A stretch of DNA of 64,000 nucleotides from Lepidodermella squamata (GCA_047495785.1 JBLDXI010000017.1:2852001-2916000), one strand, 5' to 3'; shown: positions 1 to 64,000, numbered from the stretch's first letter. Translations and numbers: made by a program. The notes: a model not told the origin generated them from the sequence alone.

Positions 1-316
1 TTACATAACGAGCGCGATAACGTGAGCCAAAACTAAATCACGGCACACGTGTCGGCGGTGTGCACCCGCTCGAGTCGTAAAAAAAATTGGCCATTAAAAG
101 ACTAATTCAGCCTAACAATTGCCACTGAAATGAGATTGCTCAGATTCAACCCTAATAGCAATAAAGTTTAAGGTGGACAATAATCCAACTAAAAATTGAC
201 CAATTTACCAGCTGTTAGAAAAATGCGAAAAACTGGGCATATTTCCGGCGTATCTCACAACTATTTTCTCGTAGTACATAGTAACCAAGCTGATAAGAGT
301 GTGAAACACAGCTTAC

Positions 317-3300
317 CTGTCGGCTGAAACGGTGACGAATCGCTTTAGGTCGGGTAAGAACTTGACGCCAGTAATCTGTTCGCTATGGCCAGATGTTGTA
401 GCCAACACCTCGCCGGTGTAAAAGTCGACAATTGACACTGTTTTATCGCTGCAAGCAGCGGCAAACAGCGTGCCGGTTGGGTCGAGGCTGAAACGCACTA
501 GTGTCCCGTCCTCGGATGCAGAGCCGCGGTACTTGCACCGCAATTTGCCCGTCGCAATGCTAATCACGCGAATCATGCGGTCCTGGCAGGCAACGGCAAC
601 AAATCGCTGCGTTGGCTCCGTCTCCATGTCGTACAAAGTCGATTTGTTGCCAACGTTGTTAGACAACGAGAACTGGCCGACGCACATCGAGCCGTTGTGC
701 TGGTTAACATTCACATCGGCCGAGCGAATTAAGATGGATTTATCGGCAGAACACGACATGAGCAACATCTGCAATTTCTCCTCGCCTGCGTTCGAGCCAT
801 TAGACGCGCCGTTTGTTGCCTGAACAGCCGGCGTGACTTTCTGCGAGAATTTAAGCGCCGTGATAGACGACGAGTGATCAGTGTCGAAAGTTTGATGAAT
901 CGAGTAGTTATCAGCCGCATTCAGCACGTGGACGTACCGATCACGGCCGCCTGATGCTAACATCAGCGGCCCATCGACCCCTCGCGAGTATTCTAGGGCC
1001 AGAATTTCGCCATCATGTGCCTCAACGGTCACGTCGTTGTTAAAATTATTGTGGATGTTGTACACCTTAATATTTCCGGCTCGAAGGCCAGCGCAGATGT
1101 GACTGCCGTCTGGGCTAACGGTAACGCACCTAACTCCGCGATTATCAGTCGGCAAAGGAGGTGCGCTGCCAGTTGATGGGGTCGATGCGGTTGAAGACGA
1201 GCCAAACGGCACGAATCCCGAAATGGAAGATGGGTTTGGCCCTATTGCTCCCATGTTACTTTCAGTTCCGCCGATCCCCGCGTTAGCTAGAGACTCGTTG
1301 TCACAGAGATTTGCATAGTTTGAGTCGACGTAAATAATTTTCAGCAATTCCTGTACAAAGTTGAAAGGTTCAGTCATAGCTCAATCTCAAAAAAATCCGC
1401 ATAATGAGGCGGAAAAGGTTTGTTTGCTCTCATAAAAAAACCGCTTTAGCAATTACAAGCGAATCCGGTACTTGACCCAAAATCAATATTCGTGATCCAA
1501 ATCATTGTCTAGAATTTTCATTTTTTCCAATCCTATTTTCCGTCATTTTTTATCCAGCTTAGATATTATAATCGTTTGCTGAAAATTCCCGCATAATTAT
1601 AGAAATATGCCTTACCTTGCTGAACGGATTTCTGAATGCCTGGTTGCCAGCCATGTGTGTCGGACTGGAAGAGTCAGCCATGTTCCAAATTCTGACAGTA
1701 TCATCGCCCGAGCATGTAATGAAGCTATCCGATGGCAGCAAACCTTGTTCCGCATCAGCCGGAAACACCTACGCAATAGTATCGCATTTCAATTAATTAT
1801 CACACAATGATAACATCAAGTTTGGCAATGCACCAATATCAGGTAAATAAACCAACTAAATACTTACGTCAATCCCCCAAATTTTTGAGGAGTGGAAGAG
1901 CCATGAAGCCGCCTTAGTAACGCGGTCCAAATCTGTGACATTCCAAACGTAGACCGAGTGATCCGAGTAGGTCGCAGCGATACGGCTGTCACCGAGCCAC
2001 ACCAGGGCTATAGTATCGGCGCAAACCTGGGTATCAGGTTCGTCGCCGTAAACGTAGCTCGTGTCGTTGAGACGAGATGTCAAATCAACACCGAGCTTGT
2101 GAGGGCGAGGTAGCATGCCAACGTAGTCGAGCGTCGATCCGTTGAAGACGCGAATCGTGCCGTTGGCGCAACCGACGTACAGCAGACCGTCGTCGAGGTT
2201 AGCAGCGATGCAGTACGCTCGCTTCGTTTTGATAGCGTAAGTATTGAGAAGTTGGCGATTTTCCGCGTTGAACTGGCACAAAATACCAGAATGAGTAACA
2301 ACCACAAGTGAGCGTTCGTTCGGGTAGACTGCACACGCGAAGTTATTATTTTGCAAATCACCGAGCGGTGCGATTTTGCCCAACAGCGGCACAGCTTCGG
2401 CCGGTGCTGCTCCAGGCAATTTTTGCGGTAATTGCAGGTACCAGAAGCGAACGTGGCGAACGCCGACCGAAACAGCATGACTCGAGTCGGGCGCAAAGCA
2501 CAGTGCATTTACCCTCTGTGTGTTTTTGTTAGACGCTACTTTGATGCCAGTCTTCCAGTTCCACACATTTATCATGTTATCGAACTGGTTGCCGATTGAA
2601 AACAGGTATTTGCCATTAGGCGAGAATGCAACACACGGAACAGAGAACTTGTGATCCACCAGCTCTGCCACTTGTTGAGCTGTTTCAATGTCCCAAACGC
2701 GCACAGCAGGGGCGTGGCCAGACTATTTCAGATTCACATTTTTATTTATTTTCAATCAATTTTCGTGTTATTCTTCTTACTTCTCCCGATGCAATATGCC
2801 TGCCATCGGAGCAGAAAGACAGAGAAACGATTGTTTTCTTAGAGGCATTGGTGAGGTGGGTCTGTTTGTTTCGCTTGACGTCGACAATCACAATAACACA
2901 TCTGTTGAAAAAAGCGAGGGTTATTGACAGAATTATCAATTACACACGCGTAATCGCAAAATGTTATTATATTATCGCTTAATGAAAGGACATTGAGCCA
3001 GGTTCTCTCTCTCTCTTCATCTGAGGCTGCACTAATAAACGGCCGGCCACAGAGAAGCGGGAGCAGAGCGTCTATTTACGTTTCGACGTCATTTCAATTT
3101 GTTCTTTCGGCTGCAATATAGGTATAAGCAGCTATCAACAGCCCGTGGTTGGGCTTTGTCTGTAAACAACTCGCAAGTTAGCAATTCGCCGATGAGAGAT
3201 GGACCGCGAGAGAGCGCGCGAAGGTACTATTATTATCTCCGCTGCAACAACACCACAACAACAACGAAATCTACCTAGTACTACTACTACATGGATGAAA

Positions 3301-4571
3301 ACTACCCAGCCTCACGGGCAAACAACACGAACAACATTTCTGGCGAATAAATGCGCAGACAATGAAGGCAGCGTGATATATTAGACCCTAAAATATAGGA
3401 CCCGCATAGTTCTGAACACCTTCATACACACGCCGCGTGCGTTATTGCCGGACGGCATGCAAAGCTTGTCCAGTATTAAGGCATCTCTGGTGGTTGTAGT
3501 GGTGGGACTGCGGCTACGGCACATTGAAGCCTATTCATACCCTTAAATATATATCACCAGCATTACTACCACTAGTTTAATGATGATTACAGCGGTAATA
3601 ACAACAATAATGCGTACGTGGAAAAGCAAATTAAGACTTGGTGTCAATTTGCACATTACCTGCCGCACAAAATGTCCCAGTTTGGCGCGGGGTACTTCTC
3701 GGTCACTGCCTATCTAGCATTATTAATGAGGGAGCAATCGCACCCGAGTACGCTAAAAGCAGCTCAAACAGGCGCTAGCTAGCCTTTTATAGCACACAAT
3801 AGCAATAGTTATTATATTGCTATTACTGCATCAGTCGCAGCCATTCGCAAGGAAAAAAACATGGCAGCAGCTAAACGGATTTGCGACGATCTCGAACATC
3901 TTAGTGCGCATTTGGGCTCATTTCCACGCATTGTAAGAAAACATTTGAAAAACCAAGTATTATGCAATGGTGTTATAACGCAAACACTGCTAATGTTTCT
4001 GCTTAGACAGCCGCACAACGCCCGGTTTCTAATATGAAAATAAATGAAATAACGCCGCTTCGTCCGCCGTCTTATTATTATAATGAGAGCTGTGCGACAC
4101 ACACCGGGATGAATTTCCAGACTAACAAAGCAAACCATAATTGCTGCAAACGTGCCAGCAATAGCAAGCGACGGTTTGATATACAACACAATGACGTGCT
4201 GCCGACAAGATAATAAGAGTGACAATAAATGTTACAATGCTGTGGCATAATCCCAACATCACAAGCCAATAACAAATGGGGCGTTTCGAGCACGATGCCC
4301 CTCCGGCAGAGTGGTAAACTCTTGAAAGTCTATGAAAAACGAAAAATAACTCACCCAGCTGGGTAGGCCAAGAGGCCAGACTCAGGATGACTTGCGAAAG
4401 CAGAATTGGAGCAGGTTGTGATGCCAAAAACTCGGTCGAGAAAAACCTGAATGATAATTGACGGATGTTCGTAAAAACGTAAATAATTGAAGACACAATT
4501 TTTACCTTCTCTGTCGAGCTACTGACTTCGGCCCGTGCCTTTCTTTTCAGTGAAGGTACTGTTCTAATCAT
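317..4571 (-). CDS. WDR62: WD40 protein WDR62/MAPKBP1 homolog, 5' part (continues past window start)
   Basis: ATG 4571 (MIRTVPSLKRK); exons approx. 4571-4506, 4446-4355 (VFLDRVFGITT..LLAYPAG), 2901-2779 (SKKTIVSLSFCSDGRHIASGE), 2722-1868, ~1768-1615 (SFITCSGDDTVRIWN), ~1350-317 (EAHDGEILALEYS, LASGGRDR, GHSEQITGVKF). Motifs match the WDR62/MAPKBP1 family; canonical GT-AG junctions. Confidence 0.9.
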
Positions 4572-4851
4572 CGCTTAAGCTCATATTTATAGCGGAGCCT
4601 TGTTATCGATTATTCAACCGGGCATTAACAATACAGTCTAAAAATGCAAAAGTTTGTCAATTTCATTTGAATTCGTTTCAATTTATCAGAAATCATGCAA
4701 AAATCAGTATCAAACTTAACAAATTAATTGAGCAGATGAAGAAGAGCATTCATAAGCTTTTAAGACACGAAGTCGAAAAATAAAAATGAAAAGCCCGAAT
4801 CGAATTTAAAAGGATTAGCGCGTAAAATTGGTCGAGTGCTTATTGAGCATA

Positions 4852-5223
4852 TCAAGTACGGGAGTATTCAACCATCTCCGGCCAGTTGTAGCTCCACATG
4901 CCTTCAAAAGCATATTGATCACAAATGGCCGCACATTCGGGAGGGGCAAAGCAGTCGGCGCAGTTTGCAGAAAACGTGAATATGCCATTTTTAACGCAGG
5001 AGTAACGACAAGCGAAATAACTTCCACACACGAGGCCACAAATGGGATCGTCTTGAAGCCATGAAATACGTGAATCTGCATTGGGAACTGGAGCATCCAT
5101 CTCGACGACAGCCCCTCCGATTAATTCGGGGTCGTCCAGCGTGTTATCAGCAAGCACCAAACCGTTTACTGTTATAAGCCACACGAAAGCGGCCGCAACA
5201 AATGAGAGAACGGCTATCGTCAT
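4852..5223 (-). CDS. Orphan secreted cysteine-rich peptide precursor (123 aa)
   Basis: Single-exon ORF from ATG 5223: hydrophobic signal peptide (MTIAVLSFVAAAFVWLITVNGLVLA), acidic spacer, then C-x3-C-x5-C-x3-C-x11-C-x2-C-x5-C-x3-C. No family recognised. Confidence 0.65.
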   Translation of the reverse strand: MTIAVLSFVAAAFVWLITVNGLVLADNTLDDPELIGGAVVEMDAPVPNADSRISWLQDDPICGLVCGSYFACRYSCVKNGIFTFSANCADCFAPPECAAICDQYAFEGMWSYNWPEMVEYSRT

Positions 5224-6560
5224 ATTACATTTAGCAGAAGCGAGACCGAACTCCAAATATGACTAGTAACGTTAATAGTGCCCCTAGAATCGTATACAAA
5301 TCCGATATAAAGAAGATATTATCAATCAGTCAGACTATCTGCTAAATAAAATAAAAGGGCTCAATCAAATTATTACTTGGAAATAAGGCGTTCCAAGCCT
5401 ACCACACTTTGGCGAGACTTAGGACTTGGGATGTAAGTCTCACGTTTGAAATATTTCAGGTAACAGAGGTGGAAATCATATAGAATCTAGGTAAATGAGA
5501 ACAGGCTATGCCTGTGCGATATTGCAGAGTAATGTTTCCTGGTAAAATCACAGTAAATAATATAAAGGTTGCAGTGTCTTCCTAGACACGCATCACTACG
5601 TACAGACACTGGACTATCAATAATATTACCCCGCTATTGATCTTGTTAGATGTAGCTGTTTTTGCACAACAGTTTTGTAAATCAGTAATTTTAATAAACT
5701 TTTGCAAGCCTAAAATATTTAGCGGCTGAGGATATTGAAAAGTGGCATAAGATAAAGGAATCCTCAAATCCTCGATTCCATAGAAGAGCTGACAAATAGA
5801 AGCAGAACTCTCAAAAAGAAAAGTTAAGAAAAAATGCTAAAAAGCTCAAAACTTGAAGGCCAACGAGTTCACGGAAGATTGGCTTTTCCCGACGACGAAA
5901 AGTGCAAACCGTTCTCACTCACTTTGACTTTTTTTGCGCGCGCAAAACATTTTAAAACATTTTTGCAAAACATTATCGGCGACAGAATTAGGCAAAATTT
6001 GTATTAATTTCTTTCAGCCCGTAAAATTCATAAAAATATATGTCGAAAAATAATAATTTGATCAAAATGATTCAGAAGATTTCTGCCCGCCTTAGTTTTA
6101 GCTTCGCGAAAAGCATCGGAATGGGATCACTTTCTTGACGCCTTCTCTTTTCCACCTGCTGCTTTCGTCGCTACTTCGTCATCTTGAGGTGTAGGATCCT
6201 TCAGAAAGTAGCCGAAAATAAGCAAGATTGGATTTGCACGTCTTTGCTCTTCACTAGCAATCTGCAAAATGCGGGAACTCAGCAACCTTTCGTGCCCAAG
6301 CGAAATTGACGGGTTCCCCATTGTAGCAACAGCTCCAAGATCATACCACATACCAGGGATAATAATTTGCAATTAGGTGCTTTGATTATTTTTATTAAAT
6401 TGGCTTATTCTCGCTTGGGAAAGAAGCAAAATTTTCCATTGGCAGCTTCACAGTTTGATTAGTATGATGTGACGGGCTATTTGCTGTCTGCTATCTGAAA
6501 TAATATATATACTTGCTTGGTTACATTATTTTAGATTTGTAAACTATTTTGCTGATTGTC

Positions 6561-6842
6561 ATGTCATCGACTGCTCCTGCTGCTAGCGCTCCTCAGGAAA
6601 AGGACAAGCAGCAAAACAAAGATAAATCTGAAATGGCATTTCTGGAGGAAGATGATGAATTTGAAGAATTTCCCGCCGAAGAATGGACTGGCGCTGACGA
6701 AGATCACGAAGATGCCAACATCTGGGTTGAAACATGGGATGACGATGACGTTGAAGATGATTTCAACCAGCAACTTCGCACCGAACTCGAAAAAGCTGCA
6801 AAGCAGACCGCTGGTTCTGGCCCCAAACCTATGCAAATGTGA
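6561..6842 (+). CDS. SEM1: 26S proteasome subunit SEM1/DSS1
   Basis: [15 protein letters not shown]...[22 protein letters not shown] is the DSS1/SEM1 signature; ATG at 6561. Confidence 0.97.
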
Positions 6843-7030
6843 TCTAACATTTTTCCTTTCTCGGTGTTTTCGTGGATTAAACTTTTTCATTGTCATTCCT
6901 AAGCACACGTTCTAAACGTATGATCATCAGAATTATTAGTTAACTGTCTAATCAGCTCGGAAAAATTATGATAAAGACAAAACAATATTTTTACTTGATA
7001 GGTAGCTTTGAAAAATAATAACATTTTACA

Positions 7031-7824
7031 ATGGGGGCGTCGCAGAGCGTACAGACTGCGATTGTCAACAAGCTGACGCCAATACAGCGCGATATCTTGC
7101 GCATGAACAAAGTCACTTACGGGGACGTGGTCAACTTTCTTGAGATCCTAAACTCACTGTAAGATTAAATTCATTTATTCATTTCTAATTCATGTTCAGC
7201 TGTTTTTTCTTTGAAGGATGAAAGACGTTTCTGAAAATGAACCTAGTGTCATTTCCTTTCGCATAATGAACCCAAACGTCCAAAATATTGTCATATGGAA
7301 ACTTGTATTGAGAATATGCTGCCTTCGAGTAAGTAAATTTGTTGAAGTCTGATTTTATTGTAGTAAGAAACTGTTTTTAGACTTTGAAACGAGACGGCAA
7401 AGTCCAATCGAAGCGTATTTTGACGCTACACCAATTTATGAGGCTATACGATGACATGGTCTACCAAGTCGCAACGCTAGATTTGCCCCGATTTTCCAGT
7501 CAACTATTCAACAGCGCATCAAATATGAACATATCTATGGTTGGTGCACCAGCGGAACAGCCATCGGAATGCCCTATTTGCTGGGAAAATCCTCCTGATG
7601 TCGTCCTAGCATGTACTCACGCATATTGTCACACTTGTATAAAGCAATGGAACCGCGAGTGTCCGTTATGTCGGAATGAATCTGATATTGACGCCGATAG
7701 CTGGCAGTGTATTGAATTGAGTGATTTGAATGAAGTGCCAACCGAGTCTGAACAAGCCGAATTAGCTCAGCAACGCAATCGAGTTTTGATTGGGCTTGCT
7801 GACAAGGCCGGTGAACCGATGTGA
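7031..7824 (+). CDS. RNF141: RING finger protein 141
   Basis: Exons 7031-7158, 7217-7328, 7381-7824; N-terminal MGASQS myristoylation-type motif, WKLVLRICC..RILTLHQF, C3HC4 RING (CPIC..CTHAYCHTC..CPLC), C-terminal ADKAGEP, as in RNF141. Confidence 0.85.
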
Positions 7825-8005
7825 AGCTAACTTATTTTTTTCGGTGATGATGTTTTTGTCTTTTCGCTAATCATTTGAGGCTTGTCAGGTTTTATAATAT
7901 TTTACTGAAAGTCTCAGCTTTGTTATAGAAAATGAATGTAACCTAACTTGTTTTCAAATGTTGTTATTTAGGTTTATATTTAAGGTTTGTATTTAACTGT
8001 TGAAA

Positions 8006-10177
8006 ATGGTCGCTTCCAAGCCATCCAAGGCCGAGAACCAGGAACGTAGGGGCACTGAGATCCGCTACAGCAACATGACCGCTGTGAAAGCCGTATCCGA
8101 TGCCATCCGCACCAGCTTGGGCCCTCGCGGTATGGACAAGATGATCAAGTCCGGATCTGGTGAAGTCACCATCACCAATGACGGTGCGACGATCTTGAAG
8201 GAAATGAAGGTCCACCACCCTGCCGCGAAAATGATGGTCGAGCTGGCGAAGGCGCAAGACATTGAAGCTGGAGACGGTACCACCACCGTCGTCGTCATCG
8301 CCGGCAGCCTTCTTGACCAGGCTGCCAAGTTGCTGGAGAAGGGTCTCCACCCTAGCATAATCTCGGACGCTTTTGGCCGTGCTGCTCAGGAGTGCATCAG
8401 GATTCTCGACACGATGAGCGTTCCCCTGAAGCTGACAGACCGCGAATCGTTGATCAAGTCCGCCTCCACCGCTCTCAACTCTAAGGTAGTGTCTCAGTAT
8501 TCGCAGATTCTCGCACCGTTGTGCGTCGAGGCCATCCTCAAGGTCATCGACATGAACGCAACCAACGTTGATCTTCGCAACATCAAAATCATCCAGAAAC
8601 TGGGTGGCACCGTCGAAGACACTGAATTGGTCGATGGTCTGGTCTTCAGCCAGAAGTTGAACACGCCCGAAATGCCGACCCGTGTCGAGAAGGCGAAGAT
8701 TGGTCTCATCCAGTTCTGCATCTCACCGCCAAAGACTGACATGGAGAACAAGGTCATCATCCAAGACTACGCCCAGATGGACCGTGCCCTGAAGGACGAG
8801 CGTAACTACATCTTGAACATTGTCAAGCACATCAAGAAGACCGGTTGCTCGGTTCTGTTGATTCAGAAGTCGATCCTCCGCGATGCCACCAACGATTTGG
8901 CCCTGCATTTCTTGGCCAAGTCGAAGATCATGGTCATTCATGACGTTGAGCGTGATGACATTGAATTCGTTTGCAAGGTCACCGGCTGCCGCCCCGCTGC
9001 TAGCTTGGACCATTTCACTCCGGAGATTCTCGGCACGGCTGACCTGGTCGAGGAGATCCCGACCCCGTCCGGCAAGATCGTCAAGGTCACCGGCGTGCCA
9101 AACCCTGGAAAAGGTGTCTCGATCTTGGTCCGCGGCTCAAACAAGCTGGTCATCGACGAGGCTGACCGTTCGATCCACGACGCCCTGTGCGTCATCCGCT
9201 GCTTGGTCAAGAAGCGTGCGCTGATTGCTGGAGGCGGTGCCCCTGAGATCGAAATGGCCCTGCGTCTGCAGCAGAAGTCGCACACGCTCGCTTCGGGTAT
9301 GGAGCAATATTGCTGGAGAGCTTTCGCCGACGCCCTTGAGGTTGTGCCATACACGCTGGCTGAGAACGCCGGCTTGAATGCCATTGAGACCGTCACCGAG
9401 CTGCGCAATCGCCATGCTGCTGGCGAGAAGACTGCTGGTATCAACGTTCGCAAGGTAAATTGGACAAAAATGAATTATATTTACATATTCAACCCGTTAA
9501 TTGACGTGATGCTAATGGTTACCTATATCAATTGAGCCTCTAGTTACTCTTGCCAGTGGGTAAACGAATTAGGCCAACCACTCTTAAGCTATACTTCCAG
9601 CCTCCTTAACCGCCACATTTGACAATCTTCTTTGGCGATGTTCGGTGGAATTATATAACGAAACGGTCTGGCTAGTTTCGCTTCCTAATCCTTCATTTTT
9701 GATCATTATGACGCGGAAGATTTTTGTCCCGTAATGAGGGTAGTTTGGAGAACCAGAGAGATGGGTTAGGAAGAGGATATTAGGAAATGTAAGAAGAATA
9801 CCATGCGGCCACAATTCTAAATGGAGGAAATTCCCATCCGGTCTTACTCATTTTTTTCAATAGTCCCTACAGGATACTGAAAAATTGATCATGAATTCTC
9901 ATTCAATTTCCGAGTAGAGAAGCTTTTATTATTCCTAATATTGCTAGCTGAAAATAGATAGGCGTCCCAAATTTTGAGGAATGAAAAAATCGGAAATTTA
10001 TTTATGCCTATATTTTAATCTTTTTTCTTTTATTATCAGAGCGCCATTACCAACATTTTGGACGAGAACGTTATTCAGCCGCTGTTGGTTTCCCAATCGG
10101 CGATTAATCTTGCGACGGAGACGATTCGCTCGATTCTGAAGATCGACGACGTGGTCAACGCTGCCCACCGTGTTTAA
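8006..10177 (+). CDS. CCT4: T-complex protein 1 subunit delta (CCT4)
   Basis: Exons 8006-9454 and 10040-10177; chaperonin motifs [25 protein letters not shown]; delta-type [17 protein letters not shown]; ends ILKIDDVVN. Confidence 0.96.
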
Positions 10178-10574
10178 GGTCCCAGTCATTAGTCAAGAAG
10201 TTGCGCGGACATGACGAGGCATGACACTAGTATATATCGACAGGAAATATAACTCACGAATATGCACTGACACTTGAATCATTACCAAGATGTGAATGCT
10301 TGTAAATTTAGGTTATCAACCACATATTATTGTGATCCTTTGCTGCTGCTGTTATAGTCACACGAAAAAAATAACGAAAAAACCGGGGTGTTATTCTGTG
10401 ATATTTGCCCCATCTTGTCGAGTTCTGTATGCGAGATGAATATCAAGCAAATAAAACGCATTGAGTTTATGCACGAAGTTGAAAAATCGTCGCTTTATTG
10501 TTGTTTCTTTTCGTCGAAAAATCAGCATTAAAAAACATAACAAGAGAAAGAAAAATTGAATCAACAAAGAAAAG

Positions 10575-12470
10575 CTAAAGAGAGATTCCTGCCCACTCCC
10601 GGTCGTCGTTTTTGTTGACCCGGCCGCGTATCGAAGAGTAACGACCGATGTGTTGAAAGAGATTCGGCTCAGTGAGATACGATGGCAGCGAGTGCGTCTC
10701 AGACAGTTGCCCGAACAGCATGTCATCACGAGCTTCGGCGTTTTGAATGCATCGGTTTTGTTCGAAAAATTGTATCACCTCGTCGACACTGTGCTTCGGG
10801 TACAGCACTGCAGTCATGCAGCAACTTGGCGCTGGTACCAGCGTCATGAAACGGTACGGGAAACGGGTCAGCGATTCGCTGAGACTCGAAATGATCGGCA
10901 GGTAAGTATTAGGGCGGCCCAGGGCCAGAAAGACAAGCGCAAAGAAAAACAGCCATTTAACAAAATGATAACAGTCAAACGTTTTCGCAAACATGAAGTC
11001 AATTTTGCTATGAAACGCCGAACTTCGATTATGCAGGATCTCTTTGCTAACCGAGCTTGGCGGCGGAGAACTTTTCAGCTCATCAGGTTCCGGACTGGTT
11101 CGTTTCGCCGACTTTGAATCGCCGCGAAACTCTGGCAATGACAGCATATAGGCAGCTCGGCTAAGCAGCAAAACAAGTAACGAGGCAAGAGCCGCTAAGG
11201 CTAAGAGTTGAGGCAAGCGTTCCGGCTGCAAGTTGTGATAGCCAAGAAAAACATCAGGATGGTGCAGCTTCACCATGAAAACAGGCGGACGGCCGAAAAA
11301 GTTGTCGTGGTTGCGTTTAACGTCGTCGGATCCGTATTCAAAGCGATCGATTCGGTTGATGACAAGTTCGTGAAGTTGGAAGAAGAAATCTTTGCTTGGG
11401 ACAACGTCGTCCTCGAGTACCAACATGAATCTCGACATCATTTGTTCCTGGAAGAACCTCATGCAAAACGTGTAGTCCTGCTTCTGCTTCTCGTATCTGC
11501 TGTTGTAATCAAAAGGGCCCCAAGGTCCCATTCCAGTCACCTTAAAAAATTAAAGCTTAGGAGTTAATTTTCCAAATTTTAAATCAGACTACTTACGGTT
11601 CTTTTCGGATCTTCGCATGAATTCATGTAGGTTTCTTTGTCTTTTCGGGAGACACTGCTGATTTTAAGCCGGTTCGATAGCCATCTGAACTCGTGATGCT
11701 TATCGGGATCTTCATCGACATTGCACAGAACCATTCCAACCGAAAGTGACCTTTCCCGAAATTGAGCAACAATCGGTTTCGCCATTTTTACCTCGCGGTA
11801 TTGCCGGTATTTATCAACAAGCGATGCCGCTAATTGCGTCAGGTACTGCCGCGGATCTTTGTCACCCGGCTCGCGGTATTTGTCGCGAGAATACGTTATA
11901 ATGCCAATTGTCACGTCTTTAAAGCTCCGACTTTTCAGCTCGTTGGTAATATTTTGAAAGTCGATCATAATTCGATCGAGAATGTCAATCGATTGCCGAA
12001 GCCGTTCAATATTTTCGTCAACAATTTGTTCCGTCATATTTGACCCACGAGCAATGCGTTTCAAAATCTCCGACTTTTCAGTGTACCTATTAACAAATTT
12101 GATATTAAAATATTAATGACTTTCAATTCCGGGCTTACTCGCTCGAGTCGAACATTTCCTTGTACAGCGTGTTGGTGACTCCCATAGATATGAACGGAAG
12201 TATCAGCCCGAAGGTTAGAATATAAATTACAACAGTTCGAAACGACGGAATAACGAGGCGTAAATTTCGCGGATGTAAAAGCAGCGCGAAAATTTCTCCG
12301 AGTTCCGGCCATTCGGCGATCCACTCGCCAACTTGTGTCACGAAAAATTTAACTTCATGCTTGAGTGATAACAGCATCCATTTCAAGCGGTACACGAACT
12401 GGCAGACGGCGGTGAAAAACAGCGACAGAAAGACTTGGGCATTTGAGCGGGCGAAGATGTTAGATCTCAT
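10575..12470 (-). CDS. PGAP4: PGAP4/TMEM246-like GPI GalNAc-transferase, paralog A
   Basis: Exons 12470-12139, 12086-11597, 11540-10575; motifs EKQKQDY, LVLEDD, KLHHP, tandem TM segments, PAPSCC, EPNLFQHIGRYSSIR match PGAP4. Confidence 0.85.
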
Positions 12471-15138
12471 GTCTTGATTACCCGTTGAATACAAAAAATT
12501 GATGTCATAATAGACTATAAACCATCTATTGAAAAAAATGATGATCAATGAAGGGTAGAAAATTTCTGGCGAGGCACCGAGAAAGTAGATATTTGTTTGC
12601 AGAGAAAAGAAATAATATTTATGCTTCACGGGCTGACGTGTCATGATACCCACCTGTCTGATGATTACTACGAGAGTCTTCAAGAGTGTGAGTGAAAATG
12701 TGTGCTGAATGACACCGCTTACAGGTATTCCCCACGTTGTGTAGTAGTAATAACGTATGAGTAATATTTACTACGCCTGCTTTTAGTGTTGGTCGCTGGC
12801 GCGCGCGCTCTCTCTCTCTCTCCTGAAAACAAACAAAACGATGTTGTAGACATATTAAATAAATGGAAGCAGTCTTCAATGCCGCGACCAACTACTGCTG
12901 TGACAATGCCAGCAGGTCTGACGCAGTTTCTCTAGGTAAGTATATAGAGCTTAGAGGTAAGCTTATCTATGCCAGAATTTGGTCTTTTCGCATTAAAAAC
13001 ACCGAAACACTGCGCAAGCGCGTACGCAAAATTAAATCTGCCCTCCAATATTATTGCACGTCCATTGCGGTGAAACAGTGAGACAACAATAGCGATTGCC
13101 GCGCTGGCGTTTCGGCGTTCATCGGCGCTTGCGTTGCCGCAGCTTTTAGGTGGCTAAATACAATTTAGAAACACCGCACCGGCGATGGTCAAGTATAAAT
13201 AATAACGCGTATATTATATATTGTCTTCTTCGCCTTGTACGCTAACTCGGTGTTTGCGTGAGCGAGGAGGATGCTCAGGCGGTGTTCTCCACGATAATTG
13301 CAAGAGACAATACTAACTATATAAATAAAGCGTTGTTGCTAAGGCCGTCAACAACACAAGCACGGCTGAACGGGCTTCAACAAAGCCGCAATATTAGCGC
13401 AAACCAACAACGCAAGGTGAAAAATGCAATCGAAAAGTTATTATCTCAACGCGCTCAGTAATTTTTTTATTATTTTCATTATTGATTAGTAAGTGTTGCT
13501 TAAGCAGTTGCGGAACCTCGCCTTATCATAACATTATCGCCATGCTCCTAGTAAAACAAATGCTAAGAACAATAATAATTTCAATAAGCACGAAGGCACC
13601 CATGCCGAGATTAGTGTCACGATTTGAAAACAACATGACCGCTATATAATGTGAAATATTACAATATAACCGAATATAATGTAAAATATTTCCGTCTTTT
13701 CTCTCCGTCATCTCTGAAGATTTGCATTTTCGTCAAATTCACACCCATGACAGACGTTCTCCTTTAATAATAGTATTATAACAGACTTGCTTTTTGATCG
13801 GCGTCCGATATAGTCGATCATCTTCATCGAGTTACGATGCGCTCTCTGGGCCTTAAATTTGTTACTATCAGCGCAAATATTTCTCATGATTGCATTATAA
13901 ATTATTATAACAACCCGTGCTAATGAGCTACCCGAGCAAATAATAATAGAAGCGCTATATGAGCAATATTCCTCCCGTCGGTACACATCATTGTTATAGT
14001 AAATTGCGGCAAAAAGCGCATCAGGGCGGCCCGCCTTGTGCCGTCACATGACGCCGCGCGGCCTTCTGCGCGCACGAGAGTGAACGACATTTTTCACAAC
14101 CCTCGGCGCGACACTTTGTTGTTATAGCGTGTACAGGTTTATTTCTGCAATACACGCTTTCATTCACAAAGCCAGACTAATTCATCGGCCTTACGTTGCA
14201 TGTACCTGCGTATCAGGCTGCTGTGGCACTTGAGCGTAGTCGCGAATATCTGAACCAAGACACACATAAATATTGTATTTTGTTTCGCTGCGATCCCCAG
14301 AGACGACTACTACATATTCTACCATAATGCGTATTTTATTCATGAATGAAACTAGGTACTTATATGTGCTGTATTCATTCCATAATATAGGACCACATAT
14401 TTATCATACAACGGTGTATTTCGTAAGAATACACCATACTCATACTGTTAAAGCATTTATTGAGGTATTTTTCGTAATTTTTACGTTGTTCTCAGTGCTT
14501 GTGTATTACTGCATAGCAGCAGTAAAAAGCCGCCTCTTGGCAACAAACAAAGCCAAAAAGTAAAACTAGCTCCTAAGCGCACACTTCCTGATAATATTAG
14601 CCCTATATATGGTCAATATATATTATATTTTATATCACTATTAGGATAATATTAGTCCGCGTGGCGTGCCTCTGATGACCGAAACGTCACACGCTTTATT
14701 ATTATTAGGCGTAACGATCGATAATTTACCTGCCTAGCCACTGCCGCATATTCGATCGCGATGGCAATGATCCTAAATACAGCATGCGAAGGCTTTTTGT
14801 ATTCTCATCAAGTTTATTCCTAGGTATATAATAGGAATGTGTTCGTCGTATAGCATTTCCCCCAAGATTTGTCAAAAGTAGGAAAGGGCAAACGCTGTTG
14901 AACTTAGCTATGTAGCGTTAAAGGAAATCTTGAATGCTTGTAGAACTGAAGACTTGAGTCTAGTTATGTATCTAGTAGGCTTTATAAAGGAAATATTAGT
15001 TTTTATTAAAAAATTCCATCTTAAAATAATATTTCGATTCTATAAATTTACCTATATAGGAAAAGGCTGTTAAAATGTTACTTTCACACAGTGTTCCAAA
15101 ATTAAGCTGATGACTTCTGTCATGCCGTAAGCTATTAA

Positions 15139-16721
15139 ATGCTGCGAACTATCGGCGCAGATTCGATAGTGCGTTGCTGTTGTCTGCCAGTTCGATGTTG
15201 CCGGCTCGGTTGCAGTCTAACAAAGACTTGCTTATCTCGAACGCGCCAATGCTTGCCTATTGCAGCCCGACTAGCATACAAAATCGTTCGATCTCGTCTT
15301 TTCATCGCAATTGCCCTGTCGATACTGGCGATATTCGGCCTTTCACGCTTCATGTCATTCACGTTTTTTCACTACTTCACAATATTCGATGGCGTGACGA
15401 TGAAAGTGGCCGACACTGAGACTATGGCTTTGCTGACCCAGCAGAATAATCAACGGGTGTTAAGAGCTCATAATCATTTAACGACATACAATTCAAGCAA
15501 ACCGAAAAAGAAACTTATCCAACTGTTGAAACCGGGCCCTGCTAAAGATTTAGCTATCACTATTGTGACTATTGACCGCATACAGTACTCGATCTCAACG
15601 CGGCCCCGGTATTTCACGCAAACGGTGTCACGGTTGTTGCGGGAACTCGAAGAATATTACGCCGACGAACTTTCAGAAGAACCAAACCGTGAGAAAGTTA
15701 CCAAGCCGGTGCGACAAAAGTTGAACATCGAACTTATTTTCTGTTCCGTCGACATTCTACCGTTCATCAACGATGAACTTGGATATGTTGCCAATGTGAC
15801 CACGATTGAGACATTAAGGCGGTTCACCTACGGCCACCCAGCCCCGCCCGGGTATATACAGCTCATAAATAGATACGAACGCGAAAAGCAGGACTACAAT
15901 TACTGCCTAAACAGCTCTTTCCACTTACCAGCTCACAATGGAGAAAATCCAGGGTAAATTAAAACACTTCAAATGCAATAAAAATTATTATAATTTGTTC
16001 ATATTTCTATAGCTATGTTTTGCTGCTGGAAGATGATGCTCCGCCCATCTCGAATTATTTTCAATTAATAGAAGACCTGATACGGAACAGGCTTGATCGC
16101 CACAGTTATGGCTCTGGTGCTGCCAGCGATTCGGCCGCTCAAATTCGAGCTAATCGCGATGAATTGCTCTACATAAAATTATTCCATCCAGGAAATTTGC
16201 TAGAATTTCACTCGATTGCCCGCGAGCGTATTCCTCAACTTCTTGCGGTCGCTTTCTTCTTTGCGAGTTTTGCGTGGTTCATTTACGTCTACGTCTCGCC
16301 GTTGGCCCTGCCACGACTTTCACCGGCTGTGTTTTCTTGGAAAATCTTCAGCCAAATTTTCGTTTATTTCGTCGCTATTTGCCTGGTTATCGGCCGGCCA
16401 AATATTGTCTTTCATTACCAAAATTTCATGGTCAACAACTTTGGGATAGTAACGCTAGTCCCAGCTCCGTCTTGCTGCACGCCTGCGATCCTCTACCCAG
16501 ACACGGCTGTTCCGATTGTAACTGACTACATCCAGGGCAGCAGTTGTTTCGAAGGTTTCGCTAAAGATGGCGTTCTGGACAACCTTAGAGATGGGCCATG
16601 GTCGGCTGGCCGCAGCGCTTGGCTAGTGCAACCGAATTTGCACCATCACATCGGGCAGTTCTCGGTGGTTCGAAGTCGTGAGAACGGCAATTATCGCCAA
16701 TTTCTCGGTATAGATTATTGA
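15139..16721 (+). CDS. PGAP4: PGAP4/TMEM246-like, paralog B
   Basis: Exons 15139-15953 and 16013-16721; EREKQDYNYCL, YVLLLEDDA, KLFHP, PAPSCCTPAILYP, QPNLHHHIG. Confidence 0.87.
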
Positions 16722-16995
16722 TTTTATTGGATCTTCGCAGCAAATAATTATCTTCATATATATATTATACACACAATGGTACCTATTTTTCTCTCGATTT
16801 GTGCACGACATTATTGTTGATGTTTGAAATTTTACAACTTTCTTAAATTAATTACGACGCTTCCAAGTAAAAAATAAAATTATTCCAGCTCTTTCGGAAT
16901 TTCGGCGCTGGTATGAGAAATGAAAAATAAAATAATAACATTCGGAAAACCGTTTGCGTCTTCAAATTAAAAAAATAAATTAAAATAATAACAAG

Positions 16996-17000
16996 AAAAA
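16996..17000 (-). terminator. RNA polymerase III oligo(T) terminator of the tRNA-Phe gene
   Basis: TTTTT on the - strand 4 nt downstream of the tRNA 3' end. Confidence 0.7.
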
Positions 17001-17004
17001 GGTC

Positions 17005-17077
17005 CGCCGAGACCCGGGATCGAACCAGGGACCTTTAGATCTTCAGTCTAACGCTCTCCCAACTGAGCTATCTCGGC
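17005..17077 (-). tRNA. tRNA-Phe (GAA)
   Basis: Reverse complement GCCGAGATAGCTCAGTTGGGAGAGCGTTAGACTGAAGATCTAAAGGTCCCTGGTTCGATCCCGGGTCTCGGCG: full cloverleaf, anticodon GAA, intact A and B boxes. Confidence 0.97.
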
Positions 17078-17452
17078 ACTTGAAAATAAGTGGCGGGAAA
17101 ATGAACTACACTGACTAACCAATAAAGCCCGCACGCGCAGCTGATACTATGAAGTAAACTTGATATTTACTATGTGAAAGGCGTCTCAAGTCACAGGCAT
17201 GGTCTTCATCCTCTGGTTTATTCCCGAAGTCGGCGCGGGTCAAATAGAAAATTATTGTGATCGAGTTGATGCGCACGATGATCGGCATAAAAAACGCAAC
17301 GACTATTACAAGCGCTGAATCATCACATAAAACTGAATCAATCCGAGCCAATTTTTTTTTCTATGCCCATGTCAAAAATCGCCTGTTTAAGATGCGGCCT
17401 TCTGTGAATGACATGACACAGTATTCAGAAAAATTGTTCTCAAACCTAAGCC

Positions 17453-18832
17453 ATGCTTTCTCCATTTTATTGGTGCTGCAATCCTCTGAGATCGCCAATT
17501 CTCCTGGGAATAGTTGCAACTGCTGTGATAATACTCGGTTGCTCTCGGTACATGTGTTATACCGTATTTCATTACTACACCCTTTTCGATGATCAAACAT
17601 TACGAATTTCGGACTCGGCACTCAGACCCGCGATTTATGAAGAGAATCGGATCCGACTCAACAAATCCCTCCAGTACCTGGATTCCTTTCAAACGAGTGA
17701 ACGGAAGGAAAAACTTGCAACCTTAATCAAACCTTGGCCAGACAAGGATGTTTTTGTAACTATCGTTACCAAAGATAGGTTCGATGTACGCAATAACTCG
17801 AGACCTGGCTATTTCACTCAAGTAATTGCAAAGCTGCTCATGGAGCTGGAATCCTATTACAACCGAAGCCGACCAAAGTTGCAAATAGGTCTTGTAATTT
17901 GTAACGTTGATCCGATTCCTTCTCTCAACGTCGAAATGCTGAGCGTAGTCGGAAAAACAGCACTGCCTGTGATATATATTTCTGAGATTTCGGGTGCCAA
18001 TTTACCCGGCGAAACGGTTGATCGCTTTAAACGAGAGCGAATTGACTACGGGTTTTGCTTAAACGCTTCATTCAATTTCAACGTTCAAAGAAATGAAACT
18101 CCTCGGTACGTGAATATTTTCGGTTTTAAAGCATCACTTATGATTTTTTTTCCTAGCTACTTACTAGTGCACGAGGACGACGCTTTGCCAGTCAAGGGGT
18201 ATTTCTCATTTCTGGAGAACATTATTTTCAATATGATGGATAAAAAAGCTCAACACGAAGAGGCAAAATCTAGTCGAGACGAATTTCTATTTGTAAAATT
18301 GTTCCACCCTGATGCCATGCTGCCTTTTCACGCTCTCGATCCCGAGCGATTGCCGCAATTGGCGGCAGTTGGCCTTATTTTGGCTTCGATAACATTGAGC
18401 CTCAGGGCGTTGGTAGGAAAACTCTTCAAGCTCAATGCTAATCCCCTACCTCACCTCGGCCTATCGCTGAAAGTTTGGCTATATTTTACAATTTTCGCTC
18501 TGCTGCTCGGTCGGCCGAACATCGTCAGATTCCATCAAAAATTCCTCGCTAATGTTTTTGGCCTAGTGACATTCGTGCCAGCTCCGTCTTGCTGCACACC
18601 AGCGATTTTGTTTCCTGACTCGGCTATTGGCACTGTTGTTGACAGCTTGATGAATCCAATTAATACTGACGACGAAATTGCTAAAGATAAAGTTCTTGAT
18701 CGGCTGAGATTCACACCGAAACGAAGCGCTTGGTTGGTTCAGCCAAATTTGCTCGATCATATAGGATGTTTCTCAGCGGTTCGAGGTCAAGAAGATGAAA
18801 GCTTCAGGCAATATCTTGGAATTCCACTATAA
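17453..18832 (+). CDS. PGAP4: PGAP4/TMEM246-like, paralog C
   Basis: One open frame containing a 51-nt GT-AG intron (18106-18156) at the same position as in paralogs B and D; ERIDY, HEDDA, KLFHP, PAPSCCTPAILFP, QPNLLDHIG. Confidence 0.87.
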   Translation: MLSPFYWCCNPLRSPILLGIVATAVIILGCSRYMCYTVFHYYTLFDDQTLRISDSALRPAIYEENRIRLNKSLQYLDSFQTSERKEKLATLIKPWPDKDVFVTIVTKDRFDVRNNSRPGYFTQVIAKLLMELESYYNRSRPKLQIGLVICNVDPIPSLNVEMLSVVGKTALPVIYISEISGANLPGETVDRFKRERIDYGFCLNASFNFNVQRNETPRYVNIFGFKASLMIFFPSYLLVHEDDALPVKGYFSFLENIIFNMMDKKAQHEEAKSSRDEFLFVKLFHPDAMLPFHALDPERLPQLAAVGLILASITLSLRALVGKLFKLNANPLPHLGLSLKVWLYFTIFALLLGRPNIVRFHQKFLANVFGLVTFVPAPSCCTPAILFPDSAIGTVVDSLMNPINTDDEIAKDKVLDRLRFTPKRSAWLVQPNLLDHIGCFSAVRGQEDESFRQYLGIPL

Positions 18833-18987
18833 CTTTTAATTCATAAATAATAAACATTGCGCTGGTACCTTTTGTTTGGTCAGTGGAATCGTGCTGCCAT
18901 GAGAAAAATAAACGCGCACCAAAGAAGCTCAAAATAGTCACAAAAATAATTACATTTTCGTGATAATTTAACCACTCATCACGTAAA

Positions 18988-20487
18988 ATGATTCTCACTC
19001 AAAGTATCCGTAATTATTTTGGAAGAGCTTACACGTTATTAACTTGGAAATCGGTAGCTGAAGCAGCAGCGATAGCCAATCGATATTTGAGGCGGCTACC
19101 AATTTTAATATTAACATCCAACCTGTTTCTGGTGACTGCTGTCTCGATTCTCGTTATTCTCGGCTTATCGAGATTCATGTCTTTCACATTTTTTCATTAC
19201 TTCTCGATTTTCGACCCTATAACCCAGCGAATCGGGGACAACGGCACTACACTTTACTTAGTCGAGCAAAACAACGAACGTCTCCGGCAAGCCGATAAAT
19301 ATCTTTCCAACTACAGCACAAGCGTCGTTAAGCAGAAAATTTCAGATTTAATAAAACCTGGGCCAAATAAGGACATCGCAATAGTTATAATAACTATGGA
19401 ACGCTTTCAGCTATCGACTGGCTCCAGGCCCAACTACTTCACACAAACAATCGCCAAATTTTTACAAGAACTGGAGTTATATTATTCAAGTGGCGGCAAC
19501 CAACAGGACAAGCTTAATCTTGAATTGGTGACTTGTCAAGTTGATACACACCCTGAATGGAACGATGAAGTGCAGCGGGTCGAGAAGCTAACTTCCGTCT
19601 CAACTTTGAGACGTTTTGGCGAAGATAATCCCGTTTCGATAAACTATACACGGATGAACAACAGATTTGAGCGCGAGAAACAAGATTACCTGTTTTGCCT
19701 GAATTCAACCTATCATCTGCCAGACCATCAAGGAGAAAACCCAGGGTAAGAGCCTTTGAGTTGGATATTTTATTGCTTCATAACTAATTTAACCCATAGT
19801 TATGTGTTGCTCGTTGAAGACGACGCTCCTCCTATCGATGGCTATTTCAAGCTTCTCGAAAATCTTGTCAGAAATAGCTTGGACCGACGTCGATACGGAA
19901 CTTTAGAGGCCGATGAAGCGCAATCAGTGTTCAGCAATCGAAACAAAACGCTCTACGTCAAGCTTTTCCACCCCGATCACTTGTTAGAGTTTCACGCAGC
20001 GACATCGCCTGAACGCATTCCCGAACTAATAGCAATATCGTACCTAATTACTTGGCTGCTATTTTTTACTATTAGTATCTGGCGATGTCAATATCAAAAC
20101 TCTAAATTTGCCCTCTCATGGTCCAAGTTTTTCCAAGTTTTCGTATATCTAGTCATTATGCTCTTAGCTCTCGGTAGGCCGAACATATCTTTTCCAATCA
20201 AGAGGTTTCTGTCAGACTATTTAGGTATTTATACTCTGGTTCCGGCTCCCTCATGCTGTACACCATCTGTTTTGTACCCTAATACGTCAATAGAAGGAAT
20301 ATCTCATTGGATGAACGTTTTGCAAAGCGAACAAAGTTTCCCCAAGGATGGTATACTGGATTCTCTAAGAGTAGGTTCGAGCCGATTTAAACAATCTTAC
20401 CTTATTGAGCCCAACCTGCATCGCCATATCGGCCACTTCTCCGTTATTCACAACGCAGAAAACTCGAACTATCGGCATTTCATGTAA
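18988..20487 (+). CDS. PGAP4: PGAP4/TMEM246-like, paralog D
   Basis: Exons 18988-19745 and 19800-20487; EREKQDYLFCL, YVLLVEDDA, KLFHP, PAPSCCTPSVLYP, EPNLHRHIG. Confidence 0.87.
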
Positions 20488-20729
20488 AAATTTATTATCA
20501 TCTAGTAATTTCATTTTGGAATAAACAATAATTATAGGTCTAACATTTTATCGCATAAAATAATTGATATTACTGTTTTGTTGCCGCAATCTCTTACGGT
20601 TTTTAACAACATAAATCACATCATATGAATAGAGAAGTGCATTTCAGATATATTCTTAGAATAAAATTTGGCTCATCAACCATCGCGTTTTTCCAATGTC
20701 ACACAGCAGCAAATCTAACAAGAACCTCC

Positions 20730-23542
20730 TCAGTCGACTTGTGGGTTGTGCTTGAATAAATATTCGGCCTGAAAACCAGAGGTCGGCATGAGAAATATAT
20801 CTGTGGTTCAGATTAATCAACTTACGACGAAATCGACGGGATCTTCAGGTCGGAGCCTGACACATTCCACTAGAGATTGCGTTAGCGTCGGCATCACATT
20901 TTTCATCAGGTAATGCCTCAAAGGTAGAGACTGAGTTTCCAGCATTTCGAGCTGTTCACGTCGAATCGCTTCAACTTTTGCAGCCTAAGATAATTTTCGC
21001 ATAATTATGTCGCTTTTGAGCGAATAAATGTCTTACCCAATCTTCTTGTCGGCGCTTCCTCTGCTCAGACTCTTTAGATTCATTTTCTTCACGTTCACGC
21101 TTTTCTGCCTCCTCTTTGACGCGCTTCTCTTCATCCTCCAGCTGCTTTTTGAAAGCAACTTCCTCGGGTGTCGGGCCGTAATTTCTTGGATTGCCAAAGA
21201 GCTTTTTGAGCTTTTCAACAGTTTCTCGGCACATTTCTGATCTGTCACGACTAACATCTGAAAAAAGCAGAATGATAAATCATAGAACACGTCTCATGTG
21301 GCTCAAGCAAACCGATATGTTCAGGATGAATTTCAAACTCATCGAAGTAGTTCAGAACGGTGTCGTCCTCAGTATTGATGTTGCGAAAATTTTCGATTCT
21401 CCGGCTAAAAGCTTCTTCCGTTAGATTGGTACCCTGCACCACACGTTCGGGAAGATTGATGACGCGATCGCGCAAGAAATCGTCAGGGGCATCCAATGCA
21501 ACGATGAAATCTGGCATGAGAAGCTTGTTGAACGATTTGGCCTCCTCCTCCTCTCCGTTATCCTCCTCGGCTGAAATAAAACAATGATACTTTTTACATT
21601 GCAGTGGACGAATAACAAACTTACGGGCAAAAAGTTCCTGAGCTTGTTCTCTAATTTTCGGGTAGCCATCCAGAATGAAGCCTTGATTCTGGCAAGGTTT
21701 CGACATAAGCTTTTCTCGGAAAAACTTGATGATATATTGATCCTCGATGCGGCCAGTGTTCTGTATCTGCTCCTTAACGGCATCTAGGGTATCCTGGTCC
21801 TCAGCAGCTTTCGCTGCGGCATCTTCATCGCCACCTTCTTCTTCGCCTTCAACAATGTCGACTCGGGCTACACTTCTTTCAAGTCGTTGCATCGCCTCGT
21901 CAATGACACTCTTGGCGTGGATGTGATGAACTTTGTAGTGAAGTGCTAACTGCCTAGAAATAGTTGACTTTCCACTGGCAGGAGGGCCATGGACTAGAAC
22001 TCGCAATGGCTGGAAGAGAGAAGCAATTAATTTAGACAAAGAAAATGTTATGATTTTTTACAGCTAATTTTCTTGTGTCCTTGAACTCCTTGACAATCGC
22101 GCCGATGTTTTCGACCAAGCCTCCTTCATATTTCCATCTCACATTCAAGCCATCTTTGACTGTTGTTGGTTCCATTCGCAAATCGACGGATAGCAAATCG
22201 AAGTCTTGTTGCTAAATAGGTCAAGAAATTATTATTCGAATACACTACGGTTGAAAATTTCTTACCGATAGATTTTTGTCAAGAGTAGCTTCCTCCTTCG
22301 GAATACGTTTGATTTTTCCAGTGGTCAGCGTAACACTTATGGCCTTAAAAACATAAAAGGTCACAAATAGAGAAAAATATATTTTCGCGAACATACTTTG
22401 ACTATTTCCTCTTGCGAATGCTTCGAACTATCGACAGCCAAAATGTACCGCACTTTTGGTTTCAAATCAATGACATTCTGCACGACCCTGTAAAAGTGAT
22501 GTTATAGTTTTAGCCAACAGTCGACTGAACAACACTTACACGGCGAGGTCGGTCACGTAAATAGTTGGGAGAACGTTTGTACCATCTCCAATTATGTGCA
22601 ATTCTGACATATTATGCCACGCAGACTTCAAAAAATAGTGAAACACATTTTCTCCCATCCCGTATGTCAAGCCTGCGGCAATGATGTAAGTTGATAAACT
22701 CTTTTTGGCCTTGAAAATATGGAAATGTTATGGTTAGTATTATCAATCAGCTACAACATACTCTCTTTGCAGCCTTCACGAGGGCTTTCTCAGCGGCACA
22801 ATGTTCGAGAAAATTAGGATGAGGCTTTCGACGCCTGTAGTCTTCTTCAGTAAAGGGAACTTCCTTGTCTTCCTGTTCAAATAACAACAATAAAATCATA
22901 TAGCCGATCGCATTATGGCATTCTAACTGGATCCGGCTGTTTGCTGCGGGCCCACGTCATAACAGTCGATACTAACACGAAAACCTTCGTTTTTTCCATT
23001 GTTTCAGCCACATTCGCCAAATCTGATGAACAAAACGTGAGAATTGACAAATAAGAGTGTATTATATATAATTTGCTACTAACGATTCATAACTGTAACA
23101 GCTTCTTCAACTTGGCCCAGGTTGTCATTAATATCATAGATGATAACATCGAATTCCATGATATGCTCCAGTAAATCATTTTTCGATTCATACTGAAAAA
23201 TAGGATGTTCTGAATTAAGAAGCACGAGCGCGTGTAATGAATACCTTCAATATTTCGTCGACAAAAGCCGGCTTTGCATACAATGGGTCTTTTGTGGTAC
23301 CAGAGACTTTATATCGACCTTCTTGTAGCTTAACCTGATCTTGTTGCTGTTCCTCTTCTTCAGCTGCCTCTTCTTCTCCTCCCTCAAGAGCGGCGCCCAC
23401 GACGCACGTCGAGAGATACTAAAGAAACATTTTGTTTGCAAGCCTCTGCTCATTAGAGCAAAATTATTACCTTTGCGAGATTGTAGGATTCATATGTATC
23501 GATTTGGTTAATGAAAATGCGTTTGCTATCGCCCTTCGTCAT
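20730..23542 (-). CDS. AK7: Adenylate kinase 7 (multi-exon)
   Basis: ATG 23542 ([17 protein letters not shown]); N-terminal domain with STVMTWA and [11 protein letters not shown]; P-loop GPPASGKS; [13 protein letters not shown]; coiled coil; C-terminal Dpy-30 motif [32 protein letters not shown]. Confidence 0.93.
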
Positions 23543-24207
23543 TCCGGTTACTATTTATTCTCTATTAAAGTCTAAATAGATGAAAAAATGGGTTTTTTTA
23601 ACGATGAGGTAACGGAGCTTCCAAATCTAGACAACAAGGCTCCATGCAGTTTTTGTGACTCAAATTCAGGGGGTTTTCTTCCAAAGCCGCAGAAGCAAAC
23701 CCGGCATATATTCAGGGCCCCAACAAAATAATATTTGGGATTTGCCAGGAATGCAACAACCTGGTAGTTATCTATGATAGATGAAATTATTATGCGATTT
23801 CGAGCGCATTAATAACTATCTTGAAAAATGAACAAGTCAAATGAATCGTGAAATGACCGTAAGATCATTCCTGTATGCTATCTATCAGATAGCAAATTGT
23901 AGCTAGCATACTGCAAAGATCAGTCTTAGGGGTTCATAAATGACAAATGGCCAAGTTTAGTGGACGAGATGATGCATGAATAAGTGGTATCTCTGAGAAT
24001 CCATCGATCATCCTGAATCCTGACGTGAAAATGTTCGCTCTCAGATAAACATTTAATACCGCAGTTAACTGGCGATCTAGGCTTTTCTCATATTAGTGCC
24101 CTAATTCCACCTCGATGTGCTATGTCCAGCTTCTCCAGCGATTTTTTCAGCGTCGGCTTCTAAGCGGAATGAATTTTAGTAGGGACCAACCGATCTATAC
24201 ACCACGC

Positions 24208-24220
24208 GTTGCTAGGCAAT
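24208..24220. promoter_or_regulatory. Candidate RFX X-box upstream of AK7
   Basis: GTTGCTAGGCAAT, one mismatch from the 13-bp X-box GTTGCTAGGCAAC, ~670 bp upstream of the ATG of a motile-cilia gene. Confidence 0.5.
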
Positions 24221-24779
24221 ATAGAAAAATGCAAAATATATAATTTGATTATGCATACAATTTATTATTATATTCCGTCATTTTTTTATTTTATCGTCAT
24301 AATGAAATGAATGATGCTCCCAAACTGACGATTTTTTTCAGTCTCGGTTTGTCTTTCAGGTTAGGATGATTTTTCGATCTTACATGATTTATCTCATGGC
24401 CAAGAACCGTCATCCTTTGTCCACTTCGTATTTATTAGTTTGTGATTTTCATTTTTGGATACCACTTTTGGTACTATAGTGCAGAATGATTATAATGTGC
24501 ATTCTGATGTGATGTATAGTTAATAAAGTTCACAAGGCGTAATGCAAATGAAACTCACTCCGAGCCCAGCAAAGCTTTTGTCCACCTCCGAACTTTTTGT
24601 TTTCGATTTGCGATTTGATTGGCGTAACTATGATTGACTGTGGTAGAGTATTGTGCTTTAACAATGAATTTCATTTATTCCATTGACTTGAGAAACATTA
24701 TCCTATACACAATCAATACGAATTAATGATTTGTCAATTGTTGATCAGATTTTAGGTTATCTTATATTGAAAAATCGTC

Positions 24780-25662
24780 ATGAATCCGGAATAGTAAGCA
24801 ATTGAATAATAATTTTATAGCTGTCTATATCTGTCTGTTTAGCGATTACCTGTTCAAGCTTCTCCTCATCGGAGACTCTGGCGTCGGCAAGTCGTGCCTG
24901 CTTCTCAGATTTGCGGTATTTGATCTCTTGTCGTCGTTCTTGCTCTCTTAATTACACTTCATTGATTATAGGATGACACGTACACTGAGAGCTACATCAG
25001 CACAATTGGCGTTGACTTCGTAAGATGCTTAGATGTGTTCCTACCTGCTGTGGTCACCCACTTATTATTTTCTTAGAAAATTCGAACCATCGAGCTAGAG
25101 GGGAAGTGCATTAAACTCCAGATTGTAAGTAATTGATCATTGCCGCTATCAGTATCTCAGATTATCTTACGCAGTGGGATACCGCTGGTCAAGAGCGATT
25201 CCGCACTATCACGAGCAGCTACTATCGTGGAGCTCATGGCATCATCATTGTGTACGATGTCACCGACCAGGATTCTTTCAACAATGTGAAAAATTGGCTG
25301 CAAGAAATTGATCGATATGCCAGTGAGAATGTCAACAAACTGCTTGTCGGCAACAAGTGTGACTTGGTGTCAAAGAAAGTCGTTGATTTCAATACGGCCA
25401 AGGTTTTACAATTTAGAGTATCCTATTCATTAATTAATTCATTGCTAACTTACCTTAGGAATTCGCTGACAGTCTTGGTATTCCATTCCTCGAAACTTCC
25501 GCTAAGGAATCTAAAAACGTCGAACAAGCTTTTCTAACCATGGCTGCTGAGATCAAGAAGCGGCATCACGGTCCTCAGACTGCAGCCCCGGTGCGACCTG
25601 GAGGACAAACTGTCAACATTCACAGTAGTCAACCGGTGCAGCAAAAGAGTGGATGCTGCTGA
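24780..25662 (+). CDS. RAB1: Rab1 GTPase (6 exons)
   Basis: [51 protein letters not shown] stop; five short GT-AG introns. Confidence 0.97.
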
Positions 25663-28600
25663 GCATTATTCAAATGGCACGTGTGCGGAATTATTGTGTA
25701 AAACCGAATATAACGATTCACTAGCCGTGTTATAAGAAAATATGATATGTCAATTAAAAGAGTTAGTGGGATCATCTGTTGATATGACATGTCGTTTCTG
25801 ATGATATAATAATAATTTGAAAATTATATTAACATTTATGATAACGCTTCTCTGTGTTCTTGAGGATTGTCAGAAGTCGCTATTTTAAGTTGACATGCAT
25901 TCCTCATCTACCGTGCAGTTTCAACAAGGCGCTTGTAATCTTCTTCTTGTGCGTGTTTACTAACTTTATCGCAGTGGAGTTTCGAGAGTTGAAAATCGAG
26001 TCTGCTTTCGCCCAAATTAAGTTGTATCGTTCGGCATGAGCCTTGGAGCTTGGGAAAGTGCTTATTGTCGATCGCTATTTTAATTCTAGTTATCCTTCAT
26101 ACCCAGTTACTCTGGTTTTTACGATGAAGATTGCTGATGACCTTACTTTGTAAGCCTTGGGTTCACTTTTAATCATTCTCTTAGTTTTGTTTATTGCGAT
26201 GATTTAGAGCTTGCACATTAGGCCTTGATTCGTTTAGGCACGTGGATATTTGTTGCTTCAAATATTTCCTATTCAAAAATATGGATTGTGCTCAACCAGC
26301 AATATCCATGGCTTGTACAGATGGTGGAAAAGAAAAAACTAAATGAAAGCATTGTTCCTACTTATTTTATTGTAAACTGAAATCGGATGCATGAAGCTAT
26401 GTTTTCTTCTGACCCATGAAGAATCTTGATTGATAGTAACAGCAGATTAATTTTGCCTTAATATAATTCCGGAATAAATTGACGAAAAGGAAAGTGATTC
26501 TCCTGTTTGTCGGCTTCAGAATATTCTTCGCCTCTGCCAATTCCGCTGATATGTTCGTACGCGCAATCACCAACTTTCAAAGTCTAGTAGGCAGATTTAA
26601 GTTTCTAGTTATATTTTCGAAACCACCCGAAATTTTAGTCTTGACTTCGCGTTGTGTTTGCGATCGAAAACTGGGTTCAACTATACCGACGTATGTTATG
26701 CGTGCCACATGCTGTATTAATATTGTTAAATGTATGTACAGACTTATTTCCCTGCTATGAATGGATGGTGTCGGTATCTCCTCTTTTAGGTTTATCGGTA
26801 CCTGTTCTATGTTTCGAATAATTATCAATCATAGTAATAATCGCGACGATGCATGCTGATGCGGTGATGAAGTGATCATAAAATTTCTAGTATCATCACA
26901 GGATCACAATATGATGTAAATGCTAGATCCCGTTACTTTTTGTTCCGCGGCTTCCTATCTCGGATACGGCATTCATTTGCGTTCATCGTGAAATTCCGCC
27001 TGAACACAAATATGTGAGAATTTTGTGCGGCTGTAACATGATAATTATTATTTATGGCCATTTTTTTAATTTACGCTGGTGGTGATGCAGTGTGCAACTT
27101 GAAAATAATAATTATAAATTAAGAGCTTCTTTGATGTGTTCAGCGTCAATCGATATAAATTTCCTAAATAATATTCTAACGGCTGTCCATCTTGAAAACA
27201 ATCGTATTATTGTATTTAATTGCTAATATGAGCACTCGCGTAAACAACAGACAATTCTAAAAGAATAAAGGTTTGTTCAGAACTTGGGCTGTTTTTTTCT
27301 GTTACCCGATCGATAATTTCCAGGTGTGTATTGAGACATGAATTACTTTTTAGTGACTTTAATTCCAAGTTTTTGCAAGTCATATCGACGTCAGCGCACG
27401 CTTATCAAACACCTCCGGTTGAAGAGATAGGCGCGGCCCTTTCTATCTCCCTAGCAAACGAAATTATCAATGAAAGATGACTTAGCGTGAAAAAAATAAC
27501 GTGACAATTCAATTAATGGGAGATATGGACTCTCTAGACAAGCGCCTGCTTAAAAAATATGACTTAATCAGGAAGTTGGATCACAGTAGGCGGAGTAAAC
27601 ACCTGGCGGGAAATCGCGTTTAGCTAACAATCAATTAACCTGAGTTTTTCAGACATTCAGTGAAGTTCTAGTGTGCTTTGTTTTTTTCACCGAGTACAAT
27701 TTATCAAGCATGCAGGGTCGGCCAACAAATCCGTCAGTTTTTGGATCAAAAGCCTCGAATGAGAAGTCATGCGATGACTCAACTTAAATTATTTCTCCCT
27801 AGTTTTCCGCCCATGGTCGACTTAGAAACGCAATTCACAATAGGTTCTTAGTATTGATAAGGCGAATGAGTTTTAATTGGAAAATTCGCGTTAATTCGCC
27901 GTATGGCAAATCGAGCGAATTGTTTTCCACCTTTTTTAATTACCATTTAGGGCTAATGCGCAGAAATCAGTCGTTTGACGGTTTGCTGATGAATGGTGTT
28001 TTGCTGTGTGCATCAGACTCCATATGTCCGTAAAGTAATCGTTGTTTGCATTAGTTTATTGCCATTTTCTCCAATTTATTAGCATCACCGCTTTCCCTCA
28101 TTTCGCGTGCATACCTGCATTAGTTTTTTTTACATGCATGCTTAGTCTTTTCGCTCACCAGTTTTTACTCATCCTAGATTTACCTTTCAAAGAATAAGAA
28201 TTTTGCCCGCCAATAGTAGAAAAATTACAGAAATCAGGCCGCCGGAAGTTTACTCTTGAACACGCCACATGCTTGTGCTAGATGTTCAAGAGCCAGCCAC
28301 TCGACGAGGGTGTAAAGATTACGCTGGCTCGTTGTTTGTTTGCCCTGCCTCCCGTTGATTGTCCAAATTTTGAAGTACAGATTAATAGCATAAAGTTTGT
28401 TTGCATATCAGCTTATCGCCCGCCCGCTGTCGAGCCACACTCCAGCTCGCGAATGAAACGTAGTAATTAGGACTGTCCCTTGTGATTTCTTTGACAATCT
28501 ACTTCTGTTGCGCAACCCAACAGAACAATGTTTTTTTCGCAAATAGTTCGTGCAATATGATTCCGTGTTTTTTAAGAGCTCTAGCCTGCACTCCACGAAT

Positions 28601-29396
28601 TATCTAATCGTATCGCACGAAGGGTATTATTTATTTGTTAGCCAGGCGTGGGATTCATGTCAAATGCGTTAATTTATTTAGCGCATGTGAAGGTGTTCAA
28701 ATTTAAAGCTGTCTTTTAAAATGAGCTTATACTAGAGCCAAGGTAATTAGCGGAAATACAGGCATTTTTTAGCTTCACCGCATTAGATAGTTTACTCTTC
28801 TCGGTCTTATTCACCTCTTGTTAGTTGAGAGCACGCGCGCGAAAGATGATTGGTCACAGCAGCTGGCGAATAGCGTGTGCTCGACGTGCACACAAACACA
28901 CAAACGTAGTAGTAGTACATAGTAGTAATCTACTAGACTCATTTTCTTTTCGCACGAGCTGTATACAGCAAAGAGATGTGTACTGCTGGCCTTTTCTATC
29001 AATAAGGTTGTTTCGCTGCGCTTTTCTTCGTAATTCGCAAACTCGTGCCGCCTTGCAATTTTTTTGCATCTGATTGCTCAACTTGTTGACCTTGTTTTCC
29101 AGCAACTGTAATCGAACTTATCGCGTGATTTGTTGATTTTTTTTATTCCGATTATAGACCGCATGCGACTTAACTCGCTCGCCATTTACTGCCGATTGTC
29201 GCTGGCTGTTTGTTGAACTACAAGTCGCCATTAAAGACTTCGTTTTGTTAAAACGAGATCAATTGCCTAAACAGACGCTGGTGTTTCATCATCAAATTAC
29301 TCGAATTTTATTCTGCCCGGCACCGGCTAAAACCATCATTTTACCAGTTTTACCTTAAAGCTTTACAAGACGACTAACGAGAAATTGCCCCTCTTA

Positions 29397-35334
<5,938 letters not shown>

Positions 35335-38300
35335 CCAAAGCTCGTCGTCTACCTTAAAATTTCGAGTTCGATTCCTCGCAGTCTATATATGTCGAATCAT
35401 GCGGACTCTAATCGTACATATACATTAACGGCTCGGTGATTATTTTGTAGATTTTACTCTGACTGCTTCAAGAGAGGCATCCTCGAAAAGCGCTTCAACC
35501 ACCTTCGTATAAAATTGCTCCTTTGTGTGTGCCGATTTGTTGACGTCGCTTGTTGTTTCTCTATTCCTTCTCTTTTTCAGCGCTAGCAACAACTTTGATC
35601 CTTTTGTAGTGTATCGATATATATTGTTGTTATATATGCCTTGTTTACATGCACTTGTACGATTAATTATAAAACGTGTTATAATTCCTATCCAAATGCT
35701 ATGATTTTCTTCGATAAAGCTGTACAAATCAATTTTAGTAGTTTTGAAAATTGCCTAATTTTTTTATCATTTTTCCGTCCTCACCTGGAAGCCGTATAAA
35801 TTACTTTTCTATCAACCAAACAAAATGAATAGCCGAGCCCTTAGATGCGGCTACTCGGATCGAGAACGTGGTATTATAGAGGCTTGTAAATAAAAGATGT
35901 GTCGCGTTTTTAATCGTCTGAAAGCGATCTGAATTGCTTTAAATCAATATTTGAGAAATTGCGTGTAACACGAGAATACTTTGATGAAATGAATATAAAT
36001 ATTATAATTATTATATGATGGAAATATATGGGTATGACAGTGTCGAGATGATGATATGATGAAGATCATGAGCTCATCTTTGCAAGTGTTTTGTTCTAGA
36101 ATCGGCGCTACGTTGATCATTGTTTTTCATCGCATTTTCCTTTCCTTGTTCTCTTAGGGAGACGTGAAAATAAAAGCGTTTTTAACTTTGAAAGTGACCT
36201 CGTTTTTTGACAACCATCCATTTATCTCATGTGTAGATGATTTTAGCATAGTGAGTTCGAACTTTCAGAAAAAGCTTCACTCAATTGAAGAGCCAGCTGA
36301 AGTGTCATCAGTCTTATTCGTGCCACAATATTGTTCACCCTTTTGCTAGCTTGAGGTGTCAGAAAATTTAACCAAAAATTAATTCTGAGACCCTGATGAT
36401 AATGGAAACGAAATTTTTGAGGCCCTTCAATTCAGGCGACGTAATAAGGTGTAAGATGACACTTCTCACCTTGCGCAGTAAATTTGCGCCTGTCCCACAA
36501 ATTCAACGCGGCAGCTGCTTTACATGAAATCTGCATTACGGTTCAGTTCGAACTGCATTGCAGCAAAATCGATCGGAGAATGCCCGAAAATTAGCTAGTG
36601 TCAGCTACACCTTATACGCTCACCATACATTACTATGCAGGAAAAACGTAGCTGATGGATAGGTTAAATTTAGCCATGTCGCTTTATCCAATAAAATTCA
36701 ATTTTATGCGAAACTACTCCTTTGCCACACTTATACTCAGGTCTGTCAATTTTTCCGATTACTCAGCGTCGATTCACGCGAATCACAAATTTTCTTGCGT
36801 TCCTGAGCTGAAGAGTGATTTCACCCAGCCGTAATGATTTTTAACGGACTAGATTTATTTATAACTCATGTTGCGCGAAGTTTAATACATATTCATCAAC
36901 CATTAGCTGAGTTTTACCCGCTGTGACCAAGTTCCATTACCATTGTTTTTTTATAGAAATTCAAAGAACCCAGCATGGCAAGCTAAATGCAGGGCTTTTG
37001 CGCGACAAACATGCGCTTTTATAACTGCTACTTGAAAACTTTTACCCGCTAGGTTTTACGCGGAAACTAGTGCAGCAACGGCGAAAAATTATCAGGATTT
37101 TTGATGCTTGAATTACCCTGTAGTCCACGATAGAAGGAATTTATTTTTTCACAGGGAAAATATTATGTTTATTAGCTCCTGGTCGAAAATTTTCCACATC
37201 AAAATCGAATTTATCCTAGATCATTTGATAGCGTTTCATTTCGGATTCTACCCGCCTAGTTTGAATTCAACGTTGTAGTGGTGTCTTTTATAAGGCGTGC
37301 ACTAATATCTAAAAACTGGGCGAGTTATTTTCGGGGATAGGTAGACACTTTTAAAAGTTCGGAATTGTACCGTACCCAGATTACCCTGGCTGGGTAAAGC
37401 GACAACTCGCTAATTCAGTGGCATTTTCGGCGTTGAAATAGCCTATCAATTCGGAAAGCTTGCCCTCACAAGTTTGACTCACGCCTGACTCATCCTTTGC
37501 GAGAAATTCGTAGCCAAACCTACTGCCGCAGTATTGATTAGTATTATCGGTGAGATCTTATTATTATTTCATTTGACGTGATGCTTCTCTGCTGTCGAGG
37601 TTACGTGTGCCCAATAAAAACGTACGCTTTTCCCTTTTCCAAGTCACATGACTTGCGCGGGCGCAACAAAAACAGACTGCGTGCTGCCGTCCGCTTTATA
37701 CTGAAGCATTATTTCTACAGCTCTACCCTTGCTCTATCGAAGGAATGCTGCTTTCTCAGTGTTATATTAACATATTATGTACGAGCATTAATTACTATCC
37801 ATACGTGTCATCACAAAACTATTAAATTTCCGAGCTGAAGATCATTTTTGGCACAACTTTTTCTGCATATGCTCTGCGGATAATTTCTATTCATGATCTT
37901 AGATGATCCCGTCTGAAAGGCAGCTTTGGAACTATCCTCAAAGTATTTCAAAACTAATTTATTTGCGAGAGAGTAGTCCCTCAGCGCGCAAAAATTGCAA
38001 AATTCCGGAATATCCCTTCTAATAATTTGATTACAATAATTCGAAAAAAACAACGCGATCCATCTTTTTTGTCATTCCCCACGTGACTATTGCGATTTTT
38101 TCGTTATTATTAGACGAAGGTCTATCGATCGGTCCGTGCCAACTGTGCACACGGTCGCGCATCCCGTTGCGTTCCCAGTCGTGTGCTTCTCATTTTCGAT
38201 GCGCTTGCTCCATTTGTTCCCTTGAATTAAGAGCATGTGGACAAAATTTGCGTGAGCTCGCTCTCTCGCTCGCGCCTCGCGTCGATATACGTCGGCGTCG

Positions 38301-39253
38301 TCGTGATCCCTGCTTGCACACTTGCTCTCGCCGCAGCGAAAGTTGTAGACGCAGTGCGCTGCGTAATAAACTTCATATTATCGCCGCTGTGAGATGTTGT
38401 CACCAGCTTTTCTCTTTTATTAATGCGTGAGTATAGTAGAAATGTTTGTCTCTCAGTGAAGCTGTTAAGACTCGTAGAAAAATAGTGTAAAATAATCATA
38501 CGATAATATATTGTAAAACACGCGTGGCTTTTCATTGTACCTTACACTCACCTCTTATTAGTGACGACGTTGATGATAATAATAATAGCGACTACACGAG
38601 CAGGGTGATCAATAAATGGAAACACAGGCGGTACTTCTCCTTTATTATATCGTGAAAAATAGAATGACGTGCATAGAGCTTTTATATTAGTAGTTGGCCA
38701 TATACTGGGTGAGTACTGTTTTCCCGCTTCATTTTAATATATAGCACGTACTGGTACAACGACAAGCCTTTACTTATTGCGTTTATATTTTTCGCCTTAG
38801 CATGCACACACTAGCATTGCCATAGAAGAAAAAACGCAGCCATTCGTATGCACCTACTAGCAGCTATCTATCCATAGTGGATCTCTATTTATTTTTGCGA
38901 TTATGATAGCTGCATCTACTAAACCCTCTTTACCGAGCCCATCATAAAATTATTTTATACACCACGTGTTGCTATTCCTGACAACCTGAAGTTGTAGTTG
39001 ATCGCGGTTTTTACGGTGTTAATTTTCTTCAACTGAAATGTACCAGGATGGAACTATTTTGTATTGCGCATCCGTCAAATGACCGAGTTATCTATCACTA
39101 GAGATAGGTTATTTTAGGCCCAATCCTTGTCTTAGCAAAAGGCCGATCACTCAACTAAATTGGCTTTTCTTCACGTTGCAACCGATTCATGTTTCCACGT
39201 CCTGTTTTAGAGCTGTGGAGTTTCTTTCTCGAGGTGCGACTTGGAATTAAGAA

Positions 39254-39265
39254 TGGCACGTGCCA
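39254..39265. promoter_or_regulatory. Perfect palindromic Hes/E(spl)-type E-box TGGCACGTGCCA
   Basis: 12-bp palindrome matching the E(spl) bHLH optimal site TGGCACGTG(C/T)(C/T)A, ~165 bp upstream of the NR-1 ATG. Confidence 0.4.
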
Positions 39266-39428
39266 ATTTCGCCTTCGATCTATTTTTTGCTGTATTTCTA
39301 TTCTGGCCATCTATTTTTTTAAATAGGAATTTACAGACAGCTGAATTGCTGACCCCATTAAAGCCATGATTCGGCGATCAGTGTTGGGGTGAATACCACA
39401 ATATTTATTGATAAACAGTCACAAAAGT

Positions 39429-42400
39429 ATGAAGACCATCCGATGTATACCTTGCAAAATCTGCGCAGCTCCATCAACTGGATTTCACTATGGAGGTAAG
39501 AGCAACAAATAAATTGGGTTCATTATTGATTTTCTGAATAATTTCGATTTTATCCAGCTCTCACCTGTGAGGCTTGCAAGGTGAGTGACACTACTAGGTC
39601 GACATACCATTTATTTTATTTTCTAATTTGTTGTCCATCAAACAGGCGTTTTTTCGACGGGTTCTGAAGTCAGGCAGTGGTGCTTCATCGCTATCATGCC
39701 TGGAGGAGATGTCACCACAAGGTGGCAGCGCCCCAAGTGACGGTGGTGAAGCGAGACCGTCCTCACCCGGCGCTGCTTCGCCGTTCTCGAACGCGGCGAA
39801 CGCGTCGACGTCAACTAATGGCGCCTCTCCGCCGAATCTCGCTCAGACCTCGTCTCTAAGCGACGTTCCTGGAGCTTCGAAGTCATCGGCGGATGACGGT
39901 GACAAAATTACCGTCGTTTGTGATCTCATTAACACGTCTAAAAAATGCCCAAAGTGCCGCTTCAATCGCTGTCTTCTCATCGGAATGTCACCTGACGGTA
40001 CGAAATTTTCTCTATCGGGATTTTCCTTCTAGGCTACATTTTGTGCGAGATAAATTGTGAAAAATTGGTCGATTTCGTCGAATTTATATTTTCTAAATTT
40101 TAAGGTGGCAGATTTATATTCGGCCGATAATTTAATCACCTAATTATTTTTATTTCTAGCTTCGAAAATCGGTCGCCCAACCAAGGGTCGCATTCAACAG
40201 TTCCGGGACGAATTGTGCCGGGCTGGCAATGACCCAGAAGTGCCTTCGACAAAAGATGAGGCTGACCTAGATAGTGACGATGAAACTGCGCTTGAATCTG
40301 AATTTACCCGACGGCCCTCCTCCTCAAGATCCACGTCAAAGTCTGCCGATGTGACACCGATTAAGCGGGGCCGTAAGGCGACTTACCCAAGTGTTAAGCA
40401 AGAAGCAGTCGAACCGAAGCAAAATCAACGGCGGAATAGCGAAAAGAAGCCGAAAAAGGAGAAAGCTTCGTCTCAGGTCGCTACCGTTCAGCCACTGCCT
40501 CAGAAATCGCCATTCGATGGTAGACCATTTAGTCACCATGACGACAGTTTAATCAGCTTCCCGGAACCTCAACCTGGCGAGGAAGATCTACTGATTCTCG
40601 GTGCGAATGTGGCTGATGTTTTCGACCCACTGGCGTTTTCTGATAATTCGGTCTCCGATCTTTTGGTTGACGCCCCGCCCTCTATCCCTGTGTGTAACGA
40701 AGTTGCGGGTCCTCAACACCAAAACGCTGCCGCAAGAGTGCCACCTTTTGACTATCGAACATCCAGCCTCGACCCATCGTCAGCAATCGACTCGGCGATT
40801 CGGCGGTTCTACGCAACTACTGACCGCAAACATGACAGGCGTGATTTCATCCGACTCTTGCGGCACTTGTCGCTGTTGTGTAAAAAGTCGGACGTTGTCT
40901 GGGTGTACGGCTCGGCGTCTCGTTGGATTAACATGGCTCAACTTGGTCCTAACGAAGCGCTGCCTTTCGACGAAGACCCGCTTGAAATCTACTCGAAATA
41001 CCTCGCTGAAACGCCGCTGTTCATCAGCCCGTCCGCATCATCGCCCCACGCTGTCGAAATGGAGAACATCATTCGAAATGTCGTACAATCTACCCGGTAT
41101 CTCATGCGGATGAACACCGTAAGTTCGATGTCCAATTGACCTCATTCATCCCTAAGCCCTTAATTGCTGTCGATTTCGAGAAAATCGTGGGGTCGCGTCA
41201 TCTCATGATGGCGGAGGACATGTCATTACGGTTTTGAATTATGAAATTCGAGTCGCCCATTTTTAAGAAATAACAGTCCGGTGTTACGTCTCTATATTGA
41301 GAATTTCCCATGTCTAGTTTCAGGCTCAGCTGCCTGCACTACCTGAAAAGGTCTTCAATAATTAATGTTTCGTCTCCACTTTATTTTGCGATGCGAAAGA
41401 ACTGCGCCTGAATGAATTATTCTATGCTGACTCTGCTATCTGAGCTTCTAGTTGAAATTTTTAGTTGGAGCTGTGAACGAGGACGGTCGCTGAACCCCTT
41501 TGAATTTTCGATTATATCTGCTCTCTTATTTCTTAGAATGACGGCAAAGTTGCTGAACAAATTAATATTTTTCTTTCCTTTTACAGTTACCTCGTGATAG
41601 TGGGAAGGCTGAAGTTGCGCGTGCCGACTCGTTTATAACATTTTGGCAAGAGTTTATGCAAATTCTGGAAACTCAGTTCATCAACATGATAATTTTCACG
41701 CGAAACCTGCCCGGATTCGCGAGTATAACCAATCTTTCCGATCGAGTCGCGCTATCGGCAAACTCCTTCTACCCCCTCGTTCTCGCCACCCTCTCACTCG
41801 ACTTTGACGTTGCCACCGAGTCGGCTCGGACATTTTGGATGAGTAACGAGACTCTGAAACTAGTGATGACGACTTTTCCTGAAGTCAAAGCCCACTACAC
41901 CGTAAGTTTTAGGTTTTGTAGTCAAATTTCATAATCGAATGACGTGTTTCTACAGGCTTTCAATCAGCATTTTGTTGACGGCGGCTATGCCATAAAATCA
42001 GCGAATCTCACAGTTGTGGAATTCGGATTCCTGTGTGGTTTGATATTTTTCAACCCTAGTATACCCGGTTTGAAAGACCGAGCTACCGTGTCGCAAATAG
42101 CAACTCATCTGCAACTCAGCGCCGAAGCGTTCATTCGCAGCAATTTCGGCGACCGGACCTTGCCGCTTGCAAGCAACGCTAGAACAGGCCCGGGTGACGC
42201 TACGGAGCAGCGGATAACCGCAATGAACCAGCTGGTCAGCTTTTTCAAGAGCGCAAGTGCCAGCTATTCATCGATGATGGCTGAGTTTGTTCAGACGATC
42301 CCTGGCGTTGTCATGCGGTCGGGTGAAATTTTTCGAGAAATGTGCACCCAGTTGCTGTCTCGAAACGGGTCGTCGTCAGGCAAAGCCTCGAAGGTGATGA

Positions 42401-42444
42401 GCGGCGACTGCAATTTGAACGGTTCTACCCTTGAGCTGTCGTAG
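39429..42444 (+). CDS. Divergent nuclear receptor NR-1 (NR1-like; P-box CEACKA; 73-aa D-box insertion)
   Basis: Exons 39429-39495, 39558-39580, 39646-39997, 40160-41118, 41586-41901, 41956-42444. DBD CKIC..GFHYGALTCEACKAFFRR..C-x73-C-x8-CPKCRFNRC, then ASKIGRPTK; LBD FTRNLPGF..DR, LTVVEFGFLCGLIFFNP, AF-2-like IFREM. Confidence 0.88.
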
Positions 42445-43165
42445 CGAATCCCCCTCATGCTTTGTTTTTACGGCGCCGTTTTGCGAGATCTTTCTCGCCC
42501 GTGATAAGATATATGTAATTGTTAACAAGTCGTGCATTTTTCTACTCAATGTTCTGTCATTTTTTTGTGTTTGTTGTTTCACCGGGCGAGTATAGAATTG
42601 CGTTTTTCTCACTCGCAGTAAGTCTACGCGGATGATGACAATACTTGCTGTTTTCCAGCTTAAAAAATATTTGGTTTTTTCTCTATCGTGTAAATACCTA
42701 CAACATGTATTTGACGTACTCTTTCATGAGGAAAATATGATCACCTACAGCCGAACAATACTTCATCTGTTACAGTTACTCTCAGTCAATTCGAGTACGT
42801 CTTGCGAATTAACGGGTACGCTTTTTTTCGCACGAGAAACTCGTTACATCACCCACCAAATGATGACGATGTGTTTCATTCACTGGCTATAATGTGAAAC
42901 GCCACGGTGTAGAAAACCTGTTACTCTTATATATATGATATTTGTCTTATACTACATCTAATGATATAACTGTCTTTATTTTTTTGACAACTATTTTCTT
43001 GCGGAAAAGAAAAATGGAGCGATATCAATTTAATTTCTAATCATGCATTTTTGTTTTATATTTCTAGGATTTCTTAATATTTTGCAGTATGCTGCGAGGT
43101 ACTGGCATGCAATTTTTTTAATAATCTAATAGAGCTACCGAGAAAAGCACTTGAATTCTGTAGCT

Positions 43166-45936
43166 ATGGAAGGTGTGCGTTTTATTCCATGCAAAATTTG
43201 TTCAGCCCCCTCAACCGGTTTGTTTTACTGATTCATCGCTCGCCGTTTGTTTTGACCCATTGTCTTATCTCCAGGTTTCCACTTCGGTGCGCTGACATGC
43301 GAAGCGTGCAAAGTAAATATCAGCTAATTATTGATAAACATAATCAGGCTATTGAACTTTACTAGGCGTTTTTCCGGCGAGTTCTCAAATCTGGAGCCAC
43401 CCTTCAGACCCTTACGTGCAGTGGAACTGACCCATCGCCTGTTGACCAACCATCGGCGCAACCGAATGGCGAGGCTGCGGTAGTTGTCGACGGCGCTGAG
43501 GCACCTCAGGAGCATACTAACGGCGAATCCTCCTCGCAGCCTGCTGCCGATCAGCCACAGGGACAAACACAGCGCCGATGTGATCTGGCGTTCAGCCCGA
43601 AGAAATGCCCAAAATGTCGCTATCAGCGGTGCTTAGAGATAGGAATGGGCCCATCAGGTAAGAAACAATTTGAGATTTAACACAATTGAGCCTAAAAATC
43701 GTTTTTTAACAGCTTCGAAAATCGGCCGGCCAACAAAAGGACGGGTAGCTGAGGTTCGCGAGGAACTTCATCGTATTAAGCCTTGGCTAGACTTCAAGCA
43801 GGGTCAGCCCGGGTCTAGGAAGGAGGACGGCGTCAGCAGCAGCAGCGGTGACCTGGCTGCCTCCGAGGCGCGATCGGCATCGTTGCTCATGCTGGCGAAC
43901 AAAGAATCGCGAAAGCGGTCGGCGTTTTACGGCGATAACGCCGCTAAAAAGCGCCACCCCTCGATGCCGTCGAGCGTGTACTACGGCGGGGCGGCTGGTT
44001 CGATATCCGCGACCACCGCCGGGCTGCAAGCCGCCGCCTATGCCGCGCACGTGCGCCATTTCTCCGGCGATGTGATCGACTCGAAATTCCGGCCCTACCT
44101 CGGCCTCGACCCAGAATTCGACGACGCCGACGAAGACGACGACTGCGACGTTGACGACGACTTCAACCCGATTCAGGACAACAAATTCATGCGTAGCAGT
44201 AACGAGCCGTTGAATCTGCTGCAGCGCCGCCCTGTCGGCTCCGATTACAACCCGCCGAACCCGGTTCTTAACCACAATACTGCTGCTTCTTCGCGGAATG
44301 ACGGCGCTGGTGCGAGTAACGCGACGGGGTCTGGCGGTTCCAGCCAACAGCCCCCTGCCACTGCAATTCTCACCGTCATTCAGCAGTACAACGCAAGTGG
44401 CGGCAACCGGCAGCGTTTCGTTCAGAATCTGCGCGAGTTAGGCGCGGATCGGGAGGGGTCTAGCCTCGCCTGGCTCTACCAAGCCGCTGACCACTGGTTC
44501 GACATTGCGAACGTGATGTTCCAGTCGCCTCTTGCCATTTCAAACATTTTGTCCACCGCACAGGCCGCGGCCGGCCTGCCATCGTCCCCGCCACAGACCC
44601 AGCGACCGCCGTCGGTCTCCGACAACAGCGAATCGCTGAAGCTTCTATCTCAGTTTGCCGTCGCGTCGATGCCACCCCGGCCGGCAGCCCCGCCACCCCA
44701 GACCGCCGCTCCTCCCGTGCCAACCGCATCTATGTTATCACCGTTCCCCCAAATCCCCCCGCCATCAAACGGCTCAGCCACGACGGCATCGCCCCTCCTC
44801 GCCTCGAGCGCGTTCTCGCCATGGCCGCAAGCCCTTCGGTCGGAGACCATGGCCCGGCAAGTCGTGCAGGCGACGAAGCACCTCGCCAGTCTGAACTTGA
44901 GCCGGCAAGGCTTGCGGCCGGGTTCGCTCAACTTGTCAGCGCCCGACCTCTGGGGCTTTCTAATGCAAAATTTCGAAGCCAACACGTCGCACATCATCAG
45001 TTTCGCACGAAGCATTCCTGGCTACAGTTTGATCACCTCGGCGCCCGACCGCGCCATTCTATCGATGAACTCATTTTTCCCACTGCTCTTCGCCAACATG
45101 TCCATTGAATTCGACCCGGTTTCAGAAAACATTCGCCTATATTGGATGGGAAGTGGGGAGAACGATGACGCACTTGCTTGCGCCCGGTCCATCTTAAAAT
45201 CCCCGCAAGATTCGGTAAGCAGGCCTTTATTTAGTCTTTGATTGGATAATTTTTTTGTTTTTTCTAGGCTGCTGAAAATGGCTCGATGAAGACGTCGAAC
45301 CTGACTGTCGTCGAGTTTGGCTTCATGTGTGCGCTGGTTCACTTCAACCCGGGTATCCGGGGCCTGCACGACCCGATCAGTGTTGAAATGGTCGCGTCGG
45401 AGCTGACGAGCGCCGCTGAGTACTTCATTAATACCAACTTCCCGTCGAACAACGCTGCCGCCGCCGTGCGAGTGGCTTTCCCCGCCGCTTTCTTGCCGTC
45501 CGGTGCCAACGGCGCCGCAACCCCGTCGCCCGCCGCCGCGCGCCTCGCCGAGCTCAACCGTCTGGTCGCGTATTTCCGCAACCTGAACGCGACCAACAAC
45601 TGGATCTCGACCGAAATGGACTCGGCTGCGCACCAGCAGGCGATTCAAAACGCCGCCAACTCCGCCGCCGCGTCAACGTCGGTTGGAAACTCATCGGCGC
45701 AGGACCAGCCGCCTGGCCAAAACGATGACGCGTCGGTTCGCGAGATGTATCGCAAAATGTTTGATTTGATCAAAACCAGCAGCACGACGAATGGCCAACA
45801 AGCGGAGCCGACAACGCTGAACTCGTCCACGTCATCGTCAGCATCGTCAGCGGGCAATACTCCATTCATGCACTTCTTACCTCGATTTGCGGAGAACTCT
45901 TCCGTGCCGCAAGCTAGCCCTTTCCAACATCATTAA
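43166..45936 (+). CDS. Divergent nuclear receptor NR-2 (P-box CEACKA; 53-aa D-box insertion)
   Basis: Exons approx. 43166-43217, 43275-43312, 43366-43657, 43713-45214, 45268-45936. DBD CKIC..GFHFGALTCEACKAFFRR..C-x53-C-x8-CPKCRYQRC, ASKIGRPTK; LBD FARSIPGY..DR, LTVVEFGFMCALVHFNPGIRGL. Confidence 0.88.
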
Positions 45937-47478
45937 GGTAGATTGACGCTCCGCTCAAATTTCGGCCAGTTTTAATAGAACATCATTGAACTTGCTGCTA
46001 TCTTGGCGGACGGCGTCAATGTTATGATCGTATATAACAGGCTTTTAACCTCGTTGTTGCTACTATTGTTGATTGGATGGATGATGAACGCATTATAATT
46101 GGAAGACGTCTTTGTTAACCCGATTTGTTGCTGGCTGTTCAGTGTAAAATCGGACTACCCTTCAGTGGTGAACAAAAATCTCGTAATTTCTCGCTGTCTC
46201 TTGTTACGATATCAAGTCAAGCGGGAGCTGTAACTACTACTAATATTTGTACAACCAGTCGTTGTGATGTCTATAAAAAAATGTCTATATAAATATATAT
46301 ATATTATCGAAAATCTACACTAATTATCCTGACGCTGAGGACGTTTATTTTTCTTGCTTTCGCGATCGTAATAATAATATTTTTTTAAACCACATTGTTT
46401 CTTTCTGACAATGTCGTCGATACGTGAATAAAAGCTATTGACAGACACAAGCGAATTGAGCGCCCAGGTCTTGCTTTCAGATCTTTGATTTCGGTGGTTA
46501 CAGTTGATACGGATGGATGACTGATGAAAGACCTGTTATTGTTTTATTTTTATGAAAAATATTTTTCTTGCTCACTTTTCGCGCGACAGAGTTAGCTTTT
46601 TTTGTGAACTGATTTGACCTTACGATCGTCTCTCGCTTTAGATGGGTTTAAGGCGGCCGCTGATTACTACATTCACAGGCGACTTTTAAGATTGGGCAAC
46701 TCTTTTTTGCTGTAGCGGAACTTGATTATTATTTATAGAGAGAAAATATATTACTCAATTATATTTAATTGATTCAGGTATTTTTGAGGTTAGCATGGAA
46801 CTGTTGAATTTCCTTATATTTGCGAAGCAGGATATATGGTAACTCTATTTAAATAATCACTCTCTCGCCATCAGTATATGAATATTCTATGTAATACTGA
46901 TTCGTGTTATACTTGTGTACAAATGACATCATATTATTGTAAAATAATGTTATTCGATTGTTATTATGAAAAAAAACTATTCTATCAAAGAAAAAGTTGA
47001 AATGGAGTCAATTCATTAAAGGCAAAGCAAATGTGACACCTTGATATTTTTTGTTTTTATTTTAGGATTTTTAATTTACATATTTGAGGTCCGACTTGCC
47101 CGATTTTGCGGCAAATCAGTAATATTTGCTAACATCTCGGCCCTTTTCCTTGACCTGGCGGCAGAGATTGCGAAATTTAACCTCACACTTACCTGCCATT
47201 ACTACTATTTGCCGTCTCGCCGCTCGAAAATGAGGTTAACGGTGCACTAAGAACAAACAGGCACGAATACATGCACACTCGTATTATTGTCTTTTTTTCG
47301 GGTTCACGCTTTTTTCTTCCTTAAGACAGCTGCGATTGTCGCAGCACTAGTACAGTAGTGAACAAATCAATGAACGTTGAGTCTTACTATGCAAATATTG
47401 CACTGAAAGCTCCGAGCAGTATATGAATATGTTAGCTCAGCATTTGTGTACGTGTTTGATTTGCGGGATTGGCTTTGT

Positions 47479-47926
47479 CACGTGTCAGTTTTCCTCAAAA
47501 ATCGATAAATCACGCAAATCACGTGAGAGCTGAGTACTTGGACAATTCACGTTCAACTTTCCTCGCTTTTTATAGACTTTGCAGTTTGTAATACGCTGTA
47601 ATGTTTTTAAAGCTCTATTTCAAATTCTTGCATCATGCCAGCAAGTGTTATTTGAGGGGCATAGACAGACGTTTACCTGCAGCGTGCATGATGAGATGTT
47701 ATTATTATTACTTTCAGTTTCAAACCGCGCACGACACGCCGTAACAATGAGCGGCCACTTGTTTAAGTACTGGGTCGCATTCATCATTATTGTTGTTGGC
47801 GTTGATGAAGGAGAGCATTGCTACTTGGTTTCAAGTGTACAACGCTCATAAAACTCGATTCTCCGTTATTTTAGACCCACAAACTTTTGTCATTTTTGAT
47901 CTGCGTGATTTTTTGCTGGTCACGTG
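47479..47926. promoter_or_regulatory. E-box cluster upstream of NR-3
   Basis: CACGTG at 47479, 47520 and 47921 plus CACGTT at 47548, 0.5-0.95 kb upstream of the ATG at 48429. Confidence 0.35.
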
Positions 47927-48428
47927 CATTTTATGATTAAGCAGGGCTCCTGCGCCGTGGAATAGTCTCGAGAGTTTGAATTATTTACACCTATACTTTT
48001 GTACCATTCATTGATTGATTCGCCGCATTCTTTCCGTTTTTACAGCCTTGGCTCGGTTTAGCATCGATTTTCCTGTTTGTGTGCACAGCAACCCGCAGCG
48101 TTTTATCGATTTTTTCTTATACCCGTGTACAGCCGCTCAAATTTTTGTGCCAGACCCCTTCTCTCTCTCTCTTCTAACCAAGCCTATATACAGCTGCGTT
48201 GATACTGTGTAATTAGTTTTGAGTCTCAATCAAGTAGATTTGCGTGGCCTTGAGAATTAACCTATAAATCCACTAAGCTCTCTTTAACCCTTTTCAACTG
48301 AGTTGAACTCGATTTTGAATTTTAGATATTGTCTTAGCGCATTTGAATGTAAAAATTTGACCTCGTGGTAGAGATTCGCGTCCCATTTTTTGATAAAAAC
48401 TTGTTATCAACTCAGCAACCCTATTGTT

Positions 48429-51400
48429 ATGGACATCCGCTGCGCACCATGCGAAGTCTGCGGTTCGGCCTCTTCAGGTATAATGAAGTTACAATCTTCC
48501 GTAACAATTTCAAACTCGAATAATTGCAGGATTTCACTTTGGAGTGCTGGCCTGTGAAGGCTGTAAAGGATTCTACCGACGGGCGGTTAAATTCAACCTC
48601 GCCGAGTCTTACAAGTGCCTGACTGGGCAAAACGATTGCGAGGTTTCGATAAAATCCCGAAAATGTCAAAAATGCCGGTATACAAAGTGCGTTGAGGCCG
48701 GTATGGCGCCGGAGGCCTCCCGCACCGGTCGCCCGACAAAGGTGAGACAGGCTGAAATAAAGCAGCAACTCGATAAGCTGCGAGAAGAGAACAAATTGTT
48801 GCCAGCCCCGGCAACGTTGCCTCCCCACCTATTGCAGCAGCAGCGGGAGAAACAGGAGAGGCAGGCGAATAAAATCGCGAAAAAAATAGCCAAGGCCCAA
48901 AAATCAAAGGCGGGTGCGATAACGGTCGGCGACCGGAAATCTAGCTCTGGCGGTCCCGATGTCGACCAGCCATCGACATCAGCCCTAGATTTCATCGACG
49001 TTGACAGCCAGTCGACGAGTATCACTAATGAGCCATCAGTTGCTGATCTATCTACCCGGTCACCCGCCTCTCGGATGCATCACTACTCCGGTGGTTTGGC
49101 TGATCGACCCGTCAGTGGGCTATCAGCCCCGGATTACGACGCTGTGCCGAAAATTCCAGCATTTACCATGCCGTCGACTAGCAGCGCTATCAATTTGGTG
49201 AACCCATTCAGCAATCACAACGCAGCGACTTCATCATTCTCCCGGCCTGAAGATATACCCGGGCCCTCGAAACCGCCAGAGGCTGGTCAAAAGGAGCAGG
49301 AAAGGCCGCAACATGATTCTCAGCATGCAAGCGGCGCTTTGGCCACAATTTTGTTGTCCCAGTCCGATGCATCGGGCCTGCGGGAGTTCGTAACCCCGGC
49401 TCGCGATTTGACCAGCCTCAGTTTGGACCAATTGACCAAAATTGTTCAGGAGGATGCAAGATCTGGCAATGCCATGTTTTGGTTGTATAATTCCGGGCGC
49501 GAGTGGTTCAACGCCGATTTGGCCAAACTTTTCGGCTGCCCGCCCTTGGAAGACCCGTTCGCCCTTTACAGGCGATACGTCCTACCAATGCAAACCGCAA
49601 ATCCATCACCCATGTCCCTGACTGTGCCAGTGGCAGACCCGCACCCGATGAGCTTCTTACCCTCCCTGGTTTCAGCCCGAACTGAGTGGCTGATTCAACG
49701 GATAGTGAAAAGCGCGGCGTATTTGTCGAAGATTCAATCGACCCGCACGATTCTCACCGACCGCAATCTCGAGTTGACCGACGTGTGGCGGCGGCTGTTG
49801 AGCGGTTTCGAACTGAACGCAGTTCATATGATTAATTTTATCAAATCGCTGCCCGGTTTCACGCATATTGATTTGCACGATCGCATTCTGCTGACAACGC
49901 ATGCGATGATGCCGCTGCTGTACGCGCAGTTGTCGCTCGACTTTGACCCGAATACGGAGACTGTCAACTTTTTCTCCATGTCGCGCGAGACCGCTGAACT
50001 CGTTCTATCCACCTACGCCGGCCCTGACAAGCTTCTGTACCTAGACGTGAGTTTTTGCTCTATTTACGTATTTTATGCTAAATGAATCACACGATGGCTT
50101 ATAGAAGGTGCTAGAAATTAGCCAAAACATCTTGTCACGATTTTAGCTTATTCATACGTCTTACCATATAAAGCATTCTAGAGATAAAAATTTACTGGAA
50201 GAGGATAAATTTAATATGATAATTATGTTACAACCCCTGACAAAAATTTTGAATTTAATTTTCAACTGCCACCTACCATAGCAATGGATCATCGATACAA
50301 GGCTAGAATCGCGGGCATCTGTCAATTAATCAAAATCACTTTCGTTGTCCCAATTTTAAATGGTTTAATTAATCAAAGTTCATAGAGAGATAAACTTCAA
50401 TATAAATCAAAGCTGAATGAAACGCAGCCAAAATCGATCATTTGAAATTCAGCTAACTGAAATCGAATCCGAAAACCTACCGCACAGGTGGCATGCGATT
50501 CGGCGTACTGTCAATTCTCTCTCAGTATAGGGTATCCTATTAGCGAAACCAAATTTGCCTGTTGCGGAACCTAATTTTAGATAAGCTGAAAGGTCGCTAT
50601 TCGAATATTTCTACGAAACCAAGGAAATGAATTGTATGGTGGAGAATGCGTCTCATACAGATTTTTACGCTGAATTTAAAGATGATTTATTAAAACTATG
50701 CCGATCAATCTTGACATCTTTGAAAGTTTGGAAAGTTTCGAGTGGTTTAGGCCCAGTGAAAATTCTAAAATTTGGTTTCGCTAAAAGGGGTGTATATTGT
50801 TTTGTCAGCTAATTCCTTGTTCCGTCAGCTAATTCCTGTTTTTGTCAGAAGTATCTTTTTCTGACAGCAATGACTCTTTTTGACAGCAGAACTACTATTT
50901 ATCAGCTAATTTTAAATAAAATTAAAATTATCTAAAATGTTAAACGTCTACTGCGAACTGCTGGGTAATATCGCGAAAAATTCCAATTAGAGGTCATTGC
51001 CGTAATCGCCCTGCTTCGGCAATGTCCGGCCGCCAAGTCAGCCGATTTTTTCCTTAGTCTTACCGTAGTAATTACCGTAGTTTCATCTTTTAACATTAAG
51101 TGCTCATTTTTCGCAAAAAATGAAAGTAGGAAAATATTAGCAAGAAGGGAAAATTTGGCTTGATTGCCTGTAACTACTCGAACTCCCTCTCTACTACCCC
51201 CACACCCATCACTCTACAGAATAACAAGGAATTGCCACGCTTCTATCGTCGTGTCAAACTCTTGTCGAAACCCCCAGGATGAAAACTTGCCAGTCTTGTA
51301 TACCGCCTTTTTCTAACCCTCTAACCCTGACTAGTTCGCTGCCCAAGAGATTCATATTTGTGCTGTTATGTCGCGTCGAAAGTGCCAAAAGTGCGGGTTC

Positions 51401-52666
51401 AACAGATTTTTGACTGATTTTGCGCGCGTACTATTCGTTGAAACTGGCAATGGATTCATTCCAACCCGAATATTGAAATTATTAGAAAAATTTATAATTC
51501 GCATTTATATGATCTTGGGTAGCGATATATGGTTAGAAACTCAATTAAAATTAAACTAGCTGGTAAATTGCAGTTCTGCTGTCAAAAAGAGTCATTGCTG
51601 TCAGAAAACGATGCTTCTGACAAAAACAGGAATTAGCTGACAAAACGCAAAAATTAGCTGACGAAACTAGATTAACTCGCTAAAAGTAAGACCCTTATAA
51701 ATTTCGATATTAAAACTAATAAATTCTTAGAAAATTCTTAGAAAGATAATTTTTGAAAAATCTGTATTCCAATAACGTTGTATTTGGGAAGATTTACTTA
51801 TGGACAAAATTACTTCGATGCTTAAATTTTGAAGTTTTGCGTCTGTTTTGAACCTGTTTTATCAATTTTCGAAATCTTAACTTTTCACGCCTAGTTTTTG
51901 ATAGCAAGGTGCAAGGTTATTAACTGGGTTTATTTTATTTCAGACATTCCGGCGGCATTTCGTGGATGCTGGCTATGCAATTAAGAGCTCGTCTCTCACC
52001 GTCGTAGAGTTCGGCCTGTTGTGCGCCCTGATCTTCTTCAACACGAGCATACCCGGTCTGAAAGACGTGACCAAAGTTGAAACTGTACGCCTGGAACTCA
52101 GCCACGCCGCCGAGGCGTTCGTCTACGGCAACTTCGGCAACGAAGCGCTCGATGCAAGCCCGTCGAAGCCGGACAGCCCCCCATCGCCCGTTCAAGACAA
52201 CTCGCCCCTGGCCGCTGCGTTCGGGGCAGCCGGCGCGTCGGCCTCGAACTGGCCGCCGAATATGAACATGTCGACGGCGTCGAACCGGATCAGCAATTTC
52301 CGGTCACTCGTGTCGTACTTTCGCAATTTGAACCTGTTCGCGTCGTGGCTGCGCGGGCTCACCCTGCAGGTGCACCCGTACCTGGTCGAGTGCTCCGGGC
52401 AGGTTTTCCGTGAAATGCACACGCAAATGGAGCACAACCTGCGGCAACACGCCATGATGGATGAAGCTAATAAAATGAAAGGCGTAGCTGCGTCGAGCAG
52501 CGAGACCTTACTCGACCACGAGTCAATGCCATCGACCAGCAGCCGGCCCCCGCCGCTGGTATCGTCCCCGCCGCCCAGCAACATCCCGCCCGGTTACCAC
52601 CACATCCCGAGTCGGTTGTCGACGAAACCGGGCGACCAGCCCCCATCTTGGGCTCACAAACATTGA
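48429..52666 (+). CDS. Divergent nuclear receptor NR-3 (NR1-like; P-box CEGCKG; near-normal D-box)
   Basis: Exons 48429-48477, 48530-50046, 51944-52666. DBD CEVC..GFHFGVLACEGCKGFYRR..CLTGQNDC..CQKCRYTKC, ASRTGRPTK; LBD FIKSLPGFTHIDLHDRILL, LTVVEFGLLCALIFFN, VFREM. Confidence 0.9.
50788..51678. mobile_element. Non-autonomous DNA transposon (MITE-like), ~145-bp TIRs, in NR-3 last intron
   Basis: 50788-~50935 is the reverse complement of ~51533-51678, with a near-identical core (GTCAGCTAATTCCTGTTTTTGTCAGAAG..CTGACAGCAATGACTCTTTTTGACAGCAGAACT) and internal GTCAGCTAATT repeats. Flanked by the direct repeat GCTAAAAG (50780-50787 and 51679-51686). No transposase ORF. Confidence 0.85.
51285..51412 (+). 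pseudogene. Decayed nuclear-receptor DNA-binding-domain fragment inside the TIR element
   Basis: Reads TCQSC/(frameshift)AFF*.../RCPRDSY/(frameshift)CAVMSRRKCQKCGFNRFL, i.e. P-box, D-box and distal finger-2 cysteines in the correct order, with stops and frameshifts. Confidence 0.5.
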
Positions 52667-55600
52667 ACCGAAAAAAATGACTATTTTCGTGTTTGTGAAC
52701 TCATTAAAATATCTCTAGGCTGTGTATAAAACGATGTAGATCGAAGTCTGCCCGGTGCGATATGACTGAACTCTGCATAGATAGATCGTAAGACAAGGCG
52801 GACGATAAACTCATTAACTTGCCGGCATTCTAATTTTAGCTGCGGTGGTATTGGTACCTGTTGTTGTTGACATTTACGAGAGCGTTATATTTTTCTTTGA
52901 GAAAACTTGCAATTTTTGCTATCAAACTGCTTCGTCGTCTGTTATCCAAAAGTGTTCGTGGAAATTCGGGTCGTTTTTTGGCAGAACTTATTTCTCTCAC
53001 GTGTATTTATTCTTCTCCATTTCCGAATGATTCGCAACTCTCAACTCGGTATTAGATTCTAGCGTCGTCTCTAGTTATCGTCTCCTTAGCAGCAAGGTCT
53101 CTTTCTGCAGTACATATTCAACTCTAAAATTCTGGTTTGATTCAAAATTGATGAAATTTCCTATTTTTTACTGTGAACTTGAACGGTTGTTACATCAACT
53201 CACCCATATCACTTCACGTTTTTATGGTATGTTATATATTCTTCGGTTGAAAATTGCTGATATCGATGAACTTAATTTGCAAAATTTACGTTCTGCTTGT
53301 TGGTACGTCTAAAATATGGAGAAGCAATTTCCCTCACCATCAAATGCTGCTTTTCATCAACGGTTTGTTTTCGCTTCGCGTTCGAATCGAAAACGGATCT
53401 TTGTGAAGTGACTTTATTTCACGAATTTTTTGCTGTTTCGTTCATTGAACCAGAGACGTAAATCGCTACTGTATACTCTGAAGGAACTCTTTATCCTGTA
53501 TATAAAAGAAAGAATATATGCTATTTTTCTGAAAGTTAAACCCATGCGGTCGGCGCGAGAATATGATGATGGTTTATAAATTTTCTGAAAAAAAAATAAA
53601 TTCTATTTTGAGGAATTAAAAAAACAGGTCTTTTTCTAGCTCTTGTCCCTTGGCAAATCAGCTGCATCTTGATTATAAGTGATATTGGAGAGAGACACGT
53701 GTGAAAATTTCTCAACAGTCACCTTATTTGCTTAAATACAGGAAAGTAAGAAAACAGCAACAAAAACAACGTTGGATCGCGGAAAAACAGAGACTATATT
53801 TTATAAGCCCAGTTTTTACATAAAATTGTTTTGCGCCGCAAAGTCGCGTTATCCTCAGGTAGTTGGTCTTTTTGCGTCTACAAGTAGTAAGAGATATATA
53901 CGCTTGCCGAGTTTAATAAAACAACATCGTTAACGGCTATTTGTCTTAGCGTTTATTTGCCGCTCGTGCGCTCAGAAACCTGACTGCTGGAACCGACAGA
54001 TGATGGCGATAATTGCCGCTGGCGTTGGAATAACTTTCGTTTGGCAGGAATATATGATGTAAAACAAGAAGCCTTTTTGGCAAAACGAAACAAAAATATT
54101 AGTCGTGGTTAAGACGATGTTGTTATTACGCCACGGTAATGCGCTTTATTCGCCAAAAAGTTTCCCCGCAGTCGTCGTCTCGCTTCACGAGCCGTTGTAC
54201 GTTTTTACGACGCCGATTGTTGTACTAAACATGTTTGTACTTCTGCTGCTGATGATGATGATATACAGCAAGGTATACATCTAAACCAAGATAAAACTAA
54301 TAAAATACACAATATATATTCGACTCGAGATGGCTGCTGTGCGCTGTGTGCCGCGTGTATCAAGGCGTCGCGCTGGCCACCAGGGCTGCTTTCAGGAAAC
54401 AACGATTGTTTTTCGTGGTTTGACTCAGCGGCCGCGAGTGTTTAATGCATTGTTATTCGTATCATTACTTATTGCCTGTGATGCGCTGCTTGCGATGATG
54501 ACAAAACGGCAGCCGCAAGTGTGAACACAGAATTATTGGCACTCGAAAGCGGCGCGCTCATCTTCTGGCGTCGCCGCAAATAACTGAAAATTCCCGCTCA
54601 TATACCCTTTTATGTATATTCCATTTACTAATAAACCCTATCAAAGCTATCGCCATCATCAACGCGACACCTTTAGTATGGCTATCGATATCTTCGGCTG
54701 CGAGTGCAATACCGAGAACTAGGTCGTTTTTTCACATTTATTGTTTTTTTTTTATAAATCGAGACTGCTGACCAGTTGCTATTTTGCACTTTAATTGCAG
54801 TGCTCGATGGGAAAAGAGATAAATTTCTATTGCCGGATATTAATAATTTTTGCGTGTGAAAGCCCTTGTTCTGTGCGCTTGTTGTTTTTTCGGTATGGCA
54901 GCCGAGAGTAATTTGCACCTGCATTACATATTAAGGCCGTGTGCCTAGGTGCGAGAAGTGCGATAAATAATCCCTGATGTAACAATATTTAAAATATATT
55001 AGCAAAATTAAGAATTTGCCGCTATAGTATCTTTTATCGCCACCCTAAATAGGATAAACAAAAAACATGTGGTCTACTGTAATAGCCGCTCGAATTATAT
55101 GCGCATCGAGGCTATTATTAACGCGCGCGTGTTATCATATCATCGTTATATGAGCGCATTTTTTCGAATCAAAGGTTTTCACCATCACAATAGCCACCGC
55201 AACACCTCATTTGTATGCTACCCGGCTATAGATGAGGTGTCGAATTAGCTAGCCAACGCATCAATGCTCCGATGATGATGATGATGATGAGTATAATGAG
55301 ATGTTTTTTGCTGTTTTGTTGTTTGAAAATTTCAAGTCTCGTGAGCGGTGAAAAGGTGAAATTTAATTTTTTGCCTGTGTTTGTTTGCGTGTTGTTATTC
55401 TATTATTTTTATATATGCTCAACCTCTTGAAATTCGTGAAAAATATACACACATTCCCGTATAAGACTCAAAGAAAGTTATTTTTGTCGCGCTCTCCAAT
55501 TGCGGTGAGCGGTGTGACATGCAATCTTGTTAAGACAAACATCCTCACGGCCAAGTCTTATCTGTTTCTTTGCTATACAGGAAATCGCATTATACATGTT

Positions 55601-57780
55601 TCATTAGTTTCGGGTCAGTAATTCGCTCGCACCGCAACCTGTGCGGTGGTGGTGAGTTACAGATTCCAGCGTAAAAACTTGTCGATGTCGCAATGCGTGT
55701 GTGTGTGTGTGTAGCTGAACTCGCGTCGCACCAGAGCCGCATGTTTTGCGGGAATTATTGCGCGATGATGAGCGAAAACTTGGTTCCATCAACCGTTAAT
55801 TCAACGCGCATCATCTTAACTAGGGAACCGAAATTCATAATCTCGGCGTGTATGTTTTATTTCGCAACGAGCGCGCGGAACGTGACCCGGCCACTGCCTG
55901 GTTCAAGAAATCGACTGGCTGGCGCCTTTTTCAGCCGCTAGCTCCAGCTAAAAGCTGGTACGCGCGGGTCATGCATGAGTTTGCAAAGAGCTTTTCGCAC
56001 TGAAAATTTTATTACACCTCACGCCAGCAACAACATTAGTGTTATTATTAAGAAAAATTTATTACCCACTCCAGACTGATGCAGCTGTGTTTTATACATC
56101 GCCAGTCATTATTTATGCAAACCACCTTGTTCTGCGGCTGTCGTCAACACTTCTTGGCGACTCGGTGTGATCTTAGTACCCCTAGTCCGGGTTCATCATA
56201 TTATCGTGGCGCTGTTCACTTATTTCGCCGCTGCTGCTCACATTTTGTAGCAGCGGGCGACGCGAAATCACACGGCTGGGCATCAATTTCCTGGAGCTTT
56301 TATTGCTTTATTTGACAACCGTGATCGGCTTGCGGTCAACTGCCGGGCATGTGAGCGCGGCCGTTTGTCGCCATCCTCATCATTGAAATCACTTGAAGGG
56401 CGCGAAGTCGCATTGCGCAAGGCGCCAACAAACCAGCTGAGGTGTGAGGAGAAGCCTTGTTGCCCACTCCACAGTGTGTTGCTATGCGCAAGTGCCAGAT
56501 CGATGGCAACACCCGCGTATAGGCCGCAGGGCAGATGGCAACCATTAGCGCAGACAAGGCGACTTCTTAAGGCAGACAGTAATACACCACTCAGACTTGT
56601 CTCATCATGTAATATTATTGTTGTTTGGTCTTATTAAATATGTGTGTCAAATGTAGTTATAACTAGCCGCGCCTGATTCTATCTATACGATGATGGCCGC
56701 GATACACTTCTCGCACGAGGCCTCACTTGCTTCAATCGTAATAAATAATTTTATTATTGACGTCTTAATAAACGCTTAGGGCCGACCCAGCGTTAGGCTT
56801 AAATTATTTCGCTATAACAAATCTACTGCACTTGTTTGATTTTGTGTTCGATGTTTATTTCTCGTAGGATTTTTGACCAGAGTTGCGTTTGACTTTTTTC
56901 CCGATGAAGTCACGTTTGACATGATCTCATCAGCGCGTGCGGTGAGACGCGCCGCCGCAACCTCGGCTGATCACTTCGTTAGAGGAGGCTAGTTGGCCGG
57001 CGCCTTTGTCGCGCCGCGGCGACGGCGTCTCACTTGGCGCGTTCGCTATATAGCTCATCCGCCCGAGTATACGTATAGCACGGCGCCGAAATTGAATTGC
57101 GAATTTCACGCGCTCTTACAATATATATAACGCTGATAATAGCGCATGTATTTACAATAACATACAGAACGACTATATGTTATTGCCATTATTATTAGCA
57201 GCAACCTATAACAAACCTCGCCGGCTCTCATCTCGTGCTGTGTTCTTTCAGCTTCATGGCCGGCGAACACGCACACATTTGATTAAGCGGACACGCGCAA
57301 CGGCTCGTTTTCAATAGACACTTCGCCAGGGATTCGATGGCGAGGAAAAATTCCCGTCCCTTGGCGCGTCGCGCCTGTTCGTTGTTTTACTAAAACATCA
57401 TCGTGTTATGTATTTTGTCGATTTTGTAAAAATCGCCGCCGTCAACAACACCAACAGTGGCAACAGCGTGCCCGGCCAAGCGGCGAGTTTTTCATCTACA
57501 TAAAACGCGCTCAGCACGCGCGAAATCTGATACATACTTATTATCAGCAACAGCATCACGGTCGAGCTGCCGATGATATTTGTGCGGATGATTATTGAGA
57601 TGGCCGTGATTTGTTGTTTGTTTGCTGACTAAAACAAATTTCTTACGTTCTTCTTCTTCTTCGTTTTCGGCCCCCCGCGAAATTTCAATAACGTTAAAAC
57701 ATGCGCGCGATGCAAGGCGGCGCACTTTCAACCGACTAATTTTCTTATTAGCCAGATTTTATTATTTATTTTTCTGCGGC

Positions 57781-57836
57781 CGCGCAATTCAATTTGCGCG
57801 TGTGCGCGCAATTCAATTTGCGCGTGTGCGCACAAT
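57781..57836. repeat. 24-bp tandem repeat (~2.3 copies), each unit partly palindromic
   Basis: CGCGCAATTCAATTTGCGCGTGTG twice plus a partial third copy. Confidence 0.85.
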
Positions 57837-58161
57837 TTTTTACTGTGCGCGACTTTTCTGCCTCGGTGATTTCGCCAGCAGCACACCCACCATCGTCACC
57901 GTGCGTTGGGTAAATAAAATAACTGGATGGCAAGGCGACCGATGAACAACAACAAATCTTCTCCATTTCCTAATTTTCACTGGTCATCGCCACGCCGCCA
58001 GAAGCGCGCGTGGACACTTCGCACTTGTTGTTATTTTTTGATAAATAATTATATATATTTTTTCATCATCAATATATAGGCGAATTTTTGTTTTGATTTA
58101 CGACGGCGAAGCGCGTTGACATATCGCGAGGAACGAAATAATGAACTAATCAAGAACCATC

Positions 58162-60956
58162 ATGTCGACGAGCTGTGATCTCGTAATTCCTGTTGGCCTT
58201 CTGTTGTCCTTGTTGCTGGCTGTTGTTCGGGGCGCGGCTCCAATTAACGGGCCCTCCGATGCGTCCTTGTTATCACCTGGGGCGTCAGGCGCTAATAAAG
58301 ACAACGTCGCAGCAGCTACGCCGGCCATGCCCGAATGCGAGCCGTAAGTTCGACGAACAATTGACTACTAATTCCGAGTGATTTTGGCCAATTATCTTCC
58401 GTTTACACAGGTATTACATAGCTGGCGTCTATACAGCCGTATGCATGAGACGCAGATTGGCTCACGTACCACGCAACCTCATGACATCCATTCAAGTAAT
58501 GGACGCCAGTAATAACGAATTAGCCGCGCTTCGCGACGGCGAATTTCGGACTTATCCGTGGCTTAAGGAAATCTACCTCCAAGACAACAAGTACAATTAT
58601 TTATTATTTTGGATTATAAAACGCTAATGATGATTGTAACAATAATAATAATAGGATTCGACACATCGGGCGCAACGCCTTCGCCAATCTTAGCCGTCTG
58701 CATACGTTGGTGCTAACCTCAAATGACCTGTCGCAAATCGATGGCGACGTGTTCCGGCCGCTGACGTCATTGCGCGTGCTGCGGCTGAGCAACAACCCAC
58801 TGAGGGTGCTGAGACGTGATACCTTTAAATATCTGCGAAATCTAGTCGAACTGCGCCTCGAGTCGTGCCTGCTCACTAAAATTGAACCTGGTACTCTGCG
58901 GCCGTTCATCGGAAGCCTCGAAATTCTGAGCGTCGCATATAATCAAGTAAAAATTATAGAATATAATGAAAATGAAAAGAAATTAAAAAATTTAAGGAGG
59001 CATTTTTAACTTATGCTTATTTTTCCAGCTTACGATATTCACCGCTGATGTAACGCTGCCATCTTCTACAACCACGAATTCGGGAGTTGCGCTGAAAGAA
59101 ATTCATCTCTACGGCAATCCTTGGCACTGCAATTGCCAGATGCGGCTGTTACGGCTGTTGTTGAGCGAAAGCCCTGACGTGACTTTCAATTTTGGAAGTG
59201 ACCTCAAAACACCTACGTGCTACACTCCAGCGAGTCTATCCGGCCAAATGTGGTCGCGAATTCCGCCTGACCGTTTCGGCTGTGAACCCGTCGTCACTGG
59301 CGCAAATATGCCAGCCCTACCTCAAACTGGCTCAAACATAACCCTTCTGTGCTCATTTGCCGCCGATCCTTCGCCATCATTTAGATGGTTTAAGGACGGC
59401 ATTCCGGTTTCTGATGTTGAAACCGCAACTGAGCCAACAAACGCTCTGTCGAATATTTTCCGAGGCCGAGTTCGGCAGAAGGATCGAAAACTATCCGCTC
59501 ACAATTTTACCTCACGCCTAGATCTTCTTGATGTAACAAGCGAATGTGAGTTTCCCCACGACTTTTCAACAGAAACCTATGAAAATTATTTCTTTTAGTT
59601 TCTGGAATTTATGAATGCGTGGCTGAGAATACGGCTGGATTGTCGAGATCCAAGTTCCAAATCAGAGTGCGCAATGCCGATGGTCGCATTGAACCTATGC
59701 CAATTAACGATGCCGAGATCAGCGCTGGCCTGCTGACCTCTCTCGTCGCAAATGAAGCGAACCGATCGCCGGCAACTCGGCTAATAATTGTCGCCGGTGT
59801 GGTCGGAACTGTCGTCATTATATTCCTTTTAACTGCCATGGCCGTTTATTTCTGCTTCTGCCGGCGCCGCTCGCAAAAAGAGAGCAGTGCAGTTGCGATT
59901 TTGCGAAAAATCGAAGCGAAACGGTTAGCGCTGAGTTCAAACCACGAGGCGACGTTGAGCATGAGGAAGAATATCCTATCCAACAGTTCGTCGATCCATT
60001 CGCATATTCGTAATTCACACCTGGACGGCAGTAGTGAAGACCACGTGAAACTGACTGAAGTTTACCCATCGCATCTAGCGGCTAATTCGCCGAGTTCGGA
60101 AGAAAGCAGCGGGGCGTGCGGTGGTAAGCGGGAAAGTTCCAACTCGACCGTTGTAACTAACGACCGATCTAACAAATCGAGCCCGGACAACAGTACGTCC
60201 GGGCATCGGGTCGAGCACCTTAGCGATGAATTGGACGAAGCTCTAGCTGTCGTCACGCCGCTGTGCTACTACGGCGGGGCTGAGCCGAGTGGGAAAAGTA
60301 CTGATAGTGGCAATAACAGTGGCGATAGTCCGCAGCAAGATCACGAGCCGACGATTCAAGATCTAGCTATGGCTCAATCTGCAGCATTCAAAACCTACAG
60401 CGAGTATCTTAGCCTGACCCTACCGAAAATGGTCCATTCACCGCGAGGCTATACAGGTGGCGCGAATACAATACGGCCAGAGCGGGGTGGCGGGCTGCTT
60501 CAAGCCACCCTATGCCGGCAATTGCCTATTCTAAGCGCGTACGGCTACGTCGAACAGGTCGAGCCGCAAAAACCGAGTCATCCTCCGAAAGTTTCGCTCA
60601 ATGACCTCAGCGACCTTGATTTGAGCGACATCGACAGCGCCTCTCAAGTCGGAGGTATGATGCTTTCTCAGGAGCATGCCCGCCTCGCCTTGGCCTACCA
60701 ACAACAGCAGCAGCAACTGCAGAATGGAAGGCGGCAGCAGCGCTATGCCGGCGATTTGCATCACTCGGTTTTCCTCCCAGCGCCGATGACCTTTTCGTCA
60801 AATGGCGGCGGCGGCGGTGGTGTTATGTCAAAGTCAACCCAGCACCAGCCGCAACTTCACCAGCTCGGTACCAATGGCAATCTTGTACATTTTTTAGATG
60901 AACCTGCGCCTAAAATTGGTGGCGCCGGCGCTTCGTCCGCTGATACTTCCGTATGA
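58162..60956 (+). CDS. Kekkon-like LRR-Ig single-pass membrane protein
   Basis: Exons approx. 58162-58343, 58411-58590, 58655-58947, 59029-59545, 59599-60956. Signal peptide, 7 LRRs (IQVMDASNN..LVELRLESC..LKEIHLYGNPWHCNC), one Ig (GSNITLLC..FRWFKDG..GIYECVAENTAG), TM helix, Ser-rich tail ending DTSV (class I PDZ ligand). Confidence 0.85.
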
Positions 60957-62009
60957 CAACGCGGAATTTGTACATTTTCCTATCATTTTTTGGTATTATC
61001 ATGTAAAACGCAAATCAAGAAATTCCACTATAGGTACAACATATGTTTTAATTGTTTTGTGCGATGATAAGAAATAACGATGATCGCGTTTTTATAAAAT
61101 GTGTGCCGGTTTTTCTCGCGCCACTTTTCGACGATCATGATTGTTGCTGATTGATGATTGAAAGTATTGATATCAGTGTGCTCTGGCGTTCTATAATTTA
61201 TTGCGTAGCCGTTTTATTGCTTTATATTGTTTATCGAGGCCGTTTTGAGAAACCAGAGAGAGGACGACGTTTCATGATTTATGCGCATTTTTTCTCACAA
61301 ATGTTGGCTACATTTCCATACTTTGATCAGCAGCTATTTGTTTTTGCTGTCATGAGTATATTTCGATGAAAGAGAAAGTTTGAAAATTGAAATAAAAATT
61401 GAAAATATTGTGCAACAATTGTTTTGTAAAAAGTGTTTTTCCGGCCGTGCACCGGGTAAAACCCGCCCCAATTTTTTATACACACGCATTTGCAGCAGAT
61501 TTGGTAGCAGGAAATTTCCAAACGAAGTATTAGCCTTAATTGTTCAACTTTTTTGCATTCTTTTTAGGTTTTGGTATAAGCCATTTTTTCAGGGCAAAGC
61601 CTGTGGGAATTGTAAAAATTTCCACGGCATAACACTTCACGATCATGAGCGCGGATGATTGTAATGGATGCGCTGGATTAACATGACCCGATGGGCAACT
61701 GTTTTGAAGGCGTGTTTAGCGCTCATTTTTTTGTAAATAAATAGATTATGAATGAAAAATGGAAATTTTTTCAACACCAGCAAGCCTCTATTTATACCGC
61801 AAATTAGCGCGCGGGAATAACTATGGACTCACATCGCAGCTGTTAACATCCGATGTATATTGCCAGCTATACTTTAAAAAAAACAAAAACGATGTAATGC
61901 ACTGATGTTGACTGACGATAGCCCGCGCGCGAAAGCCTATCGAAACGTGGCGCGCCATGATTCCTGTTTCGCCTAAGGTCCATATGCGTTTTAATTGCTT
62001 TGGAGAAAA

Positions 62010-63958
62010 ATGACCTCAAAAGAGTCTGCTGCGCTTGTGGTCATCCTAGCTCTGATATGCTCTCCAGTGAATGGGCATCAAATGCTGTCTGCCCGTAATC
62101 CTACCAGTCGCGAATTACCCAAACGCCAGACAAACGCTTTTCACTCGACCAAGGGACTCAATTTAGGAGGATCCATGGCTTCGTCAACTGAGCCCACACT
62201 CTCAGATTCTGCGGAACCTTCATCACGGGAAACCAGGAAAAGCAGACGAGACCCAAGGAATGCCAACCAAAAACTGCTTCAAATGCTGTTCAGCAATTAT
62301 ATCAAGGTATAATTATGATTTTGAAGATGGTAGTTTCCTATAAAATTTTATTTTATTCACAGGAAGCTATGCCGGATAGGTATACGTTGCGTTCGAACGA
62401 GAATACTGTGCTAAAAAGTAGTTATTTTAGGCCAGTTATTGTTCACTTCGATATACTACTGTTGAAACTCAAAGCATCGGTTCGTATTCCTTGCAATCAT
62501 GAATACTTTTGAACTGTCAGGATTTCTAGGTCGAGAAAGAAGGAATATTCGAAAGCGTAGTGGGACTATTTATTGTGAGTTGGTCTTTGCTGAACGTTTT
62601 CGCTAAATTTATTATTTATTCCTATTTCCATTTTTAGGAATGGATTGACGAACGGTAAATCTTAACCGATTTCGAGCATCATTGATGAAAGTATTATAGG
62701 ATGAGCTGGGATCCGGAAGATTTTGACAATCTGACTGTACTGTCGTTTGATGCGAGTATAAGCCATTAATCTTAAAAAAATTGCGCTTAAAAATCTGTGA
62801 TTTTTAGATCAGATATGGCTGCCAGACATAGCGGTATGATTTTATTTACTTTTATCCTGACACTATGCATAATTGTCGCATTTCGCTCTATTTTATGCCT
62901 TACAATTCTAGATGACAAATTCAGGTAAGATTTGAAGTTCGCGTTTATCTGTCGCGAAATTTCTTTTTTTTTGGATAGCTGATCACCTTTACGCCATTAG
63001 TCGGGACACGAGATTCATTGTCAGAGTGACTTCTGAAGGTCGTTTCAAATTCGTTCCCACTGGTACAGCTCGAACATGGTGCGGTGAGTGCATTCAGGCA
63101 ACAATTCCTACTTACAACTTCAATATTCATGTATCCGTTAGATTTGAAACTGCTGACCTTTCCTTTTGATTTTCAAACTGTACGTAACAAATTTTCAATA
63201 TTTCCAAAGACTTCTCCAATTCATTATTTTATTACAGTGCACTTTGGAGTTCGAAAGGTTCGAAATCCGTCTAGTTTGACATGCAAATTTGTTTAACTGG
63301 CATCTGCCTTCATTTTTCAGCTGGTCAATGAACACTTCAATGATGACAGTAAGATCTATCCAGTTCGATGCTCAGTTTTTGCTATTTTCCTCTAATTTAG
63401 TTCGACGGTGGCAGCCGACTCTTGCTAGACACCCATTTTTCGTCTACCGAGTGGTCTCTTTGCCAATATCAATCTGTGGTACGTCCAAACTTTGGCGACA
63501 TTATCGCTTTATACTTTGCAATCCTTTGTCATGAAGACCTACGACCACACCTACGAATTCACGAATGAAACGTTCAATCGAGTTGAATTCGAATTCATCG
63601 TTAAGAGAAAAAGTTGGTTTCTCATAAAAAAATATTAGATTGCGGCCTAATCAATTTCAATTCTAGGCACTTTTTACGTTATAAATCTAATTTTTCCCGT
63701 GAGTTTTACGCCAAAGACTGTTAAAATGTAGTTAATTCTACATTATATTTTAGTGTGCAACGCTGTCATTCATTCAGCTTATGGTTTTCCTAATTTCGAG
63801 CACAGGTACAATTTTGGATAAAGTGAAATTGGAGAACTATTCAATCTTTTCCCTTCTTTTTTTCTTTGCTTGTAGACACCACAGTGGATCGGATTGGATT
63901 CGCCACAACCAATCTTCTCACTCTTGTCGTCTTTCAGACCATCGTTACTGCCGAAATG
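62010..63958 (+). CDS. Cys-loop ligand-gated ion channel subunit (nAChR-like, non-alpha), 5' part; continues past window end
   Basis: Spliced reading: signal peptide..LFSNY..RPV..EWIDERMSWDPEDF..IWLPDIA..C-DLKLLTFPFDFQT-C (C-x13-C Cys-loop)..SW..EWSL..VKRK..FYVINLIFPC (M1)..VDRIGFATTNLLTLVVFQ (M2), assembled from about 17 small exons. Confidence 0.88.
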
Positions 63959-64000
63959 GTAACGATATAACTTCGATTGCAATAATGAATAAAAGGGTAA

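What the first reader, a model, noticed from the sequence alone, without database searches (positions are those of the whole stretch)
39646..43657. Two nuclear receptors with giant disordered insertions inside zinc finger 2 (D-box)
Seen: between Cys5 and Cys6 of the DBD, NR-1 has 73 codons (39700-39918, Ser/Pro/Ala/Gly-rich) and NR-2 has 53 codons (43420-43578, Gln/Pro/Glu-rich). Both are stop-free, GC-rich like neighbouring exons, and show no obvious similarity to each other. All 8 zinc ligands are retained. Paralog NR-3 has 6 residues here. Established: the D-box is about 5 aa in nearly all NRs and forms the DBD dimer interface that sets half-site spacing. Inference: a lineage-specific NR subfamily that lost D-box dimerisation and binds as a monomer, or uses the loop as a regulatory or interaction segment. 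These proteins have almost no A/B domain (4-8 aa before Cys1), so the loop might substitute for it.
Basis: partly seen in the sequence, partly recalled or inferred. Interest (0 to 1): 0.85.

Follow-up and report, generated by a model that had tools for sequence, protein, structure and literature searches.

The report
Nuclear receptors with giant D-box loops
Two neighbouring hormone-receptor-type genes of a small invertebrate carry a 53-73 residue floppy, acidic loop between two zinc-holding cysteines of their DNA-binding domain. The loop is kept in a distant relative and, for one gene, in spliced RNA, at a spot that is five residues long in nearly all receptors.

Summary
NR-1 (39429-42444) has 73 codons (39700-39918) and NR-2 (43166-45936) has 53 codons (43420-43578) between Cys5 and Cys6 of the DNA-binding domain. 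All eight zinc cysteines are kept. The paralog NR-3 has six residues there.

- **Exon, not intron.** The segments are 61% G+C against 26-42% for introns. In one RNA-like run, a contig spliced at a confirmed NR-1 intron reads straight through the NR-1 segment.
- **Conserved position.** A second species, with saturated synonymous sites, keeps the same three genes in order. It has open, in-frame loops of 59 and 71 residues at the same place. The flanking DBD is 81-94% identical, but the loops are hardly alignable.
- **Single origin.** A DBD tree puts NR-1 and NR-2 together (support 99), so the loop probably arose once.
- **Family.** The DBD and LBD are closest to Rev-erb (NR1D). A Grip-box-like GRPTK tail is kept.
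- **Rarity.** Among 231 DBDs of the 150 nearest relatives, the longest D-box is 16 residues.
- **Function.** The loops are acidic, Ser/Pro/Gln-rich and almost free of aromatic residues, so probably disordered.

I conclude that these are real receptors whose D-box dimer surface has been replaced by a disordered loop. Monomeric binding and a regulatory role for the loop are inferred, not shown. NR-2 splicing was not resolved. I found no published description.

The parts
39429..42444 (+). NR-1 gene, 734 aa. Exons: 39429-39495, 39558-39580, 39646-39997, 40160-41118, 41587-41901, 41956-42444.
   Evidence: The model gives a clean ORF. All five introns appear as GT..AG skipping joints in contigs of run X1.
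39700..39918 (+). NR-1 D-box loop: 73 codons between Cys5 (39697-39699) and Cys6 (39919-39921). It is Ser/Ala/Pro/Gly-rich, has net charge -5 and carries four SP/TP motifs.
   Evidence: X1 record 1 runs without a break over 39678-39996 and is then spliced to 40159-40462.
43166..45936 (+). NR-2 gene, 850 aa. Exons: 43166-43217, 43275-43312, 43366-43657, 43713-45214, 45268-45936.
   Evidence: The model gives a clean ORF. The ortholog in species B is 94% identical in the DBD flanks.
43420..43578 (+). NR-2 D-box loop: 53 codons between Cys5 (43417-43419) and Cys6 (43579-43581). It is Gln/Pro/Ala/Glu-rich with net charge -6. Its end, QPQ..Q.RR-Cys, is conserved in species B.
   Evidence: X1 holds 70% of the sampled words of 43405-43595 at low depth.
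48429..52666 (+). NR-3 gene, the paralog with a normal second finger. Exon 1 is 48429-48477, exon 2 is 48530-50049 and the last exon lies within about 51962-52666. Its D-box LTGQND is at 48619-48636.
   Evidence: Pfam zf-C4 E 2.3e-17. The best solved relative is Rev-erb NR1D1.
40171..40185 (+). Grip-box-like GRPTK in the C-terminal extension of the NR-1 DBD. The same motif is in NR-2 (start of exon 4, from 43713) and in NR-3 (about 48724-48738).
   Evidence: HMMER aligns NR-3 'GRPTK' with 'GRIPK' of Rev-erb. The motif is invariant in all six sequences.
41587..42441 (+). NR-1 ligand-binding domain, exons 5-6, including the helix 3-5 signature FTRNLPGF...DR..L.
   Evidence: A profile of the six paralogs and orthologs hits nuclear-receptor LBDs in the PDB. 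The best hit is Rev-erb beta at E 4.3e-5.

Best explanation
NR-1 and NR-2 are functional, divergent NR1-type (Rev-erb/ROR-like) nuclear receptors. In their common ancestor the five-to-six residue D-box of the second zinc finger grew into a long, translated, intrinsically disordered, acidic loop.

**Shown**
- The loop is exonic.
- It is retained in spliced NR-1 mRNA.
- It has been kept open and in frame at the same position in both paralogs of two deeply diverged species.
- Its sequence and length drift freely, while the rest of the DBD is strongly conserved.

**Inferred**
- Cys5 and Cys6 bind the same zinc ion, so the two ends of the loop sit side by side. The finger can therefore still fold with the loop projecting from the face of the domain that normally makes DBD-DBD contacts.
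- That contact surface is lost. The receptors would then bind extended half-sites as monomers, or dimerise only through the LBD. They would use the recognition helix (P-box EACKA) and the retained Grip-box-like GRPTK tail, as Rev-erb, ROR and ERR do.
- The loop itself most likely acts through bulk properties: negative charge next to a very basic DBD, and proline-directed phosphorylation sites in NR-1. This would tune or gate DNA binding or recruit partners, rather than work through a fixed motif.
For: - **Anatomy.** Coordinates, frames and G+C were checked directly.
- **NR-1 transcripts.** Run X1 shows GT..AG joints at all five NR-1 introns. One 623-nt contig is continuous over 39678-39996 and spliced to 40159.
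- **Synteny.** Species B (L001/L002) has NR-1, NR-2 and NR-3 in the same order, with loops of 59 and 71 residues at the same site.
- **Selection.** pS is 0.81-0.86 (saturated). The DBD flanks are 81% and 94% identical; the loops are 28-34% identical. By BLASTP the loops score E 0.015 or show no match.
- **Chance.** All four loops being open and in frame has a shuffled expectation of about 1e-6.
- **No hidden intron.** No in-frame GT..AG pair gives a D-box shorter than 9-22 residues. Candidate sites look unlike real introns.
- **Single origin.** The NR-1 plus NR-2 clade has support 99, with NR-3 as sister.
- **Family affinity.** The DBD is closest to Rev-erb (PDB 1a6y, E 1.8e-18), then ROR-gamma. 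The GRPTK motif aligns with GRIPK. The LBD profile is closest to Rev-erb beta.
- **Loop properties.** 64-73% of residues are S/T/P/G/A/Q/N, with 0-1 aromatic residues. Net charge is -2 to -6. There are 4-5 SP/TP motifs in both NR-1 orthologs.
- **Charge contrast.** The loops carry -7 to -11 charges per 100 residues. The hinge carries about -1 to -2 and the rest of the DBD +13 to +15.
- **Indel hot spot.** The D-box varies in this clade (5, 6, 9, 9, 10 and 16 residues in kin). The mode is 5 in 178 of 231 DBDs.
Against: - No DNA-binding, zinc-binding or oligomerisation data exist.
- The only structure prediction possible by reference (exon 3 alone, six-sequence alignment) was uninformative: mean pLDDT 48.6, and even the finger was not modelled.
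- NR-2 RNA coverage is low (depth 3-8) and shows no interpretable splice joints. Splicing of the NR-2 loop is therefore excluded only indirectly.
- Contigs cannot show rare isoforms.
- The near-neutral sequence drift of the loops fits a merely tolerated expansion just as well as a functional one.
- Only two species could be compared.
Confidence: 0.55

Rival explanations
1. Tolerated junk. Once this receptor lineage no longer needed D-box contacts, low-complexity codon expansion at a structurally permissive loop accumulated without any function. The loop is translated but does nothing.
For: - Loop sequences are barely or not alignable between orthologs and between paralogs.
- Lengths differ by 14 and 18 residues between species.
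- Relatives show a graded series of D-box lengths, 5 to 16.
- Hinges in the same proteins are also full of low-complexity sequence.
Against: - Four lineages have kept loops of 53-73 residues through saturating divergence. None has collapsed back.
- All four loops are net acidic and more acidic than the hinge.
- SP/TP density is kept in NR-1, and the end of the NR-2 loop is conserved.
- These are weak arguments, because there are only four data points.
Confidence: 0.3
2. The segments, or the NR-2 one at least, are unconventional introns removed from the mature mRNA. For NR-2 this would use GT at 43441 and AG at 43571-43572, so the protein would have a short D-box.
For: - An in-frame GT..AG pair exists in NR-2 (43441..43572) and would leave a nine-residue D-box.
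- NR-2 RNA contigs are too sparse to show any splice joint, including those of its accepted introns.
Against: - In NR-1 a spliced contig at depth 100 retains the whole loop, and no joint falls inside exon 3.
- The shortest D-box that any in-frame GT..AG pair could leave is 22 residues in NR-1, and 13 in both species B genes.
- The candidate NR-2 intron is 61% G+C and has no pyrimidine tract. Real introns here are 26-42% G+C with T-rich acceptors.
- Its acceptor is not conserved in species B.
- An intron would not stay open and in frame in four lineages.
- X1 holds 70% of the words of the NR-2 loop.
Confidence: 0.07
3. NR-1 and NR-2 are decaying or non-functional duplicates of NR-3 with a disrupted second finger.
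For: - Pfam recognises only half of the domain in each exon 3.
- NR-2 is weakly expressed in the one RNA-like run.
Against: - Both genes have complete ORFs of 734 and 850 aa.
- Both have orthologs in a species with saturated synonymous divergence. The DBD flanks are 81% and 94% identical, and all eight cysteines are kept.
- NR-1 is well expressed and correctly spliced.
- The LBD signature is conserved.
Confidence: 0.03

Closest known systems
Rev-erb / E75 (NR1D) and ROR / HR3 (NR1F) receptors, e.g. the Rev-erb alpha DBD on DNA (PDB 1a6y)
   Same: - They are the best solved-structure match of the family's DBD (E 1.8e-18; ROR-gamma next) and of its LBD helix 3-5 profile (Rev-erb beta, E 4.3e-5).
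- They share the FFRR/FYRR motif after the P-box.
- They have a Grip-box-type GR(I)PK tail. From established knowledge, that tail lets these receptors bind extended half-sites as monomers.
   Different: - Here the D-box is 53-73 residues instead of 5.
- Cys6 to Cys7 spacing is 8 residues, not 9, and the RNxC motif is absent.
- The P-box of NR-1 and NR-2 is EACKA, not EGCKG.
- There is no A/B domain.
- In a DBD tree the three genes and their metagenome kin form their own clade, not nested within the Rev-erb or ROR rows.
Platyhelminth HR96b (SmNR96b, also called Vitellogenic Factor 1)
   Same: It is a published nuclear receptor with extra sequence inside the DBD. [quoted passage not shown]
   Different: - There the extra sequence lies between the two fingers and comes with extra introns and a changed zinc ligand.
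- Here it lies between two ligands of the same zinc ion, within a single exon, and all four cysteines are kept.
- It belongs to a different NR group (NR1J).
Small natural DBD length variants: D-boxes of 6-7 residues in some receptors, and the KCSW four-residue insert of the mineralocorticoid receptor
   Same: These are length changes inside an otherwise intact zf-C4 domain that alter function. The KCSW insert is described in bioRxiv 10.1101/2024.03.14.585051 (listed). The D-box length spread among relatives was measured.
   Different: These variants are 1-4 residues. Among the 231 DBDs of the 150 nearest relatives, the maximum D-box is 16 residues. The loops here are three to four times longer and disordered.
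Oestrogen-related receptors (ERR, NR3B)
   Same: They have the identical P-box EACKA (stated for ERRs in PMC10497141). From established knowledge, they bind extended half-sites with help from the C-terminal extension.
   Different: The rest of the DBD, its tail and the LBD point to NR1, not NR3. The shared P-box is probably convergent. No ERR sequence was included in my tree.
First DBD of some flatworm-type two-DBD receptors (P0057, P0018)
   Same: They also carry a long low-complexity insertion inside a zf-C4 domain. In P0057 about 57 residues lie between Cys4 and Cys5.
   Different: The insertion is in the inter-finger linker, not between ligands of one zinc ion. It is not related to this family.

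Membership tests
Nuclear receptor superfamily | zf-C4 DNA-binding domain with two Cys4 zinc modules (eight conserved cysteines, P-box helix, FFRR motif) | tested here: met
   All eight cysteines, the P-box CEACKA and AFFRR are present in NR-1 and NR-2 and in their orthologs. In NR-2, Pfam zf-C4 matches the post-loop part at 25.7 bits, above the 21.1 cut-off. In NR-1 it scores 20.5 bits on exon 3 alone.
Nuclear receptor superfamily | Ligand-binding domain with the helix 3-5 signature | tested here: met
   A profile of six sequences hits many NR LBDs in the PDB, best E 4.3e-5. Pfam found nothing on single exons, at E up to 1 for the NR-1 exons and up to 0.001 for NR-2 exon 4.
Nuclear receptor superfamily | Canonical second finger C-X5-C-X9-C-X2-C (five-residue D-box) | tested here: not met
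   NR-1 is C-X73-C-X8-C-X2-C and NR-2 is C-X53-C-X8-C-X2-C. The canonical form is stated in PMC10497141.
NR1D (Rev-erb / E75) | Closest sequence relationship of DBD and LBD, and orthology in a tree | tested here: inconclusive
   NR1D gives the best PDB hits for both domains. In the DBD tree, however, the cluster sits in a separate 12-row clade with unnamed metagenome kin (support 82). The tree has few columns and no root.
NR1D (Rev-erb / E75) | Grip-box C-terminal extension (RFGRIPK) | tested here: met
   GRPTK aligns with GRIPK of Rev-erb. It is invariant in all six sequences. The match is a partial motif only.
NR1D (Rev-erb / E75) | Haem-ligating residues, and absence of helix 12 in vertebrate Rev-erbs | not tested
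   No alignment of the C-terminal half of the LBD to Rev-erb was made. An AF-2-like IFREMC / VREMY motif is visible in NR-1 and NR-2, which would argue against the Rev-erb condition.
ERR (NR3B) | P-box EACKA together with an NR3-type DBD and LBD | tested here: not met
   The P-box is identical, but the best DBD and LBD matches are NR1 members, not ERR.

The most novel reading that the evidence does not exclude
The loop is a working regulatory module placed inside the DNA-binding domain. It would be an acidic, phosphorylatable disordered segment anchored between two ligands of one zinc ion. It would gate DNA binding by electrostatic self-inhibition or phospho-switching, or carry the receptor's activation function. 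If so, these would be nuclear receptors with an AF-1-like element embedded in the DBD, obligatorily uncoupled from D-box dimerisation.
Probability: 0.25. Interest if true: 0.75.

Novelty: new variant of a known kind. Interest (0 to 1): 0.58.

Why it matters
The D-box is one of the most length-invariant features of the nuclear-receptor DBD. Textbooks treat it as the surface that sets half-site spacing through DBD dimerisation.

A natural, conserved and transcribed receptor pair with a 53-73 residue disordered loop there shows three things. The Cys5-Cys6 position can accept large insertions. Whole receptor lineages can do without D-box contacts. And nature supplies its own comparison: NR-1 and NR-2 with the loop, and the neighbouring paralog NR-3 without it. 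That comparison could test what the D-box, and a disordered acidic segment next to a DNA-reading helix, contribute to site selection.

It also matters for annotation. Domain models split or miss such DBDs, so similar receptors may be under-counted in genome surveys.

Tried and rejected
- **Structure prediction.** AlphaFold2 on NR-1 exon 3 with the six-sequence alignment gave mean pLDDT 48.6 and pTM 0.13, with nothing folded. It says nothing either way. The full DBD spans three exons and had no reference, so I did not fold it.
- **Word-index searches.** Protein searches with NR-3 exon 2, NR-2 exon 4 and the finger-2/tail region of P0002 returned only the species B proteins. Low-complexity words probably swamped the first two.
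- **JGI metagenome scan.** A scan with the exon 3 alignment found no relative.
- **Exhaustive HMMER search.** The search with NR-3 exon 2 gave 4752 hits. None of the best 150 has a D-box longer than 16 residues. NR-1/NR-2-type proteins from further species were not among them.
- **Internal tandem repeats.** As a trace of the loop's origin I found only one 21-nt repeat, 2.3 copies of a 9-mer at 39788-39808.
- **Taxon identification.** A feature search with a CCT chaperonin gene was uninformative. 'Probably a rotifer' comes only from other agents' notes and I did not test it.
- **Literature.** Six searches found no paper describing a large insertion between Cys5 and Cys6. Subscription-journal papers on rotifer receptors are not in the library.
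- **Rejected readings.** I rejected the intron and pseudogene readings; see the rival explanations.


Full report
**1. What is in the sequence**

The window is eukaryotic, with 52-470 nt AT-rich introns. Three paralogous nuclear-receptor genes lie head to tail on the + strand.

| Gene | Span | Size | Exons |
|---|---|---|---|
| NR-1 | 39429-42444 | 734 aa | 6 |
| NR-2 | 43166-45936 | 850 aa | 5 |
| NR-3 | 48429 to about 52666 | not fully modelled | at least 3 |

- My gene models give uninterrupted ORFs with GT..AG at every junction.
- In NR-1 and NR-2 the first 30 residues (Cys1-Cys4, P-box CEACKA) lie on exons 1-2. Exon 3 starts with AFFRR.
- Exon 3 carries Cys5, then 73 codons (39700-39918) in NR-1 or 53 codons (43420-43578) in NR-2, then Cys6-X8-Cys7-X2-Cys8 and the helix ending in GM.
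- NR-3 has LTGQND, six residues, at this place.
- Only 7-8 residues precede Cys1 in all three genes.

**2. Exon or intron?**

- The loops are 61-62% G+C, like the exons (45-60%) and unlike the introns of these two genes (26-42%).
- They are open only in the reading frame, with 1-5 stops in the other two frames of the same strand.
- Of the two public runs that hold this locus, X1 behaves as RNA. Its contigs skip exactly my five NR-1 introns, with GT..AG ends. The DNA-like run X2 does not.
- One X1 contig (623 nt, depth about 100) runs without interruption over 39678-39996. That covers all but the first 22 nt of the loop and everything after it to the exon end. It is then spliced to 40159-40462.
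- A second X1 contig joins exons 1, 2 and 3. No joint falls inside exon 3.
- So the NR-1 loop is in mature mRNA. Contigs cannot exclude a rare shorter isoform.
- NR-2 is weakly covered in X1 (depth 3-8, patchy). It shows no usable joints, even at its accepted introns. Contig ends coincide with the exon 3 borders (43366, 43657), and X1 holds 70% of the sampled words of 43405-43595. This evidence is suggestive only.
- I enumerated every in-frame GT..AG pair inside exon 3. None can shorten the D-box below 22 residues in NR-1.
It would leave nine residues. It has a poor donor, no pyrimidine tract and 61% G+C.

**3. Comparative evidence**

- NR-3 exon 2 and NR-2 exon 4 each retrieved one metagenome protein (P0001, P0002).
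- Their contigs (L001 and L002, 97-99.9% identical to each other in aligned blocks) come from one second species.
- That species has the same order NR-1, NR-2, NR-3.
- Its NR-1 and NR-2 carry open, in-frame loops of 59 and 71 residues at the same Cys5-Cys6 position. Its NR-3 has six residues.
- Divergence is deep. Synonymous differences are saturated (pS 0.81-0.86).
- The DBD outside the loop is 81% (NR-1) and 94% (NR-2) identical at the protein level. The loops are 28-34% identical in a forced alignment.
- By BLASTP the loops are marginal (E 0.015) or undetectable. The two paralogous loops do not match each other.
- Shuffling gives a joint chance of about 1e-6 that four such segments stay open and in frame.
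- In species B the shortest D-box reachable by any in-frame GT..AG pair is 13 residues. The AG before the R(K)R-Cys end of NR-2 is not conserved as a usable site.
- Other introns have been gained or lost between the two species, yet the loop is never bounded by splice sites.
- A maximum-likelihood tree of the DBD, with loop interiors removed, groups the four NR-1/NR-2 sequences with support 99. Orthologs pair, and NR-3 is sister (support 85).
- The simplest history is one expansion in the NR-1/NR-2 ancestor, before the two species split.

**4. What family is this?**

- The DBD of NR-3 is closest, among solved structures, to Rev-erb alpha (1a6y, E 1.8e-18), then ROR-gamma. HMMER aligns the post-DBD GRPTK with the Grip-box GRIPK.
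- A profile of the helix 3-5 region of all six proteins hits nuclear-receptor LBDs, best Rev-erb beta at E 4.3e-5.
- Pfam misses the LBD on single exons. It sees only the post-loop half of the DBD in exon 3 of NR-1 and NR-2.
- The exhaustive search with NR-3 exon 2 found 4752 relatives.
- The nearest are unnamed metagenome proteins. The nearest named ones are two-DBD or NR1-like receptors of a hemichordate and of flukes.
- In the tree, the three genes and six metagenome proteins form their own clade (support 82).
- Within that clade the D-box is an indel hot spot: 5, 6, 9, 9, 10 and 16 residues, with one member lacking Cys6.
- Across 231 DBDs in the best 150 hits, 178 have five residues and the maximum is 16. 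The 53-73 residue loops are far outside that range.
- Other agents' notes call this genome 'probably a rotifer' with very large receptor expansions. I did not test that.

**5. Properties of the loops**

- All four are 64-73% Ser/Thr/Pro/Gly/Ala/Gln/Asn.
- They have 0-1 aromatic residues and low hydropathy.
- Net charge is negative, -2 to -6.
- In the window proteins the loops carry -7 and -11 charges per 100 residues. The hinge carries about -1 to -2 and the rest of the DBD +13 to +15.
- Both NR-1 orthologs have 4-5 SP/TP motifs.
- Both NR-2 orthologs end the loop with a Gln/Pro-rich stretch and R(K)R before Cys6.
- These are the features of a disordered segment constrained in composition, not sequence.
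- The one structure prediction I could make by reference was uninformative.

**6. Mechanism**

*Shown:* a translated loop replaces the D-box in two conserved receptor genes, one of which has direct evidence of expression.

*Inferred from the known architecture of the zf-C4 fold:*
- Cys5 and Cys6 ligate the same zinc ion. A loop of any length can therefore leave and re-enter at nearly the same point without unfolding the finger.
- The loop emerges where DBD-DBD contacts are normally made, so D-box-mediated cooperative binding is lost.
- The retained Grip-box-like tail and the Rev-erb/ROR-like character of the family make monomeric binding to an extended half-site the most likely mode. LBD-mediated dimerisation is not excluded.
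- An acidic, partly phosphorylatable loop tethered next to a basic DNA-binding surface would most plausibly compete with or tune DNA binding, or act as an interaction or activation segment.

The main rival is that the loop is simply tolerated. Its free sequence drift allows that. The persistence of long, acidic loops in four lineages argues mildly against it.

NR-3 lacks both an A/B domain and a loop, and long disordered hinges are present in all three proteins.

**7. Novelty**

- The canonical second finger is C-X5-C-X9-C-X2-C (PMC10497141).
- The nearest published precedent I found is flatworm HR96b. [quoted passage not shown]
- Small inserts such as KCSW in the mineralocorticoid receptor are also known.
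- Six literature searches found no description of a large insertion between Cys5 and Cys6. The library lacks many subscription papers.
- I rate this a new variant of a known kind: a real and unusual structural departure, with function still untested.

Noticed in passing
window 39998-40159, 43658-43712, 43218-43274 versus L002: Intron turnover between the two species. The intron just after the DBD in NR-1 and NR-2, and NR-2 intron 1, are absent from the species B orthologs. The intron after the P-box (CK|AFF) is kept in both.
   Followed up: partly
window 40433-41235: In both runs this piece of NR-1 (exon 4 end and start of intron 4) has raised depth. It is bordered by contigs that run off into the same unrelated sequence at both ends. 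Many substitutions are seen in X1 over 40860-40973. A second, diverged and expressed copy or haplotype of this piece probably exists elsewhere.
   Followed up: no
window 43127: An X1 contig carries 21 unmatched letters immediately upstream of 43127, about 40 nt before the NR-2 start codon. It could be a 5' leader or an upstream exon. The position is not at an obvious AG acceptor.
   Followed up: no
window 50050-51961: NR-3 has a roughly 1.9 kb intron, much longer than its neighbours. It holds repeat-like sequence and a short ORF resembling the end of a receptor second finger (about 51370, RKCQKCGFNRF). Another note (s1-391840) calls this a TIR element.
   Followed up: no
NR-1, NR-2, NR-3 second fingers (e.g. 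window 39919-39960, 43579-43620, 48637-48678) and P0003-P0005, P0015, P0055, P0065: NR-1, NR-2, NR-3 and some of their metagenome kin have eight instead of nine residues between Cys6 and Cys7. In other kin the spacing is 5-7. The conserved R-N-x-C motif is missing throughout. One relative (P0005) has no Cys6 at all.
   Followed up: partly
P0057 and P0018 (first DBD): Two long two-DBD receptors among the hits carry a low-complexity insertion between Cys4 and Cys5 of their first DBD, about 57 residues in P0057. This is another site where zf-C4 domains tolerate insertions.
   Followed up: no
window 42445-42895: RNA-run contigs continue about 450 nt past the NR-1 stop codon at high depth. This suggests a long 3' UTR ending roughly 270 nt before the NR-2 start codon.
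   Followed up: no
window 8000-9535: There is a nearly intron-free CCT/TCP-1 chaperonin gene. Pfam Cpn60_TCP1 scores E 6e-156, and the feature search calls it the delta subunit.
   Followed up: no
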